Virus record (IMG/VR): IMGVR_UViG_3300040974_000011 | DNA: 20,000 nucleotides | DNA from: an uncultured virus (IMG/VR IMGVR_UViG_3300040974_000011) | Lineage: Duplodnaviria > Heunggongvirae > Uroviricota > Caudoviricetes | Direction: 5' to 3' (one strand) | Part shown: one piece after another, positions 1 through 20,000 of the stretch | Numbering within the stretch: position 1 is the stretch's first letter | Layout: each line of letters starts with the position of its first letter | Translations under genes and position numbers: made by a program | The notes under the pieces: generated by a model | Told to the model about the DNA's origin: nothing | The model's input: only the letters and a program-made list of their open reading frames with translations | Databases searched by the model: none

Positions 1-870
1 GTGGCGGAGCAGGTGCGGGTGGACATGAGGCAGGCCAGCAGCCTTTGCCGCGGTGGTTAGCCCCTTCTTGACCGACCGAACTGGCTTCCCGGCCCACTCG
101 ATCACGTAGTCCGACCGCGCGCCCTGTTTGGCCTCCAGCAAGCGCAAGCGGATCGTGCGTGTCATCTGCACGATGGCGCGTCCCTTATGCGCCGCTTTGA
201 TCTCAGGGTCTTCCAAGTCGATCTTGTTGCGGTCGAACAGCACCCGGTCCCATGTCAGCCCAAGGATGGCCCCCGCGCGCCCGGCCGTCGCGTAGGCCAA
301 ATGCACGAACAGGGCGAGGTGCGGCGTTTTGCACGCATCGGCCAGCAGCCTGATCTGGCGCGCGGTCAGATGCCGGTCGCGGCGATCACGCACGGTCGCC
401 GGCCGCTCAATGTCTGGTGCGGACTTGATCAGCCGATGTTTCTTGGCCCAGCGCAGCACTGTGCGGATCCGGCCTAGCTCGGTGATGATCGTGCCGTCCT
501 TCCTGCCGAGAGAGCGACGCGCCGCGATATAAGCTCGGCAGTCGGCAATCGTGATGTCCTCCGCCGACATCGCGCCAAAATGTGGGGCTAGCGCCTTCCA
601 CTGATGCGCCATGATAGCGACGGACGGATTGCCGGCCTTATCCCGGCGATAGGCTTCCCAAAGCTCGGCAACGGTCGTGCCCTTCGGCCTCAGAGCCTCG
701 GCGTAGACCGCTGGCGCGCGGCGGCGAGCCTCAGTCTCGTTATCGGTGCCGAGCCGGAAACGCCGCCGTTTTCCATCCTGCCAGAAGCTGAGGACGCATT
801 CGCCGTGAGGGAAGAGTCCCTGTCGCTTCTCTGATGCTCGAAGCCGGCCGATTTCATATTCGTCTGCCAT
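1..870 (-). CDS. int: Tyrosine recombinase/phage integrase (3' end runs off the window)
   Basis: Manual translation from ATG 870 (GGAG upstream): MADEYEIGRL...LAYATAGRAGAILGLTWDRV (catalytic Arg box)...HVHPHLLRH (H-x-x-R box) at the window edge. Absent from the ORF track because it has no stop in the window. Confidence 0.95.
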   Translation of the reverse strand, partial: MADEYEIGRLRASEKRQGLFPHGECVLSFWQDGKRRRFRLGTDNETEARRRAPAVYAEALRPKGTTVAELWEAYRRDKAGNPSVAIMAHQWKALAPHFGAMSAEDITIADCRAYIAARRSLGRKDGTIITELGRIRTVLRWAKKHRLIKSAPDIERPATVRDRRDRHLTARQIRLLADACKTPHLALFVHLAYATAGRAGAILGLTWDRVLFDRNKIDLEDPEIKAAHKGRAIVQMTRTIRLRLLEAKQGARSDYVIEWAGKPVRSVKKGLTTAAKAAGLPHVHPHLLRH

Positions 871-1037
871 GCGTTCTCCGTTGCCTCAACGGCGGCACGA
901 GGGATCCTGAGGAGCTTCCCGCCAACCCGGAAGTGCCCGAGGTCGCCACGATTGACCATGTTGCGGACGTGCTGCTCGGAGCACCCCCATTCATCCGCGA
1001 CCTCGCGCGGCGTCAGGATGTCAGGCCTGCGGGCCAT
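690..1037 (-). CDS. xis: Excisionase / HTH_17-type DNA-binding protein
   Basis: MARRPDILTPREVADEWGCSEQHVRNMVNRGDLGHFRVGGKLLRIPRAAVE is a typical Xis winged HTH; AGGAGG precedes ATG 1037; lies directly upstream of int. Confidence 0.88.
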   Translation of the reverse strand: MARRPDILTPREVADEWGCSEQHVRNMVNRGDLGHFRVGGKLLRIPRAAVEATENAWQTNMKSAGFEHQRSDRDSSLTANASSASGRMENGGVSGSAPITRLRLAAARQRSTPRL

Positions 1038-1185
1038 TCCGTCCTCCTGTGTCAGATCCTGTCTCGGGGAGAGGAGCGGCCTTGGCGATCGTGCGCCGGG
1101 CGAGCCATTGGCCGAACAGCGCGCAGCCCGAGCAGATGACGGCACCATGCGCGAAGCCCATGATGTAGGCTCCGAGGTTCGTCAT
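1021..1185 (-). CDS. Small hypothetical membrane peptide (54 aa)
   Basis: MTNLGAYIMGFAHGAVICSGCALFGQWLARR hydrophobic stretch; ATGA overlap with the upstream stop; GGAGGAG RBS. Confidence 0.55.
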   Translation of the reverse strand: MTNLGAYIMGFAHGAVICSGCALFGQWLARRTIAKAAPLPETGSDTGGRNGPQA

Positions 1186-1697
1186 CGGCTCTCCTCCTGG
1201 TTGAGGAGGGCAAGCTTCGCGGAGAGCCAGTCCCGACTGGTCAGGTAGCTTGTGGTGACCGTGACGTCGCCATTGTCGTTGAAGACGCATGCAGCGAACG
1301 GCTTGAGCGCCTTCTGGGCTTCCTGGAGTTGGCTGCGGAGGGAGGCGTTCTGCTCGTCTTTGTCTCGCAAAGCCTGCTCGACCACAGCCGTGTAGTCGGC
1401 GGACTCCTTCCGTGCGGCAGCGAGATCGGATCGGAGCTGGGCGAGGATCGGGGCAGCCGCCTCATTCGCGATCTGCGCCCCATCGCGCCGGGCGGCACCG
1501 AGGGCATCCAGCAACAGGGGCTCGGCGATCCTGCCGAACTCCTCGAATGGCCCCTTGAAGCCAAGGCCGTCAGCGAGGACCGCTTCCGTCAGGGAGACGG
1601 CCAGGTTCACGGCTTCATCAGCGAGCGCTGTGCGGAGGGCGTCATGCATCTCCCCGAAGCTGGCGTTGTCGGCGGTCCGGCCGGATGCGGGGGTCAT
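1182..1697 (-). CDS. Hypothetical phage protein with coiled coil
   Basis: MTPASGRTADN... ATGA overlap at 1694-1697; heptad-like segment LAQLRSDLAAARKE...LRSQLQEAQKALKPFA. Confidence 0.75.
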   Translation of the reverse strand: MTPASGRTADNASFGEMHDALRTALADEAVNLAVSLTEAVLADGLGFKGPFEEFGRIAEPLLLDALGAARRDGAQIANEAAAPILAQLRSDLAAARKESADYTAVVEQALRDKDEQNASLRSQLQEAQKALKPFAACVFNDNGDVTVTTSYLTSRDWLSAKLALLNQEESR

Positions 1698-2077
1698 GCG
1701 AGCCTCCAGAGAACGAGCCCGTTGGTCAGGAGGTGCAGCGTGTTGTCGGCCACGATCAGCAGCCAGACCGAGAGCCACGCTGGCACGTCGTCGGTATAGC
1801 CAGTGGCCGTGACCGGGCCGCGGGCGCCGTTCTTCGCCCAGACCACGAAGCGGGCGAGCCGGAAGCGGTCGATGAAGAAGTGCGGAATGAGGATCCCAAG
1901 CCACGCCCACGCAGCAGCAGGCCCAAGGCCAGTGATCGGGATGAAGCAGCACGCATAGACGAGCGCGTGGGTCGCCGCGGCGAGGCTGTTGCGCGTCTTC
2001 TCGGTGGCCATCCAGTGACTTTGTAATAGAAAATCCCCAACGAGATGGGCTAAGATTTGATCCGCAGTCACGAACAT
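1694..2077 (-). CDS. DUF3307-family membrane protein (intact copy with recoded 5' end)
   Basis: MFVTADQILAHLVGDFLLQSHWMATEK...H...HFFIDRFRL...ADNTLHL, matching the H-x-x-x-DF-x-x-Q, H-x-x-x-D and D-x-x-x-H motifs; AGGGG RBS 8 nt before ATG 2077. Confidence 0.85.
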   Translation of the reverse strand: MFVTADQILAHLVGDFLLQSHWMATEKTRNSLAAATHALVYACCFIPITGLGPAAAWAWLGILIPHFFIDRFRLARFVVWAKNGARGPVTATGYTDDVPAWLSVWLLIVADNTLHLLTNGLVLWRLA

Positions 2078-2090
2078 CTGGTCAGCCCCT

Positions 2091-2639
2091 ATGAACGAAT
2101 ACAACAGCTCCGACATCCTTCGATTTTGGGCGAAGGTGTCTAAGCAGGCGACTGATTGCTGCTGGCCGTGGACAGGGACTATGTCCGGTGATGGCTACGG
2201 GCTTTTTGACCGGCGACGCGAAGGAAAGAGGTTCGCCCGGCGGGCGCACCGCGTCGCCTACGAGCTGGCTCACGGTCCGCTGCCTGCGGGTTTGATGGTG
2301 CGCCACAAGTGCGACAACCCGCGCTGCTGCAACCCAAGCCACCTTGAGCCGGGCACGGCTGCCGAGAACTCGCGCGACATGGTGGAGCGCGGTAGGCATT
2401 GGACGCTTCAGCGCCCAACAGAAGTCCCTCGCGGCTCCGAGCACTGGACGGCGCGCAATGGCACGGCGCCACTTCTGCGCGGCCAAGATCATCCTAGCGC
2501 CAAATTGACGGCCGAGATGGTTCGGGAGATCAGGGCAGCGCGAGATGTCCCTCAGCGCGAACTGGCGCGACGCTACGGTGTCTCGCAGGGGGCAATCTGG
2601 CAGGTGCTTCGCGGCAACCACTGGTCCCACGTAAGCTGA
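2091..2639 (+). CDS. HNH (HNH_3-type) homing endonuclease with C-terminal HTH DNA-binding domain
   Basis: CWPWTG...GYG...RAHRVAYELAHG...VRHKCDNPRCCNPSHLEPGTAAENSRDM; C-terminal RGQDHPSAKLT...QRELARRYGVSQGAI; antisense to the operon. Confidence 0.93.
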   Translation: MNEYNSSDILRFWAKVSKQATDCCWPWTGTMSGDGYGLFDRRREGKRFARRAHRVAYELAHGPLPAGLMVRHKCDNPRCCNPSHLEPGTAAENSRDMVERGRHWTLQRPTEVPRGSEHWTARNGTAPLLRGQDHPSAKLTAEMVREIRAARDVPQRELARRYGVSQGAIWQVLRGNHWSHVS

Positions 2640-2702
2640 CTGGAGCAGATAGTCCCCGACGAGGTGCGCCACGATCTGGTCGGCGGTGAAGAAGGCGCTC
2701 AT
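2637..2702 (-). pseudogene. Original 5' end (22 codons) of the DUF3307 gene, cut off by the HNH insertion
   Basis: MSAFFTADQIVAHLVGDYLLQS, ATGA-coupled to the upstream gene; near-identical in protein to 2018-2077. Confidence 0.9.
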
Positions 2703-3832
2703 TCTTCCGCCTCCCCCTGAAGGGTGCGGAGCGCGGTTTCGATGGCGTCGGCTCGGTCGCGCATGCCGGCTTTGCGAGCCGTGTTGTGAACGTGATCGGC
2801 AGTCCCCCGCAGCCACATGACGAGCCCTTCCGGGGTCATGGGCCTAGGAACCTCGCGTAGCACCTCCTTCGCCTCCTCGACCGCCATGGATCCGGTCTTG
2901 AGGGTGGGCGAAGACTGGGGGGAGGGTTCGGGCGTTCTGGCTTCGCCCGTCCGGTCGTGCTCGATGGCCTGATCCTCGCCCATCGTCCGCCAGTCAGGCC
3001 ACGTCCGAGCGAAATTACGATCCTGCTTGGCCTGCATCGCCGGCAGCAGGTCTTCCGGCTTGCCGCCATGGCGCCAGAAGCCGTCCATCGCCAGGATGAT
3101 GACGTCGACCCACTCGGCCAGATCGTGCGGCTCGGCCTCGATCTCGCGAAGCTCCTTGGTGATGTGCTGGACGATGCCCTTGGTCCGCAGGGCCGGGCCG
3201 AACGTCTCCTTCGACCACGCCCATTGCCGGTGAAGGTAGGCGACGAGGTCCGCCCCCTTCTCCTTTCCTGATCCAGAGGCGAGAACGAGCTTCCCGGAGC
3301 GGTGAACTTCGTCGGATTTGATCGCCGATCGCAGATCCATAATGTAGTCCGGCAGCGTGCCGACTGATCCGTCCTTGTCGAACCAGTTTACGACCTCCAG
3401 AGCGGCTTCGCGCAACGTCAGCTCGCCTTCGAAGCGATCGCCGGGGAAGTCTGCTCTCAGCCGTTCCAGTTCGCCACCATCCCCATCCCCGCTTGAGGAG
3501 ACGGGTGCGGCGGCGACATGCTCGGCCCATTGGCTCGCATCGGTGATGACGCGGGCCAGCCGCTCGCCGTCGACGTCGCTTCGGACGAAGTTGGACAGCC
3601 GCGCTCGATCCGTAGCGGTGGAGTAGACGGTCAGGCCGTCTCGGACGGACAGGGCCACCGGCATCCGCGCCATGTACTGCCGGATCCAGGCGTCCCGCTT
3701 CTCGCAGTACTCCGCGTGGGTTTGTGCCCAGCCGGAGATGCCGGTTGCGTGCCCTCGCCCGTAGGCGTCGCGCAGGGCCTTCGCGAGATCACCGTCTCGG
3801 ACGGACGGGGCTGTATTGGTGGGGGTGTGCAT
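2699..3832 (-). CDS. Multi-domain phage protein with DUF550 (dATP/dGTP diphosphohydrolase, MazG-like) domain
   Basis: RQWAWSKETFGP...GIVQHITKELREIEAEPHDLAEWVDVIILAMDGFWRHG...AKQDRNFARTWPDWR is characteristic of DUF550. Confidence 0.85.
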   Translation of the reverse strand: MHTPTNTAPSVRDGDLAKALRDAYGRGHATGISGWAQTHAEYCEKRDAWIRQYMARMPVALSVRDGLTVYSTATDRARLSNFVRSDVDGERLARVITDASQWAEHVAAAPVSSSGDGDGGELERLRADFPGDRFEGELTLREAALEVVNWFDKDGSVGTLPDYIMDLRSAIKSDEVHRSGKLVLASGSGKEKGADLVAYLHRQWAWSKETFGPALRTKGIVQHITKELREIEAEPHDLAEWVDVIILAMDGFWRHGGKPEDLLPAMQAKQDRNFARTWPDWRTMGEDQAIEHDRTGEARTPEPSPQSSPTLKTGSMAVEEAKEVLREVPRPMTPEGLVMWLRGTADHVHNTARKAGMRDRADAIETALRTLQGEAEE

Positions 3833-3835
3833 GGC

Positions 3836-4327
3836 TCAAGCCTCCACCTTGGCGGGCTCAAGCAGCCGGGTGATCTCGGCAGGAAGAGCCGGCTGCGTCA
3901 GTTCGGTCGCCTGCGGGGCGGCCCAGGGCTGAGCAGGCTCGTCGCTCGGCTCCGGCCCCCAATCGATGACGATCTCGCCCGTCGCCAAGAAACGGTCGCG
4001 GAGGCGCTTGAGGGTGGCGATGGCCCGAGAGAGGGGGTAGCGGCCATCCTCCGAATAGCCAGGCGGCTCAAACAGAAGGCAGCCTCGGCCGCCGCTCAAG
4101 CCGAGCCACTCGGCCGCAAGATCGCTGTCGGAAAGCGCCTCAGGATGCAGAACCATGATCCAGCCGGCAATGCAGGCAGCAGTTCCGCACTCGTGGATGA
4201 TCTCGATGCCTCGGCCTGACCAAGTGCTATGGGCACCCTCTGAGAAGAACGCCCGCATGTTAAACTTTTCCGGCGGCTGCGCCTCCAGATGCGCGATGAG
4301 CTTGTCGAGATTGGCGACGTTCAGCAT
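3836..4327 (-). CDS. Conserved hypothetical phage protein (CGTxxCIAGW motif)
   Basis: MLNVANLDKLIAHLE...FNMRAF...ECGTAACIAGW; AAGGA RBS before ATG 4327. Confidence 0.8.
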   Translation of the reverse strand: MLNVANLDKLIAHLEAQPPEKFNMRAFFSEGAHSTWSGRGIEIIHECGTAACIAGWIMVLHPEALSDSDLAAEWLGLSGGRGCLLFEPPGYSEDGRYPLSRAIATLKRLRDRFLATGEIVIDWGPEPSDEPAQPWAAPQATELTQPALPAEITRLLEPAKVEA

Positions 4328-4547
4328 GGCTGATCCTTCTTCGCTTCGGCTGGATTGCGGGTCGGGGGTGCGGGAGGGAGGGGTGGCGCATCGCCTTCGG
4401 CGACCGGGCCGTTGCCCTGACGGGCCGAGCCCAAGGTCTCGGCGCTCCGCGCTGCCGTCCCTTGCGCGGGCGCCAAGAACACGACGCTGAGCGGATGCAC
4501 GACGACGGGGCTGTCGAGGTCGTCGAACATCACATGGATGTAATTCC
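4321..4547 (-). pseudogene. 3' half of the phage gene interrupted by the ISL3 element
   Basis: Removing 4548-7658 and one TSD joins ...GEIVYPGTSRNY (ORF from 8126) in frame to IHVMFDDLDSPVVVHPLSVVF..., giving a 228-aa ORF. Confidence 0.9.
4385..4480 (-). repeat. Structured multi-hairpin element, copy B (inverted homolog of 7977-8074)
   Basis: Minus strand gttcttggcgcccgcgcaaggga...gcgcGGAgcgc, gccgag/ctcggc stem, gcccgg, tcgccGAAggcga, tgcgcc. Confidence 0.75.
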
Positions 4548-4588
4548 GGGTATGCGACATTCGAGGTTGCTGAGCCCATAGCTGCCCA

Positions 4589-5077
4589 TTAGGTCGATTG
4601 TGGCTTTGGAGGTTGATGGGTCGTCTCTTGCGACGCGGTGGCCATGTCATCGAGCAAGAGCGCCGCGTCTGCATACGCCCGCTCTTGCGCATCGTCTGTC
4701 ATGCAGGCTTCCTTGCCCTTGAAGGAAGACACGAACCGAAAAAGAGCATCGTATAGGGCAACCGCACGAGCCTCGGCGGCCTCCGCGCGATTAAGTGCCA
4801 ACCGATGAGCCAAGCATTCTGCTTGGTACACGTCTGCGTCTACGAGACCGGCGGATTTTGTGTGTGCTACAGAGCGCGCAGCACCAATGCTTTGTCCGCA
4901 TTGCTCTCGGTAGAGGCTGACCCACAATGGCTTCCTGCCGCAGACACGGTAACCCTTGATCCAGTCCTCCAACGCTCTGTTGGTGCCTTGAGCGATTATA
5001 AGCTCTATACGCAGCCGTCTGTTTTCGGCTCGCAGACGTTTAAGCGTCTCTCGTATAGGGCCAGCAGACTCGCTCAT
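4589..5077 (-). CDS. IS passenger: hypothetical coiled-coil protein
   Basis: MSESAGPIRETLKRLRAENRRL...RAEAAEARAVALYDAL; ATGA overlap with the upstream gene. Confidence 0.65.
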   Translation of the reverse strand: MSESAGPIRETLKRLRAENRRLRIELIIAQGTNRALEDWIKGYRVCGRKPLWVSLYREQCGQSIGAARSVAHTKSAGLVDADVYQAECLAHRLALNRAEAAEARAVALYDALFRFVSSFKGKEACMTDDAQERAYADAALLLDDMATASQETTHQPPKPQST

Positions 5078-5292
5078 ACTGGGTCTCTCAAGTTTGCCTG
5101 CGGCGCATCGCCCGCTTCCATGCAGAGCGTCGGGCACCCTTCGCCCCAGCAAGTCTCAGATGTCAGCGGGAGCGGGCAATCGGAAAAGCAGGACCGACAC
5201 CACTCGCCAGTTAGTCGGTCGCACATGAGATACGCGGCCGTAACGTCTTTGTGGCAGTGATCGCAGGTGATCTTCCCGTCAGCATGTCTCAT
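5074..5292 (-). CDS. IS passenger: small Cys-rich (zinc-binding) protein
   Basis: MRHADGKITCDHCHKD...MCDRLTGEWCRSCFSDC...CWGEGCPTLC; ATGA overlaps at both ends. Confidence 0.7.
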   Translation of the reverse strand: MRHADGKITCDHCHKDVTAAYLMCDRLTGEWCRSCFSDCPLPLTSETCWGEGCPTLCMEAGDAPQANLRDPV

Positions 5293-6035
5293 TGGAGCGA
5301 CTCCGCTTGGCACGCGATTGTTCGGACGACCGCAAAAGCCCGCCGATCCGCCTCCTGACGCTCGTCTATCCAAGCTCCCGGAAGGTCGTTCCCTTGTGGG
5401 AGCTTGCCGAATAGTGGAATTCCATAAGCGGCCTGCGGGCTACCGCAATAGTCACCGTAGCAACCTGCGCGCTGCCAATCAGTCGATAGACGTAGGTGTG
5501 CTTCAATGATCTGGCCGCCAATCGACTCGACGTTGAGCGGTCCGGCGTAGTCACCAAGATGAACCCTACACCATTCATTCACCATCGTGAGTTCTGGCTC
5601 AATTGGCGCGTCATGTAGTGCCCATAGATCAAAGCGTCCGAACCGATCAGATGGGACGCCGGTTGCCTGCGCCGACCACAGGATCTGGCCTCGATCTACC
5701 AATGCATCCGTGGAGACGTGCGAGCCCTCAAGATGGTCCGCCCACATCATGCCCGGCGCATAGTCGAGATTGTCGGGATCGCTAACGAAACGGGCGCCGA
5801 TCCCCATCCCGTGCAGGTTCGTGATCGGCTTGACGATCACCGGGAAACGCTTTGGCGTTACTCCGAGCGGTGCGTGAGCGTAGGTCTGAGTTTCGGCAAT
5901 CAGCAGACGGTCATAGACCCATCGGTGTTTTGGGTTGGCTATCCACGCATCCGCATCCTCCATTTCGACGAGCCATTCTGCCGGGTAGGCGGGTCCCAAT
6001 CGCTTCTCGTTGTGGCGCTGCCTGAACGTGCTCAT
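5289..6035 (-). CDS. IS passenger: ATP-grasp-like protein
   Basis: FPVIVKPITNLHGMGIGARFV and GPLNVESIGGQIIEAHLR resemble ATP-grasp motifs; GAGGA RBS before ATG 6035 (alternative start 6059). Confidence 0.7.
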   Translation of the reverse strand: MSTFRQRHNEKRLGPAYPAEWLVEMEDADAWIANPKHRWVYDRLLIAETQTYAHAPLGVTPKRFPVIVKPITNLHGMGIGARFVSDPDNLDYAPGMMWADHLEGSHVSTDALVDRGQILWSAQATGVPSDRFGRFDLWALHDAPIEPELTMVNEWCRVHLGDYAGPLNVESIGGQIIEAHLRLSTDWQRAGCYGDYCGSPQAAYGIPLFGKLPQGNDLPGAWIDERQEADRRAFAVVRTIACQAESLQ

Positions 6036-6048
6036 TCGATCCTCAATC

Positions 6049-6146
6049 CGATAACGCATTGCAACCTAATCCGACATCGGATACGGGTCAATAAGCGATA
6101 TCGCATTGGAGGTAGCTTTGACTCATAAACCGATATCGGTCACAAC
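6049..6146. promoter_or_regulatory. Divergent promoters of the IS with four CGATATCG-like palindromic operators
   Basis: Sites cgataacg 6049-6056, atccgacatcggat 6069-6082, gcgatatcgc 6095-6104, accgatatcggt 6129-6140. Leftward TTGACC(6091-6086)-N17-TAGGTT; rightward TTGACT(6118-6123)-N17-CACAAC. Each spacer contains a palindrome. Confidence 0.7.
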
Positions 6147-6153
6147 CGTGGCC

Positions 6154-6339
6154 GTGCCAAAAGACAAGCTCGACGACAAGACGTTGGTCCGCTTCAGAGC
6201 GGGCGTGCTCGACCGCATTGACGCGGTGGCGGGCAAGTTCCGGCGCGCAGTTTTCATCCGCGAAGCCGTCGAGACCGCACTGACAAAGGCAGAGAAGCGG
6301 CGGCCGGGCAAAGGGGCTACCGAGGGGGAGCGGCCTTGA
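6154..6339 (+). CDS. Ribbon-helix-helix (CopG/Arc-like) regulator (start uncertain: 6106, 6148 or 6154)
   Basis: KTLVRFRAGVLDRIDAVAGKFRRAVFIREAVETAL beta-helix-helix pattern; its stop overlaps the transposase start (TTGA). Confidence 0.78.
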   Translation: MPKDKLDDKTLVRFRAGVLDRIDAVAGKFRRAVFIREAVETALTKAEKRRPGKGATEGERP

Positions 6340-7628
6340 GCGATCTGCTTCGCTTGAAGCACCTGGAGCACGTCGCCGACTACGAGGAGGGCGACAAGCT
6401 CATCATCAAAGTCCAGAGCCGGAACCCGGTCCCCGAGCGCCAGTGCTGTCTCTTTGCCACCATGATCAAGAATGGCCGGAAGCTCGGGCAGCGGTATCGC
6501 GACGAGCCGATCCGGCGGCAGACCGTCCGGATAGAGATCGACCGACAGCGCTACAAGTGCTCAGCCTGCGGGAAGACCGGCATCTACGAGGCGCTGCCGG
6601 ACATCGATATCCGGCACGACATGACGAAGAAGCTGCTCGTGCGCATCCAGAAGGATGCAGTGGAGTGGCCGTTCAGCCATGCCGCCAAGATCAACGGTGT
6701 CGAGGCGAAGCAGGTCGAGCGGATTTTCCAGGACCATGCCGACAAGGTTCTGAAAGGATACCTGCCGAAGCTCCCGCGCGTTCTCAGCATGGACGAGAAG
6801 GTGATCCGGAAGAAGGCTCGGTTCATCATCGGCGACATTGAGAACAGCGCCATGCTCGACATGCAGATGTCGAGAAGGAAGATCGACCTCAACGAGTATT
6901 TTTCCCTGTTGCCGGGTCGCGACGATGTCGAGGTGATTTGCCAGGACATGTGGTCCACCTACCGCGAACTGAACAAGGGCTTGTTCAAGAACGCGACGGT
7001 CGTCATTGACAAATACCACGTCCAGCGGACGGCCAACAAAGGCGTCGAGGCCGTTCGGCGGCTCTTCCAGCAGGACGTGTCGAAGGCGGAGCGCATCCAC
7101 CTCAAGAACAAGCAGAGCGTCTTCCTGGCCCGCTGGGGCACCGCGAAGCCACGAACCATCAACCAGTTGAACGCCTTGTTCACGTACTTCCCCACGCTCA
7201 AGCGGGTCTACGAGTGTAAAGAGAGCTACTACGAGATTTACGACGCCGCCTCGAAGTACGAGGCAAACGAGATGATGAACCAGTGGCTCGTGGATCTACC
7301 GAAGGACCTACACCGGCCCTTCAAACCGGCGCGGGACGCGCTCAACAACTGGCGCCCGTGGATCTTGAACTACTGGGATCATCCCTATACGAACGCCTAC
7401 GCCGAGAGCCTGAACAACCTGATCGGCCGGATGAACATGCAGGGCGTCGGCTACAGCCCGGAAACCCTTCGCGCCAAGGCGCTCCTCAAGCACGGCGTGT
7501 TCGGCAAGACGCAGTGGGGCGAGTGGGTCCACATCGGGCGCGAAGGCAGCGTCCCGATGGTCTGGGACGTGGGCCTCGGGGTGCCGCTATCAACCTTAGA
7601 AGCCGACTTGGAGGCGGGCACGTTCTGA
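6336..7628 (+). CDS. ISL3-family DDE transposase
   Basis: N-terminal zinc finger (CCLF...RYKCSACG), VLSMDEK, VICQDMW, VVIDKYHV, TNAYAESLNNLI. Confidence 0.96.
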   Translation: MSDLLRLKHLEHVADYEEGDKLIIKVQSRNPVPERQCCLFATMIKNGRKLGQRYRDEPIRRQTVRIEIDRQRYKCSACGKTGIYEALPDIDIRHDMTKKLLVRIQKDAVEWPFSHAAKINGVEAKQVERIFQDHADKVLKGYLPKLPRVLSMDEKVIRKKARFIIGDIENSAMLDMQMSRRKIDLNEYFSLLPGRDDVEVICQDMWSTYRELNKGLFKNATVVIDKYHVQRTANKGVEAVRRLFQQDVSKAERIHLKNKQSVFLARWGTAKPRTINQLNALFTYFPTLKRVYECKESYYEIYDAASKYEANEMMNQWLVDLPKDLHRPFKPARDALNNWRPWILNYWDHPYTNAYAESLNNLIGRMNMQGVGYSPETLRAKALLKHGVFGKTQWGEWVHIGREGSVPMVWDVGLGVPLSTLEADLEAGTF

Positions 7629-7658
7629 GCCCAAATCACCCTTCAAAGTCGCATACCC

Positions 7659-8126
7659 GTAATTCCGAGAGGTGCCCGGGTAGACGATCTCGCCCTCGCG
7701 GCCTTCCCAGTCCTTGCCCTCGCCCGTCAGGGTAATGCGCCGGCCAATCTGCGGGTCGATGCCGTAGGATCGGCGGATGTAGCCGTAGCCATCATCAGGC
7801 GGGATGCCAGGCGCCAAGCGCACGGTCGCGAACCGCTGGTAGTCGCGGAACGGCATGTCGAGGTCCGCATCCAGATAGGCGCGGTAGCGCGCGGCGGCGG
7901 GCGACCGGGCGGACACAGGCTTGGTGTATGCCTGTCCGTAGAGGCGCGCCGTCACCTCATAGAGGCGAACCGGTTTGGTCTTGCCGCCCGCGCGAGGGAT
8001 CGAAACGGCTTGCCCGCCAGAACGCGAAGCGGTCTGGTCCGAAGGATGAGAGCCCGGACCCGAAGGGGCGCGCCCTGTGCTCTCCGCCCCGCGGGAGGCT
8101 TGGTCTTGATCGGGGAGGGCCTTCAT
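7659..8126 (-). pseudogene. 5' half of the phage gene interrupted by the ISL3 element
   Basis: ...YGYIRRSYGIDPQIGRRITLTGEGKDWEGREGEIVYPGTSRNY, then reads into the IS end; ATGA-coupled start at 8126. Confidence 0.88.
7977..8074 (+). repeat. Structured multi-hairpin element, copy A
   Basis: ggtcttgccgcccgcgcgaggga...gccaga/tctggt stem enclosing gcGAAgc, tccGAAgga, gcccgg, cccGAAggg, gcgcc. Confidence 0.75.
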
Positions 8127-8677
8127 GGCTGGGCCGCCTCAGCTTCATCTTCGGCCATATCGGCGCGAAGCTCTGCGGCACGTTCGGGGTCAACAATGTC
8201 CCAATCTGCCAGGGTCATGCAGTCCTCGCAGACGGCTTTGCCGTTGATGTTCCAGCCGCCCATCTCCTTCGCAGTCTCGTAATCGCAGCGTGAGCAGATC
8301 GCCTCGCTTCCGCGGTCCAGCCAATCGCCGCTGCCGATGCTGCTCTCCGGTCGCCCATCCCACTCGGGGACGCGCGTCGCCTCGTAGCCGCTGCGCGCCA
8401 GACAGGGCTCACACTCGCAGCCATCTGGGCCGGCGAAATCCTCGTCGTCCGCGCCTTCGCAGTCGTCACAGCGCATGAGGACCGCGGCCTCGCGCGAAGC
8501 GGCCCGGATAATCTCATGATCCCACTCGCCGGGCGTTCCGACGATCCATGTTGGCAGCGGTGGCTTCACGGCCTTCGCGACGGGCGCAACGGGAACGCTT
8601 GCTCCAGCCGGCAGCCCGGCAACGGTAGCCGCTGCTCCAGCGGCCGCGAGGAAGGATCTGCGGCTCAGTGCTGTCAC
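8123..8677 (-). CDS. Cys-rich phage protein with twin-arginine-like signal peptide
   Basis: MTALSRRSFLAAAGAAATVAGLPAGAS; several CxxC pairs (CDDC, CEPC, CSRC, CEDC). Confidence 0.8.
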   Translation of the reverse strand: MTALSRRSFLAAAGAAATVAGLPAGASVPVAPVAKAVKPPLPTWIVGTPGEWDHEIIRAASREAAVLMRCDDCEGADDEDFAGPDGCECEPCLARSGYEATRVPEWDGRPESSIGSGDWLDRGSEAICSRCDYETAKEMGGWNINGKAVCEDCMTLADWDIVDPERAAELRADMAEDEAEAAQP

Positions 8678-9429
8678 TTCTGCTCTCCCGTCGAAGGGGC
8701 TTCAGCGAGGCTGATCATCCGATTGACGAGTGCGAGCGCAGATTGCTGAAGTTCCAGCCGGGTCGGCTCCAGCTTCTCCTTCGCGGCGTCCCCGGCGGCG
8801 TCCCAGGCGGCGGCCCCGGCGGCGGCCCAGGCGGCGTCCCCGGCGGCGGCCCAGGCGGCGTCCCAGGCGGCGGCCCCGGCGGCGGCCCTGGCGGCGGCCC
8901 TGGCGGCGGCCCAGGCGGCGGCCCCGGCGGCGGCCCAGGCGGCGGCCCAGGCGGCGGCCCCGGCGGCGGCCCTGGCGGCGGCCGCATCCTGTCTTGCCGC
9001 CTCTAGCGGGCCGCGCAGCGATGGCGTATTCGCGAAGTCGGTGATCTCGGGCAGGCCCGACAGCGCATCGGCTTGGGTCGTCAGACCGGCGAGCCGCAGC
9101 CATGCCGGCGTATGCACTCGCACAAGCCAGTCGGCGGCCATGGTGGCGCGGCGGTTCTCCAGTGCCTCGGATCCGCGCGTCCCGACGAGGCGTGGGATCA
9201 GCGGCAAGATCAGCGCATCGCGGTCTTCTTGCGGGAGGCCGTCGTTCCATGCGCGCATGAAGGCGCCGATGACGGGCGATGCGCAGGTCGGATGGTCGGA
9301 CCAGGGCTCGCCGGCGATAAAGGCCACAGCCTCCATAGCGCACATCTCGCCTTCGCTCTCTCGGTGAGCGCCCTCAGAGAGGGTAACGACCTTGGCGAGG
9401 CGTGCGTGATCAATCGTGATGGCGGTCAT
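8674..9429 (-). CDS. Phage protein with Ala/Trp tetrapeptide repeats
   Basis: GAH...MCAMEAVAFIAGEPWSDHPTCASPVI...WND domain followed by (A[W/G/R][A/D]A)n; GGAG RBS; GTGA overlap with the downstream gene. Confidence 0.85.
   Translation of the reverse strand: MTAITIDHARLAKVVTLSEGAHRESEGEMCAMEAVAFIAGEPWSDHPTCASPVIGAFMRAWNDGLPQEDRDALILPLIPRLVGTRGSEALENRRATMAADWLVRVHTPAWLRLAGLTTQADALSGLPEITDFANTPSLRGPLEAARQDAAAARAAAGAAAWAAAWAAAGAAAWAAARAAARAAAGAAAWDAAWAAAGDAAWAAAGAAAWDAAGDAAKEKLEPTRLELQQSALALVNRMISLAEAPSTGEQK
8783..8984. repeat. Tandem 12-bp coding repeat (~16 units)
   Basis: Units such as ggcggcggccca, ggcggcggcccc, ggcggcggccct, ggcggcgtccca, encoding AWAA/AGAA/ARAA/AWDA on the minus strand. 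Confidence 0.95.
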
Positions 9430-10177
9430 CGGGCTTCTCCAAAGATGATTGGGCGGATCGGGTTCTCGAAGGGGCTTCAGCGAGGGGACTGCGGGGGTGA
9501 TCTTCGGGCGCGTCGATGTTGGCGCGAATGACCTTGAAGGTGACGGCGACGACCCACGGGTTCGCGTCCCAGGACTCGGGGCCGTTGATCGACCGCCAAA
9601 GCTCCGCGAACGCCTTCTCAGGCGTCGGGCGCGTCAGCTTCTCGCCGGCGCTGGCCGCGAAGTGGCGCCAGCCATCCTTCTCGGGCTCGCGGATCTCATA
9701 GATGCCCTCGGCGAGCGCATCCTTCGCGCTGATCTCCTGCAGCCGTTCGACCCGGACGTCCGTCACGAGAAGCGTGAGTCGCGAGGCCCAGCGCGGCATG
9801 TGGATCGACGGCCGCCAGCGAGGTTTCGATCGATCCCAGCCCGCAGCGTAGATAGCGGCCAAGTCCCGATCGGTCGGGTTGATGGTCTGCTGGACGCCCT
9901 CGCTCATCCGGTACGCGGACGACGGGACCAGAGCGTGGTTCTCGCGCACATAGAGGCGGTCGCCGATGGCAAAGCGGCTGAAGTCCGCCCCGTGCTCCCG
10001 AACCTCCCCCTCGGTCGCGTTCACGATCCCGCCGTGAGCATTGCTGAGGTGAAAGCGATCAGACACCCCGGGCATCAGCTCGGGCTGTGGCTTCAGGATC
10101 CGCCGGGTCTGCGTCTTCCGGCCAGCGAGGAGCGCCGCGATCATCGGCGCCGAGAAGATGATGGGACGGTCAGCCAT
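9410..10177 (-). CDS. ASCH/PUA-like conserved phage protein
   Basis: MADRPIIFSAPMIAALLAGRKTQTRR...GDRLYVRE...WRPSIHMPRWASRLTL...WDANPWVVAVTF. Confidence 0.88.
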   Translation of the reverse strand: MADRPIIFSAPMIAALLAGRKTQTRRILKPQPELMPGVSDRFHLSNAHGGIVNATEGEVREHGADFSRFAIGDRLYVRENHALVPSSAYRMSEGVQQTINPTDRDLAAIYAAGWDRSKPRWRPSIHMPRWASRLTLLVTDVRVERLQEISAKDALAEGIYEIREPEKDGWRHFAASAGEKLTRPTPEKAFAELWRSINGPESWDANPWVVAVTFKVIRANIDAPEDHPRSPLAEAPSRTRSAQSSLEKPDDRHHD

Positions 10178-10583
10178 TCCTGATCTCCTTCTCTCCGCTG
10201 GAGCGGTCGGCTTCTGAAGGGGGCTTCGGCACGTACCGGTTAGCCGTCAGCAGCTCGCGGACGGCAGCCGAGTTGCGAACGATGGGGCCGCCGCCATTGT
10301 CGAGGCGCCAGCGGCCCTCAGTGTCGGGCTCGGAGGCAAGGCGTTCCATGACCTCGCAGGGCACGCCGAAGCGCTCCCACGGGCCACAACGCTTGCCGCG
10401 GCTCGGCACATAGCGGCGGTTCGTCGTGTAGCCGACGTTGGCGTCGAGCTGCTGAGCGGTGTAGCGGCCGGCGTTCGAGAGCGACCAGTTGTAGCCGCTG
10501 TGATTTGGTCCCCAGAGCGTGATGTACGGCTGCCGGGTCCACTTCGTGCGGAAATCGACGACGAAAAAGCGTTGCTCGCTCAT
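10170..10583 (-). CDS. Hypothetical phage protein
   Basis: YITLWGPNHSGYNWSLSNAGRYT motif; overlapped start and stop. Confidence 0.8.
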   Translation of the reverse strand: MSEQRFFVVDFRTKWTRQPYITLWGPNHSGYNWSLSNAGRYTAQQLDANVGYTTNRRYVPSRGKRCGPWERFGVPCEVMERLASEPDTEGRWRLDNGGGPIVRNSAAVRELLTANRYVPKPPSEADRSSGEKEIRNG

Positions 10584-10792
10584 CGTGTCCTCGCCTTCGT
10601 TGGCTTGCGGGTTTCTGCGACGCGCCGCGCTTCCTCCACGGCCTCATCGGACCAGAAGCACTCGTTGCCGCGGCCTTGGCCCGAGACGCCGCCTGGCGCT
10701 TTCGACAGGAAGCCGCGGGCTTTCCACTTGCGGAGAAGATCAGGCGCGATGCCGAGCAGGCGGGCCACATCGCTAGTTCGACGCTCGCTCAT
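10580..10792 (-). CDS. MerR-like HTH DNA-binding protein (70 aa)
   Basis: MSERRTSDVARLLGIAPDLLRKWKARGFL...WSDEAVEEARR; ATGA overlaps. Confidence 0.78.
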   Translation of the reverse strand: MSERRTSDVARLLGIAPDLLRKWKARGFLSKAPGGVSGQGRGNECFWSDEAVEEARRVAETRKPTKARTR

Positions 10793-11274
10793 GCGATCTC
10801 TCCCGAGCGGTCGGCTTCTGAAACACGACGGCGGGCAGTGACGAGGACCGTCAGAGGCACGGCTTCGACGCCGGCCTCGCTGAACATCGTCGCGGCGGCC
10901 TCGAACTCGTCGGCAGGCATGGACGTCTGGCCGGGGCCGTAGACGACGGCACGGATGCCCGCCTGGATCAGCGTGCGGGCACAGGCAGCGCACGGGTGGT
11001 GGGTCACGTAGACTGAACAGCCGTCCGTCCGAATGCCGTGCTGAGCGGCGAAGGCCGAAAGGTTCGCTTCCGCATGGCTGGCAAAGAGGTACTTCGCTGG
11101 CCGCTCGCGGCGCTCGGGCAGGTCGTCCACGCCAGCCGGAGGGCCGTTGTAGGCCGTCAGCAGCACCGTCCGACCATTCGGGGCGACGAGGACCGCGCCG
11201 ACCTGCGTGCTGTCCTTCGACTTCGTGGCGGCGTGCTGAGCGAAGCCCATGAGGTAGGAGGGCCAGTCGGTCAT
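10789..11274 (-). CDS. dCMP deaminase family protein
   Basis: SKDSTQVGAVLV...YNG...HAEAN...HPCAAC zinc-deaminase motifs. Confidence 0.93.
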   Translation of the reverse strand: MTDWPSYLMGFAQHAATKSKDSTQVGAVLVAPNGRTVLLTAYNGPPAGVDDLPERRERPAKYLFASHAEANLSAFAAQHGIRTDGCSVYVTHHPCAACARTLIQAGIRAVVYGPGQTSMPADEFEAAATMFSEAGVEAVPLTVLVTARRRVSEADRSGEIA

Positions 11275-11690
11275 GCCGCCCTCCGCATGAACCGGCCGCG
11301 CTCATCGCGCCTCTGCGGTGGCTTGGGTCGGCCAGCGAGAGTGACGACGCGAGCCGCCTTGTATCCAGCGAGCGTCAGGTCGTAGACGAAGCGCCGAAAC
11401 TCACCCATGTTGTACTTGGGCGTCCCGCGGTATGCCGCGAGGAAGAACATGAACGGCTCAAGCGGGTAGTGCCCCTTGATGCTGTTGCACTCAAAGCAAG
11501 CGATGACGAGGTTTTCGTTTCGGTCGCGAGCCGTGCCGAGTAGCTGCGGCTCAATATGATCCCGCGTCGCCTGGCAGGCTTTGTTCGCCCGAGCCTCCGG
11601 TGAGTGGGCCGGGAAGACGCGGCGGTCGCAGTAGGCGCACACGCCGCTGTGTAGCCTACGCTTCTTGCCTGGGATGACGTGCATATTCAT
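11271..11690 (-). CDS. HNH endonuclease domain protein
   Basis: CAYC...ATRDHIEP...NLVIACFECNSIKG. Confidence 0.88.
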   Translation of the reverse strand: MNMHVIPGKKRRLHSGVCAYCDRRVFPAHSPEARANKACQATRDHIEPQLLGTARDRNENLVIACFECNSIKGHYPLEPFMFFLAAYRGTPKYNMGEFRRFVYDLTLAGYKAARVVTLAGRPKPPQRRDERGRFMRRAA

Positions 11691-12121
11691 GCTGCCACCT
11701 TCCGAGTGCTGGCAGCATCGGCCTGGATCAGCGTGGGATCGCTCCAAACCACACCCTTCTCCGCCCCGAAGACGAAGAGGCTTTCGATCAGGTCCGACAT
11801 CTCGGACTTGGTCAGCTTGCGGGTGCTGATGCCGAGCGGCACGAGGCCGTTGCCGTGAAGGGCAGGGGCCATCCGCACTTCCTTGCCGAGGGCGGCGAGC
11901 GCGATCAGCTTCCAAGCCTCCGGCTCGTAGTGGAGGCCAAAGTGCTCAACCTGCTTGGAGATGTCGCCCAGCATGGCCCAGAGCCGACGATTTTGAATGT
12001 CGGTGCGCCGAGGCGCGGAAAACTCCACGAGCCAGCCGATCGGCGCCTTGCTGATCCAGTGAAGAGCCTTGCGGCGGATCTCTTCGTTGGCGATGCGGAG
12101 GGTGTGACGGTCGCCGCTCAT
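11687..12121 (-). CDS. ninB: NinB/Orf-family recombination protein
   Basis: PRRTDIQNRRLWAMLGDISKQV...EAWK...STRKLTKSEMSDLIE...FGAEKGVVWS. Confidence 0.92.
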   Translation of the reverse strand: MSGDRHTLRIANEEIRRKALHWISKAPIGWLVEFSAPRRTDIQNRRLWAMLGDISKQVEHFGLHYEPEAWKLIALAALGKEVRMAPALHGNGLVPLGISTRKLTKSEMSDLIESLFVFGAEKGVVWSDPTLIQADAASTRKVAA

Positions 12122-12777
12122 TGAGCAGCCCTCCGTTCGCGGATCAGGCCGCCCAGCCGCTCAGCGTCCTCGGCCTCAAGAGCCTTGAACCGCTGCCGGA
12201 ATTCAGGGTCGTCGGTGATGACCTTCACGGCCGCCTCGCCCGAGACCTTCCAGAGCTTGGCGCTCAGTTCGCGTGCGATGCGCTGTGAGGCTGTCGGCTC
12301 AGAAGCCTCACGATCTACTGCAGGCCGCGGCGTAGCGGCTGTGTGGCCGCTTGTGCGCGGTGCAGGGCGTTCGATGTCGCGGCTGGGCATAGCTGCCTCG
12401 CCGTCGTCATCAGTCGGCGGCACGCAGAGGGCTGCCATCAAGGCGTAGCGCAGGCCGTAGGTGACCGCGGAGCCCAGCCCCTGCGGGTCCCGCTTGGCGA
12501 GCGGCACATGCAGCGTGGAGCGCATCCATTCGCCCGAGACGTGGGCGAGCATGGTGGTGATCTCCACACAGCCATCGACCATCCGGCCGGGCGCCTGCGA
12601 GACGATGAGGCCGTTTGCCTGGAGAGCAGGGCGTGCCGTGTCGAGAACCGCCTCCAGGGTGGCGTAGCGGTTCTTGAAGTGCGGGTTCTTGGCATCCTTC
12701 ACGACGCCGGTAAGCACGCCCTGGGCGCCGTGCAGCGCCTTGCAAAGCTCGCCAATGGTGGGGCTGCTCTCAATCAC
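12118..12777 (-). CDS. erf: ERF-family single-strand annealing protein
   Basis: KDAKNPHFKNRYATL...HVSGEW...PQGLGSAVTYGLRYALMAALCV..DDDG; GTG start in a GTGA overlap. Confidence 0.93.
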   Translation of the reverse strand: MIESSPTIGELCKALHGAQGVLTGVVKDAKNPHFKNRYATLEAVLDTARPALQANGLIVSQAPGRMVDGCVEITTMLAHVSGEWMRSTLHVPLAKRDPQGLGSAVTYGLRYALMAALCVPPTDDDGEAAMPSRDIERPAPRTSGHTAATPRPAVDREASEPTASQRIARELSAKLWKVSGEAAVKVITDDPEFRQRFKALEAEDAERLGGLIRERRAAQ

Positions 12778-13004
12778 GATGCGGCGTCCTCTGCTGTGAC
12801 GCGGCGCGGCTCGAACTCCTGGCACTTGCCGTCGAAGTTCACGCGCTCGCAGAGCTGGTACGGAGGATCCGGCGAGTACTTGGGATGCACGAAGGCGTAG
12901 CCGGCTCGGGTCGGCGCCTTCATGCAGCGGTATCGCCAGGGCTTGGTTTCGACGCGCGAGGCGGGGTGAACCCATTCGCAGCTATCGCAGAACACGGGGG
13001 TCAC
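12774..13004 (-). CDS. Small Cys-containing hypothetical phage protein
   Basis: FCDSC...YRCMKAP...CERVNFDGKCQEFEP; coupled overlaps. Confidence 0.75.
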   Translation of the reverse strand: MTPVFCDSCEWVHPASRVETKPWRYRCMKAPTRAGYAFVHPKYSPDPPYQLCERVNFDGKCQEFEPRRVTAEDAAS

Positions 13005-13237
13005 GCGGCCTCCGCACGCTGTTCGATGCCGAGGTACGCGAGAGCCAACTCAAGCGTGTCGAAGCGCTGTTCCCGGCCCGTCAGTGGCGCAGGAGCCCGG
13101 TCGTAGAGGATCGGCACAAGATCGACCGCCGTGCCCTCTGCCGGGCAAATGCAGGCTACGGCACGGGGCAGGTAGTCGACATGGAAGACGCGGATGGTGC
13201 GGGAGCCGTAGACGGTCTCGGTGCGCCAGGGGTTCAC
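13001..13237 (-). CDS. Hypothetical protein
   Basis: GTGA overlaps at both ends; C-terminal AEAA pattern shared with neighbours. Confidence 0.65.
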   Translation of the reverse strand: MNPWRTETVYGSRTIRVFHVDYLPRAVACICPAEGTAVDLVPILYDRAPAPLTGREQRFDTLELALAYLGIEQRAEAA

Positions 13238-13524
13238 GACCGCCCCTCCGCTTTCGCAAGAGCCTGACGGGCGCGCTCAACGTTCCGGTCAAAGTCGAGC
13301 ATGACGGTATGCGTGCCGTCGATGTCGTCAATGAACCATTTGAGAGCCACCAACAGGTCGGGCGCGGCCGCCATCAGATGAGTGTTCGCGACCGCCTGCT
13401 TTCGCGGCAGGTCGTTGGCATAGACGACTGCCAGACAATGCTTCCCCGCAAACACGGCGGGATCGTCGGTGGACCGACCATCAGTGTCGAAGGTCGTCCA
13501 AGGGGCGGCAGTGTGCTGGGCCAT
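13234..13524 (-). CDS. Conserved phage early protein (HT-x-x-PW ... AAAPDL motif)
   Basis: MAQHTAAPW...ANTHLMAAAPDLLVALK...ARQALAKAEG. Confidence 0.85.
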   Translation of the reverse strand: MAQHTAAPWTTFDTDGRSTDDPAVFAGKHCLAVVYANDLPRKQAVANTHLMAAAPDLLVALKWFIDDIDGTHTVMLDFDRNVERARQALAKAEGRS

Positions 13525-13814
13525 CAGAACGCCTCCGCGCTCTGGACGAGCGGCAGGCGGCTGCTGTGACCCGGAAGGCGCGGCCAAGACCGCGGATCTT
13601 TCGCAGAGACCTTCTGCCGGCATTCTGACTTGATCGCGTCGAGATCCGAGGCGAGGGCCGTGCTGGCGCTGGCGGCCGCATTGACAGTGCGTTCGATCAC
13701 AGCGGCGGTGTACGTCGGGCAACCGCGGCCAACGGCCTCCATCAAGCTCTCGACCTGCTTGAGGTGTTCGCCCAGGTTCCAGTATGCGGCCTGGAGTTCG
13801 GACCTGCTGAGCAT
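13524..13814 (-). CDS. Hypothetical protein
   Basis: MLSRSELQAAYWNLGEHL...; GGAGG RBS. Confidence 0.7.
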   Translation of the reverse strand: MLSRSELQAAYWNLGEHLKQVESLMEAVGRGCPTYTAAVIERTVNAAASASTALASDLDAIKSECRQKVSAKDPRSWPRLPGHSSRLPLVQSAEAF

Positions 13815-13815
13815 G

Positions 13816-13956
13816 TTAGCCTCCAACTGCGATACGAATTGCGATGCCGACCACACCAAGAGAGCCGGCGATGATGAGGACGAGGCAGGCGATGATCGCG
13901 GCATCGTCTAAGTCGAAGCCCGGTTCGTCTTCCGGGTACGTGTCGAGATCGACCAT
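13816..13956 (-). CDS. Small membrane peptide (46 aa, not in ORF track)
   Basis: MVDLDTYPEDEPGFDLDDAAIIACLVLIIAGSLGVVGIAIRIAVGG; fills the operon gap exactly. Confidence 0.6.
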   Translation of the reverse strand: MVDLDTYPEDEPGFDLDDAAIIACLVLIIAGSLGVVGIAIRIAVGG

Positions 13957-13966
13957 GGGTCACCCG

Positions 13967-14380
13967 TCAACGAGAGGGGAAAGCTGGCCCAAACCACTTT
14001 TCGATTGGCTTTGATGCTCGGCGCTGGGGCTCAGCTTTTGCAAAGCCACGGCTTTGGATTTTCGGCTTGGTCGCTGCGGCAGTGATGCCGAGCTGCGCCC
14101 GCTTGCGTCGCTTGGCTTGAGCGGCTGCCGAGTGGTCGGCTGCGTCCTTCACCCGCTTGCAGGTCTCGTAGTGGGCCGGGCCGCGATTGCCGGCCGTGTC
14201 GGATCCGCCATTCTCAAGCGCGATTTCATGTTCCACGAACCAGCGCTGACGGACGCCATCAATCCGCTCGCCGCAGGTCACACAGATGCCCTTGGTCCGC
14301 TCCCACGCGGCAAGAACGTCGCGAGGGCTCAGGCGCTTACGGGCAGTGGTGCCGACATCTTCGCAGACGACGAAAGGCAT
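13967..14380 (-). CDS. HNH-like nuclease domain phage protein
   Basis: GICVTCG...VEHEIALENGGSD..N....H..CK..K, plus a basic tail with KIQSRGF. Confidence 0.85.
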   Translation of the reverse strand: MPFVVCEDVGTTARKRLSPRDVLAAWERTKGICVTCGERIDGVRQRWFVEHEIALENGGSDTAGNRGPAHYETCKRVKDAADHSAAAQAKRRKRAQLGITAAATKPKIQSRGFAKAEPQRRASKPIEKWFGPAFPSR

Positions 14381-14838
14381 TAAGCAGCCCTCCGAATGCT
14401 CTGACGCAGCTTCGCCATCCGGTCGTAGAGGATGACGTTCACAGTGGCTGCGAGGTTTAGGCAGAAGGCGCTTGGGATCATCACCCTGCGCGGGCAGCGA
14501 TCGAGTAATTCGCCACCAAGCGTCCCATCCTCTGGGCCGAAGATGTAGAAGGCACGCTGCGGATGCGTGAAGCTGGGCAACTCAGTTGCGCCCGGAACCA
14601 GATCAACAGCGACAGGCACAGTATCGAAGGGGATCAACGACCACAGGTCATCGCCGCGCAAAACTGGGATGTGCCGGTAAGCTTTCGTCACATCCTGACA
14701 GCTCGTGACCGGCGTGCGGTCACCTTGGATAGCAACCAGCGATGCGCCGAAGACGTGGGCAGCGCGCATAACGCCGCCGACGTTCGCAGAGACCTTTGGC
14801 CGGACGAGGCCGATGGAGGCGAAGCCGCGGGCGCTCAT
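14380..14838 (-). CDS. SPOUT (SpoU/TrmH/TrmL-like) RNA methyltransferase
   Basis: PKVSANVGGVMRAA...IFGPEDGTL...VMIPS..CLNLAATVNVILYDR. Confidence 0.92.
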   Translation of the reverse strand: MSARGFASIGLVRPKVSANVGGVMRAAHVFGASLVAIQGDRTPVTSCQDVTKAYRHIPVLRGDDLWSLIPFDTVPVAVDLVPGATELPSFTHPQRAFYIFGPEDGTLGGELLDRCPRRVMIPSAFCLNLAATVNVILYDRMAKLRQSIRRAA

Positions 14839-15107
14839 GCGGCCTCCCCGATCTCAGCGAGGATCGCGGCGGCATCGGCCCGAAGCTCAGCCTCTACGCG
14901 GCGGGCCTCTTCAGCCTCGATCTCAGCCTGCTCAGCAGCATCAGCCTCGGCAGCTTCCTCATCCTCATCGAGGAAAGCATGAGCATGCCCGTAGGCGTCG
15001 CCCTCGCAGTCGAAGGCATCCGTGAGACGGAATACGCCCTTGAAGACCGCATAGCCGTCATCGTGCTCAGCGACGGCGTAGGGGGCGATGTCGAAGAAGG
15101 CGCGCAT
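14835..15107 (-). CDS. Acidic hypothetical protein
   Basis: GAGG RBS; ATGA overlap; ends GEAA. Confidence 0.7.
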   Translation of the reverse strand: MRAFFDIAPYAVAEHDDGYAVFKGVFRLTDAFDCEGDAYGHAHAFLDEDEEAAEADAAEQAEIEAEEARRVEAELRADAAAILAEIGEAA

Positions 15108-15110
15108 GGC

Positions 15111-15224
15111 TCAAGCCTCGTCGGCGAGAGCCCGGCGCACGGCCGGAACGGTCTGCAGGGTGTAGAACAGAGCGCCGGTCAGGAAGGCGGCGGCGCCGAA
15201 GATGGGAACGAGGATCTGGGACAT
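15111..15224 (-). CDS. First pL gene: 37-aa membrane peptide (not in ORF track)
   Basis: MSQILVPIFGAAAFLTGALFYTLQTVPAVRRALADEA; GGAG RBS. Confidence 0.6.
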   Translation of the reverse strand: MSQILVPIFGAAAFLTGALFYTLQTVPAVRRALADEA

Positions 15225-15259
15225 CGCTGCGGCGCTCCATGGCGGCGGCTGATGTCAAA

Positions 15260-15310
15260 TGTCTACGATTTGTAGCCACACCGGGTCAAGCCCGTTTCTA
15301 CGATGTGTAG
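15260..15310 (-). promoter_or_regulatory. pL promoter with two OL operators
   Basis: TTGACC(15289-15284)-N18-TAGACA(15265-15260); operators ctacgatttgtag 15263-15275 and ctacgatgtgtag 15298-15310. Confidence 0.85.
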
Positions 15311-15345
15311 CAAGAAAATTTGCGTTCTGAGAACGGAGATGGTAC

Positions 15346-15384
15346 AAAAGAAAATGCCCCGGGAACCATGGGTTCGACCGGGGC
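15346..15384 (-). terminator. Intrinsic terminator insulating pL from leftward (cI) read-through
   Basis: gccccgg/ccggggc stem with inner gaacc/ggttc, followed on the minus strand by ATTTTCTTTT. Confidence 0.75.
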
Positions 15385-15486
15385 GACAAACGGGCCATGC
15401 TTGGCGGCTACCCGTCTGTGAAACGTGTAATAGCGCAACACGCGCGCGCGTTCCAGATCAATCGTCGCCACTCATAGCCAAGCGTA

Positions 15487-15842
15487 GGGTCCGCAGACGG
15501 CAAGTGCTGCGGGCTCAATCGCCGGGCGGTTAGTGACGCTGGCGGCGGACGGGCGCGAAAGCGTGCCGGGAGTAAGCGGCGACCAGGAGCGGGGTTCGCA
15601 GCCGCAGGGCACCTGAATGGGGGACGCCCGAACCCGAAGGCCACCGGCCTTTAAGAACCCTCTAGGGTTGCATCCCGGTGGTGGTGCGATCCGACGGTAA
15701 GCGGCGGTTGGCTCCGGCCTTCAGTCCCCCGTCCCAGGTCGCATCCGCCTAGGTGAACTGAGGGGTCACGGCCCTTTACTCAGTCCCTACGCGGGGCGAC
15801 CTGTGGACGGGTCACAACGGTTCCACCAACCTTCAGGTACTC
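15487..15842 (+). ncRNA. Candidate large structured non-coding RNA, family unknown
   Basis: No credible ORF; at least 10 nested helices with G-U pairs on the + strand, a GAAA tetraloop and two candidate pseudoknots (see findings). Confidence 0.7.
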
Positions 15843-16470
15843 AGTTAGATATCCGCTTCCACTGCTTCGCGGGGACGATGGACATGACTTCGGCGACCCG
15901 CTTCACGTCGACCTCGTCCTGATCCGGGGCGTTGTGGCTGCCGATAGTGAAGGACCCGTCACGGGCGTGTTTCTTGAGGGTTTTTAGGAGATAGGTGCCG
16001 TCTCCGTCTTCTAGAACAACCTCTTGCCCAATCAGGGCTTCCGGCTCGCCATCGTACCATTTGGCGATGACGACTTCGCCGTCCTTGATCCGCGGGAACT
16101 GCGACTGCCCACGAGCCTCAAGGGCGAAGCAGCCTTCGGGAAGCGCGTAGGGAAGTTCGATTTCACCGAGCGCCAATTCGCCCTCCTCGACCCACCGGAT
16201 GGCCTCACCCAAGCCAACCGTTCCGACCACGTCAACAACCGTAGATCGGTTCGCGGTTCCTTCCCCAGTTAAAAGCCAGCTCGCCGACACGCGGAATTTT
16301 CGGGCGTATTTGAACGCCTCCTCCTCGCTGTAATCGCGAGCGCCCGGCTCCCCAGCGCGTTCGTGGGCGTTGTAGGTCGATACTGCCACGTCCAGCGCGA
16401 ATGCTGCGGCGCGGCCGGAACGGTATCGGCGCTCTCGCGCCCACCGCAATCTCTCACCCTTCGTCTTCAT
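15841..16470 (-). CDS. cI: CI-like repressor (XRE HTH + S24 peptidase)
   Basis: GERLRWARE...AAAFALDVAVSTYNAHE...VSASWLLTGEG; catalytic Ser (GQSQFP) and Lys (LLKTL). Confidence 0.93.
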   Translation of the reverse strand: MKTKGERLRWARERRYRSGRAAAFALDVAVSTYNAHERAGEPGARDYSEEEAFKYARKFRVSASWLLTGEGTANRSTVVDVVGTVGLGEAIRWVEEGELALGEIELPYALPEGCFALEARGQSQFPRIKDGEVVIAKWYDGEPEALIGQEVVLEDGDGTYLLKTLKKHARDGSFTIGSHNAPDQDEVDVKRVAEVMSIVPAKQWKRISN

Positions 16471-16543
16471 AACGCGAAAAGTAGCAACTTGGCTGCTACG
16501 AAGGGGGTTGATCGGAGTTGCTACATATCGTAGACACTCTGTC
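16471..16543. promoter_or_regulatory. OR region: pR, pRM-like promoter and operator
   Basis: TTGATC(16508-16513)-N17-TAGACA(16531-16536); operator ctacatatcgtag 16521-16533; degenerate or half sites at 16472-16485 and 16495-16500; minus-strand TACTTT 16483-16478. Confidence 0.82.
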
Positions 16544-16834
16544 ATGAGCGCGGTTCAAGCCATCATCGCGAAGTTTGAGACGCCAGCGAAGTTCGGGCGG
16601 GCGATCAATTTGAAGGTCGTCAACCACGCGCACCAGATGTGGGACCGGATGTCGATCCCCGCGCTGCGGTGGCCAGACGTCGTCGAGGCCGCTTCTGAGC
16701 TAGGCATCAAAGGCGTCACAATCGAAGCTCTCATGGCCGCCCACGTGGCCGACGAGCCCCTTCGCCGAGCAAAACTTCAGCAGACCCGCGCCCGTCAGAA
16801 GTCTTCAAGTCAGCCGGAGGCTCGTGCGTCATGA
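16544..16834 (+). CDS. cro: Cro-like protein
   Basis: Divergent from cI; IIAKFETPAKFGRAI...AHQMWDRMSIPALRWPDVVEAA...GVTIEAL. Confidence 0.85.
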   Translation: MSAVQAIIAKFETPAKFGRAINLKVVNHAHQMWDRMSIPALRWPDVVEAASELGIKGVTIEALMAAHVADEPLRRAKLQQTRARQKSSSQPEARAS

Positions 16835-16977
16835 TTATGCTCGTTCTGAAGGCCTGGCTGGCAATGATGGTCATTATGACCGTCTGGTGTTTCTGCCGTT
16901 GGCGTCACATCGACAGCCCTGTCATTCCTGGCTTTGCCATCCTGATCCTCTGCGGTGCCGTGAGGTACGCGCTGTGA
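16831..16977 (+). CDS. Small two-helix membrane peptide (48 aa, not in ORF track)
   Basis: MIMLVLKAWLAMMVIMTVWCFCRWRHIDSPVIPGFAILILCGAVRYAL; ATGA and GTGA overlaps. Confidence 0.6.
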   Translation: MIMLVLKAWLAMMVIMTVWCFCRWRHIDSPVIPGFAILILCGAVRYAL

Positions 16978-17270
16978 GTGGGATTGATAGCCCTACCGCT
17001 GGGCACCGGCTCGCCAGTTTCGTTGATCGCATCCTCGCGATTGGCCGAGAGCAGGACGAACTGAACGGCGTCAAGAAAGAGATCTACGCCGAAGCTGCCG
17101 GCGAGGGCTTCGACAAGACGGCTATGGGCGCGCTCGTTCGCGAGCTGCGCAAGGCCGAGAAGGACAGCGGCAAGGCGGCTGAGCAGGCCGAACTGCTGGA
17201 TCTGTATCGCGACTCCTACCATCGCGCCGTCTCGCACGTAGGCGCGCACATACGCGAGGCGGCGGAATGA
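16974..17270 (+). CDS. GapR-like (DUF2312) DNA-binding protein
   Basis: RLASFVDRILAIGREQDELNGVKKEIYAEAAGEGFDKTAMGALVRELRK...ELLDLY. Confidence 0.85.
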   Translation: MSGIDSPTAGHRLASFVDRILAIGREQDELNGVKKEIYAEAAGEGFDKTAMGALVRELRKAEKDSGKAAEQAELLDLYRDSYHRAVSHVGAHIREAAE

Positions 17271-17566
17271 ATACCGTGGACCTCATCTTCACCGCCGTCG
17301 CCTCGGCTACCGTCATTGGCGCCTGCGGGTTCATGATCTGGGCTACGCTGGATTACCGGCGGGACATGCGTGCGAACGCTGCGACCTACGAGCAGCGGCA
17401 GGCGCTTCTGGCGCATGCTTTCCGCGCTGGGATGAGCAGTACGGAGTATCAAGCGTTCTGCGCGGTCAGCTACGACGAGCATTTCGAGAGCCTGCGCAAG
17501 GGCCTTGATCCTCTGCCGCTGTACGGCGTGATTGCGATTAAGGCCACGGGCGAGGTGGTCGCCTGA
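17267..17566 (+). CDS. Hypothetical protein with N-terminal TM helix
   Basis: LIFTAVASATVIGACGFMIWATL; ATGA overlap. Confidence 0.7.
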   Translation: MNTVDLIFTAVASATVIGACGFMIWATLDYRRDMRANAATYEQRQALLAHAFRAGMSSTEYQAFCAVSYDEHFESLRKGLDPLPLYGVIAIKATGEVVA

Positions 17567-17820
17567 TGGCCGTTCTCGTCCACCAGATCCGGCCCTCCGT
17601 GGCCGGTAGCAGCGCCGAGGTGTTCTGGACCGGGGCTATCCCGATCGAGCCTCTGAGGCTGCGCAATGCCGAGGCGGGTGCTGTTGGGGAGACCTGCGCA
17701 TCCGTCTCGGCGACTAATAGCCCGGTATGGCATGGTGCTGCTGAAGGGGCTCCTAGGCCCGGAGGCGAATGCGGTTCGATACCGCGCCGGGCGCCAGCTC
17801 ATTCGGACCACCGGCCATGA
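17566..17820 (+). CDS. Hypothetical protein
   Basis: TGATG and ATGA coupling, GAGG RBS; composition unconvincing. Confidence 0.45.
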   Translation: MAVLVHQIRPSVAGSSAEVFWTGAIPIEPLRLRNAEAGAVGETCASVSATNSPVWHGAAEGAPRPGGECGSIPRRAPAHSDHRP

Positions 17821-18041
17821 CTGCCGCCGTCCGTCTCCCAAAGGCTGATCTGGTGATCCAGTCCGAGGTCGATCCTCGGGATGTCATCACGGCCTCTGTC
17901 ACCGCCTACGGCCGGCACATGCGGATCAGCTTGTTCCGCGACATGCGCCTGGGCCTCGGCAGCACCTTCAAGCGCTCGCAGGTCGCGGCCCTGATCGACG
18001 GCCTTTCCGATCTGCACGCGAACATGTCCCCGGAGGCGTAA
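17817..18041 (+). CDS. Hypothetical protein
   Basis: MTAAVRLPKADLVIQSEV...; ATGA overlap; GC3-rich codons. Confidence 0.65.
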   Translation: MTAAVRLPKADLVIQSEVDPRDVITASVTAYGRHMRISLFRDMRLGLGSTFKRSQVAALIDGLSDLHANMSPEA

Positions 18042-18551
18042 ATGTCTGGCTTCCGTACCTTTGAGACCAGCCGCGTGAGCTTCGGCGACAATCGCCCAAA
18101 GGCGCCGCTCGTGGATGCCGCTCTGGTGCGTCCGCCGATCAAGCGAGCGCCTGCGAAGCAATGGTCTGAGCCGAAGATATGTCAGAAGGGCTTCATCCCT
18201 CCGAAGCCCGTAACTCCTGAGGATTTTCAGCAGCCGTGTGCGTTCCCGTTGCGGCGGCTGATGGATCTGGTGTGCTACATCACACAGTTCCCGGCCGTGC
18301 ATATTCGCGGACAGCGGCGTCTGGGCAATCTCGTCCGCGCTCGTCAGATCCTGTTCTGGCTCGCTAAGAACAATACCGAGGCGAGCTTTGTGCAGATCGG
18401 CCGCCTCGTCGGCGGCCGCGATCACACCACGGTGATGCACGGAGTACGCCGCGTTCAGGCGGTCATTGATCGCCTGAATATTGAGGTCTCTGACTGCCCG
18501 GTCACGATGGCCGAGCGCCTTTGGCGTGCCGAATGGTCGAGGGGGAAATGA
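18042..18551 (+). CDS. Phage protein with DnaA C-terminal (domain IV) HTH
   Basis: RARQILFWLAKNNTEASFVQIGRLVGGRDHTTVMHGVRRV. Confidence 0.9.
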   Translation: MSGFRTFETSRVSFGDNRPKAPLVDAALVRPPIKRAPAKQWSEPKICQKGFIPPKPVTPEDFQQPCAFPLRRLMDLVCYITQFPAVHIRGQRRLGNLVRARQILFWLAKNNTEASFVQIGRLVGGRDHTTVMHGVRRVQAVIDRLNIEVSDCPVTMAERLWRAEWSRGK

Positions 18552-18766
18552 TCTCCTCGCCATCACTTTACATCCTTTTCGTCTGCGCGCGGCTTGCCGG
18601 CCGCTCGCTCGCGATCTTCCAGGGCTTTGCTCAGGCTTGCCGGCCTGTAGCGGCGCCCCTCCGCACTCAGCGCGTCGATGTAGTCCTGCCAGGACGGCGC
18701 GCTGTCATCTCGGTCTTTGGAGCCTACCGGCTCCGCACGTCTCTCTACGGGAGTTTCGTAGCGTGA
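18548..18766 (+). CDS. Hypothetical protein (doubtful)
   Basis: ATGA overlap and GAGGGGG RBS only. Confidence 0.4.
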   Translation: MISSPSLYILFVCARLAGRSLAIFQGFAQACRPVAAPLRTQRVDVVLPGRRAVISVFGAYRLRTSLYGSFVA

Positions 18767-18828
18767 CCGCACTCTCTGCCTCCTTCGGCCGCCGCTCTCT
18801 GATGCCCACAGCATCGGAGAAGAGGTCG

Positions 18829-19197
18829 ATGAAGTCTCAGGCATCCAGGACTCATGCTCATGCCTCCACGCATGAGTTTGAGTCGCGCCGCACGCTGACC
18901 GTTGGAGAGCGCGTGTGCGCCTTCCTGAGGGAGCGGCACCCGGTCAAAACAGCCGACAACGTGGCGGCGGACACGGGCATCCCGTTTAACACCATCAAGA
19001 CGTGGCTGGACCGCGCCTCGGCCCCGAACGCCGAGGGCTACACGGCACTTTGGATCGCTTACGGCCCGGATTTCCTCGCCGCGCTCGCCGACCGCGAGCC
19101 CGCATGGCTGCAGGACGTTCGTCGCGCCCAAGAGGCCGCTCATCTCAAAGCGGAGATCGCGGCCCTTCAAAACAAGCTGGCGGGAGTGCGCGCATGA
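18829..19197 (+). CDS. CII-like / HTH regulator
   Basis: FLRERHPVKTADNVAADTGIPFNTIKTWLDRASAP...AYGPDFL; GGAG/GAGG RBS. Confidence 0.75.
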   Translation: MKSQASRTHAHASTHEFESRRTLTVGERVCAFLRERHPVKTADNVAADTGIPFNTIKTWLDRASAPNAEGYTALWIAYGPDFLAALADREPAWLQDVRRAQEAAHLKAEIAALQNKLAGVRA

Positions 19198-19325
19198 GAA
19201 ACCGGGCTCGTCGGACTTTCTACGGCTGGTGCGCTGATGCGTGCCGCGCCTTGGGCCGGCATTCGCTTCTGATCCCGAAGGCTTTTGATCGCATGGCCGA
19301 TTATTGCGCGGAGCGTGCGCGATGA
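19194..19325 (+). CDS. Small hypothetical protein (43 aa)
   Basis: ATGA overlaps at both ends; GGGAG RBS. Confidence 0.55.
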   Translation: MRNRARRTFYGWCADACRALGRHSLLIPKAFDRMADYCAERAR

Positions 19326-19555
19326 GCGCTGCGTATCGCCCGCTCATGATGAGCGACGTTCGCCGGATGCGCGAGCTTCACAGCCAGAACGTCTCTCAGC
19401 GGCGCATCGCTGAGATGCTTGGCGTCAACCAGAGCACGGTCGAGCACTACACGGGCCGTCACGAGATGTACGGCCGCGCGCATCGGTACGCGGCCTTTGT
19501 CGAGAAAGCGGCCCGGCTCGGTGCGCCGCTCCTCGTCCCGCCCAGCCCCTTCTAA
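19322..19555 (+). CDS. Small HTH DNA-binding protein
   Basis: RMRELHSQNVSQRRIAEMLGVNQSTVEHY. Confidence 0.8.
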   Translation: MSAAYRPLMMSDVRRMRELHSQNVSQRRIAEMLGVNQSTVEHYTGRHEMYGRAHRYAAFVEKAARLGAPLLVPPSPF

Positions 19556-19577
19556 CCCTCACAGCACGAGGCGACCC

Positions 19578-20000
19578 GTGAAGAACGAATGTTTGGACGC
19601 TGTCGCTGCCGTGCTGGATGAGGCCGGCATCGCCTACACGGTCGGCCACGGCGGCAAGCACTACCGCATCGACTTTGAGGTCAATGGCCGCCGCTGCCGC
19701 ACGACGTGCCCTGTGACGCCGAGCGACCGCCGCGCCGCTCTGAACGGCGCCTCGCAGGTCCGCCGGATCATCCGCCAAGCCCAGGAAGAGACTGATCAGA
19801 CGGGAGAGCACGCCATGTCGTTCGATGAAGTCGATCTCACTCCGAGCCACGCGCTGGCCTTTGCCTTTGAGGGTCGCAGCGTGCGCATCGCGGAAGTGGA
19901 TGGCGCGCCTTGGTTCGTCGCCAGCGACATCTGTACGGCTCTGGAGATCGGCGATCAGAAGCAGGCTCTGGACAAGCTGGACGATGACGAAAGGGGGGGG
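19578..20000 (+). CDS. Bro-N antirepressor with N-terminal HicA-like domain (runs off the window)
   Basis: GTG 19578: ...YTVGHGGKHYRIDF...TPSDRRAALN... continues without a stop into ATG 19815 MSFDE...FAFEGRSVRIAEVDGAPWFVASDICTALEI...KLDDDER. Confidence 0.85.
   Translation, partial: MKNECLDAVAAVLDEAGIAYTVGHGGKHYRIDFEVNGRRCRTTCPVTPSDRRAALNGASQVRRIIRQAQEETDQTGEHAMSFDEVDLTPSHALAFAFEGRSVRIAEVDGAPWFVASDICTALEIGDQKQALDKLDDDERGG

What the first reader, a model, noticed from the sequence alone, without database searches (positions are those of the whole stretch)
2018..2702. Intron-less HNH endonuclease that repairs the gene it invades with a synonymously recoded 5' end
Seen: the DUF3307 N-terminus occurs twice, on either side of an antisense HNH gene. 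Original (2702-2637): ...acc gcc gac cag atc gtg gcg cac ctc gtc ggg gac tat ctg ctc cag tca (TADQIVAHLVGDYLLQS). Replacement (2077-2018): ...act gcg gat caa atc tta gcc cat ctc gtt ggg gat ttt cta tta caa agt (TADQILAHLVGDFLLQS). Of 17 aligned codons 12 differ synonymously, 2 conservatively, and only 3 are identical. The replacement is AT-rich, unlike the rest of the gene, and has its own RBS and ATG. The HNH stop TGA (2637-2639) is the complement of the target Ser codon. Established: homing endonucleases target conserved coding motifs and usually rely on introns or inteins to stay harmless. Inference: this ~620-bp cassette uses recode-and-restart instead, which destroys its own cut site and prevents deletion between the duplicates.
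Basis: partly seen in the sequence, partly recalled or inferred. Interest (0 to 1): 0.85.

Follow-up and report, generated by a model that had tools for sequence, protein, structure and literature searches.

The report
Homing nuclease carrying spare gene start
A selfish DNA-cutting-enzyme gene sits inside the first codons of a small prophage membrane-protein gene, and the gene stays whole because a foreign, differently spelled copy of those codons restarts it, a layout known from fungal mitochondria but which I did not find described for phages.

Summary
On the minus strand, a DUF550 gene ends at 2699. The native first 22 codons of a DUF3307 gene (2702-2637) are stranded there. An intact HNH_3+HTH endonuclease gene follows on the plus strand (2091-2639). 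The live DUF3307 gene restarts at ATG 2077 with 20 codons whose third-position GC content (GC3) is 0.40, against 0.88 for the rest.

New evidence:
- The nearest relative of the live gene (P0121, body 94/107 identical) has the stranded-type start joined directly to the body. That start matches the stranded copy 17/17 and the live copy 15/17.
- The two other loci with an HNH of this clade (L052, L056; 57-61% identity) also have it abutting a DUF3307 start.
- All three alleles show the same GC3 collapse, ending at the same codon plus or minus one. They rank 1-3 of 85 alleles.
- None of 92 loci found with DUF3307 queries carries the HNH.
- L052 has a short stranded relic. L031, a distant relative, shows the 3'-end version.

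Best reading (0.7): a free-standing homing endonuclease that cuts near the Q-S-H codons and always co-transfers a wobble-recoded, probably cleavage-immune 5' segment. Cleavage and immunity are untested.

This is a new variant of a known kind (intronless homing; fungal mORF gene hybrids). This scan has reported the same layout before on other DNA.

The parts
2699..3832 (-). Upstream gene (377 aa) with a dATP/dGTP pyrophosphohydrolase (DUF550) domain. Its stop overlaps the ATG of the stranded DUF3307 start (ATGA).
   Evidence: PF04447, 81.5 bits
2637..2702 (-). Stranded native 5' end of DUF3307 (22 codons, GC3 0.95). Identical 17/17 to the start of the nearest HNH-free relative, P0121.
2091..2639 (+). 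Free-standing HNH_3 endonuclease gene with a C-terminal helix-turn-helix (182 aa), antisense to the operon. Its stop codon is the complement of the last codon of the stranded start.
2078..2090 (.). 13-nt spacer between the two divergent start codons. On the minus strand it holds AGGGG (2090-2086, Shine-Dalgarno-like for ATG 2077) and TGA (2084-2082), which ends the read-through frame of the stranded start.
2018..2077 (-). Foreign replacement 5' end of DUF3307: ATG plus 19 codons, GC3 0.40. It is 46/60 nt identical to the HNH-linked 5' end of L052, although the gene bodies are only 173/300 identical.
1694..2017 (-). Native body of DUF3307 (107 codons plus stop, GC3 0.88). 94/107 residues identical to P0121.

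Best explanation
This is a free-standing (intron-less, intein-less) HNH_3 homing endonuclease gene that lives at the 5' end of phage DUF3307 genes. It travels as a cassette with about 20 codons of DUF3307 coding sequence.

Shown:
- The nuclease ORF is intact and I-HmuI-like.
- It lies inside the first codons of the gene.
- The native start is stranded upstream.
- The live gene is a chimera of a foreign 20-codon start and a native body.
- In all three known loci of this HNH clade, the segment between the HNH and one fixed codon position (just after L-Q-S) has A/T-rich third positions.

Inferred:
- The enzyme nicks or cuts HNH-free alleles in or next to the conserved GC-rich spelling of the H-x-V-G-D-Y-L-L-Q-S | H-W codons.
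- Repair copies everything between the break and the HNH gene. That segment therefore always hitch-hikes with the nuclease and shares its history, while the gene body beyond the break is the recipient's own. This would explain the sharp compositional boundary.
- The segment differs from the common target spelling at nearly every free position, so cassette-bearing alleles are probably not cut.
- In this prophage the side of the break away from the gene body had no homology with the donor, because DUF3307 neighbours differ from phage to phage. It was therefore joined without homology. This left the recipient's own 22 codons stranded and the gene restarted from the imported ATG.
For: - Nuclease identity: Pfam HNH_3 at 60.1 bits and PHROG HNH families down to E 2e-35. 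Histidine, aspartate and asparagine columns of the HNH region are invariant among 9 relatives. In the model (pLDDT 84), the best solved match is I-HmuI 1u3e (E 1.6e-3, 75 columns, rmsd 2.0).
- Empty allele: L007, L008 and L009 and P0121 have the start joined directly to HWMATEK. P0121's body is 94/107 identical to the live gene. Its start matches the stranded copy 17/17 and the live copy 15/17. Of the 120 nearest relatives, 117 have GDY and none has the live copy's GDF.
- Target association: the only two other loci with an HNH of 57-61% identity (L052, L056) have it directly abutting a DUF3307 start. About 40 loci with more distant HNH relatives (47% identity or less over the full length) have no DUF3307 nearby.
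- Recoding travels with the HNH: the GC3 drop is 0.55 (window), 0.53 (L052) and 0.66 (L056). These rank 1-3 of 85 measurable alleles, and the next is 0.34. Change points fall after LLQS, LQSD and LQSD, the same alignment column plus or minus one codon. In the 42 nt before the junction, mismatches to the consensus of 54 GC-rich HNH-free alleles are 18, 19 and 23, against a mean of 10.2 and a maximum of 18. The 30 nt after the junction are unexceptional.
- In L052 and L056 the HNH gene itself has low GC3 (0.30-0.65), so the HNH plus the 5' segment form one compositional island.
- Sporadic distribution: 0 of 92 loci found with DUF3307 queries carry this HNH or a duplicated start.
- Variable neighbours: 85 upstream ORFs belong to many unrelated families, and no locus shares the window's flanking genes.
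- Published basis, all read as passages or sections: one-sided homing with illegitimate joining and intronless homing (PMC2988022), and targeting of conserved codons (PMC3984707).
Against: - No cleavage, nicking or homing was observed, and the cut site is inferred only from boundaries.
- The window's HNH has much higher GC3 (0.60-0.85) than the 20-codon segment (0.40). Simple shared ancestry from a low-GC donor does not explain both.
- The HNH is inverted here relative to L052 and L056, and the model does not explain that.
- The left junction falls exactly at the HNH stop codon. That is an odd coincidence for a random end-joining.
- Only three independent HNH-linked loci exist, and L056 is cut off by its contig end.
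- No HNH-free copy of this same prophage was found in 4 sequencing runs or in 401+401 genomes.
- No promoter-like site for the HNH was found.
Confidence: 0.7

Rival explanations
1. Self-contained 'recode-and-restart' element. The stranded native start is not a scar but a working part. Together with the gene body it gives the cassette target-gene homology on both sides. The element can then home into any DUF3307 gene regardless of neighbours, and each recipient's own start becomes the new stranded copy.
For: - The stranded copy is pristine: start codon, ATGA overlap with the upstream gene, and 17/17 match to P0121.
- The left junction is exactly at the HNH stop.
- DUF3307 neighbours are too variable to supply flanking homology.
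- L052 also has a relic (HHLGDYVL) 21 nt before its HNH. This is one of only 2 non-genic hits of that pattern in 685 kb.
- L031 shows the mirror-image layout at a gene's 3' end, with the relic starting inside the HNH stop codon.
- This scan has reported at least 8 similar layouts in other phage genes (unchecked notes).
Against: - The L052 relic is only 8 codons, has A/T-rich third positions and lacks a start, so it looks like decay and not a maintained arm.
- A 66-nt arm is short for homologous repair.
- The variant contig L049 has lost part of the stranded copy.
- Only one complete example exists for this HNH clade.
Confidence: 0.17
2. The A/T-rich start is selected for expression, not immunity. 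A gene that has lost translational coupling to its upstream neighbour needs an unstructured, A/T-rich initiation region. In the window the same stretch could also carry the HNH promoter. Under this view the HNH is a passive insertion that need not target DUF3307.
For: - A/T enrichment near starts is a general trend (established knowledge, recalled).
- In the window the segment lies immediately upstream of the divergent HNH start.
- HNH-free alleles show a mild average drop, many in the range 0.1-0.3.
Against: - No promoter-like site was found in 1600-2900.
- In L052 and L056 the segment lies downstream of the HNH, so it cannot be its promoter.
- The boundary is a step at one codon in three loci, not a gradient, and it coincides with the end of the stranded copy.
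- The 82 HNH-free alleles never exceed a drop of 0.34.
- The HNH-DUF3307 association is 3 of 3 for the clade.
Confidence: 0.08
3. Chance mosaic. A divergent DUF3307 allele from a low-GC phage recombined in together with an unrelated HNH, with no site-specific process behind it.
For: Phage genomes are mosaics. The synonymous divergence itself is ordinary: the stranded copy matches L008 at 39/51 nt and the live copy at 33/51 nt.
Against: - Three independent loci have the same HNH clade, the same target gene end and the same boundary codon. The chance that they rank 1-3 of 85 is about 1 in 99,000.
- The HNH is GC-rich in the window, so the cassette is not simply a block of low-GC DNA.
Confidence: 0.05

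Closest known systems
Mobile endonuclease ORFs (mORFs) forming 'gene hybrids' in fungal mitochondria: Glomus sp. atp6, atp9, cox2 and nad3. Allomyces macrogynus atp6 is included as cited there (PMC3630166, passages read).
   Same: An endonuclease ORF sits inside a gene end. A foreign copy of that end, differing mostly at synonymous sites, is in phase with the gene core. The native end is stranded beside the ORF and matches close relatives. The layout is attributed to horizontal transfer driven by the endonuclease.
   Different: The fungal cases involve the 3' end, LAGLIDADG or GIY-YIG enzymes, mitochondrial genomes and an ORF often in phase with the gene. Here it is the 5' end with a new start codon, an HNH_3 enzyme on the opposite strand, and a bacterial prophage.
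Intronless homing by free-standing endonucleases of T-even phages: SegA-G and the HNH-type MobA/MobE (PMC2988022, section 7 and passages read).
   Same: A free-standing endonuclease gene lies next to a conserved target gene. Flanking sequence is co-converted, HNH members nick, and one-sided events with illegitimate joining are documented.
   Different: The T4 genes sit between genes, and their cleavage sites are stated to lie hundreds to thousands of bp away. Here the inferred cut site is about 60 bp from the HNH, the insertion lies inside the coding sequence, and a duplicated gene start remains.
I-HmuI, the intron-encoded HNH homing (nicking) endonuclease of Bacillus phage SPO1 (PDB 1u3e).
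   Same: It is the best structural match to the model's nuclease domain. The modular build is the same: an HNH domain plus a C-terminal helix-turn-helix DNA-binding part.
   Different: I-HmuI is intron-encoded. Identity over the 75 aligned columns is 24%. No sequence-level hit was found in the PDB.
Temperate elements that integrate inside a gene and bring a spare, synonymously diverged gene end (phage 21 and e14 in E. coli icd). Recalled from memory, not checked in any call.
   Same: The invaded gene stays whole because the element supplies a differently spelled copy of the displaced end, which leaves a stranded duplicate.
   Different: That mechanism is site-specific recombination by an integrase at the 3' end. 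It is not break repair driven by a homing endonuclease.

Membership tests
HNH_3 / I-HmuI-like HNH homing endonucleases | HNH_3 domain above the curated threshold | tested here: met
   PF13392 at 60.1 bits against a cutoff of 24.8, residues 50-95. PHROG HNH endonuclease families down to E 2.1e-35.
HNH_3 / I-HmuI-like HNH homing endonucleases | Conserved metal-finger (beta-beta-alpha) residues and fold | tested here: met
   H53, H72, D75, H84 and N93 are invariant in 9 relatives. Which of these are catalytic is my inference. The model has pLDDT 84. The top PDB match is I-HmuI 1u3e (E 1.6e-3, rmsd 2.0 over 75 columns), followed by I-PpoI.
HNH_3 / I-HmuI-like HNH homing endonucleases | Site-specific nicking or cleavage of the endonuclease-free allele | not testable with these tools
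   Needs purified protein and substrates.
HNH_3 / I-HmuI-like HNH homing endonucleases | Sporadic presence among otherwise homologous sites | tested here: met
   0 of 92 DUF3307 loci found with DUF3307 queries carry it. It is present at the same gene end in 3 of 3 clade loci found with HNH queries.
Free-standing endonuclease / intronless homing (Seg, Mob) | Not embedded in an intron or intein | tested here: met
   No Rfam intron family at E up to 1 in 1400-3400. The HNH is on the opposite strand to the invaded gene, so it cannot be an intein.
Free-standing endonuclease / intronless homing (Seg, Mob) | Gene located between conserved genes, with the cleavage site at a distance in a neighbouring gene | tested here: not met
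   In the window the insertion is inside the coding sequence after codon 21-22, and the inferred break is about 60 bp from the HNH start. The cleavage site itself is not measured.
Free-standing endonuclease / intronless homing (Seg, Mob) | Co-conversion of flanking target-gene sequence with the endonuclease gene | tested here: met
   The allele is chimeric. Its body is 94/107 identical to P0121, but its first 20 codons are foreign and nearest in spelling to L052's HNH-linked start, at 46/60. The same boundary is seen in 3 loci.
Fungal mitochondrial mORF gene hybrids | Endonuclease ORF in a gene end, plus a foreign in-phase duplicate of that end, plus a stranded native end that matches relatives | tested here: met
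   compared with the description in PMC3630166 (passages read).
Fungal mitochondrial mORF gene hybrids | LAGLIDADG or GIY-YIG ORF, 3' end of a mitochondrial gene | tested here: not met
   HNH_3 enzyme, 5' end, bacterial prophage: integrase, excisionase-like HTH, ERF, NinB and an S24 repressor are all in the window.
Group I/II intron- or intein-borne endonuclease | Ribozyme structure or in-frame protein-splicing domain around the endonuclease | tested here: not met
   No intron family match, and the orientation is antisense. RNA evidence is lacking: 0 reads in the one raw RNA run read.

The most novel reading that the evidence does not exclude
A third way, beside introns and inteins, for a homing endonuclease to live harmlessly inside a coding sequence: a 'restart/spare-end cassette'. 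The nuclease carries a wobble-recoded copy of the gene end it displaces. The recoding is its immunity. The recipient's own displaced end stays behind and can serve as a homology arm, so the element can hop between phages that share nothing but the target gene. The DUF3307 clade would be a tractable model, with a predicted cut site at the Q-S-H codons, two orientations, and a C-terminal counterpart (L031) among its relatives.
Probability: 0.3. Interest if true: 0.75.

Novelty: new variant of a known kind. Interest (0 to 1): 0.6.

Why it matters
It gives a concrete, testable case of how selfish nucleases invade protein-coding genes of phages without introns or inteins.

- The sharp GC3 step predicts the cut site to within a few bases.
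- The natural recoded allele is a ready-made negative control.
- Natural HNH-free alleles are ready-made substrates.
- It explains a class of annotation oddities: tiny duplicated gene ends, long antisense ORFs, and chimeric gene starts next to HNH genes.
- Synonymous 'recoding' next to nuclease genes can mark the boundaries of gene flow between phages.
- The 20-codon segment is also a natural example of how many silent changes may be needed to escape a protein-guided nuclease.

Tried and rejected
- Own-genome searches were impossible because no genome is held.
- blastn of 1500-3300 against 50,697 phage records matched only the DUF550 part and short HNH pieces. No related cassette was found.
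- The HNH protein against viral contigs gave 6 loci at 54% identity or less, none with DUF3307 nearby.
- A degenerate DNA pattern for the recoded segment found 0 matches in viral contigs.
- The Methylobacterium-genus search gave 27 of 146 genomes with HNH relatives. All were 52% identity or less, and none of those given loci was beside DUF3307.
- The order-level search for the DUF550 neighbour gave 4 of 401 genomes, none syntenic, so no empty copy of this prophage was found.
- The class-level search with the HNH alignment gave 1 of 401 genomes (38% identity), not beside DUF3307.
- Sequencing runs: 4 runs were laid and showed no joint that skips the cassette. The one raw RNA run gave 0 reads. 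One 201-nt contig of a metatranscriptome covers 1739-1939 and may be DNA. So there is no evidence on expression, splicing or an empty allele.
- The promoter/terminator scan of 1600-2900 found 0 sites.
- The open antisense frame through the HNH might suggest translational coupling. Codon usage alone gives P about 0.15, and 3 of 15 control windows were open, so this was rejected as evidence.
- The 'MFV...' start as a shared derived mark of the cassette was rejected. FVTADQ or FVSADQ starts also occur in the HNH-free loci L080, L108, L110 and L111, and in P0154.
- Decayed HNH relics upstream of the moderately dropped alleles (L058, L083, L099, L110, L084): nothing convincing at E up to 1.
- PDB sequence searches gave no nuclease hit: 0 hits, and only weak HTH hits plus I-PpoI at E 0.25.
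- The tblastx flank scan is noisy in GC-rich DNA. Of 37 loci tested, only the window (41.4 bits) and L031 (32.2 bits) gave clear same-strand duplicates. It missed the 8-codon L052 relic, which came from the motif scan.
- Literature: searches (PMC open-access and bioRxiv only) returned no paper whose listing, or the passages I read, describes a phage homing endonuclease with a duplicated, recoded target-gene end. Passages of PMC12724721, PMC8351571 and PMC10448857 were read and do not mention it. Subscription journals are not covered.
Full report
**1. What is there**

Read on the minus strand, the region is part of the leftward early operon of a temperate prophage. The window also holds:
- a tyrosine integrase (1-870);
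- an excisionase-like HTH_17 protein;
- ERF and NinB recombination genes;
- an S24 repressor (15844-16545).

A 377-aa gene with a DUF550 / dATP-dGTP pyrophosphohydrolase domain ends at 2699. Its stop overlaps an ATG at 2702 (ATGA). That ATG opens 22 codons, MSAFFTADQIVAHLVGDYLLQS, ending with TCA at 2639-2637.

On the plus strand, TGA at 2637-2639 is the stop of a 182-aa gene (2091-2639). Its identity rests on:
- Pfam HNH_3 at 60.1 bits against a cutoff of 24.8, plus weak C-terminal HTH matches;
- PHROG HNH endonuclease families down to E 2e-35.

The database holds this protein only from Met31 (P0001, 152 aa). However, relatives align from residue 5-11 onwards and conserve the FW.KV...CW.W.G stretch, so 2091 is the likely start.

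Thirteen bases separate its ATG from the divergent ATG at 2077. That ATG opens the live DUF3307 gene (2077-1694, 127 aa; PF11750 at 37.9 bits). AGGGG lies 8 nt before this ATG.

**2.

- The 17 aligned codons share 33/51 bases and 15/17 residues: 12 synonymous changes, 2 conservative changes and 3 identical codons.
- GC3 is 0.95 in the stranded copy, 0.40 in the first 20 live codons and 0.88 afterwards.
- The maximum-likelihood change point is exactly after codon 20, at LLQS|HW. This is the same residue at which the stranded copy ends.
- A GC dip to 0.43-0.52 spans 2010-2160.

**3. Which copy is native**

HNH-free alleles from two Methylobacterium genomes and an alphaproteobacterial MAG (L008, L007, L009) read MF(T/A)ADQ...LLQ(S/L)HWMATEK without interruption. 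They have GC3 of 0.80-0.90 in the first 20 codons.

The decisive comparison is P0121, the nearest relative among 1022 hits:
- its body is 94/107 identical to the live gene;
- its start matches the stranded copy 17/17 and the live copy only 15/17;
- of the 120 nearest relatives, 117 have G-D-Y and none has the live copy's G-D-F.

So the stranded 22 codons are the native start, and the live gene is a chimera. It is seen at protein level only, because I could not fetch P0121's DNA.

**4. Does the recoded start belong to the HNH?**

Close relatives of the HNH are rare. The best are 60% identical. A metagenome scan with an alignment of the nine closest relatives returned three contigs identical to the window (L049-L051) and two independent loci, L052 and L056. 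Pairwise HNH identities among the window, L052 and L056 are 57-61%.

In both independent loci the HNH lies directly upstream of a DUF3307 gene. It is co-oriented there, and its last codons overlap the DUF3307 start.

The DUF3307 bodies are only 47-48% identical to the window's, so these are different phages. Yet both genes show the same anomaly:

| Locus | GC3 before boundary | GC3 after boundary | Change point |
|---|---|---|---|
| L052 | 0.33 | 0.82 | after LQSD |
| L056 | 0.33 | 0.98 | after LQSD |

Both change points fall one codon from the window's position in the alignment.

I measured the drop in 85 alleles, including several near-identical pairs. The stranded copy and one truncated allele were dropped from this count.
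- The three HNH-linked alleles rank 1-3 (0.66, 0.55, 0.53).
- The best HNH-free allele reaches 0.34.
- By chance, that ranking has probability 1/C(85,3), about 1e-5.

Against the consensus of 54 GC-rich HNH-free alleles:
- in the 42 nt before the boundary, the three alleles differ at 18, 19 and 23 positions (empties: mean 10.2, maximum 18, reached by 2 of 54);
- in the 30 nt after the boundary, they are unexceptional at 8, 12 and 4 (mean 6.4).

All three replace the common GTC GGC GAC TAC by spellings with T in the third positions.

The window's 20 codons are closer in spelling to L052's (46/60) than the two bodies are to each other (173/300). With 60 nt this is supportive, not decisive.

In L052 and L056 the HNH itself has low GC3 (0.30-0.65), against 0.71-0.73 in L052's flanking genes. 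There, the HNH plus the 5' segment form one compositional island. In the window the HNH is GC-richer (0.60-0.85). I cannot explain that difference.

**5. Distribution**

- None of the 92 loci found with DUF3307 queries (12 genomic, 80 viral) has this HNH or a second copy of the start motif.
- One locus, L084, has an unrelated PF01844 HNH upstream.
- About 40 loci with more distant HNH_3 relatives have no DUF3307 nearby.

So the association is clade-specific and the element is sporadic, as expected for a homing endonuclease gene.

**6. More scars**

L052 carries HHLGDYVL followed by a stop, 21 nt before its HNH start. The pattern H..GDY.L occurs 70 times in the six frames of 685,273 bases. Of these, 68 are true gene starts, one is this relic, and one lies elsewhere in L054. 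The relic has A/T-rich third positions and no start codon, so it looks old or derived from an earlier cassette.

I ran a left-flank against right-flank tblastx over 37 HNH loci. Besides the window, one clear case came up, L031:
- it comes from a genome returned by the Methylobacterium-genus search, and its HNH is about 32% identical;
- the live gene, which looks like a phage endonuclease I by my reading of its YLPDF...IEVKG motif (not tested), ends ...DWCQKNGIAWSKA;
- the HNH follows;
- a second copy, DWCEKNGIEWRQA plus a stop, begins inside the HNH stop codon.

This is the 3'-end version of the layout, found in a relative of this enzyme.

**7. Mechanism**

Shown:
- the anatomy;
- the chimeric allele;
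- the clade-target association;
- the common boundary.

Established in the literature:
- Free-standing endonucleases home without introns, co-convert flanking DNA, and in the HNH (Mob) class nick DNA. One-sided events are repaired illegitimately at microhomologies (PMC2988022, section 7 and passages).
- Homing sites usually lie in codons for conserved residues. Occupied alleles are immune because the site is disrupted (PMC3984707, passages).

Inferred:
- The enzyme breaks HNH-free alleles at or next to the Q-S-H codons.
- Everything between the break and the HNH must be copied in each transfer. The 20 codons are therefore a permanent passenger, while the body beyond the break is the recipient's. 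This explains the step.
- Because GC-rich phages spell this motif with G/C in third positions, a maximally different spelling is A/T-rich. This fits selection for immunity.
- DUF3307 neighbours differ widely: lysozymes, a portal, a terminase, a ligase and many unknowns in 85 upstream ORFs. None shares the window's flanks.
- The far side of the break would therefore often lack homology and be joined without it, stranding the recipient's start.

The alternative is that the stranded start is a maintained homology arm. That would explain its pristine state and the junction falling exactly at the HNH stop. It rests on one complete example.

**8. What argues against, or is missing**

- There is no activity data.
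- The HNH orientation differs between loci.
- No promoter-like site was found.
- No empty copy of this prophage and no RNA evidence were found.
- L049, otherwise 100% identical, lacks 2661-2784. This removes 14 codons of the stranded start and the last 28 codons of the DUF550 gene, with no microhomology at the junction. Contigs of run X13 break at 2655 and 2781. This may be a real population variant or an assembly artefact. If real, the stranded copy is dispensable.

**9. Comparison with the known**

The layout matches the 'gene hybrids' made by mobile endonuclease ORFs in fungal mitochondria. There, a foreign, mostly synonymously different C-terminus is in phase with the core, and the native C-terminus is stranded behind the ORF (PMC3630166, passages read; Allomyces atp6 as cited there). 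It differs in four ways: the gene end involved (5', needing a new start), the enzyme family, the strand and the host.

It works like intronless homing in T-even phages. It fails that group's positional feature, which is an intergenic location with a distant cleavage site.

It is not an intron or an intein (antisense orientation).

I found no paper describing this for phages in six searches of the open-access library. Subscription journals were not searched.

Earlier notes of this scan report at least eight similar layouts in other phage genes and pointed me to the fungal literature, which I then read. They are unchecked AI notes and not independent support.

**10. Verdict**

This is a real feature, correctly observed. 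The functional claims remain to be tested. It is a new variant of a known kind, with interest 0.6.

Noticed in passing
window 2661-2784 (compare L049 1468/1469): Metagenome contig L049 is 100% identical to the window on both sides but lacks these 124 bp. The missing stretch covers the first 14 codons of the stranded start and the last 28 codons of the DUF550 gene. There is no microhomology at the junction. Contigs of run X13 break at 2655 and 2781.
   Followed up: partly
window 2082-2702, minus strand: The stranded start stays open through the antisense of the whole HNH gene (206 codons) and stops 4 nt before the new ATG. This could couple translation, but codon usage alone gives P about 0.15.
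   Followed up: yes
window 2145 (run X14): One Logan contig of run X14 follows the window from 1848 to 2145 and then continues with 28 unlike letters. The next contig starts at 2162 with about twice the depth. This could be a second context of the HNH in that sample or an assembly artefact.
   Followed up: no
window 6336-7628, plus strand: An ISL3-family transposase gene (PF01610, E 1.7e-44) is inserted in the prophage early region, on the opposite strand to its neighbours.
   Followed up: no
window 11274-11915, minus strand: A second, unrelated HNH protein (PF01844, E 6.7e-6) lies next to NinB (11690-12121) and ERF (12121-12975). The listed ORFs overlap by about 230 nt, so its start is probably further downstream.
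   Followed up: no
L031 1288-1900, minus strand: In a genome returned by the Methylobacterium-genus search, an HNH_3 relative (1327-1797) sits behind a gene ending ...DWCQKNGIAWSKA. A second copy of that ending (DWCEKNGIEWRQA plus a stop) starts inside the HNH stop codon. This is the 3'-end version of the same layout.
   Followed up: partly
L052 556-579, plus strand: An 8-codon relic of a DUF3307 start (HHLGDYVL, then VIC and a stop) lies 21 nt before the HNH start. It has A/T-rich third positions, unlike the window's GC-rich stranded copy.
   Followed up: yes
L084 1881-2498: A different HNH family (PF01844, E 6.7e-12) ends right at the start of a DUF3307 gene whose first codons show a moderate GC3 drop (0.28 against 0.53). 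This may be another nuclease using the same gene end.
   Followed up: no
L063, L064, L075 (upstream of DUF3307): In several viral contigs DUF3307 directly follows a cell-wall hydrolase gene (glucosaminidase, phage lysozyme, amidase). This hints at a role in the lysis module for this small membrane protein.
   Followed up: no
window 2091-2180: The public protein for this HNH (P0001, 152 aa) starts at Met31. Conservation of residues 5-30 in relatives indicates the gene is annotated too short. No 100%-identical entry for the live DUF3307 protein appeared among the hits, so it may not have been called as a gene.
   Followed up: partly

What the first reader, a model, noticed from the sequence alone, without database searches (positions are those of the whole stretch)
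15487..15842. Large, doubly pseudoknotted candidate ncRNA in the immunity accessory slot
Seen (+ strand helices): gggtccgcag/ctgcgggctc 15487-15516; tcgccg 15519-24/cggcga 15577-82 enclosing ggcg/cgct and gcgc-GAAA-gcgt; gcgg/ccgc hairpin 15589-15605; long-range acctgaa 15611-17/ttcaggt 15832-38 closing a multibranch domain. That domain holds atgggggac 15617-25/gtcccccgt 15724-32, gaaggcc 15636-42/ggccttc 15716-22, accgg/ccggt around aaccc-tcta-gggtt, a long arm caggtcgc 15735-42/gcgacctg 15796-803 with tccgc/gcggg, tagg/ccta, actgag/ctcagt, and gtgga/tccac. Two pseudoknots are possible: gggttcg 15592-98 with bulged cgaaccc 15629-35 (7 bp perfect), and gtt-a-gtgac 15529-37 with gtcac-aac 15811-18. 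The motif GACGGYAAG occurs twice (15496, 15693). Repeated G-U pairs favour the + strand. The structure ends at the cI stop, convergent with it; only a weak TTCCAG-N16-CATAGC promoter precedes it. Established: this position holds rexAB-type lysogen-expressed exclusion genes in lambdoid phages. Inference: an RNA-only moron of ribozyme-like complexity (defence, exclusion, protein sponge or cI control). I cannot match it to RNase P, tmRNA, group I/II introns, SRP or 6S.
Basis: partly seen in the sequence, partly recalled or inferred. Interest (0 to 1): 0.88.

Follow-up and report, generated by a model that had tools for sequence, protein, structure and literature searches.

The report
New structured RNA in prophage immunity
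A real, previously unclassified folded RNA gene of roughly 360-490 bases lies next to the repressor gene of a few Methylobacterium prophages; its job is unknown, but its position suggests that it tunes or exploits the dormant (lysogenic) state.

Summary
The region is a genuine structured non-coding RNA gene on the + strand. I found five more copies: three Methylobacterium-genus genomes (G001 = M. suomiense, G406, G407) and two variants on one metagenome contig (L108).

- **Structure:** on the 6-sequence alignment my structure pairs 90.4% of cells, against 37-43% with partners slid. 40 of 115 pairs change on both sides, against 3-8 slid.
- **Strand:** G-U outnumbers A-C 63 to 11 in helices, which fixes the + strand.
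- **Not something else:** there is no conserved ORF, no Rfam 15 family and no tRNA or tmRNA.
9 of 17 hold, 7 do not, 1 is open. His "pseudoknot 1" is a plain nested helix and "pseudoknot 2" is unsupported. A different tertiary contact is supported: a 7-bp kissing loop, 15641-47 with 15675-81.
- **Extent:** conservation runs upstream to a promoter-like TTGNNN-N17-YAMAAM (15320-48), present in 5 of 5 copies, so the RNA may be about 490 nt.
- **Context:** in 4 of 4 contexts it lies convergent with a repressor gene, and these repressors are unrelated or only 55% identical to each other.

Function is inferred only. I found no usable transcript evidence. Verdict: a new RNA family, moderately high interest.

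The parts
15263..15310 (.). Two left operators, CTAC-N5-GTAG palindromes at 15263-75 and 15298-310. They flank a leftward early promoter read as TTGACC 15290-85 on the - strand.
   Evidence: The motif occurs 3 times in 20 kb against 0.03 expected. The third copy is at 16521-33 beside the repressor start. The promoter reading is from the sequence.
15320..15348 (+). Promoter-like element for the RNA: TTGCGT (15320-25), a 17-nt spacer, then TACAAA (15343-48). The predicted start is about 15355.
   Evidence: TTGNNN-N17-YAMAAM is kept in 5 of 5 copies with an unrelated spacer, 5-7 nt before the GC hairpin. It was not found by the strict E. coli consensus scan. It is confounded by the - strand terminator U-tract.
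15356..15384 (.). GC-rich hairpin. On the + strand it is the likely 5' terminal hairpin of the RNA. On the - strand it is followed by a U-tract (15355-15344) and reads as the intrinsic terminator that ends repressor transcription before the early-left operon.
   Evidence: Folded. Conserved as a hairpin with different stems in 5 of 5 copies. A second - strand terminator-like site lies at 15335-15323.
15390..15446 (+). Upstream conserved leader: hairpin ACGGG/CCCGU (15390-94/15411-15), a variable-sequence hairpin at 15432-46, then the conserved GUYCCAG (15450-56).
   Evidence: helix 1: 25 of 25 cells paired, with A-U changed to U-A in G407. Helix 2: each copy has a different palindrome at the same place. 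MAFFT aligns this helix poorly (62% paired).
15487..15516 (+). Hairpin H1: 10 bp plus 2 inner pairs, with a conserved GGCAA-type loop.
   Evidence: helix 3: 91.7% paired, 4 pairs changed on both sides. Several G-U pairs are valid only on the + strand.
15520..15547 (+). Hairpin H2: 15520-28 pairs with 15537-47, with a GG bulge and a 7-10 nt loop.
   Evidence: helix 4: 100% paired, 2 pairs changed on both sides.
15549..15569 (+). Hairpin H3 with a lower extension and one bulged base. The loop is GNRA-type (GAAA) in window and M. suomiense and GCGA in G406.
   Evidence: helices 5 and 6: 87.5% and 83.3% paired, with 3 and 1 pairs changed on both sides. The competing 4-bp helix 15565-68/15577-80 is ambiguous (75%).
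15570..15591 (+). Purine-rich single-stranded joiner with the invariant ACCAGGA (15582-88).
   Evidence: Invariant in 6 of 6 copies. No conserved partner was found.
15592..15635 (+). Hairpin H5/H5b: 15592-97/15630-35 and 15607-10/15626-29, with a 15-nt conserved loop (15611-25).
   Evidence: helices 7 and 8: both 100% paired. 4 of 6 and 1 of 4 pairs changed on both sides.
15637..15692 (+). Two hairpins joined by a 7-bp kissing loop. Pa is 15637-40/15648-51 with loop 15641-47. Pb is 15665-74/15683-92 with loop 15675-82.
   Evidence: helices 10, 11 and 12. The kissing helix has 41 of 42 cells paired and 3 of 7 pairs changed on both sides. Pa has 3 of 4 and Pb 5 of 10 pairs changed on both sides. 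All three cross one another, so only a loop-loop contact fits.
15693..15733 (+). Arm P11: base helix GACGG/CCGUC (15693-97/15729-33) with a UAAG internal loop and inner helices.
   Evidence: helices 13-15. The base helix has versions GACGG/CCGUC, GGCAG/CUGCC and GGCAG/CUGUC. A further version appears in a relative's contig ends (table 7).
15735..15803 (+). Long arm H12: 15735-42/15796-803 plus inner helices.
   Evidence: helices 16 and 17: 23+3 pairs, 91-100% paired, 11 pairs changed on both sides.
15804..15842 (+). 3' tail. UCAGG (15833-37) is conserved and may pair with the H5b loop (15611-17). The true 3' end is unknown.
   Evidence: helix 9: 8 of 11 cells paired and no covariation. No + strand terminator found.
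15841..16470 (-). cI-like repressor gene (S24 peptidase family), convergent with the RNA. Homologues are 209 aa.
   Evidence: Pfam PF00717 and PHROG 4. The closest homologues cover 89% of the longer ORF.

Best explanation
This is the gene for a previously unclassified, highly structured non-coding RNA carried in the immunity region of a few Methylobacterium temperate phages.

Shown here:
- The + strand fold is under selection. It consists of about 12 helices and a 7-bp kissing loop.
- The region does not encode a conserved protein.
- It belongs to no Rfam 15 family.
- It travels as a module with the left operator/terminator region.
- It always lies convergent with the repressor gene, although the repressors differ.

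Inferred:
- It is transcribed from its own sigma-70-type promoter (15320-48), back to back with the early-left promoter. That promoter does not overlap an operator, so the RNA would also be made in lysogens.
- It starts at about 15355 with a stable hairpin and is roughly 490 nt long.

Most likely mechanism (my commitment, about 0.35): the module acts on immunity. No - strand terminator is seen between the repressor stop (15841) and the hairpin at 15384-56. The repressor mRNA should therefore carry a 3' UTR of about 490 nt that is fully complementary to this RNA, and the two polymerases run head-on. The RNA would then set repressor level, and so the induction threshold, through transcriptional interference or duplex-dependent decay. 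The compact fold would give stability and limit pairing.

I put identity as a real new RNA family at about 0.9. The figure below is for the whole statement.
For: **Covariation.** 90.4% of 604 cells are paired, against 36.7-42.8% with partners slid. 40 of 115 pairs change on both sides, against 3-8 slid. 0 of 500 shuffles reach four of the five measures (9 of 500 reach the fifth, further pair types).

**Strand.** G-U 63 against A-C 11 cells.

**Folding energy.** z = -2.66 and -3.32 on +, against -1.80 and -1.93 on -.

**No ORF.** Only short matches that hop between frames. There are 1-nt indels between copies.

**No known family.**

**Homologues.** L001/G001 is 74% identical over 330 nt. G406 scores 121.5 bits and G407 50.5 bits with model R1. 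The same three score 89-116 bits with the independent 5'-domain model R3. L108 comes from the metagenome scan.

**Context.** A PHROG 4 / S24 repressor lies convergent, 3' to 3', in 4 of 4 loci with flanks. These repressors are 55% identical or not detectable by BLAST at 1e-8. The RNA and repressor lie between the CTAC-N5-GTAG operators.

**Promoter-like element.** Conserved in 5 of 5 copies.

**Terminators.** No terminator-like site on either strand lies between 15385 and 15841.
Against: - There is no direct transcript evidence and no mapped 5' or 3' end.
- The strict promoter scan finds nothing.
- The -10-like hexamer is the complement of the - strand terminator's U-tract. In window and M. 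suomiense the -35 lies in a second - strand terminator-like hairpin. Its conservation could therefore have another cause.
- Only 6 copies exist, 4 of them full length, and L108a and L108b are close relatives. The shuffle control ignores relatedness.
- A conserved elaborate fold is not needed for a plain antisense RNA.
- In G407 a 128-aa ORF and an AT-rich spacer lie between the RNA and the repressor gene. Overlap with the repressor mRNA may therefore not be universal.
- No conserved trans target or partner was found.
Confidence: 0.4

Rival explanations
1. It is a stand-alone, trans-acting 'RNA moron'. The prophage makes a stable folded RNA that works through its shape: binding or sponging a host or phage protein, sensing a ligand, or assembling into an RNA-only oligomer. 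This would benefit the lysogen or the phage. The position beside the repressor gene would only be the usual slot for lysogen-expressed accessory genes.
For: - The fold, not mere complementarity, is conserved across heteroimmune phages.
- GNRA-type loops, a kissing loop and invariant single-stranded blocks such as ACCAGGA are typical of RNAs with tertiary structure or protein partners.
- In G407 the RNA is separated from the repressor gene by another ORF.
Against: - No partner gene is conserved next to it.
- No conserved complementary target exists.
- It lies on the strand opposite to the repressor, unlike rexAB-type genes, which are co-transcribed with cI (established knowledge of lambda).
- The convergent position is kept in 4 of 4 contexts.
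Confidence: 0.3
2. It is a riboswitch-like leader. The fold senses a signal and decides whether polymerase that started at 15355 stops after 15842 or runs on. Running on means going antisense through the repressor gene and then sense into cro and the early-right operon. This would be a repressor-independent route to induction.
For: - The + strand beyond the RNA leads through antisense repressor into cro and early-right genes, all on +.
- Two mutually exclusive pairings of 15688-93 exist, with 15665-69 or with 15808-13, and each shows some compensation.
- There is no intrinsic terminator at the 3' end.
Against: - The alternative helix 15688-93/15808-13 fails in G406.
- No ligand class is suggested.
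- There is no expression platform.
- At 490 nt it is far larger than known riboswitches.
Confidence: 0.1
3. The selected element is on the - strand. It would be a structured 3' UTR or insulator of the repressor mRNA that stabilises it and stops read-through into the early-left operon.
For: - The repressor transcript should run through the region to the hairpin plus U-tract at 15384-15344.
- The - strand also folds somewhat better than shuffles, with z = -1.8 to -1.9.
Against: - 63 G-U cells in conserved helices would become A-C mismatches on the - strand, against only 11 the other way.
- Several compensatory series pass through G-U intermediates that are valid on + only.
Confidence: 0.05
4. 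It is not an RNA at all: chance GC-rich hairpins, a degraded protein gene, or DNA-level sites.
For: GC-rich DNA (about 68%) gives many hairpins.
Against: - Covariation is far above the slid and shuffled controls.
- The element is kept in heteroimmune prophages while the flanks differ.
- No frame is conserved.
Confidence: 0.03

Closest known systems
ROOL and GOLLD (large 'ornate' RNAs often carried by prophages; Rfam families; cryo-EM paper PMC12286853, of which I saw only the search listing and the start of the abstract)
   Same: It is a large, elaborately folded RNA of unknown function, phage-borne, with no adjacent partner protein, and with a loop-loop (kissing) contact.
   Different: - No Rfam match.
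- Smaller, about 360-490 nt.
- No tRNA genes nearby.
- It is tied to the repressor/operator region.
- It is so far found only in one alphaproteobacterial genus.
- Whether its kissing loop is intra- or intermolecular is unknown.
Lambda OOP RNA and P22 sar RNA (short antisense RNAs of phage regulatory regions; recalled knowledge)
   Same: It is transcribed convergently towards a lysis-lysogeny regulator gene from its own promoter. Complementarity with that gene's transcript is expected.
   Different: - Those RNAs are about 70 nt, simple hairpins with their own terminators.
- This one is 5-7 times larger, with a conserved multi-helix fold and no visible terminator.
- Overlap with the coding part of the repressor gene is not shown.
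P4 CI RNA and P1/P7 c4 RNA (RNA immunity factors; c4 is in Rfam; otherwise recalled)
   Same: It is an RNA encoded in an immunity region of a temperate element.
   Different: - No Rfam c4 match.
- Those are about 80-nt processed RNAs with defined complementary target boxes. No such targets were found here.
- A protein repressor is present here.
Lambda rexAB slot (lysogen-expressed exclusion genes downstream of cI; recalled)
   Same: It occupies the same map position, between the repressor gene and the left operators, bounded by a terminator.
   Different: rexAB are proteins co-transcribed with cI from PRM. This is a non-coding RNA on the opposite strand with its own putative promoter.
ColE1 RNA I / RNA II 7-nt kissing loops (recalled)
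   Same: Seven-base fully complementary hairpin loops.
   Different: Here both loops lie in one molecule, 13 nt apart, and there is no link to replication control.

Membership tests
Any Rfam 15 family (RNase P, tmRNA, 6S, SRP, group I/II introns, GOLLD, ROOL, HEARO, c4, riboswitches and others) | Score at or above the family's gathering threshold with its covariance model | tested here: not met
   - 0 matches at gathering in the 20-kb window.
- At E up to 10 there were 4 matches of 14.5-17.2 bits, each far below its cut-off.
- On four homologue loci nothing fell on the RNA. The only hits came from L108's artificial hairpin.
tmRNA / tRNA-like | tRNA-like domain or tag reading frame detectable by ARAGORN | tested here: not met
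   0 genes in the window.
ROOL/GOLLD-type ornate prophage RNAs | Carried by prophages | tested here: met
   Integrase, Erf, NinB, repressor, cro side and operators are in the window. G407's contig is listed in IMG/VR.
ROOL/GOLLD-type ornate prophage RNAs | Sequence/structure homology to the families' models; frequent tRNA neighbours | tested here: not met
   no match; no tRNA.
ROOL/GOLLD-type ornate prophage RNAs | Homo-oligomeric RNA-only assembly | not testable with these tools
   This needs native gels, SEC-MALS or cryo-EM.
cis-antisense RNAs of phage switches (OOP, sar) | Own promoter, convergent with and overlapping the target gene's transcript | tested here: inconclusive
   The convergent position holds in 4 of 4 contexts. 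The promoter-like element is conserved. Overlap is only inferred from the lack of a - strand terminator before 15384. No ends are mapped.
cis-antisense RNAs of phage switches (OOP, sar) | Short (about 70 nt) simple hairpin RNA with an intrinsic terminator | tested here: not met
   The conserved fold spans at least 356 nt with about 12 helices. No + strand terminator was found.
Type I toxin-antitoxin (small hydrophobic peptide plus RNA) | Conserved small toxin ORF next to the RNA, with complementarity to it | tested here: not met
   A 37-aa hydrophobic ORF exists in the window only. The other copies have unrelated first genes. No complement of 11 nt or more is shared among contexts.
Protein-coding gene | An open frame kept across homologues | tested here: not met
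   Only 11-71 aa matches that change frame. There are 1-nt indels.
Retron / reverse-transcriptase- or nuclease-associated guide RNAs | Adjacent RT, TnpB/IscB or similar partner gene | tested here: not met
   No such domain appears in 36 window ORFs scanned with Pfam and 30 with PHROGs. The only transposase is an ISL3 DDE enzyme 8 kb away.

The most novel reading that the evidence does not exclude
This RNA is a new class of RNA-only lysis-lysogeny device. It would be a portable fold of about 490 nt that senses a cellular signal, or self-assembles through its kissing loops. It would thereby decide whether transcription from its own promoter runs antisense through the repressor gene and on into cro. 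That would give temperate phages a repressor-cleavage-independent way to leave lysogeny, or an RNA-based way to hold it.
Probability: 0.12. Interest if true: 0.9.

Novelty: new variant of a known kind. Interest (0 to 1): 0.66.

Why it matters
Large RNAs with conserved complex folds are rare in bacteria, and almost every one studied has turned out to do something unusual. This one sits at the exact point where a temperate phage decides between dormancy and growth. It is exchanged between phages with different repressors, so it looks like a self-contained functional module. A cultured lysogen, M. suomiense DSM 14458, carries a copy, so the question of its function is directly testable. Its rarity limits its general importance: 3 of 146 genomes of one genus, and not found in 300 other genomes sampled from the family and order.

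Tried and rejected
**Searches that found no further copies**
- BLAST of the RNA against the phage and plasmid collections gave no match.
- Three IMG/VR scans found nothing: one by repressor protein and two by DNA patterns.
0 of the 80 loci fetched matched model R2. The 40 not fetched were not examined.
- A tighter pattern found only G407's own contig plus one chance hit.
- BLAST over 401 family genomes listed 42 genomes at E <= 0.01. Only G001 is a long match (326 nt). The others listed span 21-75 nt and are GC-rich, so I read them as chance.
- In the metagenome scan, 5 of 7 loci were chance hits in coding-like DNA.

**Weak model hits dropped**
- G471 scored 25.8 bits with R1.
- Nine genomes scored 20-25 bits with R3. 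None of their 11 loci has the central domain beside it.

**Sequencing runs**
- No RNA holder is listed.
- Only contigs could be laid. Run X7 (kind guessed) covers only 15587-15814 of the 3 kb laid. Runs X1 and X2 cover scattered pieces of the whole region. No common ends appear.
- None of this is usable as evidence on expression.

**Ideas tested and dropped**
- A type I toxin-antitoxin pair with the 37-aa peptide.
- A trans target by complementarity of 11 nt or more.
- The group II domain-5 likeness of hairpin H3, the ZTP-like GACGCUGG and CsrA-type GGA motifs. I considered these from memory only. They are unsupported by Rfam.
- Helix 15565-68/15577-80 and helix 15688-93/15808-13 stay ambiguous.

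- No whole genome is held for the window.
Full report
**What the window is.** The 20-kb window is a lambdoid-type temperate phage or prophage of a Methylobacterium-like host. These genes are on the - strand:
- an integrase (1-870);
- an early-left operon with Erf, NinB and HNH genes and a SpoU-family methylase;
- an S24-family cI-like repressor (15841-16470).

These are on the + strand:
- a cro-side operon with a GapR-like protein;
- a DnaA-C HTH protein;
- a Bro-N protein.

The palindrome CTAC-N5-GTAG occurs exactly three times, against 0.03 expected. Two copies lie at 15263-75 and 15298-310, and one at 16521-33 beside the repressor start. The finding and the repressor gene therefore lie between left and right operators, that is, in the immunity region. 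No whole genome is held for the window. The closest named repressor homologue, at 55%, is from Methylorubrum suomiense.

**Checking the observation.** The + strand of 15487-15842 folds to -178.6 kcal/mol. Shuffles average -162.0 (sd 6.2), so z = -2.66, and 0 of 100 shuffles fold as well. The - strand gives z = -1.80. This is modest, so the real test is comparative.

**Finding relatives.**
- BLAST against phage and plasmid records found nothing, and so did three IMG/VR scans, one by protein and two by DNA pattern.
- A scan of species-representative genomes for repressor relatives returned 71 loci. Only one, L001 (M. suomiense), carries similar DNA: 74% over 330 nt, nhmmer E = 8.6e-51, again directly 3' of the repressor gene. 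Model R2 later confirmed 1 of 71.
- A two-block pattern in the metagenome collection gave 7 loci. One is the window's own contig (L102, 100% identical). One is L108. Five are chance hits in coding-like DNA.
- L108 is a 1158-nt chimeric assembly folded back at the RNA's long hairpin. It holds two slightly different copies, a and b, and both lack the 3' end.
- A covariance model of the central 152 nt (R1) was run over all 146 genomes held for G001's genus. It found G001 (159 bits), G406 (121.5 bits), G407 (50.5 bits) and a doubtful G471 (25.8 bits).
- An independent model of the 5' domain (R3) found the same three at 89-116 bits. It also gave nine 20-25-bit hits, none of which has the central domain beside it.
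- Model R2 found nothing new in samples of 150 other genomes from the family and 150 from the order.
- In IMG/VR the only true hit is G407's own 60,044-bp contig.
- The family is therefore rare and, in what I searched, confined to one genus.

**Structure and covariation.** I built the structure from pairwise and multiple alignments and counted it on the 6-row MAFFT alignment A6.
- 115 pairs in 17 helices, with 90.4% of 604 cells paired. With every 3' partner slid by 1-3 columns the figure is 36.7-42.8%.
- 40 pairs have changes on both sides, against 3-8 when slid.
- The covariation score is 0.348, against 0.05-0.08 when slid.
- 0 of 500 column shuffles reach the observed value on four of the five measures; 9 of 500 reach it for further pair types.

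Well-supported elements:

| Element | Window coordinates | Result |
|---|---|---|
| H1 | 15487-96 / 15507-16 | 91.7% paired |
| H2 | 15520-28 / 15537-47 | 100% paired |
| H3 plus lower extension | within 15549-69 | 83-88% paired |
| H5 | 15592-97 / 15630-35 | 100% paired, 4 of 6 pairs compensated |
| H5b | 15607-10 / 15626-29 | 100% paired |
| Pa | 15637-40 / 15648-51 | 3 of 4 pairs compensated |
| Pb | 15665-74 / 15683-92 | 5 of 10 pairs compensated |
| P11 base | 15693-97 / 15729-33 | 86.7% paired |
| Long arm | 15735-15803 | 11 compensated pairs |

The loops of Pa and Pb pair with each other, 15641-47 with 15675-81. 41 of 42 cells are paired and 3 of 7 pairs are compensated. This helix crosses both hairpin stems, and those stems also covary, so a kissing-loop contact is the only consistent reading.

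MAFFT misplaces the most divergent copy (G407) in a few helices. Read by eye, G407 forms them with different sequences, so the counts are if anything conservative. One caveat: there are only six rows, two of them close relatives, and the shuffle control ignores relatedness.

**Which strand.** In the conserved helices G-U cells number 63 and A-C cells 11. On the - strand these numbers would swap.

- Counted alone, the helices that are only his give 61% paired cells, against 34-46% when slid. This excess is expected because they were derived from the window. They show almost no compensation.
- Overall 9 of 17 hold, 7 do not, and the long-range acctgaa/ttcaggt stays open, with 8 of 11 cells paired and no covariation. 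UCAGG is kept in the three tails that align, but G406's loop differs.
- His 'pseudoknot 1' is helix H5. It is nested, because the competing gcgg/ccgc hairpin is not conserved.
- 'Pseudoknot 2' is not supported.
- Two further helices are ambiguous: 15565-68/15577-80 and 15688-93/15808-13 (75% and 83%). The second fails in G406.

**Not coding, not a known RNA.**
- Open frames across the four full copies match only over 11-71 residues and hop between frames. Single-base indels separate the copies.
- Rfam 15 gives no match at gathering thresholds. Only noise appears at E up to 10 in the window, and nothing falls on the RNA in the homologue loci.
- ARAGORN finds no tRNA or tmRNA.
- Three full-text searches found no description of such an RNA. 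I also looked up passages in one Methylorubrum sRNA preprint (10.1101/2022.01.24.477521), where 'phage' occurs 0 times. Subscription journals are not covered by these searches.

**Extent and promoter.** Conservation continues upstream of 15487.
- A hairpin ACGGG/CCCGU lies at 15390-94/15411-15. It is always paired, with A-U changed to U-A in G407.
- A hairpin at 15432-46 has a stem that differs in every copy.
- The block GUYCCAG follows.
- Further upstream all five copies share TTGNNN, a 17-nt unrelated spacer, then YAMAAM. In the window this is TTGCGT 15320-25 and TACAAA 15343-48. It lies 5-7 nt before a GC-rich hairpin at 15356-84.
- I read this as the RNA's sigma-70-type promoter, with a start near 15355 and an RNA of about 490 nt. 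That RNA folds with z = -3.32 on + against -1.93 on -.

Three caveats apply. The strict E. coli-consensus scan reports no promoter. The same hairpin followed by a U-tract is, on the - strand, the terminator expected to stop repressor transcripts before the early-left genes, so the '-10' is also the U-tract's complement. In the window and M. suomiense the '-35' lies in a second - strand terminator-like site at 15335-23. The invariant TTG at fixed spacing in all five copies is what favours the promoter reading. It remains an inference.

**Context.**
- In all 4 loci with flanks the RNA lies 3' to 3' with a PHROG 4 / S24-type repressor gene.
- The repressors are 55% identical (M. suomiense) or not detectable at 1e-8 (G406, G407), and G406's operator-like repeats differ.
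- The RNA therefore moves as a module among heteroimmune phages.
- In G407 a 128-aa ORF and an AT-rich spacer lie between the RNA and the repressor gene.
- No partner gene is conserved. The first early-left gene is a 37-aa hydrophobic peptide in the window but differs elsewhere. No reverse transcriptase or guide-RNA nuclease is present. No complementary target of 11 nt or more is shared between contexts.

**How it most likely works.**

Shown:
- a selected + strand fold;
- a fixed convergent position next to the repressor gene;
- modular transfer between phages.

Inferred:
- its own promoter, back to back with the early-left promoter and not overlapping an operator, so the RNA would also be expressed in lysogens;
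- a repressor mRNA that runs through the region to the terminator at 15384-44, and so is complementary to the RNA over about 490 nt;
- head-on transcription.

On this basis I commit, at about 0.35, to a role in setting repressor level through interference or duplex-dependent decay. The main rival, at about 0.3, is a stand-alone trans-acting RNA whose fold binds a protein or ligand or self-assembles. That rival explains the elaborate conserved fold better. A read-through switch leading into cro (about 0.1) is the boldest reading still open.

**Expression data.** See Tried and rejected. No holder is listed as RNA and only contigs could be laid. One useful by-product came from this. The ends of a relative's contig in run X14 flank the P11 arm with yet another complementary version of its base helix (table 7).

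**Verdict.** This is a real feature and a new RNA family, in the known broad kind of phage-borne structured RNAs of unknown function. His detailed structure is about half right, and his functional ideas remain untested.

Noticed in passing
window 6336-7628 (+): An ISL3-family DDE transposase (Pfam PF01610, E = 1.7e-44) sits on the opposite strand inside the otherwise leftward early operon. It looks like an insertion sequence that landed in the prophage.
   Followed up: partly
window 15224-15111 (-): The first ORF after the leftward promoter encodes a 37-aa hydrophobic peptide. It is not conserved in the other RNA-bearing prophages. Only the ribosome-binding and start region is alike.
   Followed up: yes
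L108 1-1158: This metagenome contig is a fold-back chimera joined at the RNA's long hairpin. It carries two slightly different copies of the RNA on opposite strands. Its artificial perfect hairpin draws spurious Rfam microRNA hits.
   Followed up: yes
L108 about 575-587 (- strand), equivalent to window 15432-46: In copy L108a the variable upstream hairpin of the RNA leader has the sequence CTAC-N5-GTAG. This is the same palindrome as the window's repressor operators. It could be chance or a repressor site inside the RNA gene.
   Followed up: no
L111 1745-1895 and L114 8655-9041 (-): In G407 an AT-rich spacer of about 150 nt and a 128-aa ORF with no family match lie between the RNA and the repressor gene. 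This looks like an extra inserted gene.
   Followed up: partly
window 15335-15323 (-): A second terminator-like hairpin with a T-run lies just beyond the main - strand terminator. It overlaps the putative -35 of the RNA promoter. It is also present in M. suomiense but not evident in G406 or G407.
   Followed up: partly
window 14380-14838 (-), 2699-3832 (-), 16824-17270 (+), 18042-18551 (+): The phage carries a SpoU-family RNA methyltransferase, a protein with a dATP/dGTP pyrophosphohydrolase domain, a GapR-like DNA-binding protein and a DnaA C-terminal HTH protein. The SpoU gene is not shared by the other RNA-bearing prophages within 5 kb.
   Followed up: partly
L110 1229-1246 (+): In G406 a + strand terminator-like hairpin with a T-run lies directly upstream of the RNA and overlaps its putative -35.
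   Followed up: no
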